Positions 1 to 64,000 of a stretch of DNA of 64,000 bases are shown in pieces. Under the pieces are notes generated by a model. The model had not been told where the DNA came from, made no database searches, and worked only from the letters and a program-made list of their open reading frames with translations. A program made the translations under genes and the position numbers. The stretch's first letter is position 1; every line of letters begins with the position of its first letter. This DNA comes from Massalongia carnosa. Taxonomy: Eukaryota. The stretch is from assembly GCA_965645245.1 (NCBI GenBank), contig OZ287071.1:682001-746000 (forward strand), written 5' to 3'.

Positions 1-1563
1 CCGAGTTTCAAACCCTAAAAGATAATATGAAATTGGATTATCAAGTCTCGCTAACATATCGTGGTTAATGCGCCGAAGAATCAGGTACTTATCGTGGCTT
101 GACTAATGGTGATTCTATTGTTGCACCGAGATTGGCGAAGCAGTCCAACTTCTGCACATGTTTACGCTCCCTTGGGCTGTACCGCTTTCCCAGGGCCATG
201 TCCCTTATCTGGCCGTGACATCGTTCATCTTTATTATGTATAAAACAAGAGCCGCTGTACAAGCTTCTCCATTGTATCATTACTCACGCTATTTGAGAAC
301 TCTGTTCTTTCATCATGTACTCTTCTTCGGGTGACTCTTTTCCAGCTCATCAATATATTCATCCACTTAAGGCGCCGCAAAGGTGCTCGTCGAGGTTCTT
401 AACATCTATTAAAACCTTGGTACGGCGGCCATTTTTACCGAAGTTACTATTTCCAAGCCAGTTCCAGACAAACAAGAGAGGAGAAATAGGATCACCAATC
501 TCGCATATTATCGATCCAACACAACAGCCTCGACAATTCAAACTAAAAACTCGCTTGAAGCAGCCTTCCTGGCACCGTCGCCGCCGCAACGTTCCAGTCA
601 CCAGTATGGCTGACTATCTGACGCTGGCCCAGTTGGAGAACTTCTGGCATCAACAAGAATTCGATAGAGCAGATGTGATGATACCTCGAGCTATTCCAGA
701 ACAGACTTGTGGACCCTTGGCAAAGCAAAACCGAGGTTGGCAGTTCAATCAGCTCAGCAACATTCATCCGGCTCTTCGGTCAGGATATATTTCTACTCTC
801 GAGAGAGGGGACGAGTCGAGCACATGCTATCGTTGTTCAGAACTCGCGAGCCGGTGGATATGACCGATACTACCAAGGTTATAGAGAGTTCAACGTTGCA
901 CCACCTATATCTATTTAACGGATATGAATCAGCCGATTCAGTTTACTTCAACCTTCACCCGGACGAATGCTGGGTTGGAGTTGAGTCGGAGAGGTGGTAC
1001 ACGATAGTAGCTCAATCCGTATCCCGCGTCATCTCAATTACCCATCGCCTTCTTCGCAAGAGCAATGGATAGTCACACCTAGCAACAGCATATTAGATAT
1101 ACCGTCGAACCTAATCTTTTCTAAGCAATCCTTGTATTTCATCACCTATCCCAGTCAAGTCATGCACAGATAGGGAGCTTGGAAGGGGGACAAATGCCGT
1201 GGTTAGCGTTTTGAAAGGATCATAATACATCACAGAATGTCAGGCAAATCCAAATCCGCAGTAAACAGGATTGAGGATCTTACGTGAGGACTTAATTTAG
1301 GCTCCTAACCAGTTGTTCGAGTCTACGGGATAAAGGGTAACGATAGAAGGCCCATTTAGGCTAGCCTCATGTTTTACAGGTATACCATTTAGGGTTCGGC
1401 GGCATCAGTGAGGAGAATAAAGTTTCTTGGCCCTTGGCCAACATGAAAATTGGGCCGAGAGCACGATGACTGTGCAGGAAGACTGTGCAGTGGCTTCACC
1501 TGACACCAGTGCCTCAATGCAAGAACAAGGCACTAGACTTACAACACTCAAATAGGATATAGG

Positions 1564-2887
1564 CACGCGGGTGACAAAATAAATTGCAACGTGTAAGCGA
1601 ATTTACCCCCCCTTTTTTATTCAAATTTTCATCTCATCAACCATCATCTGCATAGCTGATAAAATTCATCTAAATTACATGAGATCAATAACCAGTCATC
1701 GCCCCCTTTGCATCTTTTACCTCTTTCAATCTTTTGGGCATGGATAATACCCTTTCATTGATAAATTCCTGACTGACTCGAGCCCATCCCTCCCTAATCA
1801 GCTGCTCCAAACTTGCATCGTCCCAATGAGGAAATTTACGAACATGCTGCTTTGCGGGCTGCCAGCAATTTTCAATGGAGGCTAGATCAGGAGATAAAGC
1901 ACAATTGAAATAGTGCTCTAAATCGTGATCTAACTTCCACTTTTTGACCGCGTTTCGTGTCTTGCCCGTGCCATGACCAGAGTCTCCATCTTCTTCAAGT
2001 ACGAAGTCATCTCCACGCTCCAACCAGGGCTTGACAACGGGATCAAGAATAGCGTCAATATACACCTGATGAGTCATTTTTCCATTGCTATTGCTGGGCA
2101 CATCGTAGAAGTAGATATCCGACTTGAAATTGTAACCAACTGCTGCCCAGCAGTGCTTTCTTTTACGATCTTTCTCAGGTGGTGCATCACGATGCTGAAT
2201 ACAATCCCAACGATATCTTGTTCCGGGCTTACGAATGATTCGTAACTGTCCTTCAGGCCCGTAGCCAAAATGAATCTCATCGCTGAATCGTACGCGATGC
2301 CCGTCTTCGGACCGAGGATATTTATTTAACATAACTGTAGCAAATTCTTCTCTTCTTTCTTCTGATGCCATTGCCAGCCACCCTTTGACACAGGCTAGAC
2401 ATTTGTGATAATTCGAGGCAGCTGTAAGAGTTCTCTTCATTGTACGTCCCATCACGTCGGCCCCAATCTCCTGTGCTAAAGCATCCCATGTGTAGCGTTT
2501 TCCTTCCAATTGTAGATCTTGATCCTGCAGAATGTGATCTGCCTCCTTCAGCTGATCATCACTAATATTTCGCTTTCGACCCCGAGTCTCAACGAGAGAA
2601 GAATTGTGACGTGTGCGAGAAGAAGCTCCGCTTTTGATGATGTTATAGCCCGCGCGCTCGGCCACGCCAAATTCCTGAAAAATGGCCCGTGGATCGAATG
2701 GAATTGCATGTGAGATGAGAAATTGATAAGCTCCTTGAACTTTGGCCTTTGTGGGAGTATCATAATGAGGCTTTTTGGGTCGAGACATTGATGATGAGAT
2801 AAAAAGTTGAAAAAAAGGAGGGTGTTTTGATGGGGCATTCAGGGGTAAATTCGCTTACACGTTGCAATTTATTTTGTCACCCGCGTG
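1564..2887 (-). mobile_element. Complete Tc1/mariner (IS630-Tc1-mariner superfamily) DNA transposon, 1324 bp
   Basis: Perfect 46-bp TIRs CACGCGGGTGACAAAATAAATTGCAACGTGTAAGCGAATTTACCCC at 1564-1609 and 2842-2887 (reverse complement). Imperfect inner inverted repeats at ~1604-1640 and ~2788-2824. Flanked by direct repeat ATAGG (1559-1563, 2888-2892). Encloses a DDE transposase ORF. Confidence 0.95.
1685..2788 (-). CDS. Tc1-like DDE transposase, 367 aa, uninterrupted
   Basis: Motifs VRFSDE, FVLEEDGDSGHG and SPDLASIENCW; basic N-terminal putative HTH region. Spacing from the second D to E counted by hand as 38 residues. Confidence 0.93.
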   Translation of the reverse strand: MSRPKKPHYDTPTKAKVQGAYQFLISHAIPFDPRAIFQEFGVAERAGYNIIKSGASSRTRHNSSLVETRGRKRNISDDQLKEADHILQDQDLQLEGKRYTWDALAQEIGADVMGRTMKRTLTAASNYHKCLACVKGWLAMASEERREEFATVMLNKYPRSEDGHRVRFSDEIHFGYGPEGQLRIIRKPGTRYRWDCIQHRDAPPEKDRKRKHCWAAVGYNFKSDIYFYDVPSNSNGKMTHQVYIDAILDPVVKPWLERGDDFVLEEDGDSGHGTGKTRNAVKKWKLDHDLEHYFNCALSPDLASIENCWQPAKQHVRKFPHWDDASLEQLIREGWARVSQEFINERVLSMPKRLKEVKDAKGAMTGY

Positions 2888-4385
2888 ATAGGGAAGACGT
2901 GATGTGCTTTTGCCTTCTTCAGTTAGAGCATGCAGCGTTATGAACCTAATATTATTTAATAGAAATCCAATCATTTAGGTTTTTTTATTCTAGGTATCAC
3001 CGGTTATAGGTAGGTATGTACATAGGTATCTATACTCCGTACCTTTCTAGAAGGTCGGATGTGAGAGTTTCTCCAGGTCCCGAGGGAGAAGCAAACTTCG
3101 GGTCTAGATAACTACTCTGTAGTGGCTTTCCAGAAGACTACTATAGTTACTTCGTATGGAGTACTCTGTACAGAGTACCATTACCACCTCTGTACTGGTC
3201 CAAAAGCTAGCCTCGTATTTTTCAACGGTAACTTAGCCTTGATTTGATCCATTGCGCCTCAAAAAGACCTCTGTATCTTCTCGAATTCCGTACTCGGTAT
3301 TGAGAGAACTCCCCTTGATCGGCGTCGATGTTCTTCGAGGACCCTGGATGGGAATGTGGAGCTCTTTCCTCCCTAATTGTTCTTGATATCTCGCTTTATA
3401 CGGTCAACCTGCTGTAAGGAATACTGTATTCGTGTCGCCCAGAAGTGATCGATATTTTGTTTGGGTTAGTGTACAGTGTACAGTGTACTCTGTACTCTGT
3501 GTAAAGAAACGGATTGAACTGGATAGTTCAGGTTAAACTTTCGTTTGTAGTTTTCCGCTGGAGAACGGATTCGCACAGGCTGGGCTTATCAAACAAGATC
3601 CCACGGCTTGGAACGTACTTTGCGATAAGTCTCCGCCAGAATACGAACAATCCTGCATCTTTTGGAAGCGTTGTTTGCTATCTTTGAGCGCACCGAGCGG
3701 GGATTTAAGCGCTCAACTCCTTGACATGCACCGCTGCAGATAATTGCCGTGCCGAGCTTGCGCGGGAAAGGTTGACAGGAGACGAAGTGTGTTCCTGATA
3801 TCCGACAGGACTCGTTTCACAAGACGCAAGAAGCCGGTTCGGGGAACCCCACCTGCCAGGCGTACGAGCATGTGCAGTATAAGCGGCTTTTGGTCAATGG
3901 TTCTTCGAGGGCGGCCATGCCGCCAAGACGCGCTTTCCGCTTTGCCGATAGGGGTTTGACTGAGCGAAAGCAGACCAACCTTGCAGATAAGTGGGTATCA
4001 ACCTATCCATATATCAAACTAGGCATATATGCTCAGCATTGGCTTTTCATGAAACTGAAACTTATTCGGAAAATCAGGCATGGTAACAAGGCAAATCGGT
4101 AAAATCAGAAGTTCGTATTTTGCCTTGGATCAATGATTCGATTGTTCTCATTCAACTAAAAAATGGTGCGACGCACGACTCGCCTGCTAGCCCATTGCGG
4201 CGCGGATGTGGAGCTGGAATATAGTCTACTACTTGCGGCAAATGGCTTCTGCCACTTCGACTTCGCTCACCATTATATAGTACTAGCCCGCTATCCCAAC
4301 CATCACGAGTATCACTCACGGCCTGACAGCCTGTTTCTCAAAGGGCTGATAAGTGAAGGTTACCTGGGATGATCGACAAGGCACG

Positions 4386-5708
4386 ATGGCAGCTTGCACA
4401 TGGACCCCTATTCGGGCATTGCTAGCACTTCTGTCATCCTGGATTTTGATGATTCCACCTGTACTGGCACTTCATGTCGTTCCAGGTTCTAATTGCACGG
4501 CCATATGCTCGCCCCAAATCATCTTCCCTAACACCACTATAGACGATATCACCTGTCAAGACAATGAATATAATCGGACCAATGCCGGTATGAGGTTTCA
4601 AGACTGCGTATCATGCGAGCTTCAAAGCGAGACCTTTGAGCATACCAGTGGACAAACAGACATAGGATGGGCCCTTTGTACGTAATTTGCAGCTTTAGTC
4701 GGACTCTTTGTGCGGGAGCTTGAGATTAATTGTGAGGTCGCAGTCAGCATAAGATATACCTTGAGCTGGTGTTTATTCGGCTTTCCAGGATCCGGTGCGG
4801 TTGATGCTGTATCTCCGTGCCACGAGTCCTGTAGCACGCTATCCAAGGGTCTGGAGAAAAATATTTTAAATTCCAGCGCTTCGACCTCTTACGATTACTG
4901 TGAGGATCTTAAATCGACAGCAGATGTGGACTCATGTGCTATTTGTTACTCACAAATCAAAAATCAAAAATATCTCTCCAACTGCAAGTCTACAGGTTTC
5001 ATCGTGCCTCGCAGATACTAATAATCTGCGACAGTTCTAAACTTGCTGATTTCAGCCTGTGAACGCAAGATCCTCCCCCCCATGTCCTTTCCGATCAAAT
5101 CCTCTCAGATCTTCACCACCCACCCACCAGCCAACTACTCCACCATCATGTCAAACCGTCCTACCGGACTCTCCGCTAAAAGCAAGCTTGCGCTTGGCAT
5201 TGCTATTCCAGCCACCCTTCTTCTACTACTCTCCCTCCTCCTTGCATATTGTTATCTTCGGCTGTACAAACGTATGGACCAGCACAAGCCAATGCAAGAG
5301 CCTAAGCCTTCCCTACAGGCCCACCAGCAAATCAACAAGATTGCAAAACTCAATCAACCTTGGAGCCATGATCCTACCGTCTACCACTCCACCCCTCGTC
5401 TGCAGCAAATATCCTACCCAGTTCCTTTACAGATCAATCGCCCTCACCTCACCACGCAGGCCATCACGCGCAAGTCGCTGGACACCAGGGCCACCAGCAC
5501 CACCGATGCGCTATCGCCTCGATCATCGCCTCCGCCGCGGGTGCCAGGGCATTATCGCTCGTCCATTCAGTCCGCCATGCGCCAGAACTGGAATAGCTAC
5601 GCTAGGACAAAGTCGAAAGTGTCGTTCAACACTAGCGGCAGGATGCCGACGAAGAAGAAGCGAACTGGGTGGAAGGACTCGGCTGGTTTGGAGGATCTGT
5701 TCGGATAG
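4386..5708 (+). CDS. Single-pass membrane protein with signal peptide and Cys-rich ectodomain (conserved fungal hypothetical), 3 exons
   Basis: ATG 4386. Hydrophobic leader ending ...VLALHV; Cys-rich region (CTAIC, CVSCEL, WCLFG, CHESC, CAICY); TM segment LALGIAIPATLLLLLSLLLAYCYL. Introns 4678-4743 (GT-AG) and 4984-5034 (GC-AG) join the three ORFs in frame. Confidence 0.75.
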
Positions 5709-6799
5709 GTATATTAATGGTTTACGATGGAAAGAATATACATGAGATATGACTGCGATCAGGTACCATCAGGTCTTATAATCTATACGTACGCATCGTC
5801 ACTAAGAGGTTAATTCTCAGCATTCCACCCCATCCATCCATCTGCTCCAACCACACCTACCGCTCATCCCCAAGCTAAAAGCTTAGTTAGGAAGGTGCCG
5901 ACCCAAGTCCCCAAACATTCAGATACAACCTTTCTATCTCGAAGTTCTCCAAGACCAGAGTTGCGAAGCTGAGAATACAAGCCAAACCCACTCAAACCAT
6001 AAGAAATCAGAAGGAAATACATCCTGGGGGGGGGGGTACGTGTTCTTTTGTGGAAGGTCTCGGAATTGGGAGAATAGGATTCTGGGGAAATGGATCTGGA
6101 TGGACCGGTCCGTGTAAGTATATGGATAGGAAAGGACAGGACTGATAAACTAACAGTGACGAATCGAATCATCCATTCAACCTATTTTATTATATCACTG
6201 CCCGGGTTTTGGGTCTCCTGCCTTTTAATAATGTTCGTTTGTTTTTTTCATTCATTCATTGGTTCATTCTTATTCTCATGCTCGTAAACATTCATACATC
6301 CATCAATCTATGCACTCCATATATACCACCACCACTAGCCTCCATACCTCCCCGAGCAAGTCCCCCATCCCAACCCAACCCACCCGCTCAACTCTCCCTT
6401 TCCCTCATCCTTCTCATTCCACCCTCCTCCCCCTCCCACTCCCAAAAAACCCCAAACCAACAAACCGAAAAACCGAAAACCTCAAGAAAAAAGAGAAGAA
6501 ACCCCAACTCCAGCTCTAAACGCAATACGTAATAACATACATACGTACATAACATATCGTCCATACTACAAATCATCCTTCCTCTCTACACACTCCCCGA
6601 ACCCCTAACCTCAACCCCCCCCAAAAAAAAGAAATAGAAAAAGAGGGGAAAAAAGAAAAATGCGAAAGGCGAAAAAAGAGAACCCGGTTCGCTTATCTAC
6701 TACTTAAAGCACAAGGTTGGGTGACATTGGTCCGTGCCCCCCTCCATAATTTCGAAATACAGTCACAAAACATCACAAAAACAGACATTTTCTTCATTT

Positions 6800-9006
6800 C
6801 TACCATTTGGTTGCGTTACCTTCTCTGTCTTTACATTGCTTTATACGAGAAGGCATTGTAGCCACCAGATTGTCAATTTCCTCCTGTTTTACCTCGTTCC
6901 ATTCGTGCTGAACGGCCTTCTTCATGTCATCCAGGGTGGTGATAGTCTTTTCATGACTTCCGATTCGTTGTTTGATTATCCTCCAAACATTCTCGATTAA
7001 GTTGAAATCTGGTGAGCATGGAGGCCATGCACCATCGTTGAACAATGGAATTCTGAATGAATCTTTCAGTTATGAAAGATTTCGCTTTCCAAACCCCAAA
7101 CCATGAGCTCGATTTCCATCCTCCTGAAAGAGAATTTCACCGAACTCTCGGGCATGAAGAGAATGCTCAGTGCGTTCATAAGGAGAAATATAATTACTTT
7201 CCTGAAAGTACGGAGAAACAACCGGTGGTAGCACCTGTTTTATATAGTCTTCTTTGGTCATCCTCCCTCTGGCTCCGGAAAGATTCTGCAAAAACATCAA
7301 TTTTGATTTATATCCCCATCCCACCATTCCCCATACTGAAAAAGACGTTCTACCACTCCGAAAACGAGTCTGAATGCAATCAAGACAGTACCGTTCACCT
7401 GTCTTGCGAAGATTTTGATCCTTCTTGTGTTTGCCCTTGTAAAACGTGCTCTCATCACTGAATCGAACTCGTTTCCAAGCATGCGTCCAGTTCTCGAACT
7501 TTATAGAGAAAGCGAGTCGAGTTTTTCGATTCTTTTCATTAATCAAAGGTTTCGGACATGCTGTGCATTTGCGATAGCCCAACTGAGCTAAACGTCGTGC
7601 AAGAGTTCGAGGATGAATTGATAAATTGTGACGTTTGCATAAATGAGCAAATGACAAACGTCTTCCGGGATATTTCTCCTTAAGCACCCAATTGAGCACC
7701 TTTTTGATTTCCGAATCGGAGACTTTTCGTGCTTTTCCAGTCCGTTCAGCACCTTTTCTCCTGACTGTGTGCCCAACATCGCGCTGTTTTCGCCATTTGC
7801 GGAGTGTCCCGATGCACCCCTGTGGCAGCATGAATTTTATGCAGTGACTGTCCTGCATCCATGCAACCGTAACACTGATTTTTGGTTGGTGTATCCCATT
7901 CTAAATCATGATAACCACCTCGTTTACGAGTACTTCGAGAACTGCGTGATGATAAATTCTTACACCGATATGTCACCGGCCGAATGCCGGCCCATGCGGG
8001 CGTGGTTCTATATGACTATTGTACATAGGAAAACCTTTAAGGAATAAAAACCTAGTAACCAGTATTATCGCCTGCGGGATCCCCATGACCCCTCAGTGTA
8101 ACTAATAACGTGTATCTGTGAGGTCCTTGAAAGAAAAAGGAAAAGAACGAAAGAAAAGGGGAAGAAGCCAAACACTTCAAATGCTGTGTCGACGGGAATT
8201 ATCCGTACAGCATGGTCGCTGCAAATGAAAACTGTTTTAGTATATCTGCCCGCATTAGCCATGCTGTCAGCTTTTTCAATTTTGCGGAATTTTCAATTAT
8301 CGTGCGATAATTGTTAGTTTTCACTTGATTAAATAATTCATTTCTTCCGTCTATCAGCTGACAGTCACATATGCACGCCGGTGAGTTTACATTGTGTACC
8401 CTTCGGTTGAAAAGAAAGTTGGCTAGCCCGATTTTCTCCGTGCGAATTTGCGTTGCTAGTGAACTCTCCGCTTTTGCCAAATTGCTATGAATTTTTAATC
8501 TCTTTTTATCAAGCGAAGCTTGTTGAGCCTCGGTGGGAGGTGGAATGCGATTTTGATAAGTCGCCCATGTTGACTTCCATATTTTCATATGATGCTCCAT
8601 GAGCCGCGTATGATGTGCCCGTTGGGCCGTTCGCGCTTCACTCAGCTCCTTGAGATATTCTGGACTGGCCTCGTACCACGGGGGCGCGGAAGGCGGTAAT
8701 CTGACGGCGGTCTCTCCATTTAACATTGCCTTGGCCCATGTGTGTTTCAATTCTCCGGGTGTTGGCGGCGGAGTTCTTCTTCGACCCGCTCTTTCCCGTA
8801 GCTTATTAGCTATTATCTTGCATGCGGAGTTAGCGAGTGCTTTTTGCCCCGTGATTCGTAGTCGATATCTGGCTTTAGCCTGCAGTTGATCCAGATACAC
8901 ATCTATTGGGGCTATGTGTGTTTCTGCCTCCAGCACCGGTATCGGGGTAGCCTTGAACGCTCCGGCGACTGTGCGTAGGCATCTGAGAACTGCGTGTAAT
9001 GGCTAT
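6800..9006 (-). pseudogene. Tc1-like transposase pseudogene
   Basis: Reconstructed (M)AITRSSRSTRKRGGYHDLEWDTPTK...VRFSDES...FQEDGNRAHG...WPPCSPDFNLIENVW. Lesions: probable start codon now ATA (9004-9006), LINE insertion 7949-8984, frameshift near 7805, in-frame TAA at 7070-7072. Confidence 0.9.
7949..8984 (-). mobile_element. 5'-truncated non-LTR retrotransposon (fungal Tad1-like LINE, 3' end of ORF2 plus 3' UTR)
   Basis: Reading frame CLRTVAGAFKATPIPVLEAETHIAPID...SSLATQIRTEKIGLANFLF...SPACICDC (stop at 8199) resembles the post-RT C-terminus of fungal LINE ORF2. 12-bp TSD GAGAACTGCGTG at 7937-7948 and 8985-8996. GC-rich hairpin and short ATCAT tail at the 3' end. Confidence 0.88.
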
Positions 9007-9593
9007 GTGATTAATGAATAATTAATGAAAACTGGTGGTGGAAGGGGCAGTTTTTCGAATTATAGGGGGGGCACGGACCAATGTCACCCAACCTTGTACC
9101 TTGGTGCTGCGTTTGTTGGTGACGAGATCCAGCCTCCTCTCTTTTTCCCGTTCCTGGCATATGTACATCAAAAGGCTCATGTTGGTGGTCTAGTTTAAAA
9201 ATAAACCTGACCTAAACCTAATCTACCAATGTATGCATATGTATACCTATCTACCTGCTCAATTCTGCAGGCAGGCAGGCAGGATGGACGTGTGTGCAAA
9301 GGGCGCGTCTCGGATCGGTATAGAAGGTTGATTTGATTACCTATGTACTCTATATTCTAGGTTGGCTGGTAAATAAATTAGGGAGAGGAATACATCCGTC
9401 CGTCCATGCTCTTGCTCACCGTGCTCGCTATCTATGCCTGGCTTCCTACTTGTAAAAATGCTCATGCCCGCTCTGTGCTTGCCTCCCGCATGTCCAAAGT
9501 CGCTGAGACAGAACCCCCCATGTCGGGAAAGAAAAGATTTGGAAATGCTATTCGACCCTCGTCGCCCGGCCAACGAAGGCGAACTGGCCAACT

Positions 9594-10676
9594 TCACGCC
9601 CATTTCCCCAGTAAGGCCATGATGCCCGCTCCCAGCAGAACGCACATGATCATAAACGTCAAGCGGGCGTTGTCGCGCGTGCGCACGGGATTGAACAGGA
9701 AGTCGCGCGCCAACAGCTCCACCAAGCCCGTGTACAGCAAAATACCCGCGGACATGGCGTCCAGCACGCCCGAGACGACGTTAGCGGTGAAGGAGCCAGG
9801 GTTGTAGGTTGTGCGCAGGCCGATGCCGATGGCGATGGCGATCGGAGTGGTGAGACCGTAGGTTAGACAGAGAAACCAGGGAAGCCAGCTGCCGACAGGA
9901 AACGGAATGGCCGACATGCGGGCGCCGATGCCTAGCCCCTCAAAGGCTTGATGGAAGACGATGACGGGGTAGAGGGTTTTAAACTCGGCGCCGACGGAAC
10001 CCAGGTTCAGGCCAATGATGACGGAGTGGAAGATGACACCGAACTCCAGGATGAGGAAAGCGGTTATTTGTTGCTTAAAGGACCGCTCGGCGGCTTGCGC
10101 GTCCTGCTCGGATGCGTCATCCTCATAACCTTCGCTGCTGAACTTCTTCTTGTAGGTCTCCTGCGCTTCGGCGTCGGTGTGAGCATGCGGGGAGTCGATC
10201 TCGCCGGTAACGGCTTCCTGCACGTCGGCGTCATTGTGGAAGCCGTACTTGACCTCCACGTAGCGCTCGGCGCCGAAGTCGAGCAAGAAGATGGCCATGA
10301 CAGACATGAGCACGATGGCCGGGCACCAGGAGTAATCGGCCCAGTGGCCCGTCATGCCTACGCACGTCTGGGGTCCGATTTCGGCATAGGCTGGGTCGAG
10401 CAGATGGATAAAGGCGGTGGCGATGATGACGCCGGCGCCAAAGTAGCGGGCGAAGAGGTACACATATAGTGGGATCTTGAGCCAGCGGACGCGTTTGGCG
10501 ATGACGGGGAAGAAGGTGACCGCGGTGGAGATGATCAGAATGACGAAAAGAGCCGATACGCGCGCTCCTAGGCGGCCATCATATTCATTTCCCGAAGCGC
10601 TGAGATAGCAGACGACTTGCGTCGGATCCGCTGTATCCAGATCCACGCTGCTTGCATTAAAGTCGGGGAGAGACAT
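9594..10676 (-). CDS. ZRT1: ZIP-family plasma-membrane zinc transporter (Zrt1/ZrfB-like), intronless, 360 aa
   Basis: FARYFGAGVIIATAFIHLL, ILEFGVIFHSVIIGL, FHQAFEGLGIG, GILLYTGLVELLARDF and terminal MALLGKWA. First ATG at 10676. Confidence 0.93.
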   Translation of the reverse strand: MSLPDFNASSVDLDTADPTQVVCYLSASGNEYDGRLGARVSALFVILIISTAVTFFPVIAKRVRWLKIPLYVYLFARYFGAGVIIATAFIHLLDPAYAEIGPQTCVGMTGHWADYSWCPAIVLMSVMAIFLLDFGAERYVEVKYGFHNDADVQEAVTGEIDSPHAHTDAEAQETYKKKFSSEGYEDDASEQDAQAAERSFKQQITAFLILEFGVIFHSVIIGLNLGSVGAEFKTLYPVIVFHQAFEGLGIGARMSAIPFPVGSWLPWFLCLTYGLTTPIAIAIGIGLRTTYNPGSFTANVVSGVLDAMSAGILLYTGLVELLARDFLFNPVRTRDNARLTFMIMCVLLGAGIMALLGKWA

Positions 10677-10794
10677 GACGGGGCTATGGGGTTGATCGAA
10701 TCGACTATAAGGAAACGAAGGCAGATCGGAAGACTGCAGGTCCACGAGAACAAGATGACGGACGAGATGCAGGTAGCAATAGGAATGTAAGGAA

Positions 10795-10850
10795 AAGGAG
10801 GAAGAGGAGGAAGAGGAGGAAGAGGAGGAAGAGGAGGAAGAGGAGGAAGA
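10795..10850. repeat. 9-bp purine tandem repeat (GAGGAAGAG) x ~6 upstream of the ZRT1 ATG
   Basis: Directly visible tandem array; pyrimidine-rich on the ZRT1 sense strand. Confidence 0.9.
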
Positions 10851-10910
10851 AAAAGAGCGAGGAGGTGAGAGAGAATGAAAGGTACGGCTTGGGGGCTGAC
10901 GGAGCGAAGG

Positions 10911-11006
10911 GGTGTACCCTAATAGGTGTACCCTAATGGGGTGGTTTTGTGGGAAGGGTGCTGTAGGCAAATGGGGTGCTTATTCACACATTGTGTACCC
11001 TGATGG
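10911..11006 (-). promoter_or_regulatory. Three copies of GTGTACCCTRATRG, candidate zinc-responsive (ZafA/Zap1-type) elements
   Basis: Copies at 10912-10925, 10926-10939 and 10993-11006, 235-330 bp upstream of the ZRT1 ATG. The reverse complement CYATYAGGGTACAC contains or approximates the CARGGT core described for Aspergillus ZafA. Confidence 0.55.
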
Positions 11007-11469
11007 CCATGGTGGGAACGAATCACCATGACTAGACAAGTTCAAAAGAATCGTTAGGGGTCGTTGCTATCGTTCTGATCACTAGGACTGGGATCAGGTA
11101 TGGAGTCCATTCCTCCCATTCCTCCCATTCATGACTCTCGATTAGTATCGTCATCAATTCCGATTGCTCGGATTCCCCGTCATTCGGAGGCGATAGGCCC
11201 AACGGGTCCATGCAACATCAAAACGTTTAGCGTCGAGCGTCGAGCGTCGAGCGTGCAGGGACCTATTGAGCCTCCAGTTACTCGGTACAAATACAAAGTA
11301 TCGAGTACATCCACGTTTGGTTCTTTCCCTGCATGTGAAGCGAAGTCAGTACGTGGTACTTGGTACAGAGTACGCGGTACAGAGTACCTGAAAGAGTACC
11401 TAAACGAGTATTCTACAACCGAATGAAGAGCGTGGACAAAGAGTGTGGATGTAAACACACTGACATCAC

Positions 11470-11850
11470 TGTAACAAACCCGCCGTACACGGGTATTTTA
11501 TCAGCATACCCGTACCCATACCCAGGTAAATTTTTATTCTGAGTAATACAGTTAAAATTTCCAAAAAATATCCAAAATATCAAATTTTTAGTAATTAAAT
11601 TTGTGATCTTGTGATTACTTAGTATTAAAATTAGATTATAACGATAAACTTTTAATTGTAATATAATCTTTCGATACTTTAAATGAAGAATATAAAATAC
11701 CTATCATTAACTTTTTGAAGATTTTCGAAACATTTAGAAAATTTCCTAGAACTTTCTATGTATTTCATTTATAGAAATACCCGGGTATTACCCGGATACT
11801 CGAAAATTGATACTCGTACCCAAATATTCACCCAGAGGCTAGCCACTCTC
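11470..11850. mobile_element. AT-rich degenerate element relic (MITE/hAT-like, possibly RIP-mutated)
   Basis: Sharply AT-rich, TpA-rich core (11540-11780) flanked on both sides by clustered TACCCG/CGGGTA motifs. No clean TIR or TSD. Confidence 0.35.
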
Positions 11851-12911
11851 AGCGCTTGGCACGCGTCTTCCGATATTGTCAGCCACTGTAACCTTATTTG
11901 TATACCCGTACCCTCCCAGCCAGGTCATGCCAGGTCGTGTCAGGTCGTCCGAGGCCTGACGAATGGTTGATACATTGCCTTACCCGTCGCAATCAACCTC
12001 ACCTCTTCATATCTAACGTTATCCTTCTCTCAACCCTCACTTTTCTCGCAGAATGAATTGTTCTTCCTCCAACCCTCCCCCCCGCAACCCATCGTACCCA
12101 CGACGTATCATCAAGCAGCTTCCCTTTCTCCGTGCTTGATACGACATGCTTACACGTGATGTTTGAATCGTCGTCACTCGTTAGCGAATCGTAAACGGCT
12201 GGAATTGCGTACCCGGATGGCTAGGGCGAACCGAACAGGGGTCTCGATACTCTGTAGATAGAAGACCGAATGGCCTGCTCGCTACCTTTTCCCGCCTTCA
12301 TCGTTGCTCTCATCATCGCCATCTCCTGAAACGGACTTCACAGGTAGGATACTCCACCATCTTTCGATAGCTATGAAGACAATCGAACCCACGGAAAAGT
12401 CACGCATCGCCATCAGTTCCCGTGTATGTATGTTCATGTGTGTAATCATGACCCAATGCTAGATGGCGCCATGTGCCATGTGCTGTGTGCGGTGCGATAT
12501 GGAGAGGTTGCGCCCACCAAATGCTGATCACAATATGGCGTACTTCTCCCCGACTGGAAGTACATCATTCACCACAATTCACTACGAGGCCATAACCCCC
12601 CCTCCCCCTCTCCCAACCCTTTTCATATGGTTCTCCTCCTCAAGTACACTACATTGATCGTGCCCTCTCTCCACGTGGATTCCTGTTCTAGTAAAACTTT
12701 CTCGTCTGTTCCTCTTCCAATTACCACGAAAAACGGTTCCTAAATTCTCAATCCGACCATTCGTTGAGTAGTCAATGTGAAGCCTCTAAAGCCTGAAAGC
12801 CGGGGCTTTGAAACGCCCCCGGACTTCCTCAGAGACCCCGGACAGCAAGAGACAAGATCTCCCGAACAAGGGACAGTAACCCTCGGCCAGCGGCTGCAAA
12901 GTGATATTCGC

Positions 12912-15471
12912 ATGGCATCCAACGGTCTCCCAGGTTCGTTGTTCGAGTTCTACGCATTTTATAAAAAAGGGACAAGGGCGTTGATCAGCTGGCTCTCGGC
13001 GAATGGCACCAATGTGACGGAGCGAACGTACGTCAAGTCCGTCGAGGAGCTAAAATATCTGGCGAATACCGTGATATCGAGACGCATTCAGATGTCAGCA
13101 AGCTTGCTGCGGGATCTGAAGGATACCGTTCGTGCTCGCACGCGAGTGAGCAAGTTTTTCAAAAGCCTAGCCAAACCGGGAGATCAGGAACAGACCTCAT
13201 CGCATGAATACTTTACCGCCACCTTGCTTCAAATACACGAGGAGTTTCAGCAGCTAGCCAAATCAGCCAAAACATCTTCCGTCAGCTCCCCAGTCACTTC
13301 CACCAAGCCTCCGTCGAACGTGTTTGAGCACCTACAAAACGACAAGAGGACCAACAACGACCATGGTTCCCCCACTTCTCCAAGGCGTGTTACGCCGACG
13401 GAAAGCGTGGATCAACCTTCTCGCCCCGACGAGGTGAGCCGGATGAAGAGCGATGACATTGGCGAATTCATGGCCCTTGCCATGTATCTATCGGTTTGTC
13501 GCTTGTATGACATACCATGTCCAAAGACTGACTCTGATGTGAGTAGCAACTCGAGAATCTCATGGCCACAGTCAAGGAAACCTGGCAAAACGTGGCGTCT
13601 GGGTCGATTCCCATTGTGGTAGCGGCGGCCACAAACAACATGGCATACCGGGCGGCTCTAGCCCTTGAAGAGGAATTGGAGGAGTATGAGATATTCAATC
13701 CGGACCAGTTTCTAGCAAGGTACACCACTTGCTTATATTCGTTGAACCTATCTGGCCCATCGTCAATGGAGGCTTCCAAAACCCCTCCAGAACTCGCCCC
13801 TTTCCGGCAGTACAAGGGCCCTCAACAGGGCTGGCTGGCTTTGAAGCGCTTCAAGTCCTTTTGGGACACCAACGGTGCCTCCGCCCACTTGCAGGCAATA
13901 CCAAATTGCCACTATTGCCAAGCCGATCGACCATGCACCTTCCCGTCGGATGACCCGATCCATTATATCCCGGAGAAGACAAACTACGGGGGCCAAGACG
14001 ATAAACAGTTCAACCAGGATCGCATATGCATGGAATTGATGCTGAAACGGATGGGCCAGCTCTTAACGGTGAAGTATTTGGACCCTCAAACTCAAGTACC
14101 CTTCCATACCCCGTTACTACAAGAGCTCGCGTACTTTCTTACCCGTAATACGAATACTACAATCCATGGCGCTCTGCCGACGTTAGCTCTCAGCTTCGGA
14201 CTGGAAATGCTTGTCCAAGGAATGAAGAGCTTTCTTGAACGTCCAAAAAGTGAGTTTACCAGACAAGGTATCGGCCCAGAGGAACAAGGGTTTCCTCTAT
14301 CGACGCGGCGAGGCAATGGACGGGTTCAATCTTTGAAGCTGGCAATAGGTATCCAGCAGAGCATCGCGTGAGTATGGGAAATCGTCCTTGAGCATTTTCT
14401 GACGTAACGGCAGGCATCTCATGGCCGCTCCAAACCCTCCTTGTGGATGTCTTCAAATAGGATCTGTCGGTGTCGCACAGTTGCTAATCACCGCACAGGA
14501 ATGGCTGTATCAATTCGTCAATACCAAGAGGTTTGATATCTTCTACCAGGCGCCCTGGATCTCCGGCCAGCACATGGTGGAGCATCTGAGCATGGCTTCG
14601 GATTTTGGTGCCAAGGCGTGGCATCACGCCTATTATGTTGGGACCACGCTACACACATACAACACGCTCGTGAAACTGGAAGTGATCAAACCCAGCGAGT
14701 TCCCTCTGATGGAACGGTTATGCAATCTGTTTAAGGGTGCAGTCTTTCTGGGTCAGCGTCCGTCCCGCAACCTGTTGAGCTGCTATCAGCGATGGGGCGG
14801 TGGATCTCTTAGCTTTCCCAAAGGACATTGTCGAGGGATGCATACTCATACCCATTCTCAGACGGGCAAGAAGTGGGGCATGAAATATGTCAGGGATGCA
14901 AGCCAAGGGGGGGACAATCCCAACAGAGGGTACGACCCTGCGAAGATCTCCTTGTTCTCATTGCTATCTGCCCAGAAGTTTGTCCTTGGTGACCAAGTGC
15001 TGGCGTGGGTTTATTGTTCGAAGCCGTGGTCCAAGGCAAGTCAAATTTCCGGATGAGCGTCTCAACCCATGTCGCGTTAACTGTTTATAGGCTACGAAGA
15101 AAGACATACAAGAGGCCCACCGTAAACGAGACGCCGATCCATTTGCGTCGAAATCCATCGAAGCCGTCCAAGAAAAGCTTTTGGGTGAGTTTCAAGGCGA
15201 TTTCCCCGTAGCCAGGATCAACCATTTCGCCATTTACGAGCTCTGCGTCGAGATCCTGATACAAATCCATCGAGCCGAACATCCGAAAGAAGAGCCAGAT
15301 CTGATCTGTTCCTGCTCAGCAGGAAGACTTATGGGTACTGCAGATCTATATCTGGACGATACTCGTCTGTTTAAGGCGTATGCGGACCGTTCATTGCTCG
15401 AGCATACCCAACATGGGTTTTCGGAGACATTGAAGGGGAAAACCTTGGCTAATTTTCTGTGGGACGTTTAA
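12912..15471 (+). CDS. DUF6604-like domain fungal protein, 4 exons
   Basis: N-terminal YAFYKKGTRALISWL...RARTRVSKFF...SHEYFTATL...SNVFEHL pattern. Introns ~13493-13546, ~14368-14413 and GC-AG 15036-15090 join ORFs 12777, 13562, 14421 and 15181. Confidence 0.72.
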
Positions 15472-15753
15472 TTCGAGATTGGCCAGGAGGGGCCCTGAAT
15501 ATGGAGCAAGCTGTTGAGATTTTTAAATAGAAGTTGAGGGATTTCTGTGTTTGACTGTGTAGATAATTGGAGAGGTTTCTGACAGATGGCTATTAAATGA
15601 CAATGAAGATAGGAAGCGTCGATCAACGCTTGCCCCTGGTCCTCTGTCTATCAATTTATTTGTTATTACGGGGACTGGTCTTACCGCTACAAGGCAAATT
15701 TTCCTTAAACCATTAATCAAGGATTCGCTCACCATCATCCACTTTGGAACAGG

Positions 15754-16872
15754 ATGGGCTGGCTATGGGGCTCCTCGAAGCCCGTTCTCCCTCCTCCCTC
15801 CACCGATCCCCTCCGCGATCTCGATCCCTCCCTCCGCGAATACCTTGAATCCTCCACCCCCCCCACCTCCCACCCCCCGCCCCCTCCTCCACCGCCCCCG
15901 CCTCCCGCCCCCCCCCCGCAAAAACCTCTCGTCCCCCCGCAATCGCTCTACCCCGATGGCCGCTATGCTGACCTCTGGAGCACCTACACGCCGCTTTCGG
16001 AAATCATTGCGGCGACAGCGACGGATCAAGAGCGCCTACTAAACGTGTTGGACGCATACAAGGACCGCAAGGCGCTGATCGGGTGCGCCGCGCTAGAAAA
16101 CTGCTCGCTGGAGCAGGGCGCCGTGGACGAGTGCTTCCGCACGGGCGGGTGGGCCAGCCGGATGAGCATGTGCCGGGCGGAGAACCGGGCGTTTGAGAGG
16201 TGTTATTTGATGCAGTCGGTGAGTCTATGAACAACTGGCTTGGGAAGGAAGGTGGGACCGGTGGGTTTACAAGAAAGACATATTTGCTAATACACACGCT
16301 CCTTCCCCCACGTGTAGCGCTTCCTCAAAGCTCTCGGCTACCTCGCCACCTCCAAGCACACCCCTGCCTCGGACGAGAACATCCAAATGCATGCCGACAC
16401 CCTTTACCACCGCATGCTCTCGCAAGAGCGAGCTGTCGAAGCCGCCAAAGCCGCTGGCGAGCCCATCCCTACCTTCCCGCCCATCCTCTCCTCAGCCCCT
16501 ATCCCTCCACCCCGTACTCGCCCCCCACCCTCAGGATCTGCAGACCACCCACCTCTTCTCCCTCCCAACCCCGAGCATCATTCCCCTACTGCTACTACCG
16601 CCGCCACCGACGACGCAACACACCGGCCCGAACCCGAACCGGACCCCATTTCGCCCGCCGCGCGCGCCGAGCTGACCGAACGCCTGAAAACGCTACCACC
16701 CGAAGAGCGCGAGCTAGAGGAGCGCGTGGTGACGATGGAGGCCCGGGCGGGTGAGGCGACGGCGCAGGAGCTGGGCGATCTCTGGGCGGCGAAGGCGCGC
16801 GGCAGGAAGGAGCGGAGAGAGAAAGGAGAAGCCACAATTGGGGATACGATTAGTGGCTGGTTTGGGTGGTGA
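15754..16872 (+). CDS. Conserved fungal protein with twin CX9C motif, 2 exons
   Basis: MGWLWG start; C-SLEQGAVDE-C and C-RAENRAFER-C. Intron 16219-16317 gives CYLMQS/RFLKALGYL. Ends ISGWFGW. Confidence 0.85.
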
Positions 16873-19079
16873 GGGGATGTGTTCATTCTTCAGGTTTTTT
16901 TTGCGTTTAGAACGGAGGAAAGAAAGGGGTTGTGTGAGGGTGTGGCAACCAGGGGGGGGCGCAAGGAGGGATGTGTGTGGACGGGGATAAGATCCGGGTT
17001 ATGGAGAAGAGGGAGCTGATCGTGGGGATGGGTGGAACAGACATATAAAATAGCTTCACCCTCAGATTATCTTTATACTTCACAATCTTGAACTCACATC
17101 ATAAATCAATCAATCAATACTCGATTTTTAAGCCACCATCTCGCTTGCATCTTTCCCTCTCTTTCCCTCTCTCTCTCTACATTATACATAAAATTCATAT
17201 ATATTCTCTTGCGAAGGAAGGTTCCTTTTCACTTGCCATCCTTTGATATATAGTATACAATATAAGGTGCACCTACTCCTATAGCACTAGGTTACATATA
17301 TGGTTTTTTTTTTTGGAAGTTGTCGCAAAAGCTCACATACATACACAACGTAGAACCTTTCTCGTTGAGATTTAGTTCTTGGGGAAATTTTGTCTGGTTT
17401 ACAACTAGCTAAATATGTATGTACTTTGCGGGACGGGTATGTATGTTATGCGGTCTTTTGAAAAGAATTATTCGTTCGGAGACTCATTATTTTTCTTTGG
17501 GTAGGTAAGTTAGTTGTATGTGCAGCAAACCACAACCACAGCACACCCGATCAGCCTCCTTGGTTATTTCTCTACCTATCTGGCCTTGACTAATGAGCCG
17601 ACCCTCCCCACTTTCCAGCGTCAGTGAACGATGTACAGCGTCCTTTCAAGTCAGTATATCTTCAAGAGAAATGTGAAGAAAGATGGATATCGTGCTAAAC
17701 ATGTTGATTTGCAGATGCTATCACTGTTGATCTTCTCCGCGCTCTTGGTGCTTCTACTGATGGGAACGCTGCAATGAAGAAAATGCGTTTGCGATTACAA
17801 TGCGGGTTAAAGCAAGAGCCGATATGACAACCAAGGGTGCGGACAGGGGCGCAGGGAAGAACAGTATATGATACTACTATTACTAACTAATCCCACATCT
17901 GCTTTCTCGATGCTCCCTCTAAAGCGGCCTTGCTCTCTTTTAAGAACTATAACTGCAATCATTGATCCCAATTTTGGGATGTATATTTATTCTTTGCAAT
18001 GAAGATAAAAAACAAACAATAAAACAAACACAACAAAACAAAACACCTGGAACTCGTAAAAGTGATCTGTTTTCCTCTATCTAGCTCTATATTTATCTAA
18101 TATTCAAATAGTCTTCGATCTCAAAGTCCTCATCTATCGACTATCGGGTTCCCAAGCTGAGAAACTTAATAGTATCAGGGAAGGCGTTGATATTATGGAG
18201 AAATAGCTCACGTCACTTGCTCAGGAGCGACTTGATGGCACACCATGATTCACTACAAATCTACGCCACAGAAACTGACGATAGTCTCGATATTTTGATA
18301 CGAGCACCGCGAGACCTAATTAATGCCAGTCTTCAGTTCTACTGTCTCCAACCTTTCGGTTTTCCGCCTGATGAATTACAGTGAAGTTTCGGAATAGCCC
18401 TTTCTTTCGGGAAGGAAGCTAGATGTCGTGGCAGCTAATGATGGCCTTGATGGTGATTTTAACTGAAGGAGCGGAGCTGACTGCCTAATTCAGGGGAACC
18501 CATGTCAACCCTGTGAACCGGACTGGATGGCGACATGACAACGGCATGGTTTCGCTTAGGGAGACTTGGCTTTTTGCAACAATAACGACGCCTTGCATAC
18601 CTTCTACATTCTCAGCTACTCTCCCACCCCATTAAACCCGGGTACGGCAGAACATCTGTAACCGCTGCGATGCATGTATCCGCCGTTGAGGCTGAACAGA
18701 GTTTTGCCTTTGACTTCTTACACTGAAGCTGATGGTAGACATTAAGGGTGTGGACACGATTGAAAGGATAGCAAACTCATTTAGCGGACTGCTGCAAAGA
18801 TCCCAAGTCTCGACGTGGGCTAACGGCAACCCGGCCTCCGTTCGTAGATGTGCCTGTCTAGGTTATAGTGATGATGACAAGAAAACGAGGAGATGAATCA
18901 GATTCTGGGCACCTCGAAAGAAGTGTTCATAAACCCCAATTTCCTTGCTGTTGACATTTGTTTCGCAAAGACGACTTTTAACTCCGCACGTCTGTGCAGT
19001 ATTTATTTACTCTGTACCCTCAGCTTTTTCACGTAACCCAATATATCAACATTTCGTCAACGCAAGCAAGCTGTAGATT

Positions 19080-19480
19080 GCTTCATGATGGATCCGTCAA
19101 AACTCGAGGTCGGCTCAGTTCCGATGAACTCGGATTTTCTGCGCACATGCAAAGTCTTGTGATCAAAACACTGTCTGTCCATGAAATCGTCCGTTATCTG
19201 AGAAATCGTCCAGGTGGAACTCCTACAACATTTGATCAATTGGATTTTCATATTTCGCAGCAGTGCTTTGAAGATCTGCAACAATACATCAAAATCGACT
19301 TCATACTCGGAGATTATTGGAAGAACAAAGTGAGGTTAGAGAAACCTATTTCCCCTGATTCGTTTTTCGGCGACCGAGATTGATATTTTCTTTACAGATA
19401 CAACTACAGTATTCAGTGAACTAAATTGACCTTTTACCGATCTCGACGAAGTGTGATTAGGAGCGTTGTCCGACGATTTT
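19080..19480 (+). pseudogene. Possible gene relic of a fungal hypothetical family
   Basis: Protein-like stretch ...QQCFEDLQQYIKIDFILGDYWKNKVR, an apparent intron ~19335-19397, then YNYSIQ and a stop. No plausible continuation. Confidence 0.25.
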
Positions 19481-20206
19481 TTTTTGGTGCAAGCTAAATT
19501 CCAAGACGTTCGGCTATTTGCTACCTACATACCTACATCCCTCCCCCAAAAATCCTTATCCCACCTTTCCCCACACGACTCAAACGTCATCCTTCCCACT
19601 CCCATTTCCCCATCTTGAGCCAGGATTACAGTAATTTCTCGAACAATCGCCTTGAGCGGATGGATAGCTACGAACAAGAGGAGATATAAAGATAGATAGA
19701 TAGATATAGACCTTCCCCGCCTCCCCCAAAATCCATCCGCAACTTCTGAGAGTTTCCCCGATTTTACCCGCTGAGTCAGTATGTATATGCACCCTGTGCC
19801 ATCTAGTTATCCCATCCGTCCATGTATCCGCCGCTGAACAGATGAACAAATAAACAAAAACAAAGAAACAATGAGCATCCTCACGCACTCGCTCGCTCGT
19901 TCATCCTCATCCCCATCTCCCCATCCTGGGTGGGACACGGAATCGCAAATGTGGTAGTGGTGGTGGTTGTTTTTATTATTGTTAAAAACCCAACAGACGG
20001 GCTATGTGTATAGTATGGTCCCGCTGATATATATGGTCTTGGGGACCTTTTTGGTTTTGTCTTTGGATGATTCGCGGTGCATGTGTGCTGGCTGTCTTTC
20101 AACTTTGGGATTTTCTGCACGAATGAAGGTGGGGGGGTTGGAAGTAGATCTGTTGTACGTTTTATTTATTTATTTATTTAGGCTTTTTGAAAGATTCGGC
20201 GTGTTG

Positions 20207-20232
20207 TGTTGTTGTTGTTGTTGTTGTTGTTG
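20207..20232. repeat. (GTT)n microsatellite
   Basis: About 8 consecutive GTT units. Confidence 0.9.
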
Positions 20233-21599
20233 GACGAGGAAATGTTTCCTGCCGGGAAGACTTAGCGATGTTGGTGTAGACTGAGAGTAAATTTTAGGGG
20301 GGTTGGTTTGGGGGGGAGCTGTTATAAATCCTTGTAGTAGGTTCTTCGTGCTCGGGCATGGAGGGCCTTTGTTCGTTAGGGGGTTTGGGATTATAGTTCG
20401 TGGGAACTCAAGTTAGTGGTGATGAAAGGCCGTGCCTGGTACGGATGGAAAAGGGGGAAGGAAGCCTCTCGAATTGAGATGGGAGATCGAGTGGGAGGTG
20501 CGAAGATGCTGGAGGTGGGATGAGGAGGGAGTTATAAATCATTCTATCAAGTAAACCGGGAACGAGAGAACTTGATGAGGTTTTCCAGGCATGTTAGGAG
20601 ATGGCCCTCCCCCCCCCGGGGGGAAAGGAGTTACAGGAAGGGCCGAATCGGATTGTGATAGGATGTGTCACTGACATGGTTTGGTGATGGGAAGGAATTG
20701 TGGGGAAACTTGACGGTTGAGTTTTTGATTTTAGATATAGAGAGAGAGAGAGGCTTGCAAGTGCAAGGCTTTGCTGGGAGATATCTAGGAGTGTGATATG
20801 GTGAGGATAATTTGAGCAGGGGTGATGTAAGTAAGGTTGGATGGAAATGGAATGTATGAGGATAGATAGAGTGTGTCATGGACTGATCCTGTTTATTAGG
20901 TGATGAGAAAGAAAGATCCATGTACAAGATGACGAATGGATGATGAAAAGGCAAGAAGGGAAGAAGAAGATCAAGTGTTGCAGAATAGCTACCGCCAAGT
21001 TATCCTAGAAAGAATAACCATTTCCATGTAAAAACGGAAAAAACCTCCTTAGGCACACACGGAGCGGGATTTGAACCCTCGGCCTTTACGTTCGAGGATC
21101 AAAAAGGCAAAAAAAACTCCCAGGCGTCGATCGCAGTGGATGGATAGACAGGCTGGTACAGGAAAACCCCCTTAGCACCTCTTTCTCTCGGGGATTGTTG
21201 CCTTCCAACGCTTCCCCATACCAAGGACCCCAAAGGGGTGATGGCTGTAGGAACGAAGGGCCAGATGGTGCAAATGGTGAAGGTACTAACCACTACGCCA
21301 CTGGGCTTATTGAAATGGTAGCTCTTAACTAAAAATAAATGTTGCACCACAACAAAACCTTGAAAGCTTTACCCGATGTGGCAAACTAGCCGCCAAAATA
21401 AGGGGCGGTCGGTTTTTAAATGAAAGTTCATACAAGGCATCTGTCTGCGCCTGAGAATAATTTCTTTTAATGTTCACGGATCATCACAAAGCCCTAGAAA
21501 GAACAGATATAGCCAATATTCATGGCGAAAATGAGAGTTTCTAAAAATCACCCAATTGTCACTTACTTAAGGCCTATCTGGCTATCCCGGCAAATGGAG

Positions 21600-24500
21600 C
21601 GTCGTGGGAGGGGTTTTTACAAGATGGAGGACCTTGGTAGCGCGAGACACCTACCTTAATTTTGGAATGTTTATACTCTTCTCGGATCTCCTTTCAAGAG
21701 GCTCTATCATCCAGTCCGTGGCCCTATACCATGTATCCGTCAGATATAATTGAGGGGCATTTGGAACACGTTGGGCCTTAGCTTTGTACGTTGTAAGAAG
21801 GCGTTATAACCTCCGAGCTATTGCGGTTCACGAGGTCTATTGGTTCGGCTCCCCATCAACCTATTGTTAATGTTGACATCTTTTAAGGCATCTGTGATCG
21901 ATGAATAGTGAGGTCGGCGATATAATCTATTAAGAGCTGTTCGCCCACACTCATCCTGAAGGTTTGGATCGGCGCCGGCTGCGAGGAGCAACTGAACTTA
22001 TAGTTGCCCAGCTCGACTGCCATGCCAATACATGTAGCTTGGGGAGGCTCTTTGGTGCTGTCAAATATCTTTTGTCATGATACTTCTGGAGCAAAAGAGG
22101 GACGATGATCCTGGTGATTTGAGCCATGCCGGGATCTTCGCTTAACACAGCGACTGCGTAACGTAACGCTGAAACTCGAGAGCGTTGGTTCATTTGATGA
22201 TGAGCTTGTCGGAGACGCGATAAGGCAACTCAAGCAGGAATATGATATGTGTAGCAGCATTCCTAGTACGGAGCTAAATAAGCTCCCCCAATATGAATCT
22301 CTCCATCTCATCCCTTGTTTCATCTCTATTCGCGCCTAAGTCATGGATATATCTTGCAACTCTGGTATTACCCGAATGCCTTGCAACCAAACAGCAGAAG
22401 GTACCAAAGCATCGCACAATACGATCGGTACTCCATATTTAACCAGTGTCTTAGTAAAGAAAGCGTCGTTTCGTTACAAATGTAAGGTGTCCAGCTGAAT
22501 TGGTATTGCGCATTTTAATTTCCTCCATGCCTAGGTAGGCCTTTCGAACATCTTGTGGTCCCCGTGCGTTATTGCGAGGAATAACGAGGTTCCCCCCGGA
22601 GGAAGCATTTCCAAAGGTATTCTTATGTATTCTCAAGTCCGAGCTCGAGACCCGATGCCATGATAGCCGAACTGCACCCATAGTAGGTGGCAGCAAATGT
22701 CGCTGCCAGCTGCAGGGGCCCGCACTCGAGTGCGGAAGCAATTGGGATCGGCAAGTAGACGGAGTGTCTTATCTTTACTGCTGGCTCTATGTAGAATAAG
22801 AATTTCAGCACAAAATTGATGATACAGCAACGAACAGTCGGCGAATATAGACTTGGGTGTCTCCGCTAATAGACTAGGACTAGCTAGTCGAAGACACAAG
22901 TTTGAGATTCGAGGAAGGCGTCCTGCTGCTTAATGTTGATAAAGACTACTGGCTGCCTCAGATGCACTCGTGACACTATATTATGCACATTTGACCGGTA
23001 CAGAGGGTTTCCCCCGAGTGCTAGCCAAATACCATTCGCCAGGGGTCGTTGCGAGTAACCGCCAGTCTAAAGGAGTGCCGTTTGTGAACGGTCTGGAGCT
23101 ATTGTGGTTTTTATGATAGCTGGATATGGCCTAAGGATTGGCTTAAGCCAAAGTATTCGGATCAGCTCCTTTTCATTGCTGCAAGTTGGCAATACATTTT
23201 ATGGACTCCCCATCGAAAGCAAGTAGCCAACGAAGTAGCGAAATGCCGTGTGAATCAACGAATTAGGCAATAGCAGCTTGCACAATCAGATACTGTGCTA
23301 CCTTCATAGTTCCAATCCGATAAGTAGCGATCAAAGGTGCTTGCTCGAAATGGTTTTTTTGATGAAAGAGCGGTCTGCCATGATTAAAGGTTTTTCTTAC
23401 CAAGCCAACCCGTACTTTTAGTAGCATCAAAGCAAGGAACAGACTGCTCCAATTTGTCTAGGTAAATAGTGGGAATTTTCCAATGGCGATGTTCCTTTAA
23501 AGCGAGTTAGGACAATGTGGTCGCCTTTGGTTACCCCATTAAGCTGAGAGTAGCGTCGAGTGTTGGTATAATTGAAGAGATTGAGCTCTCTGAGATACTT
23601 TGAGGCCTTAGGGTTTCTTCTTAAGGAGGGCTTTTGCAGCCACATACACCCGTGTCTGCTGATCGATAGGATTGTCATGTTCCAAGTTGTAAAATGCGCC
23701 AACGAACAGTGTCTGCCCAGCAATCAACCCAAGACGTGCAGAATATATAACCAACTCGTGAGCTTCGGGATTGAGGTTAAATGGGTTGACGTAAATGCAA
23801 GCTAGATTGTAACATGCCTAAGCTTTTTGTTGAGGATCTGGATCAATCAAATAGGTATTTTCAGGCCCTTTCGTGATTTTTCACTGAATGCTTGCGGGCG
23901 CCATGAATATTATATGATACGGTTTATAAATCTCGGCACTTATGCCAGAAAGGACTGGAAGAAAAAAAAACGGATAAATTATATATCTAGCATGGAAACG
24001 GATGAAAATAAAAGCCTCTTTTGAATTCAACCAGAGCTTTGGTCCCTTGACGAGATAAGCATAGGCGTTTGAAGAAGCACGAGACGTTCAGAATATACTT
24101 TTTCTGTACCTTAGGGCCGAGGGTGTAGGATTATAGATCTTCGGGTAAGAGACCACGGGTATCTTAGCTATGGTTTTAAAAAAATTGCGCCTATATAAAC
24201 AGCATGATCAGCGCCAGCTTCAATGATATCATAGAACATATAGATCTCGAGCTATGGGCGTTCCAATACTTAAGTCTCAGGAGAGATAGCGGTAGCATTA
24301 TCTCCTTCTCAAAAGATAAAGGCATAAACCTTTATTAGCCGTTTTAAATAACGCCAGGTTACCAAACTTCTCACATTCGATTCCGAGCGCTGATAATGTA
24401 TCTGTCGTTCGAGTCTTCATCATTGTGGTCCATGACTTCCAAGAAGTCCACGATATTGGCATGTTACTGAATAAGAGGATGTCGCAAGATTTGCAACTTG

Positions 24501-25380
24501 GCTGCAATCCCTGAAAAAGCCCTTTGGGCTTGGAACACTCCCGTACTTCTAAGCATGGTTGCTTGACAACAGAGAAGTCATTGCCTTTGAGCAGGATCGG
24601 CGCAATGCCTTGGGAGGAAAGGGACTGGCGAGACTGGCGCACATCTAAGAAGGCAGCACCTATGGCAACATGATCAGAGTTTGGGTACGTGTTCGTAAAA
24701 CGGGTTGCAGCCTTTGTGCTTAATATGCTTCATGATCGAAAAGAATCCCTGAAAATGCTACAAAGTCTGAACACCGCGACCGAACCTTTTCTGGTATTTT
24801 CAAAGAACTCAATAAGTCAACAAGCAATTGACTCAGCGTATGCAAAGTCCACGTCGTTTTGGCACGGAGACAAAAGATTGCCCCGAGGTTCTAACGAGAC
24901 GTTTAAAAACGACTTTCAATAAGCGGGTTTGTATGGACTGCTTCCACCCCAACGTCCAACTCCGGAGAGGGCCCAATTGGTGATCTCAATGCATTAATCG
25001 GATGATGAGTTATTTCTCCATCAATTAGGTGCACGCTCCAAGAGCAATCCACTACCAAGCTTCGCAAAGAATAACTACTGGATAACTACTGGAGTTGCAG
25101 AATCTTGAGTAAAGCTTGAGGGAAGACCTAGACCAAATGATCAAGGAGTTCCGGAACAATGTTGCTGCACCCAAATATGAGACTTCATCGTGCGCCATTA
25201 GTCTCACGATTGGTTTGCGCAGTTTTGGGTCCTGGATGGGTAGAGTGGAAAAGGTTCTGGTACATACATAAGGCCCGATCTGTTTGTCTGAGTCGAGCCT
25301 TTCATACCGGAAAATCAAGGGCCAAAGTACATAACTAGTAGACTGACGGATGAGGAATTGCTCTCTGTACATGTACACCA
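21600..25380 (-). pseudogene. Heavily degraded protein kinase + ankyrin-repeat gene
   Basis: Minus-strand fragments across frames. Kinase-like: HVAIGAAFLDVRQ, SVVKQP, LQILRHPLIQ*HANIVDFLEV (~24433-24497), ALGIECEKFGNLALF, KYWNA. Ankyrin-like: NHFEQAPLIATYRIGTMKVAQYLI, HGISLLRWLLAF...KGADPN (~23155-23255), GTPLDW (~23062-23080). Many stops and frameshifts; boundaries approximate. Confidence 0.65.
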
Positions 25381-25669
25381 CTATTATAGACTCGCCCGTT
25401 TAGGTGACACGGGTGAGTACTCTGTGCTACTTCGGCTCGGATAAACGTCTCGTTTAGATTCGCGCATAGGGCTATGGTTTTGCGTGCATTGAGCTTTCAG
25501 AATCAAAAGGTTCAATGATGCCATTCCTCGTCAGTTTAGCTCGTATGCACTACTCAAGGCAAAGCGAAAATAAATAAATTAGAACAAAGGGAAATAAATT
25601 ACAGAAATTCAAACTATTTCGCCACTCTTAGTCTCTTATCCACAATTACGGACCCCCCAGCGCATATCA

Positions 25670-26213
25670 TCAACGCCAAGGGTTTCCCACGCCACTGGGA
25701 CTCTGCCCAGGTCTTGGGAATACCGGTATAGTTTCCAGGTTCTCCAACCCACCCATGGAGCCTTGTCCTGCCTGCCAGCCTAGGCCCGTTTGATGGTGAG
25801 GAAAGTTACTTTGGCGGAAGGGATTTGTGCTCCCTGTTTGGGTTGGCATGAGAGGGGTAGAGGTAGGATGGGCGTGTACAGGGCTCCGCGCAAAGGGGTT
25901 GGTCGCCGTATGGGATGGTTGAAGGGGCTGAGGGGGAAACTGAGCTGTGTTTTGGGATTGAAGACGTGGCGATGTGAATGGCGGGGACTGGGTTTGGGGA
26001 GGTGGTGACATGAACGGCGTGCTTTGATTAGGTTGGCCAGAGGTGTGGGAGACGAGATTTTGGCCGAACGGGTTGGTGGATTGGTAGGCATGGGACGTAG
26101 GTAAAGGGGGGGCGGCACCTGTGAACGAGGATGGCGCGCCGCCTGTGTTTTGGGGCATAATAGACTGGCGGAATGGGTTAGTTGATTGAGGTTGTTGTCC
26201 AGAACTGACGGGA

Positions 26214-26248
<35 letters not shown>

Positions 26249-27938
26249 AAGAGGCGATGGTGCAAAGTTAGGGGTGGTATTCTGTTGCGCAAGGCCAGGA
26301 GAAAAGCCAGGCTGTTGATTATAGGCCTGTTGCGCGAAGCCGCTAAAGTTTGATCCGGTGAAGTTTTGCTGGGTGGATGGTGGGGGCTGAGGCTGGCCAA
26401 ACGCGTTACCGTTCGCCTTACTAGAGGGATCCATGGTTTGCTGCTGGAATTGATCGTTTTGGGTAGAAAAAATATGCGGTTGTGGAATCAATCCCGATAG
26501 CTGTGGTTGTTGCACTTGTTGTGATTGAAAAAACTGAGGCCCAGCTGCAATGACTGGGTTTTGCTGCTGATATTGCGTGACCGGTGGCTTTTGGTCCTTC
26601 TCAATGGAGTCAAAGAAGTCTATTAAGTCTGGTGCGGGACCTTTAGGCTCTGGTTTTGCCGGAGGGGGTGGAGGTTCTGTGGGATGTTGGAATGCCTGGC
26701 TGCTCTCCGGCCCCTTGCCGGCAGCAAACTTCGTAGCGTCACCCGAGAATTCACCATTTCCATTAACCGTGTTCTTTCGACCCTTTTTGGCCTCCTGCTG
26801 GGCTAGATATTGCCGTCTGTTGATCTCAAAGTCGGGGTCATTAAGATACTCTTCTAAGGAGCCTGTAAGACTTGTCGGGGCATGCTTTAGCTTTGGAATT
26901 TCCAGTCTCGTTGCATTTTCATAGGTTCTTGCAGTGCTTAGGTATTCAACTACCTGGTTCGTTTGTCTGCTAAAAGTCTTGTATATCGAAAGTGCCCGCT
27001 TCGCATCGAATTTAGACATTTCGAAATAATGCTCTGGCATAGAAAGATTAGCCCAGAAATTCTAGCTCTTACAGGACTCCAAGCTTACCGAGCACATTAA
27101 TGGTTCCTTCATTCATGACATGGAAAAGCACCATTAAGTCCATCGTCAACAACCGAAACGCCGTTAACGTGATTTCGTTTTCAGACTCGTTATTTAATAT
27201 CTGCACTAAACATCAGTAACACGGCAAAAAGCGGTAGAGCCAGTTACGAGAACCACTCACGTCACATTTCAACAGAGAAGAGATTTGACTCTGTACAGTT
27301 TCGGTCTCTCTCAGTAGCCCTTTGTCTACAGTTTGCCTCTTCAACCGCCCCTGTCCCTCTCTGACCCAATCAAGTCTTGTATCGCGGTATGCCTTTGCTC
27401 GTACCAACAAATAAGTATAGTAGTGCCTAATGTTGCTCCCTTGGACCTGAGCTGATTTCCATGCTTCGTCAGCACGACTTCAAGTAGATCCCTAACGCAT
27501 CCCATATTCCCTATCAACACGTTTTCCCTGCATAAGCTGCTCTCTATCAAGAAGAATTCGGAAAGCTCTCGACGAAGATGGTATCTCACGTACCGTCGGA
27601 GAAGTTGCTGATGGCTAGCTTAGATGGCGATTCCGCAAGATATTTCAGAGTCACCTTCGGCTCCCCTTCCCTTATCATAAAGTGGACAATGATGAGCGAT
27701 TTAAAGACAATAGTCCATGTCGAGTCTCTCAGCCTATTTTGCAAGGCTCGAAATATTTCCGCAACCCCAGCTTCTCCAGCATGTGTGGCAATCAGTATGT
27801 GTTCGACATATTTTGATTTAGGCGCTGCTAGCTAGACTCAGGCTGTCAGCAGCTTCATTCGAAGTGGCTGTAAGAAACAATGGCTCTTGCCTTTATTTTT
27901 GTCCCGCCCTTAACGGACTTTTCAAAAGAGCCAGACAT
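25670..27938 (-). CDS. YAP1801: ANTH/AP180 clathrin-assembly adaptor (Yap1801/2-like), 5 exons
   Basis: MSGSFEKSVKGGTKIK/LAAPKSKYVEHIL, STWTIVFKSLIIVHFMIREG, HYFEMSKFDA; clathrin-box-like DLIDFF; multiple NPF motifs; poly-Q (CAG repeat ~26217-26248). First intron 27832-27890 is GC-AG. Confidence 0.92.
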
Positions 27939-29403
27939 GATTATTCCTGGGTTGGGATGTTCTATCAAGGCATGTGACGAATACAGACCGATGTTCCACG
28001 CCGTTGCGGCAACTGAAGGATATTCGCTGTATAAATACTAGGCTAAAATCAGGAACTGCAGAGGTCAGCACATTCTTTCGCCTTTGGCGATGCAAGTCTA
28101 TCTGCCGGGCGGAAGCAGCTTGCAAGGTAAAAGTTAGTTGCAAAATCTGGGTGCCGGGCTTTGGGTAGGGTGATCAATCGCGCACGACTGCCATCGAGTC
28201 ATCTGCAGCGTCATTTTCTAGAAATATATGACATTGGCATTGTCAATTGCGTTGTAGCGCACTCGCTTTACTCTTAAGTCAACGAGGTTTGAGGAAGGAT
28301 GATGCGGGATCTTCATCGTGATGCTTGGCAAAACTGCGTATCGTCGGCTAGTCTTATGCGATGTATAAAAGTACGTGAGCTTTACAGCCTACATAATCTG
28401 AATTTAATGCACCAAATTCTAAAGGGTGATAGGTATGACTGAATATTGTGTTGTTGTTACGTCTGTTTCAACTATGAGAATTGAGTTGGTTGACTGTTGA
28501 CAGCGCTGAGGTTATTCTTCCGCTCAGCTATCAGGAGACTCAGCAACTCTTCCCAGAGTCTCTAGTGCGCCGGCGGATGAGTTGTGACATTCTAGATGTA
28601 GAATACCAAATCCAGGCAAAGCGGAGGATAAGCCGAAGGCGGTAAAGCATCGATTCAGATGGCAATTAAATTTATGTACAGAGCCAAATCCATTCTCCTT
28701 GTGCACAACTGCCTCACATACAAGACACCCGTCATTCATCAAAAAGTAATCAGTTTATACCTTCAAGTCCAACTATCAGAGATGCCTTCATCGCGTCCGT
28801 TAAAGTAACAAGATTGGTGTGCCGAACGCCTATTTCACTCTTCCTCCCTCCACCAACTGGCTAGCCACTTAAGCCCTGGGAAGGGAGAGCTGCCAGCCGA
28901 GGTTGGGAAGAATCATTGTCATATGTCACACTCTAGGCTTTCATCATCTATAACACATGTCAGTTCCAGATTGCTGGCATGGAAGGAGAGTTGACTAGAC
29001 CCACTTGTTTAAACTTGGAAGGATGAGGAGCACAATATGTTAAGCAGAAAATTTTATCATAAGCCACAAGAGGACGCTAGTCTGTCTTAGACATAGCTTA
29101 CTTTAGTCGGCATATCAAAACTACCTTACTATTCTGTAAATAGTATTACGACATACCAATCAGTCTTAGAGATACTCCCACGTTACTAACTTAATAAGAT
29201 GTGATATTAATTCTTATACCTATTCAACAATATGTGTGTAAAGCAATTCATAGAGACAAATACCCATCAGTTTACTACGCTACTCCACTTCTCCAATTTA
29301 TTTGGAATTTTCAGTTAGAGGCTTCACTCTTGGCTTTTATATAGCAGAATCCGGCAAACTTAAGCTGGTTTCCCCAGAATTCGCAAAAAACTGTGTACTT
29401 TCT

Positions 29404-31645
29404 ATGTCAACTTCCAAAGCTCTTCGGGCCTGTCATCATGCTCAAGCAAGTTACGTGGAGATTTCATTTTTTTTTCGTTCGTCTCGTGCAACGACTCTAG
29501 GTGCTAGATGTGGCCACCGGCGTACACCAATCAGTTTTTCATCGCCAGCATGCAGCCAGCAAACAAGACGACGTATACATCAATTGAAAGACGTGCGATA
29601 TGCAGAGGAAGATCGTGGAGGAACTCCTGAGATGCTTGAAAGCTATATTGATTCGAGTATGTCTAAAATCCTCCTAGGGACATTCCACAAGGCCTTTGTA
29701 CAAAACTGTCTCAACTCATGTGTGTATAAAATTAGTGACTTTCCCGCAAGCAACCCATGAGATCTGTGACCTGGCAAAGCTTGCGCCAACCCGGCAAACT
29801 TCTGTCGTTCTTCATGGATATCTTGGTGCATCTGTCAATCTCTCCAAACACTTATTCGTGGTACCACTTGTGAGTAAAGATCTGGATTGTAGCGTTCAAA
29901 TAATTTCTCCAGCTCGGACTCCCGCAGGAAGTCCTCTTACTGTTCATGAGAAACTAAAATCCCTCCGCCCTCATACTCCTGTTGCACTGAGGGGTAATCT
30001 AAAGGTCAGGATACCTCCAGAAGGTACAGATATTGAGTCTACAAAGAAGATCAAAACCGTGGAGGTTCAAGTTTCAATCGTGCAACGACTCAATAGCTTC
30101 CCTTGCGACATTCTCGTAACTCCAGCCATTGTGTTTCCCCCTGAACAACGCCATCTTCAGCTACGAACTGAACAGGGGCTTCGAGACGCCCTTGTTGTTC
30201 GAGCAAAAGTTGCGAGGATCTGCAGAGACGAGTTGGGCGAAAAGCATGGTTTCACAGAAGTAGAGACACCGCTTCTATTCAAATCGACTCCTGAAGGGGC
30301 GAGAGAGTTTATTATACCCACGAGAAGGAAAGGGCTGGCTTACGCTCTGCCTCAGAGTCCGCAGCAATTCAAACAGATACTCATGGCGAGTGGCATATCA
30401 AAGTACTACCAGTTTGCAAAGTGCTTTCGTGACGAAGACTTGCGCGCAGACAGGCAACCTGAATTTACTCAGGTAAGCATTACACTCAGCGCTCGGATCG
30501 GTACATTTAGAAGATACTTATCCGTGCTCTTACAGCTTGACTTGGAAATGTCTTTTGCCACCGGAGCTGATGTTATGAATTGCGTGGAGGCCCTTACGCG
30601 AAGATTATGGAAAGAAGTTCTTAACGTAGAGCTGCCAACGCCATTTCCAAGGATGGGCTACGAAAAAGCCATGCTAACTTATGGCTCCGACAAACCAGAC
30701 CCGCGTCTGGGAATGCCCATAACAATAATTCACCACCTTCCCCCTGACCTCATCAGGAAAATCAGCCCTCTCAATACTCCAATCATTGAAGCATTAGTCT
30801 TCCCTGCAGGAAAGGCTACCAATGGCAACCCAGCCCGTACCCGTACCTTCACCAAAACCTTCCTCGACTCCCCCGCCGCCGCCCCATTCCACTCTAACCC
30901 CTCTGGCGGCCCCGGAATCTTCATAATTGACCCAATGAAACCGCTCCAGGGCCTGCAGGCCCTCGGCTTCGAAGCCTCCTCTTCCATCACCTCTACGCTA
31001 GCTCTCCAAGCTGGCGACCTACTCGTCCTTCAAGCCCGCCCCAACAGCCCCCTTTCCGGAAGCTCCACACCACTTGGTGCCCTCCGCTTAGCTCTCCACA
31101 AAGCTGGTGTCGATGCCTCCTTCCTTTCCCCCCTTACTGGCTTCTTCCCCCTGTGGATCACGCACTTCCCCCTCTTCACTCCCTCCTCTTCTTCCACTAC
31201 CAATACCCAACTCCTAACCTCTACCCACCACCCCTTCACATCACCCCATACCCCCAACGATGTATCCATCCTCTCTACCCAACCCCACCTCGCCCTAGCC
31301 GACCATTACGACCTCGTCCTGAACGGCGTCGAGCTTGGCGGCGGCAGCCGCCGTATCCACCACGCGCCTCTCCAACTATACATCTTACGGGACATTCTCC
31401 AGCTCCCACCGGCACGCCTAGCCGAGTTCGCACACCTGGTCGAGGTCCTGCGCGCGGGGTGTCCGCCGCACGCGGGCATGGCGCTGGGGTTCGACCGCTT
31501 GGTGGCGGTGATGCTTGGGCGGAGGAGCGTGCGGGACGTGATTGCTTTCCCGAAAAGTGGGAGGGGGGAGGACGGGTTGGTGAAGAGCCCCGGGAGGATG
31601 GGGGAGGAGGTGCTGGAGAGGTATCATTTGATGATTAGGGAATGA
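29404..31645 (+). CDS. MSD1: Mitochondrial aspartyl-tRNA synthetase (bacterial-type AspRS)
   Basis: ETPLLFKSTPEGAREF, YALPQSPQQFKQILM, CFRDEDLRADRQPEFTQ/LDLEMSF, YGSDKPD, STHHPFT, YDLVLNGVELGGGSRRIH, PPHAGMALGFDRL. Arg/Ser-rich presequence. Two short 5' introns and one at ~30473-30535. Confidence 0.95.
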
Positions 31646-32539
31646 GAGGCAGAGAGGCGGAGGAGAGGGGAGATGGGGTAATGGAAATTTTGCTGCGGGA
31701 AGAAGGGAAAGATGGTTGGGGATGAGTTGTATTTGTATATAGATAGGTATGTTTAGGAGAGGCTCGCTAAGGCCAACAGAGGCGGAATAGCCCCTTATGT
31801 ATTATACATATGTATAGGTTGTATTGAATAAACACATCTACTCATCTCTTCCTCCATACAACCTTACGTGCATGTATACTATCCCGTTAGAGCAAAACGA
31901 CGAGAGAAAAACAGACTAGACTCCTCTACTCCCATCCTATCTCCTGCCACTCTTCCTTCCCCAGCCCAGTATTCGCTGCTAGCGCCCATATGGGAAACGA
32001 AACAGACCTGATGTGTGCAATAAAGCTTACACCATTTATCCAGCACCGCATTGCACGGCACGTAGGCCGCCATAGGTGTTCCTTCCAAACCCAACTACTG
32101 GGAAATAGAGGAAGGAAGGAAGAGTATAACCTTCCTGAAAGAAACTAAATTGGAAGGGGGAAAGCAAGATGGAAGCAAGTTATGTGGATGTATGGATAGA
32201 ACGTATGTAGATGTACGTAGGCGTGAGTTGATATTAAGTAATATACGTTAAGAGCGAGAACTGATTTCCCGTTATGTTTGTTTCCAGCTAGTTTGACCCG
32301 TGAGGATCCTACTCTTTCGCTACCTCTTTTCTATCCATTCCGCCCCCCTTCTCCTACCCCCATTCCATCCGCGCATAATCTATACAATCTACCCTTCTCA
32401 GGATTTTCCTATACCTTTCGAACCTTCATCCTAGTGGGGCATTTTCCGTTAAGACATTACATTAACCATTACTATCGTCATCGTCATTATGAGTCGCGTG
32501 ATTCCTATCCCAAATATAATAAGACAGACGTCTTGAAAT

Positions 32540-35500
32540 TTACGGAACGCGCACAAGTTCAGCTTCAGCCTCGCCATCTTTGGATTCGTCGCGATCGTCG
32601 AGCCGGAGAGGGCGAGTTTCGACTTGTTGTGCTTTGAACTGATGCCAGCAGCTGGAGTTTTCCTGAGTTAGCGCTTGCTTGGAGATCAATTTTAATACCG
32701 GGATAAGAAGCAAGAAATAAGTTTCTGACTCACTTTGGCGCTTCGAGAACATATCTACCCATCGCCTCCCGGAACCTATTTTTATATTCCCTCGGACTTG
32801 TCACCGTTGGCCGATTCTTACCGCGGTCTTTGATCCAAGTTTCGAGCTTCTTATCCCATGTGTAGGTGCGAATGCAATCGATAATGCCGATAACGAGTTC
32901 CTTTCTGTTCTCATCTATGGCTATCATGAGCGAGTAATCCATGACATTCTGTCGGGATAAGAACAGGGTATCGTTCCACACGCTCGCGCGAAGGATACGC
33001 TTGGAATGCTCGCGCGAGAAGAGAGGGGACTCGTAGATGAATTCGACCATGTTTTCATCAAGGAGGACTTCGTTTTGCTCGCCCGTGGACTGAATGCGGC
33101 GGTTTCGCATCGAGCCCTTAAGATCGAAGATGCGAGTTGGGGAACGGTCATAGAAGAGGTTCTCCATGACAAGCAGGAACCAGTTGAACTCGATGCTAGT
33201 GGCGGGATTCTTGATGATGATCTGGTAAAATCCTAGCATTTTGGCAATAACGGAGGGTAGCTCATGGAAGAGGGCTTCGGACATGATCCGAAAGTATGCG
33301 GGTGCAAAACGGAGGAAAGCTTGTGTCTCGATGGGAGAGAGCGACTTCAGGACGAATCGGTCGTCCAGTGTCTTAAGAAAGACACTCTTCGTCTTCCCGC
33401 CTTTCGAATCCCACTTCAAGCAGCGGGATAATGATTCCACGATGCGCTCATCGACACCGCATTTCCTGCGTACGGCATCGAACTGTTCTGCAAAAAAGAC
33501 TTTGCAGAGCATTTTCGCAGAGCCCTCCTGAAATTGGTATTTGAGGTGGGTTCCCGTGGAGCGGAGAAGGCAGCGTTCTACCTCCAGCTGCTCATCGGTG
33601 TCCAATATTGAATCTTCGCGAACACCCTTTTCTTGTCTACGGTAACGGCTTGCAAAGTTCTCGGATATGCTACGGAGCTTTGCCTGGTAATCTTTAGACC
33701 CCAAAGCAAAGGCTATAAGTGAGCTGGGTTCATCCTCGCGGACTATGATATCTGAGTCGGCAAATATATGATCGGACGCGTTAAGAGGATAATCTAACGG
33801 CTGCCACCCACTGGCTGATCGCTCTGCCCAGAAATTCGTTAGCAATTTCATAAGAGAGCTCTTCTCATGTTTTGGTAAGTCAAGCTTTAAGTCAAGTTGA
33901 GCTTCTGAGGGGGAGTGTATTTGATGATCTCCTGCCGTGCCAGGAATTTCATTGTCGTCTAGAATAGAACGTTCCTCGTCACTTCGAGTTCCTTCACCTT
34001 CTACGTCGGACGCTAGCCGGCTATCAAGATTGTTGGTCTCTTCTGTCTCTGTCGTTTCGGCAGTGGTGTCCTCTTGGTGGGATCCTTCTGGCGGCGGTCG
34101 AGCGTCTACTGTGCTTTGATTATTGTTGACGGTGTTAAGCGACTTATCATGATCATCATAGGATTGCCTAGGGGATGATAGCTCCTCATCAGACGGGTCG
34201 CGCTCCTCTACAGCTTCACGTACGTTACGGTAAATCTCTACTATTGGTCTTGATGCCGCCATAGGATGTGCTCTTGCATGTCTACTTTTAGCAGCGCGTT
34301 GTCGCCGTTCTCGGATGCGCTCTTTCTCAAATTCGCGGCTCAGCTGCTCAAAATGTTTAGCTAGGTTTGAAACGTTTGAATCCTTTCTCCTGTTCGTTAC
34401 TGATCTTGGAATCATAGAGTGGTTGGATCCACCAGCTGATTTCAGGACAGTAAGTCCAAGTCTCTCGGATAGTTTCTTTTCCAGAGGCTTTGCAGTACCA
34501 ATAGTTGAAACAGTACTCGCCATTTCACCGAGTCTTCTAGCTTGAATAGTAGAACCTGAGGTCTGTGGCAATGTGAAAGATGACTGGTTATGACTTAGTT
34601 TATCCCCTTGCACATATAAAGGTTGAGACTGTGCCCGGTACAGTGGTGGAGATATGTTTAACACTTTACTGCGACTGAGAAGATCAGAAGGTCTAGGAAT
34701 ACCAGATAGCTGAGAGTGAACGAGCGAATTTGAGCTCTTTGGCGTCGAATCCACAATTGATACGATTTCGTTGTCCGTTATACTTACATCCAGTTTAGGA
34801 GTTGATGAAAGCTTTGCATCGCCTCCTTGATCCATGACAGACTCGTCTTCCCTGGCTGATGCTGTTGGACAGATCGTTCTAAGAGAGGTATAAATCTCGT
34901 CTGGCGTTTTCTCAGTCGAAGCAATAGCAAGGTCCAGGTGCTGAATGTCCTCAAGACCGGAGACTTGTCGACTTATTGGGGTCATTTCGGGTTGGACAAC
35001 TGGTACGCTTGTGGCAGGGGCACTCTTGTGGTAGTCGAGTTGACCTGCATCTGGCGATCCAGGCTCAAGAACATGTTTTTTAATAACAGAGCTTAAAAGA
35101 TCGTTGGCTTTTTCTGGACTTATCGATCGAGTGTGCGGAATCAACACTGACGTATCATCCATATTTGTTTTCTCATTGACATACTCGTCCGGGATGGAAG
35201 AAGTTGAGCTCTCTTCTGTTGAGTTTACGGATGTTGTTGATTCATCTCGATCTAGAAATATTTTCTTTAGTTGAAGCGTTGTCAATCGTCGAATGTCCTT
35301 TTCCGAAGGGAAGAAGTTACGATCGAACTCTGCAAATGCAATATCCCATTCGGCAACTTTTTCTTGTGTGGCTCTCAACGCCTGGTTCAATGGAATGATT
35401 TCGTAGTGTTTTGAGTTCATATATAAGTCCTGCAAAGTCTGAACAAGGCCTTGATGTTCGTCGCAGGCACGCTTGCGAAGGTGCTCAACTTCTTGTTTAC

Positions 35501-38500
35501 AACTCTCAGTCTTGGCTGGTATAACACTTTCTACCTTGATACTCTTAATCCGAGCTTTTACCGATACCATATATTTATTCAGTCGTTCCTCAATTCTTGC
35601 AAAAAGCTCATTTTTAAACCGTAGATCATTATCCACCTTCCAGGTGACTCTAGCTCGAGGAACGATAATTTCCAAAAGATTTATCGGGTCATATTGCAGC
35701 CGCAAAGCAAGGTCCTGGAATCCAAAATACCTTAAGTGGTCTCGGTGAAGGTCATGAGGACAAATATCCGCCCTGGCACGGAGCTTGCTGCTCCAGAAGG
35801 ATAGCTCTAGATACTTTCCAAAGGAGTATTTCCATGAATTTTCAGACATGGGCATAACTTGGCACTCTGCGCCGCAAATTCTACAGCAGCTCCACATCAA
35901 AATCGTATTTTGTAACCCTCTTAATCTGCAAGGGTAACGCTCAACGAAAACGCTGACCTGGGCCTCCTCATGAACATATTGTCTGTGATGATCCAGCATT
36001 TTTCTCTCGCATCCATTAGCAGTGCATACCGTATTTGCCCCAAGGCACAAATCTTCAACATACTGTCCCAATGTACAGTCCGCCTCAAACTCTTCATCTA
36101 TTTCATGTTCATTGTAAAAACTCAAGGCTAGTAAATCGGGTCCTGAGCACGGCACAGTCGTGACAGTACAGACGACGCTATACAAAACTGCAATATTTTG
36201 ATGCTCGTAAGGATCGAACATGTTGATACTTCCTGCAATGTATGCTTCCCACTGTTTAGTATGAGTCTTGTAGTTGTATAAGGCTTTGTCATATTCGGCG
36301 TCATGAACAGCGTGGATAACCTCCCGAACCTTCTTGGATGCTCCCCGTATCGTTTCATGTATCATCTCTGGCTTGATAAGGTCAAACTTCTGAGGTTCAG
36401 ACTTCTCATCTTCATTAAGCTCATCTAGAACATCCTGGTCTTTCAAACGTTTAAGGTACTCCAATCGCCTTTCCTGCTCTCGAGCTCGCATTAAAAGGTA
36501 CGGTTGTGCAAACTTCACAAAAGGAGAGGCCGAGAGAATCTTGGTTTTATGCTGTTCAACCATATCACCATAGAATGTTGGCATGGGAACGTCGTCTGGC
36601 ACTCCGGCATCAGATTGGACGTTATCAGAATCCTGCCTGCTCGATTGGTCGATAACATCTTCCCCATGTTCTTCTGCGGAACTTGGTATACTATTTCTTC
36701 GCACATTACTGGGCGCCTTGACTGCATCATTTTGGACAGCCAAGATGGGTTGGGCTTCCTGTAAGCTTTTCATGACAGGCTCTTGTCCTAACACAAGTAA
36801 CGTAGTGTCGTTCGAGGAGGGGATAAGCGCAAATTCATCCCTCATTAAACATGTCTCTAATTTGAGGTTATACACCACATAAACCATAAATTCCGTGACT
36901 CGCTTGATCTTAGCTAGAATCTCGTCCTCCGCTCCTCGAAGTACAATTGTGCAGCCAAGTTCTTTCGCGCAACCCGACAAGAACATGTAAGTCTTCTTTT
37001 TCCCATCGTGTACGTAGGTCTTCAAGTAGAAATTTTCGCACTTGCCAGTATAGGCAGGTTTAATCGCCAGCTTATCGATGGAGGAGACGATTCTAGTTTG
37101 GGTACATCGGGAAACAGCTTCAAGAACAGAAGCTTTAACATTGTAAGCGGTTGCTATTTTTGCTTGTTCTAGAAACTCCAGAGCCAGCCCGGATACGTTG
37201 CGTTGGACCAGCAGAAGCTGAGGGTGTAAAGCAGCTATACGGTTTACAAGGTTATGCAAAAATTCTCGTTCCTGGCGAATGACTGGCTCAAGACTCATGA
37301 AATGTTGTTGATGACGGGCGTACTCTAGAGGAAAGGTTAAGATTAAAATATTGGGATGCGGAATACTCCGAGGCATTGACTTTAAAGCAAGGTTTTTGGT
37401 AAAGACAAGGCCAGAGACGTAGGAAGTATCGCCAGGACGACCTCCCGGTATCTTCTTTAGCTTAACATAATGCCTAATATCAATGTCGTCACCCTTTAGA
37501 ACGTCTGGATTGACGTCATCGGTCGACTGTAATAGAATAGGTATAAGTGCCCTCTCCCAGCTGGCAACACTTGGGATATGAGCATCCTGGAGAAGTTGCC
37601 GAAGAAGTTTTCGAACATGCTGTAGGCTTGCGTTGTTCAGCTCGACCGCGGGTGCAGAAGCACCTCGCATGGATGAACTCCTTATCACCCGGGAACTTGG
37701 AGTAGAAATGGTGGATGAAAGCATTTGGGAAAGCCCAGAGTTGCTAGTACTCTCATGCAAATTCATCCCCATCGCTGGCATAACTCCATTAGCACGATGG
37801 CTTCTCGGCGAGGGTCGCAGATGTAAATTGCTAGCGACGCTAAGGTTACGCCTTTTAGAGCTACGGGGCAAATTCAGGGGCCTCAAACTGCTCAGGCTGT
37901 TGTTATCCGTATCCCTGACTGGAAATGCGGCACCGCTGATACTCTTTTCCCCAATCCTAGACCGCCCTTTTTTAGACGAGGATAAAAGTCCATTTAGGCC
38001 GTGCCTCTCATTGTCGTAGCTTCTCGAACCATCTCCGTTTATAGCAGACATAATGCTCACTTGTTCATCACCGCTGGACGCTTCATCAGACAAAAAGGGA
38101 GCGAGATCAGGATCAATGATATTATCATCATGAAAAGTTGGGAGCCGGCTTTGTTTTCCTCTCTCGTCTGCAGGATTTCGGTGAAAAGGGGCGCTCTCGT
38201 CGCCAGCAGCTTTGAAGCTGCGTAGATTCTGATGTCGAGAGTTATAGCGCCGGTGACCAGATGTATATGGTCTGTTGCCCATGGACGATTTCAAAGATCT
38301 TGATGAAGATGGACGAAGAAGGGTCCGTTCAGCATCAATTTCGAGGACCGCCTTTCTGTGCAACTCACCGGCTGCACGTCTTGTTGCGGGGATTGCCATG
38401 GTTGGAATAGTCAGATCCGAACGCCTTGGACTTTGACGAAACTCTTCAGCGAGTGGTGTGCTTGATCGTGACCCGGGGCTTGCCAGGGCGTCGCTTGCAC

Positions 38501-40315
38501 CAGTTGATCCATGCCTTGGTCGAATACCCGAGATAGGTTGATTACTCTCGTCCGAAAATTCAGAAGAGTCGTCATACCCGTTGATAATACCTTCGCAAGG
38601 CTTGCATACTCGTAGAGAGTTAGGTTGCCCAAATTGGGCACCAGAAACCAGAGATGTACACTTTGCGTCGAATATTTGACCACAAGTTCCTTACAGTTAT
38701 ATTAGAACTCTTCTACTTGGCATGCAAACTTTTAAGGACGAAGCTTACTGCAATGGTGTTTTCTACGAAAGGTTGAGAAGGGATCACCACAGTAGAAGCA
38801 ATCCCTTGCATTTTCATCTCTCATCCAATATTCCTTATTCAAAATCTTGCTTTTAATCTGAGAGAACACGTTCGTTGCCCTCGAATCACCCTCCTGCGTG
38901 GAAATTTTTGCTGAACTTGATTGCAAACCTGTCGAGGTCTGGCGGACATTAATATCACCAAGTTGTTCGTGGCTTGCTCCATTTTGTTGTGGAGTCGTAG
39001 ACGGACCATTGAGAGCAAATTCAAAAGACGGCTTCCGAGGTGAGCGCCGATCCCGAAATCCAGGCTGATTTGTCTGTAAAGGTGCTGTAGATTCCTGCAA
39101 AGGTAGCTCGAGATTTTGATATTGCTTAACTTTGTCAGGTTCGGCTTTCGGCTTATCTTTATCACCTCCTATCGAAACTTCTAAGGAATGCTCTCGAGAG
39201 GTTACAGAGTTTGTAAAAATATGCGGCGCTTCTTTCGTATTCCTTGTCAAACTGGATGGACGCTTAGCGGTAGGTTGAACAATGTCATCAATTCCATCGA
39301 ACCCTGAATTCTGAAAATAATAATCGTCTACTATAGTTCCAGGCTCCTGGGGAAGCTTCAGGTCTTTAATTGTATTCATATCGTTCGAACAGCCAGCAGT
39401 AATCACCGCACTCTCCAAGAGAGGGTTTTGTATGTGTGATATATGGCCGTTGCCGCTGGCTTCTAACACTCTTGGACCGTCGCTAAATCGAGAAGTTTGC
39501 TTGTCGGCTTTTCCGCTCATATGTTGTTCTACCAGCGGACCTTGTGATAATCTTTGTGAGGCTGAAGGAATATTGACAGTGCCATTTAAAGGATTATCTC
39601 CGCTGGAGTTTCGATCCTTGATCGCGCTAATATTAATCTCCGCCACAGCGGGACGGGCTGTAGTTCCCAAGCCCCTCTGGGTTAGAGGAAGAAGGGGCGA
39701 ATGTAGAGCAGAGCTCGAGGAGAAGGCTGTTTGCAATGAACCGCCAGCGACTCCCATGGAGGAAAGCTTTGATGGTTTCGTAGATTGAATTTTATCCACA
39801 GTATCTGACTCGAAAGCGTCTCTTTCAGGAACTGACTGCTGTCCAGGATCTGAGCTATGATTTGTATTAAGGGATACGGCCGAGGGACTTAATGGTTTGC
39901 CAACATCAACAAAGTGTCTTGTAGATGGCACGGTACCGGGATTTGCTAGCTGATGGCCTTTGAGGATTTGATCGTCGGTGTTTTCTTCGATTGCAAGCGT
40001 GACGATATCCCTAACACTCCCTACAGAAGCCCGAATCCTACTATAGAGCCCGCTCAAGCCTCCATGGAGCTCGCTTGCTATCCCTTTGCCATCTCCACCA
40101 GACGACGAAAATGGAGGTGAAGTATACTCATTGAACGTTGTCAAACTTTCCGACTGGCTGGCGGTACTATGTATTTGATCCAGAGCTTGCGCTAGAGTAT
40201 CTTTGTCCAACCGAGAAGGGTTCGATGATGATGCAAGGGAGCCTCGTCGAGGATGCTGAAGCGGAAGGAAAAGTGAAGAGGCGGACGAGTTTTCGCCGTC
40301 GGGCTTGCTCATCAT
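32540..40315 (-). CDS. FAB1: 1-phosphatidylinositol-3-phosphate 5-kinase (Fab1/PIKfyve), 3 coding exons
   Basis: FYVE finger (WMRDE...CFYC...FRRKHHC/RTCGQIF...RVCKPC), CCT-like domain (HYVKLKKIPGG), PIP-kinase domain (GGKTKSVFLKT, FDLKGS, MDYSL, IIDCIRTYTWDKKLE). Introns ~38690-38749 and ~32655-32734. Confidence 0.97.
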
Positions 40316-40954
40316 GTTCCGGGCGTTTGGCTGGTTCACTCATAGTGTTTTTAGGTCTTATGAAGGTCAAGGTTTAGTTTCAGTAGAAGCTTCAGGAAGT
40401 TGAATCAGAAAGGCGGCTTACCGAATGAGTCTTGATACAAAGAGGAATCGTATGGCGGCCGAAGCGTATGTCATCAAAGAAGGAATTACTCATATTACTC
40501 AGCCAATGAATAGATAGAGCATTTATAAAATCCGTTGATTCGGAGACTTCATTGTAGGCTAGGGCAACAGGTGCAGAATATATGGAGTATACTGTCTATA
40601 CCAAGACTGAACGGAGAAGAGATAAATACGTGTTATGTAAACAAGGGCCTCGGCAGTATCTCATAAGTGAGCTAACGTAAGAGAGCGACTTTTCAAAAAG
40701 CCTTTTTCTTCACTATCTCCGACCGAACGGCTTCGAAAATTCAGTAGAATTCACAGCTACGCTTAATTTGATTGTTTAGAAGCTGACTGGAAAGACCTAT
40801 AGCTGTGCGTTGACGATCAATAATCATTTTCGGCACGCAGATTTTTCGCTTGGACATGTGACGACTCTAACGGTTTCAACTTTCCCTATGTTTGCAAAAG
40901 AAATTGTTCGGCAACGGATATTGATTGAGGAGCAGTTGATTTTACTTGATTTTG

Positions 40955-43900
40955 ATGATGGATTTACTGAAAGAATGGCTTGGTCCAACGATTGAGCGGG
41001 AACTTAATGCAGCAATACAATGGAGGGAGTGCACACCAAGAAGCACTCGATTGAGTGACGATAACCGTTACGAAGACGACGGAAGTAATCTTCGAACCAA
41101 GCTCCTAGCTAGCGGAGTGGTTCAAATAACAAAAGTTTGTTGTACACCTAGAGAAAGAACACATAACATTATTCTGATCCTGTATTTCATTTGTAGCTTG
41201 TGAGATTCAAGGACCCCATTGACATTTGGATCTCGGACTCCTCTACGCGCCTCAGAGCCACGATAGCGGCTTCTGCGGCTCAGAAGTTCTTCCTAGAAAC
41301 CAAAAAGCGAATAACCCAGGACACCCTTGGAGGACTTATTCAGATTTTAGATTTTGAAATCGTGGCTACCCATCTGGGACCGAGAGAGTCTCGGCTTACT
41401 CTCTTAATCAAAGACTTCAAGAGCTTAGGTTCTGAAGGATCAGGATCTTTCGGAAGTCCACGTCCGATTGAACTCAACAACAACATCCAACAGTTTCTCC
41501 AACATCTTGCAGAATTTCGAGCACAAGAACCGAAGGATAGGTGGCAGCAAGCGAGACCACCTAGCTCAGAAAGAGATTTGCCGGTCTACTCTCAGAAAGA
41601 GTTTGAACCATCTAGCGATGACGGTCCTATGGCCAGTCCACAGGCCTTTGCTACGCAAGTGCCTCACGGTCAACCTCGGGATACAATAAGGCTAAGGTTT
41701 GCAAAATCACCAGGCTTATCCGATCAGCAAGATCCTTGGACGAAGACCCAGCAAGTTACCATCGAGGACCCAAGTTCTCAACTACAAAATCAAAAGGTAA
41801 CTTTACTAGATTTCACACCAGGGTATACTAAAACTATGGTACTTAAGAAAGGTACATCGTCTACACTCCCACCGCATCAGCCGTTGGCAGGAGCACCGAC
41901 AAACGAAACAAAGAAGCCGGCGCACCTTAAATCTCTGCAAAAGTTTATTGATCAGAATCAACGACTCGGGTCACTCCCACAACCTAAATTAATATTTAAC
42001 GCTGTCACACCCGATCCTATGATCAAGTCTCGTAATGAAGGTTCGAAAGACCCCGAAGTAATGGTACAGCCAGAGACCAGGGTGGGCGGCAACGATAAGC
42101 CCACGGTCACATCCACCGACTTGGCAAAGTTAGAGGAGGATAAACCCATATCACAGGAGATGTCAACATCGAACGAATTGCCAAAAGGTGACCATTTCCA
42201 TAACAAGACGATTAGAAACCTAGCAGATTCAGTAGCTATAGATCATGCTTGCCTGGCATCATCAGGGGTGAGCCGTTTTCATCTGACATTGCCACTCATA
42301 GATTGACTTGATACCAGTTTGCCAATAGAATCAGTAGCAAGGACATAAGAATTTTAAGTGCCCAACAAAACTTGCTTCAACGTCCAGATTGTAAGCAACC
42401 CTCTTTACATTATTGTTTCGATGCTGAACCCTTCCGTCGCGCAGCTTACATATTTATCCAGCAACAATGCTGACAAATTCTAACAGCTTGGATTCCAGCA
42501 GAGCCTGGACAGAGTCCCCCGGTTGCAAATGTCCCAATCGAGACCCTTCAAGGAATCAACCGTCTTGTTGAAATCCATGAAAACCTTACGCTGGAACGAA
42601 AACAAACGAACGAGCAGCCGCTTAGAACGATGCTACCACAGCGCGGTTTGCCGGCTCTACTAGTAGGCATTGGGAGCCAATGCCAATCCGATTCTAGGAC
42701 CTCTGTGTCACCCAGCGCATGGCCTCCATCATCTCCACCTCAAAAAATCCGCGAAGAGCTTCCTCCTGATAGTAGTATGGAGACGCCAACGCAATCCAAG
42801 GTATTTCAGGAAAAACACATTGAAGAACAGCATGTCCAGCCAAACCCGCGAAGCCCATCAAATACTTCAGTATCTTCGGACTCTGTGATTTTGATCCGGA
42901 AAAAAAATCCACGTGCCTCTAGAGAGTCGCCAACCCCACTCTTGTCGTCGCCATCTCGCTTTTCAGCCTCAGGTATAAATGACCTGCGGCCTATCAAATG
43001 CCCTGTAGATGGATGCACCAAATCATGCATGAAGGCTCAATCTTTGAAACTGCATAATCACGTAAGCAAGATTTCTATAAAAAAGAAAGTTAGCTCTGAC
43101 TCCTATAGAAATGTCATGGTGGATCAGTTTCACCCCAGCTTCGAAGTGGAACTGATACCTCAAATTCGGAGGCTTTGTTGAGTTCGACAGTAAATTGGTA
43201 TGCCTGCTCTAAATCCCAAAAAATCCTTGATGCTTCCGGCGATGTAGCTTCACAGAGATGTGGATCAGAATGTTTCACACCTTCAAAAGAGAGACAAACG
43301 AAGCTTACCAGCATCAGCACTTCTTCAACAGTTCCAAAAAAAGATAGAAACTCCGACTTAAATCTTCTTTCGCAATTCCGATCGACCAATGGTCTGATAA
43401 ACGAGTTTCAGCAAGCTGAAAGCTGCCTTGCTGAGAAAAACGTAAATCAAGATATCGCAAGCCCATCAGGCGTACCATTTAGCGAGCCTGAAAATTTTGA
43501 AAATGGTCCACAAAGTTCTCCAAAGTTCGGAGTCGCTGTGCCAACGACTCAGCAGCGGGACCCGATCTACTTCAAAAATTCCGTTGAGAATGATATCAGC
43601 GTCAATGGGCATTCAACAATCTTATCTGATACCCAGTCTTCTAATCGAGGATCAAGTTTCTCTACGACATCTCAGCCAGCGGATTCTATGGTTCAGGTGA
43701 AAGATACTCCGTATGTAAACGGTCAGATATCTGATGTAGGTGTGCAAACCTTCCAGCTACATGCGTCACCATCTCCATCAACGACGACAAATATTATTGT
43801 CAAGGACATAAAGCGCAAAATATCCGAAACTGTGTTATCCCTGCACAATGTCACTAAAAGACGGCGACGACTCATACCCTATAGCCAGGTAGAATTTACT

Positions 43901-45601
43901 CAAGTTAATCAAGACATGCCTGATCCGTCAGTATTTGCTCGTCGATACCGTCAAGAGTTTCTTGAATCCCGCAAAGATCCGCTGTTACTTCCCAAAGCGG
44001 AAGATGTATCTCTTAGCCCTCAAAGGAACGGAAAACACGAGGATTCCACACTGAATACAAAATTTTCATCATCTGCTTCGGAAATCCAGCAAGATTTGGG
44101 ATTAACTGTCAATGCTAGGTTATCAGGGTTGCAAGGTGTTGACGGCATGCAGAGTAGTATTGCGCCTAGTGAGAATCTTCAGGCTCGGCACACAAGGTCC
44201 CAGACACCAATAGAGGAATCTTTGGACATAGCTATGTTGGATGTAGATACGTATGGCGTCGCGGAAATGGTCCCCTTTCCGAATGATATGGGCATTGGCT
44301 GTGCCAAGCCTTCAGCGAGCGCCAACGTATTTAAGCGATTCAAAATAGCTTATCCCGATTATTTAGGAAACATGAATCAATTTGTTGCCATCTGCCTCAG
44401 AATCCAAAAGCTGGTGGATGCTGGTCGTGGGGAACACCAGACTCTCTGGGATGATTTCATCATCCGGCACAAGACAGAATATCCGAAATACTGTGCCCGG
44501 TGTATTGACGATGCAGAAGATGCTGTCCCTTATGAGCAGTTTTATCGAAAAGAGATTGATGTAGCCCGCTACAATAAGCAAGTCATCACGCGTAAAACCC
44601 TTCAAGAAGCATTAGCTTTGGGAGTTAAGGGTCGCAAAAGCGCGAGGCCTCAGCAGCAGGCCAAAAATGCGACCGAAGAAGCAAATGCTCTGGATAGTAG
44701 AAGCAACGAAGGATTACCAGCCCAATTGGATATTCCACAGAATATACCAAGACATGAATCGCCGCACGTCTTCATAGACCTTACTATCGATAATGAAGAG
44801 CTTTTAGATATTCAGGAGCCATTTAATCTGCCTCGGATAGCTAATCAATCTTCTCCTACGCTTTCTTGGGTAACACCAACCAAAACCAACGATGACATTC
44901 CACCAAGTAAATTTAGTACTGAGGTCTCATTATTGTTTGAACCTGAAATTCATTCAACCAAGCCCTTGAGACCGCAAATCCAACCTAAACATCCCACAAA
45001 AAAAGAGGTCGTGGAATCTAGAAATCTTCCGAATTTTAGTCCATCAAAAGCTGCAGCTATTGAAAGAGTAAATCTCAGCGCTTACAATTGCAGCTCAACA
45101 TCTTCAGGCACAACGCAGGGCGAAAAAGCCTTCACTAGCGCGAAAAATGGCATAAATGATCATACTATCCAAAGCCCAGGAAGCTCAACTGAAGTTTTCG
45201 AGGTGAGGAGCGGATCGGATGATAGCGCGAAGAAGGCTCGGACTAAATACGCCACAAAACCAATTTTCAAAATACCTACCAAGCTTCTTGGCCCAAAGCC
45301 TACCCGCCAACGTCGTGAAAGTGAAGATTCGTTATCATTGGGTCGGCAGGCTCGAGCAACCCAGGACGCCTCTTTATCTAGCAAGTGCAATAGTGGTGAA
45401 ATGTTGCAAATTGAGGAATCAGATGCGGCGGAGGAGATGATCTCCAGCTTTGCCAAGGCTTATCTCGCTATCAGACCAGGGAACGGGAACAGCTACGCGC
45501 AAACCAAAGGCACAGAATCCAGGAATGAAATCAAGGACAGGCAGGAAGGTATACAAAGAGGGTTCAGAAGACTTGATATTTCAAGCTGGCAGTTGAATTA
45601 G
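40955..45601 (+). CDS. Telomere protein with N-terminal Est3/TPP1-type OB fold and long low-complexity C-terminus, 5 exons
   Basis: MDLLKEWL...DDGSNLR...VQIT.../ISDSSTRLRATI...KRITQDTLGGLIQILDFEIV...LTLLIKDFKSLGSEGSGSFGSPRPIE; conserved-looking block FKIAYPDYLGNMNQF...HQTLWDDFIIRH. Four canonical introns join the ORFs in frame. Confidence 0.75.
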
Positions 45602-46022
45602 TTGGATCTGACCCTATTGTAGTAAGGTTAAGTTATTATGTATTCTTGGTCGATGCTGTGGCTCCTGGTGAATATTTGGAAGGTTGTACATAACACATCA
45701 TACAGAACATCAGACTTCTGGTAGGGAAGTGATTCTGTTGCAAACGTGTAGGTTGAATTGGTAGTGAAATATATTTATGAGGCATGAGTCATTGAATGGG
45801 CAAACCTTATCTTCATCAATCGGTCAGGAACTTATGTATATGCTTTCCTGAAGATGACTACAGAGGGAGACCTGGGTTGTCTTTCTTAGTACGCCGATAG
45901 GTGAGTCTGGAGATGGAAGAATTACTGACCGCTTTTTAAGCAGATGTTTTTTATTATATATTTCTAAATAAGTTTTGATCTCAACAAGCAACCCATCATC
46001 TTGGTGGATTGGTCAGCTTCAT

Positions 46023-46108
46023 GGTCGCCTAGTATAGTGGTTATTATGTCTCCTTTACAGCTTGATTGCGTACGGAGAAGGTCGCATGTTCGATCCATGC
46101 GGCGATCA
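46023..46108 (+). tRNA. tRNA-Val(TAC) with ~13-nt intron
   Basis: Acceptor stem GGTCGCC/GGCGATC+A; D arm TAGTATAGTGGTTATTA; anticodon stem TCTCC/GGAGA with TT-TAC-A then intron; T arm GCATG-TTCGATC-CATGC; TTTTT terminator at 46112-46116. Confidence 0.93.
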
Positions 46109-46315
46109 AAATTTTTGTCTTATCTACACAGTACGTAGAGAAGGATTTAAACATCATTTGCCGATAATTTGAAATAGTTGCCTCCTCATCATGTCAACGA
46201 AAATTTTTGAACGTCATTGGGCTTCAAGAAACAACTAGATATGATAACATAAAATAAGTCCCCATCACCGCTTCACTGTTTATATCAAAAGCTCAATCAC
46301 GATCTTCAAACTCAA

Positions 46316-49300
46316 ATGTCTCAACTCCTAAAGGTCAGTTAGGGGAATCATCCACAAACATGAAATGCTCACACTAAAAGGTGGATTATATCTGTAGCCC
46401 AACAACGGCTCTGGCATTTGCAAAGCTAGAATCTAGAATCCTGGTTTTATCAGGCGAAGGTCTATGGTTGCGTGTCTTTGATCAACAAACAAATAGATTG
46501 CTCTTATCAAAGCGCGTTTTTGGTGCTCAGGCAATACATGGCATTGCATGTTCTGCTATTATATCACTGATTCCTGGCAAGCAACGCTTTATCCGAGCAT
46601 TGATTTGGGGTGGCCGCTCTATATGTGTTTCTAACATTGCCTGGGATGCAAGTTCGCCCGATTTGACCTTGGAAGACGTAGTCCCCGAACTACAAGCTGA
46701 AGACTGGATACTTGACGCATGTTTCAAGCCTCCATCTGCCAGCAGCAAGAGTGATGTTGATTTCTTTGGCGCTGTGCTTATTACTTCTCACAATGTTCTA
46801 CTCTGCTTGTCTACTCGAATTGACCCATCTTCGAAAGCCGGAAATTGTTCATTGCTCAATCGTGTCGCGGCTGGCCCGAGATCTATTCTTTATTCTGCCC
46901 ATGTACTTTGGCCATTAACTGGGCTTGGACTAGTTGCTGCCGGGACTGTTAATGGAGAGGTTCTGTTTTGGTCTTTCCTCAGCCATAACTCTACGGCTGA
47001 ACCAATCCTATCATTTTCTAGTCGTTTACACAATACACTCCGAGGCCATGAGGGCTCTGTATTTGGCGTTAGGATTTCTGATGAATTCTTCGATGCAAAA
47101 TTAAACAGATCTCGACGGATCCTAGCAAGTTGCAGTGACGATCGAACTGTTAGGATATGGAATATATCATTATCTACTTTTGACGTGATAAAAAATGGCT
47201 CACGGAAAGGATTCCTCAATACAACTCATGGCATCTTTGATGAAGACCTAGGAAACGGCAAAAGCTTAGCTTTAGCTACTGCTATGGGCCACGCTTCTCG
47301 AATTTGGGGCCTGCGTTTTCTCGGCCAAGTCGATTCAAATTGGCACCTCTTATCCCTTGGAGAAGATAGCACCGCGCAGATTTGGCGACTTCAAAGACAG
47401 CCCAATACTACAACATCCTACCAAGAATCACATAATGCAGAATCTTTTCTGCTTCAATATCTCTCTACATATAAATTTCATTCCGGAAAAAATATTTGGG
47501 CAAGCGCAGCCTACAGCCACCCGGATACTAGCATATTAATTTGCAATGGAGGGGCGGATGGTCGTATTGTATGTTTCACCATTGGGAAGGATCTAGCAAA
47601 AGTTGGCCATACTTTACAGTGTTGGACTATAGATGAAGTAATCAAAAACATTGACAATGGCTTTGCATCACATCATACAAATATGACAGCTCCTGAGCGA
47701 GTCGAACCCTCTCCTGGAGACATATTCATTGCTTTGGAAGGAAATTGGAGGCTCTATCGAAATCTAAAAAGTGCAATCGCTACATATCCGTCAGGAATCT
47801 TTGAAGGTACTGCAATATTTAAAAAAAGGCTTCCTTCAGATGTCCTATATGATGCAGAGTACCTGTATATTGAGGAAGGTAAATTCACCACAGGGCGGGG
47901 TCTTTCCTTTGCAGCAACCAGACGCTACGTGTACCGTCATCAGAAAGATAAAGATATGATAAGTGCGTGGTTCGTAAAGCCAGATGACGGAACGGTTGTT
48001 GACTATCTTTTCCACGAACTGGACTTTGTAACGCAGGTCGGTGCATCCGTCGGACTAAATGATGATAGAAAGGCATTGGTCCTCCACGCACAGGGGTATC
48101 ATCTGTGTATTGAAGATATCTATCAACCTGTCTATAAATTTCGATTCAAGCATATGAAGTTAGATACCTGGAGCTTGAAATACACCGTCAAAGGGCCCAA
48201 CAAAGATTATACAGCGGATTCATGTTATGCTCGGGAGACTTCGATCAAGGATTGGAAGCATCGACCAGATTTAGAGCGAATTACCAAAATAACACCAATC
48301 ATGACTGCTTCCAGCGAAGATACTCTTCTATTCCGGAAGCCGACGTTGAAGCTTGGCTCGTTTAAAACCTACACCTGGGTAAACGACCATGAGTTTCTTG
48401 TCTCAACTGAACAAGGCGGACTCCTTCTTGGGACCTTGGGTAACTCGAGGAAATTTTGTACACTGCCTATGGAAGACAGTTTAACAGGAGTTTCCTGGGC
48501 AATAATAACAGAATTGGATGACCTGAGAGTTTGTTGTATATTAACAAGGATTCCATCATATGAGATGGTGATCTTCGCTGGAAGACCGGGCACAATATAT
48601 ATTTACAGACACCACGATAGATCAATATACTCCCTAGCCAAGATTGCGGGAAAAGTTGACTACATGAAGGTTCATCTAGTTCATAATTTAAGAACTGGCT
48701 CATCCAAAACCTATGGGCTGTCTAACGCCCTTGTCCCAATCTCCTGCTTAGCTTCCTCGACAGTTCATCTCTACTTTATTGAGATATCTACGGGCACCTC
48801 AGTTTGCTCAATCTTACAGGAGTTGGTCCTCAATCGGTCGCGGAGCTTCATCGTCACGAGCTCATGTTTCATTGAGCGGGAAAACATAATGATTCTAGGC
48901 TCCAGGAATGGCGCTCTCGCTTTCTACAACCTTCATTCAAAGGAAATCAGTGAAACCAGCCTCGCAGTCTCTTTGAATGTAGAACACATACACGGGAACG
49001 ACGCTGTGACGGTGATTGACGAAGTGGCTATCACACCAGCCGAAAAAACTACTAATGCCATATATATCGTCACAACAGGTAGAAATGGCACTTATGCTAT
49101 TCATCAGATCAGGTTTAATGTTAAAGCTAGCTTGCAAAGATCGGTGGACTTCCAAACTGTGCATGTAGGCACACCTCCACTAGGACCTCAAATCGAAGGT
49201 GCCTCCTTCCACCAAAGTACTAATGATCTCTTACTGTGGGGCTTCCGAAGCCAGCAGTTCGTGTTGTGGAACGAGTCCCAGAAAACAGAAATTATGAGGG

Positions 49301-50792
49301 TGGAATGTGGCGGCGTCCATCGAAATTGGGCATTCTCTCTATCGAGAGATGATGCTGGTGGAAGTTTGGTATGGACGAGAGCCTCCACTTGCCATATCCA
49401 GTTTCAGCCACAGGCTTCCCACCGAGTTCTACAGTACGGGGGTCATGGTCGGGAGATCAAAGCCATGGCATTATCGCCTCTGATAGCAAATAATGGCCTT
49501 GAGCATAGATATATTGCAACCGGCGCGGAAGATACCGCCATTCGCATCTTCGACTATTCTGCAGCCGAGAGCAATCACTCCAAACAAACGTTCAACTGTT
49601 TGGGAATTTTCACCAAGCACACTACCGGGATTCAACAGCTCCGATGGTCTATTAACGGAGAATTTCTTTTCAGCGCAGGTGGTTGTGAGGAATTCTTCGT
49701 CTGGCGAATTCGCCCTGTCCCGTGCATGGAACTCGGAGTGATGTGTGTGGCCCAGTGCCCGCCAGTGACGGAGTCATCCGATCTGCGAATTATGGATTTC
49801 GATATAATTGGGATCCGAAACGGAAATCGCCCAGGTAGCGATTCCAATGCCAACGCATATCTCCTGAGCATGGTATACTCGGATTCATCGGTGCGAGTAA
49901 GTTTCAGTCCCCCCGTGACCATAAATGAAAGGAATCTAACAGCCAGAAACAGGTCTATACCTACAGCTCCTCCGCACCCCTGCGCCCATTCACCCTCCTC
50001 TCCGAGGCCTCGTATACAAGCCATTGCCTCCTCCAATCCACCTCACTCCGCTTTGGCCAATCCTTTTACCTCTGCACAGCAAGCACAGACGGCCACCTCG
50101 CGTTCTGGCCGCTCACGGCTCTCCTGTCTGAGAATGGAATCACCGCAAGCACGGATGGCAGCCTCACCCTCCAATCTTCCCGTTTCATTCCGACACGGGA
50201 AAAAAACTCCCAGCCTATCCCATTGACATACGAAACCCGCACCAAACTCCACCAAAGCAGCATCAAAACCCTCACATCTTTCCTACTACCTCCCACCACC
50301 GCCCTCCTGGCCACAGGAGGTGACGACGGCGCGCTGGCATTCACCATCGTCACGTACTCCCCCATCTCCTCGCCTCTCACCTGTTCCGCCTCCCTCCTCC
50401 TCCCCCGCGCGCATGCCTCCACAATCACAGCCCTCGCCCACCTCCCCAGCGCCACGCACGTGACCGACTATGGCCTTCACCATCATCATCAACATCCCCA
50501 ACTCACCATCATATCGGTAGGTAGTGACCAACGACTCAAGAGCTGGCACGTGGGCATCGGGCTGGATTCGGAGCGGACTCCTCCAGGCGCGGCGGGAGGG
50601 AGCCTGAGGGTGCGGAGAGGGGGGAACGTGCATTGCAGCGTGGCGGACGCGGCTTGTTTGGTATCTTTTTTCGAGGAGGGGAGGGATGGGGAGGGGGGGA
50701 CGGAGAGGGTGTTGGTGGGCGGGATTGGGGTTGAGGGCTTTGCGGTTGGGGGGGAGGGGGGTGAGAGTGAGAAGGGGGATGGGGGGGACTAG
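46316..50792 (+). CDS. RTT10: WDR6/Trm734(Rtt10)-like WD40 protein with an internal DUF6314-like insertion, 3 exons
   Basis: SILYSA, GHEGSVFGV, LASCSDDRTVRIW, MGHASRIW, HSGKNIW, LWGFRSQQFVLWN...CGGVHRNW, GHGREIKA, ATGAEDTAIRI, DLRIMDF, HQSSIK, SVGSDQRLKSW. Introns 46334-46380 and ~49897-49952. Confidence 0.88.
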
Positions 50793-51413
50793 GAGTGAAA
50801 GGGGCAGATAACGTAAATAAGTAGGCAGGCATGGTCGATAGGCAGATAGGCAGAAGAAGCTGGATCAAGTAAACGAGTGAAGCGGACGGGCATAAAAAAC
50901 CAACACAAGAGCAATGGGTAAAGCGGAATATCGCCATGGAAAGCGGGGTTCCTTCTTCTCCCACGTCTTGGGTTGTTGGTGGGCTGGCGATGAGTTGGAT
51001 AGCGAAAAACGGTTCCGTTCCATTTCCTACCTACCTACCTCTTCTTATCCCTACTTACTTACCAAAGCATGCTAAAGCCATCGATCAATAAATACCTCCT
51101 CCTCCTCCTCGCTAATTCTCTCTCTGTGCTTGTGTGTATGTAGGTATGGATGGATGGATAGATGCAAGCTTCCTTGTCATCGGTCTAGGGAAAAAGGGGG
51201 AAAGGGAGGGGGGGGGACAAAGAAGAAGAAAAAGGAAAATAAGTCACGAGGATCATGATGATTGATGTGAATTGGTTAATGGGATTGATTGATGCACGCT
51301 AGGATATCTACTTGTTCACCCCCCTAAGAAAATAAAGGTAGAAAATGCATTCGTTATCCACGTCCCTAAAAAACGCCCTACCCATACCAGAACCACCGTG
51401 TTCAAAAAAAGCC

Positions 51414-52424
51414 CTAAATCTCTTCATGCCTGAACGGCTCATAGGCCGTCGCCTTAGGCCCCATGTTCCCCATGGGCACGCCCTGGTGAAACGCAGGCGC
51501 CGGCCCCTTGTTCCCGCTCTGGCCCAAAAACGGGCTGTCGACGCGATCGTACGTGTACGGGGTCCGTTCGGCGCGCGAGCCTTTCTGGCCGCCGTTCCCG
51601 CCGCCGTTGTATCCCTTGATCTTGTCGCTGCGGCCGGAGCAGCAGCAGGAGCTGAAGAGCCAAAACAGGCCTGCGGCCCACGAAAAGGCAACGGCGATCC
51701 AGAGGATGACGAAGATGTTGTGGCCGACCGAGGCGTGGATGTTGTATTTCGTCAGGGCGTGGTTGAAGGTGGCGGTGAGGGTGGAGAAGAGGATGGTGGC
51801 AGTAAGGGCAAAGCTGAGGATGGAGGTGCTGCTGATGGACGAGACGATGGTGGTGGCAAGACTTCCCCAGCGGCTGAAGAGGGCGAGCACGCCCACGACC
51901 ACCTCAACGGCGGTGGAGATGATGGCCACGGTGTACGCGATGAACATCCATTTCGTCACGGTTCGATAGGCTTTCAGGCCGTCGTTGAGCTGTTTGCCAA
52001 AGAGCTGGTCGGCGGCTGACTGGTTCAGGCCCCACACTTCGACGGGGTTGAACCAGAACTCCGATTGGTGCTTAGAGCAAAACGTAACGTGATCGTTGGT
52101 GTTTTCCTTGGACGTGGTGTGGTTGTTCCCAAAGTCGCCGGAGCAGTAGTTCCACAGGCTCACATGGTAGAAGTCTTGGATGTCCACTTTGGAACCGGTC
52201 GATGTGCTGGTTTTGTTGAAATACTGCAGCACCTCCGAAGGGATGGCCATGTTTGAACCGTCGACGTTGATGTCGGAGGTGTTTGCTCGAAAAAAGTACA
52301 GTTTATTGAGGCCACCATTGCTCTTGTTGGTGCCACCGAGACCGACAACGATCAGCAGTCCTAATGATATGATGCTCAAAGCCATCGGCGTGAATATACA
52401 CGCAAATCTCCCAGCTTTTCCCAT
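51414..52424 (-). CDS. SUR7/PalI-family four-TM membrane protein, intronless
   Basis: N-terminal TM; extracellular loop with DFYHVSLWNYCSG and FWFNPVEVWGL; three further TM helices; SSCCCSG cluster. Confidence 0.88.
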   Translation of the reverse strand: MGKAGRFACIFTPMALSIISLGLLIVVGLGGTNKSNGGLNKLYFFRANTSDINVDGSNMAIPSEVLQYFNKTSTSTGSKVDIQDFYHVSLWNYCSGDFGNNHTTSKENTNDHVTFCSKHQSEFWFNPVEVWGLNQSAADQLFGKQLNDGLKAYRTVTKWMFIAYTVAIISTAVEVVVGVLALFSRWGSLATTIVSSISSTSILSFALTATILFSTLTATFNHALTKYNIHASVGHNIFVILWIAVAFSWAAGLFWLFSSCCCSGRSDKIKGYNGGGNGGQKGSRAERTPYTYDRVDSPFLGQSGNKGPAPAFHQGVPMGNMGPKATAYEPFRHEEI

Positions 52425-53055
52425 GGCTGTGGTTGTAGCAACGAACGCTGTAAAGATTGGACGACGACTAGGCTAGTCTTCGGGGGAGAGGCGGGGAGGG
52501 TGAAGCTGAGGAAGCAAGAGTGGGTTCTATTTGTAAGGGGGTACGAATAGCAATTCCGTCGAAAAGAACGAGATGTGTTGCAAAAGGACGTACGAAGGGA
52601 GTGGTTTGTTGTTATGTACTCTGTAGTATGTGCGTTGAGGTTTGTGGGTGAAGGGGGCGAAGCTCAGTTCTGTACTTGGTACTACTGTACTCTTAGGCTG
52701 GGCTGAGAAGTGAGCAAAGATTCGCGGCCGTAGTAAATGACCCTGGCAAGTCCCTTCCTATTGGACACAAGTCCTTCAGAGTGAGTCAGCTAGCCTTGTT
52801 TAGTTAGGCTCTTGCGTGGCTGACCTGCAGCCTCAAACACGCCACGTTCATGCGGTTAAAATAGACATTTCATGCTCCCCATCCTTGTTCGCCGAGTGGG
52901 ATCCAAAGACATAACGATGCCATTCGCAATCCCATCGCCAACGAGTCAGATAGGAAAACGCTCTTTTACAGTTTTTGGGGGACACTAGTTCCGAACCTCC
53001 CCCTCCACCGGTTGTAGACCCTTTCGTAAGTAATCGGAACATCGGCAGCGGATGA

Positions 53056-56000
53056 TCAAGATTGAGAGCTTCTCGCCATCTTCCTTGCCGTACCTCCCGC
53101 CTTACCGCGCTTCCTCGACGTCATAAGAGCCTCGTGCTCAGCATCATTTGCGGAATCCGAATTAGACATAGAACCATCTCGTACTGCGGCTCGCTTGTTG
53201 GATTTTGACTTTGGCAAAACCTTGCGGGATTCGGCCGACTCGCTCGTATTCTCGGGTGTAACGCCGTCCGTGTCTCTGGTTTCTCCTGCCGTTGTGGCGC
53301 TGTCGTCGCCTTCTCCAACGGTTCGGTTCTTAGCCTGCTGCTGCAATCGTCCCAACGCACTCTCCATGCGCTTGCTCTTTCCTTCCCCTCTCCTCCTGGG
53401 AGCAAACGCGGATACTCCACCACCGCTTGGTCGGCCGCCGATCCCCACGCTTCCGCTGAAGAACTGAGTGATGTTCGCCTGTGTACCTTCGTTTTCCCGT
53501 CGATTCATGTCTTTGATCACAGGAACCAGAACCTCGTCAGTCCGCTCCTGCGTCCAGCCGATGGTCGCCATCAGAAATTGTCGTAACGCATCGAGATCTG
53601 GTACCCCCCATGCAAAGGGTGAAGGATCGCGATCAACTTCAGGGTGCAAGTACGCTTGTTCGACACGCTTGTCAGGAAAGACCGCCGGAAGGAAGATTTT
53701 GGTTGCGTTGCGGCGGAACTTTCGGCGAAAGGAATTGGAGGCGTCTTCCGCAGAGAGTGGTTGTCCCATTTGGACGGTGGACCACCATTCGGAAAACTCC
53801 TCGAGGGTTTCAAACTCGGAGAGTATTTCCAGGGCGGTGACGGGGCCGACAGATGGCAGCCCTTCCGTGTAGTCGCTGCCTAATAAGTGCGCGATACGAA
53901 TAAGCTTCTGGCGGTCGAGAGAGTATTCTTTTTCTAGGTCAGACGAGAGATAGCACTCGACAAATTTGGCCTGGTTGAACATGTTTTTGTACACCCGTGT
54001 CCCGCCAAAGAGGAAGATATCGGAATCGTCAGTCACGATCCCGTCAACAAGGCCCAAGGAAACGAGTTCAGCGCACTGAGCTTCCGCTTCCATGGGTGCC
54101 GTGACGTATGGAAGGCCGAAGAGCTTTAGTAGCTGCTGACATTCTGTAATCATGATGTGGGAGACTTCGTCAGCATCACGGCGATCTTTCTTCTGCTGAG
54201 AGCGGAGTTGTCGTAGTTCTTTTTCATAATCTTCCGCACTTTGAAGTTGAGAGTGGGAGCTCAGAGTGGAGGCAAAGCGGGCATGTTCTTCGGCCTCGAT
54301 GGCTAACTGGCGTAGGAGATCCTCATCCTCCGGGTCTGAATAGAAACCTTCTTCCTCTGGCGGCAAATCATCCAAGGTGCCATCCTGGAGAGATTCCCCA
54401 GTGGGTAGCGGCGAGAGTACAGGGTCGCCGTTGAAGTTCTGAGTCATTGACTGCTGAGGTTCTGTCGGCGAATCTATGGTCCTTACATTCTCGAATTCAG
54501 GCGACGCTGACGTAGAGGACTGCGTTTGCAGGCTGCCCCCAGAAGGTTTGATGAGATTTGCTGCTCTTCTTGGTCTATCGTCCTCGAGGTCGCTTTCTTC
54601 CCACTCTACCACCTCGGAGTCAGAACTATCTTGTACAGATAGCGGTGCTTTATTTGAATGCTTTTCAACTGAGTGTCTACTTGGTATAGTATCAAATAAA
54701 GGGAACTCAGGGAAGGCAGGCTCAGCTCGAGTTAGATCTCCCACATTACCCATCCTGGTTTCCGCATCGATTGGTCGAATATCTCCCATTATGATATCAT
54801 CGCCGCCTTTGGCGTTGGATGAGTCAACCTCAATAACCCCATTGCTGTCGTCCCTAGGCGAGTCAATACTGATGACTTCTCCCGTTTCCTGCCTGTTGAG
54901 TGGCGTTCTATCCATTGTTTGGTTTTCTACCTCCGCTGCATGATCTTCGCGCTGGTGGCTTTCAAGCGCCTTTTGTGCGGCGCTGGTCTCCCGTATGTCT
55001 CCAGAAAACCACGGAGGTAGAGGCTGAGCGGGTGTCCGAGTTTCTAATGTCGACTCCTTCTCAAACCCTCCAGCATCTTCCTCGACCACCTCTTTCTTTT
55101 TTCTCCCAAGAATAGACTTTCCGAGGTTAAGCGATTCAAACGGAAGAGGTCCATCAAAGATTGGTAGTGGTTGTGACCCCTTTTGCGTTGGAGAAACTGA
55201 GGTGGGAACTGATTTAGGCTCAGGAGATTTTCGGGTTCCGTTTGCTGACCTATCTGGACTATTCAGGCCAAAAACCTCAGGTCCACTTTGAGATTTATGC
55301 ATGGTCCCCCTAGATTCATCCAACGTGCCTTGTAGATTGACATCGTCCCCTTTGGTGTCAACGTTCATCATAGATTTGGTCGCTGCCAGATTCGCTTTAG
55401 CATTCCACGAGTGGGCAAAGTTGCGACCAATCTCGGCATTTCTCTGATTGAACTCAAGAGGTTGGTCGATCCTCGGTCCTAAAAAATCTAGGGCTGAAGA
55501 ACTTGTTGCATTAACTTCACGCAGCGGATCTCCAGGCTGCTCAAGCGACATTGCAATAGCTCGGCTGAGATCCTCGTCTTCATCGGCAAGCACGTTTGGG
55601 ACGTTTTGGAAGAGACCGTCCATATCTTCATCCTCAGCTTCAACTTCCTGTGGAATGAACAGCGAGTCCGTGTCATCGGTAGTAATGGTTGTGTCAAGGC
55701 GCTTCCCATCAACGGCATTTTGGCGTTCCTTATATAGTGCTTGTCTCTGATTGGTAGCCTCTTCGGCCTCGTCCACATCAAGAGCAGATGCTCCAGCCCT
55801 TCGCTTGGGCAGTCGATTTAAACCTTCAATCGGCACGTCTTCAAACCCATCGTCTTCCCACTCATCTTCCTCATCCTCTTGAGTAGCAGTTTCCTTACCA
55901 AATTCTTCGACATCAATAGGCTTGTTTCGTTCTCCTTCACCCTTGTTGCTCACCACCCCCAATGCCCACCCGCCTTCGACACCATCATTCTTGACCAAAA

Positions 56001-56937
56001 CGTACTCCCTCTCCTTTTCTCCAGCCACCCTACCTCCCCCATCAGAGCCAAACATTGCATCTTCTCCGTTCGCTCCATTAATGTTCATCAACCTCTGCGT
56101 TAATTCATTCCTCTCCGCAACTCTTTCGATCTGAAACTTTGAAAAAGCCATTCGGTCTGGAAACATGCCATCCAACTGTTCCTTGCTATATCCCATCCTT
56201 AATCTACTTCTCAATCTCGCCGCGTTGAGGATATTATATCGATCGCTCGCCGGCAAACTCATGAAGAACGGGCCGTTGAAATCAATCTTGCTAAAATCGT
56301 AAAGGTTGATATCCTCTCCTGTATGAAATTGCCTTGCATACTCCTCCAGCTCCTCATGACTCATGACCCTTGGATCATTCGGCGCGCCCATGTCCGCCAG
56401 ACTGACGTCTAGAGCCGGTAAATGATAAGCGTCCGTCTTGCGAAACGCACGGTTCTGCACCCTCTCCTGGACCGTCATCTCCAACTCATCCACATACACC
56501 AAATTCTCCGGCAGCACCTCTTCCTCCTGATCCCTCTCTCTTCCGCGATCCCTGTCATCCCTCCTTCTCCGTTCCTCCTCCTCCGCTCGCCGCCGCATTT
56601 GCACGCCCAGAAGCTTTCCCGCAGTGCGCACTGCATCCTCCCTCCGGCCTTCTCTCCTCGCCTTCCGGCCCCCGATCGTCTCCCGCTTCAACACGGGCGC
56701 CCCGCCATCGAATACGAACACCGGCTTAATGCCGAAGAACAGCAGCTTACAGATCCGGCGGAAGAAACCCACCACGTGCGAGTTGCGGAGCGCGTTGCCT
56801 TCTTTGTCGCGCACCGCTTTCAGGAACTGGTAGATCCAGATGGAGGCGTCGATGGCGAGACGCTTTTTGTTGAGCGTTTCGAGCTTTATGGGACGGGCGC
56901 ATGGTTGGATGACGGTCCAAAGGCCAGTGACGCCCAT
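53056..56937 (-). CDS. RAD2: XPG/Rad2 nucleotide-excision-repair endonuclease, intronless, 1293 aa
   Basis: XPG-N (MGVTGLW, DASIWIYQF, KPVFVFDG), UIM-like DLSRAIAMSL, XPG-I (APMEAEAQCA, TDDSDIFLFGG, LLGSDYTEG). Confidence 0.98.
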   Translation of the reverse strand: MGVTGLWTVIQPCARPIKLETLNKKRLAIDASIWIYQFLKAVRDKEGNALRNSHVVGFFRRICKLLFFGIKPVFVFDGGAPVLKRETIGGRKARREGRREDAVRTAGKLLGVQMRRRAEEEERRRRDDRDRGRERDQEEEVLPENLVYVDELEMTVQERVQNRAFRKTDAYHLPALDVSLADMGAPNDPRVMSHEELEEYARQFHTGEDINLYDFSKIDFNGPFFMSLPASDRYNILNAARLRSRLRMGYSKEQLDGMFPDRMAFSKFQIERVAERNELTQRLMNINGANGEDAMFGSDGGGRVAGEKEREYVLVKNDGVEGGWALGVVSNKGEGERNKPIDVEEFGKETATQEDEEDEWEDDGFEDVPIEGLNRLPKRRAGASALDVDEAEEATNQRQALYKERQNAVDGKRLDTTITTDDTDSLFIPQEVEAEDEDMDGLFQNVPNVLADEDEDLSRAIAMSLEQPGDPLREVNATSSSALDFLGPRIDQPLEFNQRNAEIGRNFAHSWNAKANLAATKSMMNVDTKGDDVNLQGTLDESRGTMHKSQSGPEVFGLNSPDRSANGTRKSPEPKSVPTSVSPTQKGSQPLPIFDGPLPFESLNLGKSILGRKKKEVVEEDAGGFEKESTLETRTPAQPLPPWFSGDIRETSAAQKALESHQREDHAAEVENQTMDRTPLNRQETGEVISIDSPRDDSNGVIEVDSSNAKGGDDIIMGDIRPIDAETRMGNVGDLTRAEPAFPEFPLFDTIPSRHSVEKHSNKAPLSVQDSSDSEVVEWEESDLEDDRPRRAANLIKPSGGSLQTQSSTSASPEFENVRTIDSPTEPQQSMTQNFNGDPVLSPLPTGESLQDGTLDDLPPEEEGFYSDPEDEDLLRQLAIEAEEHARFASTLSSHSQLQSAEDYEKELRQLRSQQKKDRRDADEVSHIMITECQQLLKLFGLPYVTAPMEAEAQCAELVSLGLVDGIVTDDSDIFLFGGTRVYKNMFNQAKFVECYLSSDLEKEYSLDRQKLIRIAHLLGSDYTEGLPSVGPVTALEILSEFETLEEFSEWWSTVQMGQPLSAEDASNSFRRKFRRNATKIFLPAVFPDKRVEQAYLHPEVDRDPSPFAWGVPDLDALRQFLMATIGWTQERTDEVLVPVIKDMNRRENEGTQANITQFFSGSVGIGGRPSGGGVSAFAPRRRGEGKSKRMESALGRLQQQAKNRTVGEGDDSATTAGETRDTDGVTPENTSESAESRKVLPKSKSNKRAAVRDGSMSNSDSANDAEHEALMTSRKRGKAGGTARKMARSSQS

Positions 56938-57226
56938 GAGGCCAAGGCGGGTGACGGGAGATTGGTGAGGATGTAGTTTTTCGCCTTTAGCTATCTTCTT
57001 TGTCTTACGATAGGTTTATGGGTAGAACACGTGACTTAACACGCTGTAGAATTATCGGTGACATTATTTGTAGTATCTCTTTTCGCAATAGTCATTCTGG
57101 TTGAGATTATCCTCATAATGGTCCTGCAGCTTGTGATCACAGAGTGATTTGGATTACGCATACGTTGTGTTGAAACACTGGATATCTCTAGCCCTTGCTC
57201 TTCCTCCGCTTGCAACCAGCCTGACC

Positions 57227-58734
57227 ATGAAGAGCCTATCACCCGCTGCTCTAACTGGTCACCATCCTCGAAAGAAAAAACATACTATGAGAATCGCTTG
57301 GCACCATCACCAGCTCCCGCTTTGCAGAAACTATTCGGTTTTTTAGACGCTCCGATATCTCCACCACCGAGCAAACGCAGCAAACGATCTCTACCTGAGA
57401 CAGGGGAACCAGCGAGGTACCCTCAATCCTGGGATCATCAACTTAGCAATGGCCCCACTACGAGCCAAGCAGCCATTGAAGCCGGCGAAGTCCTCATCAA
57501 AGATCATCTTAAATTCTTTTCAGAGCAACTGCAGCAAGTCGTGAAAGGGGGACCTGGGCCTCGCCTTTCCATTGAAGGGTTTGCGGATTTGTATCAGCGT
57601 AATCAGCACAGGCGAGGCCGACATTTCGTGCTCCATCAGCATGATCATCCGGTAGCTGGCTTGCACTATGCTCTCCGCCTTCAGATTTCGGAGACAAGTT
57701 CCATCAGCTTTGCTGTTATGTACGGGTTGCCAGGAAATCCTTACTCCAGGAGGTTGAGTAGGAATACAACGGAGACAAGAGTTCATAACTTGTGGGTACG
57801 TAAAGCAGTAGCCTTTCATATAGTATGCTGCTCCTTGTGTCTGCAGATTAGAGTTATCAATGACTGGACTTTGCTCCGCCCATTGAATGCTCCAAGTAGG
57901 CGCTCCCAAGCTAACGTCACTATAGAATCATCTTATCGAGACTGCTACTCCTTCTACTGGCAGCATGCTTATTTGGGACACCGTGGAATACTCTATACTA
58001 CCTTACAAGAAGCCGGGTGAAGAGACTGATGGCGAAATGGAGTCCGATGGCGTGCAATTGAGCTTTTTATCAGATTCCGAGAAGCTCCATTTAGCGTTTC
58101 AAAATGTGCGTGTTTTAACTATTCACCCCAATATCCATCACTGACCCAACGCAGCGCAAAATCCGACTCCACCTACACGGCACCCGACTCCCTCCAAATT
58201 ACACCATTTCTATCCGTCTCCAAACGTCTAACAACCGCATTTCTCAACCCAAACCCCCCATCCGTAAGCGTCGGCGCATCGCGCCCAAACCTTCTAATGT
58301 TTCCGATGACGAGAACCCTCTCAAACCCCATGCTCCAATCCCCACTCTTGCAACTACAGTCTAACCTATCGCCCGCGAGCTCGCGGAGCAAGAAGATTGA
58401 AAAAGTCCGCCTCACAAACGCCTACCCTGGCGCCATCAACAGCATAAACTCCATTTATCAACGCACGTGGTACCTCTCTCTCGATCGGCCCTCCTCTGGT
58501 TTCGAGCTAAAAGAGAAGCCCTCATCGGGCAACAAGAGTCGGGAATGGGTGCGCAAGCCGTTTCTATCTAGCGGGCGCGAGCTAGGGGGCTTGGGGGGCT
58601 TTGAACCTTTTTTCGTAAGCGGCAGGGAGGTGGAGAGGAGCGTTGTGACGGGGAGGTTGGCGGATGAGGTTTTGAGGGATGGGGGAGTGGAAGGGTATGT
58701 GGCCCGGAAAGGGTGGAGACCAGTTTTGGAGTGA
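57227..58734 (+). pseudogene. Fungal stand-alone LigD 3'-phosphoesterase (PE) domain gene, apparently disabled
   Basis: FVLHQHDHPVAGLHYALRLQ...MYGLPGNP...TETRVHNLW/NHLIET...GSMLIWDT, RKIRLHLHGTRLP, NAYPGA, GWRPVLE. Introns 57796-57925 and 58106-58154. Lesions: ATG 57227 out of frame with the body, TAA 58362-58364 in frame, frameshift at ~58397. Confidence 0.78.
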
Positions 58735-59015
58735 TAGAAGGTTGGGAACAAGCCAGGGTTTCACAATCCCTCGCCTCCCTTCTCCGGGGATGAACAGCTT
58801 GCCATTTTGACTCATGCCAAACTTTCGAACCCTTAGCAAGGCCCTCATTTGTTTCATTCCTTCAGGTCTAAATGTAATTTTATCGCATGCTATTAATTTT
58901 AAACCTCCAGCTCTATGAGACATATAACGCGTTGTTCCGGCATTCCACGCTTTTGCCCCTTTTATCCTTTTACATTTTTCCGACTTCCGCTTCTCATGCA
59001 CAAATACTAAGAACC

Positions 59016-62000
59016 TCAAGCCCTCCCCTCCCCGTCACCCTCCCCTTCTGGCCCCTCCCCTAGAATAATCCCCTCCAATCGCTCCTTCTCCCCGCTCTGC
59101 CCGACCATCTCCCAGAACAAGCCCCGAGCCTGCAGCAAATTGCGCGGACTGTCGAACTCGACGGCCTTGCCCTCGCTCATAACGAGGATGCGGTCAAAAT
59201 CGGCAATGGTGCTGAGCCGATGCGCGATGATGAGGAGGGTGCTGTTCTTGAACTCAGTGCGTATGCTACGCTGGATCAGCGAATCAGTAGCCATGTCGAC
59301 GGCCGACGTCGCTTCGTCCAGTACCATGATCTTGGGGCGGGAGACGATGGCGCGGGCAAGGCAGAGCAGCTGCCGCTGGCCTTGCGAGAGATTGAGCCCG
59401 CCTTCGCTGATACGGGACGACAGCGAATTGAACACGTTGGGGTTGGTGTCTGGAGTGAGGATGGCAGGAGTGATCGCGCCGCTCTCACTGGCGGAGCTAC
59501 GGATTAGATGCACTCGTTCCATGGCATCGTAGAGTTCTACATCAGTGTGATTGTCGAAAGCGTCGAGGTTCGAACGGACGGTACCGGAGAAGAGGACGGG
59601 GTCCTGCGGAATGATGGCTAGACGACTCCTGAGATCCTGGAGCCCGATTTTCGAAATATCAATCCCATCGATGGAAATGGACCCCTCACGTGCCTCGAGA
59701 AAGCGAAACAGCGCGAGCGTTAAGGAAGACTTTCCAGCACCGGTTCGACCAACTACGCCAACACGTTGATTCTTGGCCACGATAAAAGACAGGCCTTTGA
59801 GAACAGGGGGAAGGTCCGGGGCATAGCCAACAACAAGTCTTTCAATCTCCAGCCTACCCTCCTGAGGCCATGAAGCCGGCACGGTAGTCTCATAACTATC
59901 GTCATCACATCCAGCCTGATCCTCGATGGGGATTCTGGAGTATTCCACAATGCGTTCAGTGGCATTCATGGCAAGCTCAACGCTTGAGTATCTGTTCCGC
60001 ATCAGCTTCTGGGTATAGACACAACTAGAATCCATACTGTCGGATAGTCCACATCTAGCTCTAAGTTAGCACCCTTCTTAAAAATTGACTGGGGCACTTA
60101 CGATGGCGCTACTGTACTGGAGGGCGAAGCTAAGTGCGAACCCGGCAAGGCTGGCATCTATACCTTTAGAGGAGACGATGACAGCTGAAATTAATACAGC
60201 GAATGCTGCGCCAACAATGTTAAGACGGAAAGCCATCCACCGATTGAAGAGCCAAAGATACCAATAGACCTTAGCATAGTCATCTATCTTATCAAACATT
60301 CTAGTGGCACATAATATTTGTTAGCCTGCGTTCCTACCAAGATGAAAGAAGCATGACAAGTCGACGCTGCAAGAGCAGATACCTTTCTACGTAAACTTCC
60401 ACTTTACCAAAGCTGCGTATGGTGCCAATCCCTGCCAATGCCGACCGAAACTGCTCGTAGATGGGGCTTTTGGTGTTACTTTCAAGACGCTTTACTTCTC
60501 GAGCTCCGGGTAGAAAGCGAGCTGCGATAAGAAGACATAGAAATGATAAGAAAAGAGAGGCTAAAAGGATATAGGGCGAGACGAAGAGTCCAGCAACGAT
60601 GATACCAATCAGCTGTATACCCTGATACATCATGAAGCCTAAATCTATCTGGGCCAGAATCAGTCTCTTATACAGCCAAGCTACTATACTTTGCAAACCT
60701 ACACCCATCCTACTATCGACAACAGCAAAATCTGCGCTTTTTTTGGATCAGCACCCATTCTCAATTTAGAGAGGTCAGCCCCTTACGTAAATCTGTTCAG
60801 TATTCGGCCGACAGGAACTGTATCCAACCATCTCAGAGGAGCCCGGAGCACCGCATATGTAAGCTTTTCATAGAGGATACGAGACGCTCGTAGAGAGCCC
60901 ATTAATACGTAGTAGTACCTCAAGGTCCCAGATATACAGATTGCTAACGAGATGCCGATGAAGACACGCAAATAGAAAAACAAGTCTGGAGTCTGCTGTA
61001 TGTCCAGGCTTGATTCCAAGGCTCTGTATTGGACACTGAAGCGATATAAAAATATTTGTTGCACCGACAATGAGGTTGCCTCTTGGCTATATGACCTAGT
61101 CCAGAGACTGATCCACCAAGACTACACAACATCAGCCTCAATATCAGAACAAAGTTGTTGCGGGGGTCTTTTATATAGGGTAGAGGATGGATGTATCTTC
61201 ATCTTCATTCCGATGTCTGCACTTTGCGGGCAAATACCAAATAGCTAGGAAAGAACAGATAAACCTACTCTACCCAGTATCAGCCCTTGATGAGCCACGA
61301 ACATAGCAAGTACTACAACCCAAAACAACCAGCCACCGCTGGTGTTTAGGTATTCTTTATAAATGCCAAACTTGACTTTACCTCGTTCTCTTTTCTCCTC
61401 TTCGGTAAAAATTCTCGGCTGTCCCTCTTTAAGAGGTAACTCCTCATCATCAATTATGAGCGAAGCCTCGGTTGTTCTACTCAACACTTGGTGAAGTGTG
61501 TTAGTAACCTCATCTTTTAGTAACTGCTCATCGTTTATTTTTTCTTCTCCTTGGGCGGCTTCCTCTTGCTGTAGTATCTTTTCCAGAACACCAGACTTCT
61601 TGAATTCGTCTACAAACCCAGCATTTTCAACGGTCCCATCACCAAGAAGTACAGCATACTTGGTTTTTGGAATGCATAAATCCAGATGATGAGTTGCTAA
61701 TATGCGGGTTCGACCCATTCCAAGGGGGCCGGTAAGAGCCTCTTCGAAAAGCTGCCGTCCAACATGGGTGTCCTAAAATAATTTGACAATTTTAGTTTCA
61801 TATGGACAAGAAACCGAGTTAATAAGAAACGTACAACAGCGCTAAAGATATCATCGAGAATCAAGATACCAGCACGAGAATATAGTGCTCGGGCGAACGA
61901 AATCCGCCACCGCTGGCCGCCGCTCAGATTAATGCCATTCGCTCCGATGTCTGTCAATTCGCCATCCGGAAGCATGTCAAAGTCCTTGATCAAAGCGCAC

Positions 62001-64000
62001 GAGGATAGAGTCTTCTTGTAGCGCCCAGCATCGTAAGGCAACCCAAATAGTATATTATCCTTTATGGTAGCGTTCTCAATCCACGGGATCTGCGCAACAT
62101 ATGCAGTTGCAGAATCGATGATCCAGTCGCTTTTATTTGCTTTATGGTCATGTCGATCTTTCACCGAAGGAGCCTTTGGGACTTTGATTTTTCCTGCCAT
62201 GAGCTCCGCTTCCCCCAAGAAAGACGCTAATAAGAGGGTTTTGCCGCTACCCGTTTTTCCTGATATGACTGTGAGCTCTTTCTTCGGCAATCTAAAAGTT
62301 ATACTCCTAAGCATAAACCTATCAGCTTGCTGCTGTTCTGAATCCGAAGGCCATGCGATTGAAGCGTTCTCAAAGACGATATCCTCGTTAGGGGTAATGT
62401 AATCATCTTGCTCCGGGCCACCGAGATATTCACCGATTCTGAAAGCGCTCACCCAGGCTTCCAAAGCTTGTGCGGTCAGCTCGGGGATTATCGCCAGTAC
62501 GGATTCAATCTGGGCGAAGATTGTGATAGTGGTGAAAGCGACCGAAGGCAGAAGACCTCCATGGAGCAAGCCATAAACAGCCAGTGACACTGCTGACAGC
62601 ATCACCGGGCTGATAATCCATATCGTGATGAGCACAGTATCCCACAGAAAGACTCTTCGTTGTGCAGCAAGTTCCTCACTGCGTTTATCGCCGATCTTTG
62701 CCTGCCATTGTTTTTCGAGGGCGGAGAATTTAATCTGTCTGATACCTTTATGATGTTAAAAAATACAACTCTGATCGATCATAACTTATTTAGAGAACCT
62801 TTCGCTAGGTTAACTGATGGGGAAATAGATGTATAATGGAGCAGGCCTCCAGCCATCCAACTGCCTGACTTCGTGACTAGGTAAAAAAAACGCAGCCGAA
62901 AAAGGATCGGTAGCTCGCACTTAAACTTAAAGAAACAAACCAGCTAGGAGTTGTATGGCATAGCTTTGATTCGTTCGTCGATCATAGACTGCGCTTGTTT
63001 TGCGAGCTGCGAGCTTTATGAACAGCCTGGCTTACCAATATAACGTACAAAGCAATCACACTAGTCTCCCCCAAGCAAAGCATGATCTTACAGGAAAAAG
63101 ATAGATCAAAACATACCTTGTAAAGCTTCCGTGACCACAACCATCTTTCGATCACGCGCGTTCATCAAGTCCGTCTGGCTTCTTGCATAGCTTTTGGAGG
63201 CATAAATATTGACCGGGGTGATGAGAACAGAAATGGCCATGCCCGCCAGGAGGCTTTCCCACCCGATTAATTTCACAAGAAATATAATACTAGCAGTTAG
63301 TTTAGCTGCCGTTTGAGAAAATATGAAATGAAAAGTAGCAAAATCAGAGATCCGCTTCGTATCTACCGCAAGCAGATTTATAATGCTTTGACGTGATTTC
63401 TGGATGTCTTCGTCGTTCTCGAGCTCGGGCACAACATCGAGCGTTTGTGGAACCGAATCTACACCTTTTACATCTTTCCGACGCATTGACTTGGCAAATA
63501 TCAAAGCTGATAACTCTGTACGAATGGGCAGGCCGAGCCTGGCCAACACAATCCAATGCGTCCATGTTTCCAACCAAGCTGCTAAAACAACGAAAACCCC
63601 AAGGCCCAGCACCCATGCCCAGGCTATCGCCGAGGTTGAAATGTCGTCGGTGCTCTGCTCTAGTAACTGTAACAGCTTGTACATTGCGAGTTGTGGTCCA
63701 AACTGAACGAATCCTTGGAAGGCTGAAAGCAAGGACTGTGCAATCAGTTCCTGATAGTGAAAGGCAAGCAGAGTTTTCCAGAGTCTTTCTTTCTGTTTCA
63801 TCGAACGAAAACAGCCATGTAGATATTCTGCACGTTGGTGAAAATGTAACTTGGGCAAATCTGTTAAAGCCAACCCGTTCACCCTTGCTGTGGCAAGATA
63901 TTCGCCAGCCCAAGTCCACGTCCATCGGTTAAGTGCTGAGACGGTGTATTGTTTGTCAACGGTTTGGCCTTGGTGTGATACTGAGGGCCGTCTAGGGAAA
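59016..64000 (-). CDS. ABCC/MRP-type ABC transporter (Ybt1/Bpt1-like), multi-exon, 5' end outside the window
   Basis: NBD1 [24 protein letters not shown]2 [30 protein letters not shown]; two TMD regions; about 7 introns including 62746-63116. Confidence 0.95.

Follow-up and report, generated by a model that had tools for sequence, protein, structure and literature searches.

A Tc1-like transposon in Massalongia carnosa flanked by a putative 5-bp target-site duplication in place of TA

Results

In a 64,000-nt window of Massalongia carnosa (the whole stretch of DNA analysed here) we found one copy of a 1,324-bp element at positions 1564-2887. It is bounded by terminal inverted repeats of 46 nt each, at 1564-1609 on the + strand (starting with CACGCGGGTGACAAAA) and at 2842-2887 on the - strand, which are 100% complementary to one another. 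Read directly, the left arm begins CACGCGGG and the right arm finishes CCCGCGTG on the + strand, with CAC at the start and GTG at the finish, as the initial annotation had described. A second, imperfect pair lies just inside (1615-1644 and 2787-2816, both listed on the + strand; 30 nt, 83% complementary), and its right arm overlaps the start codon region of the transposase gene. Inverted ends around a single transposase gene, with a total length of about 1.3 kb, are the anatomy of a Tc1-family element.

The end sequence resembles that of impala/mimp. From its first base, the left terminal repeat aligns with the mimp/impala end consensus (from the available text of PMC3599309), which reads CAGTGGGNNGCAAWAA where the element has CACGCGGGTGACAAAATA; the alignment score of 10 was reached in 13 of 2,000 shuffles. 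Since that consensus opens with CAG, with which the terminal CAC lines up position by position, we place the outer boundary of the element where the inverted repeat ends. We rejected a start further in, at the TA in positions 17-18 of the inverted repeat and following insertion into a palindrome, because the outer 16 bases align with the consensus.

The transposase gene (1685-2788, - strand) is a single open frame of 367 aa that needs no intron, and its product aligns along 100% of its length with relatives of the same 367 aa. DDE_3 is the sole Pfam family found in it (E 2.6e-9; 37.5 bits, where the cut-off is 28.6). When the family profile was compared with solved structures, one match at E <= 1 was returned, the catalytic domain of Sleeping Beauty (E 7.7e-19). 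The best fold match of the AlphaFold model (mean pLDDT 79) was likewise Sleeping Beauty (5cr4_A, with E 1.3e-10 and a TM score of 0.74 by target length), followed by Mos1 and SETMAR. Catalytic residues were identified through the Sleeping Beauty alignment as D170, D267 and E306, with codons derived from the sequence at 2279-2281, 1988-1990 and 1871-1873, all on the - strand. The protein has a DDE_3-type RNase-H-like domain in which this D, D, E triad is intact, as is expected for the Tc1 family. The second D is separated from the E by 38 residues (DD38E), so that the spacing previously counted by hand is correct, and the domain, the sequence match to Sleeping Beauty and the fold together uphold the assignment to the IS630-Tc1-mariner type. 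No helix-turn-helix family of Pfam matched the protein at E <= 1, whereas HTH_Tnp_Tc3_2 was detected in 23 of the 37 family members aligned. The AlphaFold model has helices at residues 11-52 and 77-134, separated by a stretch of low confidence. That the locus is an autonomous Tc1-family element can be regarded as practically certain.

The transposase belongs to a large fungal family, with 292 database relatives, the best of them 97% identical. The 90% cluster of this best relative contains 43 member sequences, and both observations argue for a live transposase family. The DDE triad is found in 34 of the 37 aligned members, E306 being invariant, and the spacing between the second D and the E is 37 residues in 21 members, 38 in 12, 39 in one, 40 in one and 41 in two. 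Because it ranges from 37 to 41 within the fungal family, we read the value of 38 as local variation and not as a family signature. Named genomes with members of the family include Clathrospora elynae, Bimuria novae-zelandiae, Pyrenophora tritici-repentis, Botrytis deweyae, Orbilia blumenaviensis and Pseudogymnoascus. No second copy was detected in the window: a 28-nt end pattern, searched with up to three mismatches, matched the element's own two ends only (chance expectation, 0.00 matches in 100 shuffles). A scan of genome contigs with the family alignment, in a collection without fungal DNA, gave 10 loci, all of them bacterial IS630-like genes (23-33% identical) that are uninformative on the target of the fungal lineage. 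The neighbouring genes are fungal housekeeping genes, confirming the proposed fungal host; for one of them, an aspartyl-tRNA synthetase, the closest named matches (59-60% identical) are from lichen-forming Lecanoromycetes.

Both flanks carry the sequence ATAGG, read directly at 1559-1563 on the left and 2888-2892 on the right. The left junction is ...GGATATAGG/CAC and the right junction GTG/ATAGGGAAG; outside ATAGG the sequence is ...AAATAGGAT on the left and GAAGACG... on the right. The repeat is not extendable in either direction (T at 1558 against the element's end base G; C against G on the other side). The bases adjoining the ends are GG on the left and AT on the right. Reading the junctions thus bears out that ATAGG stands on both sides and that TA, the target-site duplication of the Tc1 family, stands at neither end of this one copy. 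The element shows no signature of repeat-induced point mutation (RIP; TpA/ApT = 0.50, (CpA+TpG)/(ApC+GpT) = 1.68). Together with the perfect ends and the open frame, this agrees with the earlier view of a recent, intact insertion, and the copy appears young. Given the perfect ends and the missing RIP signature, loss of an original TA on both sides by decay is unlikely.

To estimate how often such flanks would match by chance, we moved a mock element of equal length through the whole window. All five flank bases agreed at 60 of 62,656 positions, or about 1 in 1,040, and the 5-mer frequencies of the whole window give 1 in 918. Around the element, however, ATAGG is about 11-fold enriched (5 of 592 local 5-mers, at 1552, 1559, 2888, 3006 and 3022, compared with 49 per 64,000 bases), and one of these occurrences sits in the left flank itself, 7 bp upstream of the left repeat. 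Owing to this enrichment, flanks would locally match by chance with a probability of about 0.003 (1 in 340). The figure of about 1 in 1000 given initially therefore holds for the window as a whole but not locally, where the enrichment had been missed. A 5-bp duplication is the simplest reading of the flanks of this copy, and ATAGG was probably produced by the insertion of this copy.

A tblastn search with the transposase gave only one other match in the window, at 6803-7750 (29% identical). It lies in an old Tc1-like element at 6710-9098 with a broken frame, ends that are 92-95% alike and a related end sequence, CACAAGGTTGGGTGACA. If its ends are taken as CAC/TAC, the flanks are TAAAG on the left and CCTTG on the right, without a 5-bp repeat; taken as CAAGG, they are CA and TA, which differs from a TA duplication by one base; taken as ACAAGG, there is no flank repeat. 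This element is so old and so distant that nothing can be decided from it.

Discussion

We consider the element at 1564-2887 to be an autonomous, cut-and-paste transposon of the Tc1 family, probably still mobile. It would be of the fungal impala-like kind, a label taken from the end sequence. In the mechanism that we propose, the 367-aa transposase would bind the 46-bp inverted ends via its N-terminal helical region, to which we assign a putative DNA-binding role. The RNase-H-like domain (D170, D267, E306) would then excise the element and join its 3' ends to a new site. At the target the two joins would be staggered by 5 bp, and gap repair would consequently leave ATAGG on both sides instead of the TA that is usual in the superfamily. 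We infer both that ATAGG arose by insertion and that other copies would behave in the same way. From the one copy seen, we favour a 5-bp stagger that is a regular habit of this transposase lineage over an isolated accident, with a probability of roughly 45%. Only tentatively do we suggest that a branch of the impala-like Tc1 transposases of fungi no longer depends on TA and makes its two joins at a distance of 5 bp. If true, a 5-bp target duplication would be seen for the first time in an IS630-Tc1-mariner lineage, and target DNA would be differently bent or spaced in an enzyme that otherwise resembles Sleeping Beauty.

Several observations weigh against a lineage habit. A single copy cannot separate such a habit from one aberrant event, and the local enrichment of ATAGG cuts the chance argument roughly threefold. 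Moreover, impala and mimp, the closest characterised relatives by end sequence, need TA, and the old element at 6710-9098, with its related end, shows no 5-bp flank repeat. The literature points the same way. Tc1/mariner families are described with a TA duplication throughout the papers surveyed, and literature searches yielded no element of the Tc1/mariner or IS630 type whose duplication is 5 bp long or otherwise not TA; matches for "5-bp TSD" concerned LTR retrotransposons, Ginger and Transib. A family-wide 5-bp duplication would probably have caught the notice of repeat curators, the family being widespread in sequenced fungi.

The main competitor of a regular 5-bp stagger is that the family is an ordinary, TA-duplicating, Tc1/impala-like one and that this copy is a one-off. 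The transposase could, in a rare event, have integrated it off-register, or the excised element could have been captured by end-joining at a staggered chromosome break, with fill-in duplicating 5 bp. This account is in keeping with TA as the rule across the Tc1/mariner families surveyed and with the single copy of the element seen in the window. In addition, Sleeping Beauty integrated off TA at 28,794 of 2,018,489 mapped sites according to the available text of PMC5801840, and because about 1.4% of sites lack TA, the rule is not absolute for these enzymes. In the same text, however, the exceptions are tabulated as other dinucleotides and not as a longer duplication. The bases adjoining the two ends here, GG and AT, differ from each other, and among the surveyed papers there is no Tc1-family integration with a 5-bp duplication. 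That so rare an event should be met in the sole copy sampled is also improbable in itself, and on balance we regard a one-off as unlikely.

A further possibility is that the usual TA duplication is present but displaced. The element would then be 1562-2888, with an extra GG on the left and an extra A on the right lying outside the inverted repeat, and the flanks would be read as ...GGATA-TA/GGCAC...GTGA/TA-GGGAAG. Indeed, a TA lies two bases outside the left end (1560-1561) and one base outside the right end (2889-2890). These offsets are unequal and would make the ends asymmetric: the two enzyme copies, though bound to identical sites, would each need to cut at a distance of its own. The matches of A (1559 and 2888) and of GG (1562-1563 and 2891-2892) would have to be a coincidence of about 1 in 64, and the impala/mimp end consensus aligns from CA itself. 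We hold a displaced TA to be very improbable. Equally far-fetched is a chance identity of flanks derived from different sites, for example through recombination between two copies or a move within a larger segment: ATAGG is locally common (5 of 592 5-mers, raising the odds of a match up to about 1 in 340) and the older element in the window lacks any flank repeat, but the odds still lie between about 1 in 340 and 1 in 1,000, and the missing TA, expected in the flank of each parental insertion, would be left unexplained.

Duplication of TA is one of the defining features of the IS630-Tc1-mariner group and results from the bend and the opening that the paired enzyme imposes on target DNA. A natural and seemingly active relative with a true 5-bp, TA-free integration would mean that target geometry can change within the same fold. 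Structural studies of target capture would also gain an enzyme to set beside Sleeping Beauty and Mos1, and work on fungi possibly a small transposon tool that is independent of TA sites. Annotation pipelines that demand TA flanks would misplace the boundaries of such elements. Should other copies carry TA, the locus would amount to no more than another intact Tc1-like element that happened to insert oddly once.

CAC termini together with a 5-bp target duplication typify Transib/RAG, and the element shares with the Transib/RAG1 type both the CAC...GTG termini and the 5-bp flank repeat. The comparison, drawn in the initial annotation, proved to be a surface likeness. The transposase is unrelated to that of Transib/RAG1: DDE_3 is the only Pfam family found in it, its model matches the folds of Sleeping Beauty, Mos1 and SETMAR and not a RAG1 core, and Transib is reported missing from fungi in the available text of PMC5751038. 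Elements from Sclerotinia and Paracoccidioides that are called "Tc1-mariner" are larger and have HTH_psq/Tc5 or CENP-B-type domains, with DDD transposases in Paracoccidioides; we take them to be pogo/Fot1-like and so of a different family. Intruder (DD38E) likewise has 38 residues separating its second D from the E. Considerable matches to it were reported in animals only, from TBLASTN searches that included fungal genomes (available text of PMC7731502), and DD38E spacing alone does not make the element a member of Intruder.

A closer parallel is impala of Fusarium oxysporum, with its mimp derivatives, which, like the element, belongs to the small, single-gene Tc1 elements of fungi. The published spacing of impala is inconsistent, since in the available parts of these papers the impala group is DD37E for Dupeyron et al. 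(PMC7325037) and falls in DD34E/Tc1 for Gao et al. (PMC7731502). DD37E is found in 21 of 37 members of the family of the window's protein, whereas the element itself is DD38E. The inverted ends are 46 nt long in the element compared with about 27 nt in mimp (available text of PMC3599309). Furthermore, impala and mimp require TA, which followed 150 of 158 mimp/impala consensus matches in one Fusarium genome (same text), whereas the one copy of the element has ATAGG without TA. Among solved structures, Sleeping Beauty is the best match of the transposase in both sequence and fold, with an identity of only 26%. The two proteins share the motifs SPDL..IEN and the C-terminal G..T.Y. They differ by extra residues after the second D (three in the family profile, four in the transposase) and in the DNDPKH motif of Sleeping Beauty, which reads DGDSGH in the transposase, its lysine being replaced by glycine. 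They differ as well in their flanks: Sleeping Beauty inserts at TA, apart from about 1.4% of sites (available text of PMC5801840), whereas the element shows ATAGG.

Host, anatomy and age of the element

The window carries ordinary fungal genes, among them those for a ZIP transporter, an aspartyl-tRNA synthetase, a Fab1-type lipid kinase, a Rad2/XPG nuclease and ABC transporters, and the closest named aspartyl-tRNA synthetases (59-60% identical) are from lichen-forming Lecanoromycetes; the host is a filamentous ascomycete. A long open frame at 46378-50226 encodes 1,282 amino acids with DUF6314 and WD40 repeats.

The Tc1-like transposon at 1564-2887 (1,324 bp) is bounded by a left (1564-1609, starting CACGCGGGTGACAAAA) and a right (2842-2887, finishing ...CCCGCGTG) terminal inverted repeat, 46 nt each and perfectly matched, with a 30-nt imperfect inverted pair further in (1615-1644 and 2787-2816, 83% complementary). 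A single open frame on the minus strand (1685-2788) fills the interior and encodes a transposase of 367 amino acids. With ...AAATAGGATATAGG as its left flank and ATAGGGAAGACG... as its right, the element is adjoined at both ends by a direct repeat of ATAGG (1559-1563 and 2888-2892), not extendable either way; in place of TA, the dinucleotides next to the element are GG and AT. The initial annotation had described the perfect ends, the repeat and the missing TA in the same way. No further copies occur within the 64-kb window.

The copy is young. Its perfect ends, its open frame and the lack of a repeat-induced point mutation (RIP) signature in the dinucleotide indices (TpA/ApT 0.50; (CpA+TpG)/(ApC+GpT) 1.68) agree with the recent insertion proposed earlier. 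Therefore, loss of two TAs through decay, one on each side, is not credible.

Transposase family, fold and catalytic residues

At E <= 0.001 the transposase has 292 relatives. Among the matches listed, those with names belong to Dothideomycetes, Leotiomycetes and Orbiliomycetes and carry the annotation "Tc1-like transposase DDE domain", and the best is 97% identical over its full length. As this relative belongs to a 90% cluster of 43 member sequences, sequence comparison suggests a multi-copy, recently active family. A scan of a bacterial and archaeal DNA collection returned ten IS630-like loci, 23-33% identical.

That the enzyme is of the IS630-Tc1-mariner type, as first annotated, is borne out by family, fold and catalytic residues alike. 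DDE_3 is its Pfam match (E 2.6e-9, above the curated cut-off), with no other Pfam family at E <= 1. For a family alignment of 37 sequences, we joined the protein to 36 relatives, mostly full-length ones plus four named, from 120 listed matches of the 292. Against all solved structures, the resulting profile gave one match at E <= 1, the catalytic domain of the Tc1-type transposase Sleeping Beauty (E 7.7e-19). An AlphaFold model built on the alignment (mean pLDDT 79) likewise had Sleeping Beauty as its best fold match (E 1.3e-10, TM 0.74 by target length), followed by Mos1 and human SETMAR; retroviral integrases and Mu transposase came far behind. Alignment to Sleeping Beauty identified D170, D267 and E306 as the catalytic residues. 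Of the 37 aligned sequences, 34 have the full triad and all have E306. Because 38 residues part D267 from E306, the earlier hand count of DD38E is correct. Pfam recognizes a Tc3-type N-terminal helix-turn-helix domain in 23 of the 37, the element's own protein not among them; given helical bundles at residues 11-52 and 77-134 of the model, a DNA-binding domain is probably present at its N-terminus too.

Origin of the ATAGG repeat

With CAC as the boundary, TA should adjoin each end after a canonical Tc1 insertion; here neither side has it. We consider it likely, with a probability of about three in four, that ATAGG is a duplication made by the insertion, which would have involved two strand transfers 5 bp apart. 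Whether such a stagger would be a regular property of this transposase is a more tentative matter: judged from one copy, a 5-bp, non-TA duplication as the normal behaviour of the lineage is plausible, at slightly less than even odds. To our knowledge, departures from TA in the superfamily are 3-bp duplications, namely TNA in Tc4/Tc5 and ANT in the ciliate TBE1. Searches of full-text papers turned up no member of IS630-Tc1-mariner that duplicates 5 bp; matches to "5-bp TSD" were LTR retrotransposons, Ginger and Transib.

Among the four readings weighed is also a one-off event, either an aberrant 5-bp integration or the capture, at a staggered break, of an element that had been excised. Sleeping Beauty shows that the rule of TA has exceptions, 28,794 of its 2,018,489 sites (~1.4%) being non-TA; the published table lists these under dinucleotides of other kinds, and not as duplications of greater length (PMC5801840). 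Should the 5-bp habit be real, the lineage would be a variant of a very well-known kind of transposon and of real interest for the geometry between transposase and target; should it not, the element is unremarkable apart from a single unusual insertion.

A third reading keeps TA as the duplication and adds bases unevenly outside the inverted repeat, GG at the left end and A at the right. It is a poor explanation: the two identical ends would have to be cut at different distances, and a coincidence of 1 in 64 would be needed besides.

How often five flanking bases agree by accident was estimated by moving a mock element, equal in length to the real one, across the entire window. Such agreement was seen at 60 of 62,656 positions; the 5-mer frequencies of the window give 1 in 918, so that the initial figure of 1 in 1000 stands for the window as a whole. 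It does not stand locally: ATAGG occurs 49 times in the entire 64,000 bases, and near the insertion site it accounts for 5 of 592 5-mers (1552, 1559, 2888, 3006 and 3022), giving a local estimate of ~0.003 for an accidental match. Owing to this unusual local frequency the argument against chance is about threefold weaker, and still stands. A purely accidental match between flanks from different sites is a poor reading: its odds lie between 1 in 1,000 and 1 in 340, and it does not account for the lack of TA on either side. The local excess of ATAGG/TAGG (1552-1563 and 3006-3026) may reflect no more than AT-rich intergenic DNA, or may point to a favoured target context; a 19-nt near-palindrome also lies nearby, at 3005-3034.

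A second element as partial control

Another, degenerate Tc1-like element lies at 6710-9098 of the window, with ends 92-95% alike. Its transposase frame, on the minus strand, is broken (6800-7045 and 7070-7858), has 29% identity to the first and matches HTH_Tnp_Tc3_2 nonetheless. The left end reads CACAAGGTTGGGTGACA and the right end TACAAGG..., both with the core GGGTGACA that the ends of the first element have; this octamer occurs five times in the window, four of them in the four ends of the two elements. Its flanks, TAAAG and CCTTG, hold no 5-bp repeat; with the end set two bases further in they become CA and TA, which differ from a TA duplication by a single base. Old, distant from the first and with ~1 kb of foreign sequence, it argues neither for nor against the 5-bp claim and, if anything, leans against a genome-wide habit. 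The ~1 kb by which it exceeds normal Tc1 length is filled by a 267-amino-acid frame (8199-9002, minus strand) without a Pfam match at E <= 0.001, which may be a piece of some other repeat, either captured or nested; judged by eye, it may resemble the tail of fungal LINE-type reverse-transcriptase proteins.

Comparison with known transposons

The initial annotation compared the element to Transib/RAG. This analogy is superficial, resting on no more than CAC ends and a count of five bases. The enzyme, with DDE_3 as its only family and a Sleeping Beauty/Mos1 fold, is unrelated, and one survey reports Transib to be lacking in fungi (PMC5751038). The animal DD38E family Intruder has the spacing of 38 in common; its authors report considerable matches only in animals, from TBLASTN searches that took in fungal genomes (PMC7731502). 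Within our alignment the spacing runs from 37 to 41 (37 in 21 members, 38 in 12, 39 in one, 40 in one and 41 in two), so that 38 is local variation in a fungal family and implies no link to Intruder. Compared with Sleeping Beauty itself, where DNDPKH follows at the second catalytic aspartate, the family has a nearly invariant DGDSGH (residues 267-272, window 1973-1990, from the Sleeping Beauty and family alignments), with glycine in place of the lysine.

The closest comparison is with impala, the Tc1-family element of Fusarium oxysporum, whose fungal group is classed as DD37E by Dupeyron et al. (PMC7325037). For mimp, its miniature derivatives, the published end consensus is TT[TA]TTGCNNCCCACTG, then TA at 150 of 158 sites (PMC3599309). 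The alignment of this consensus with our terminus starts at base one (CA-GTGGGNNGCAA against CACGCGGGTGACAA) and scores 10, a value reached by 13 of 2,000 shuffles. Therefore, judging by this alignment of the ends, we regard CAC as the true outer boundary and the element as impala-like; it is almost certainly an intact Tc1-family transposon of this kind.
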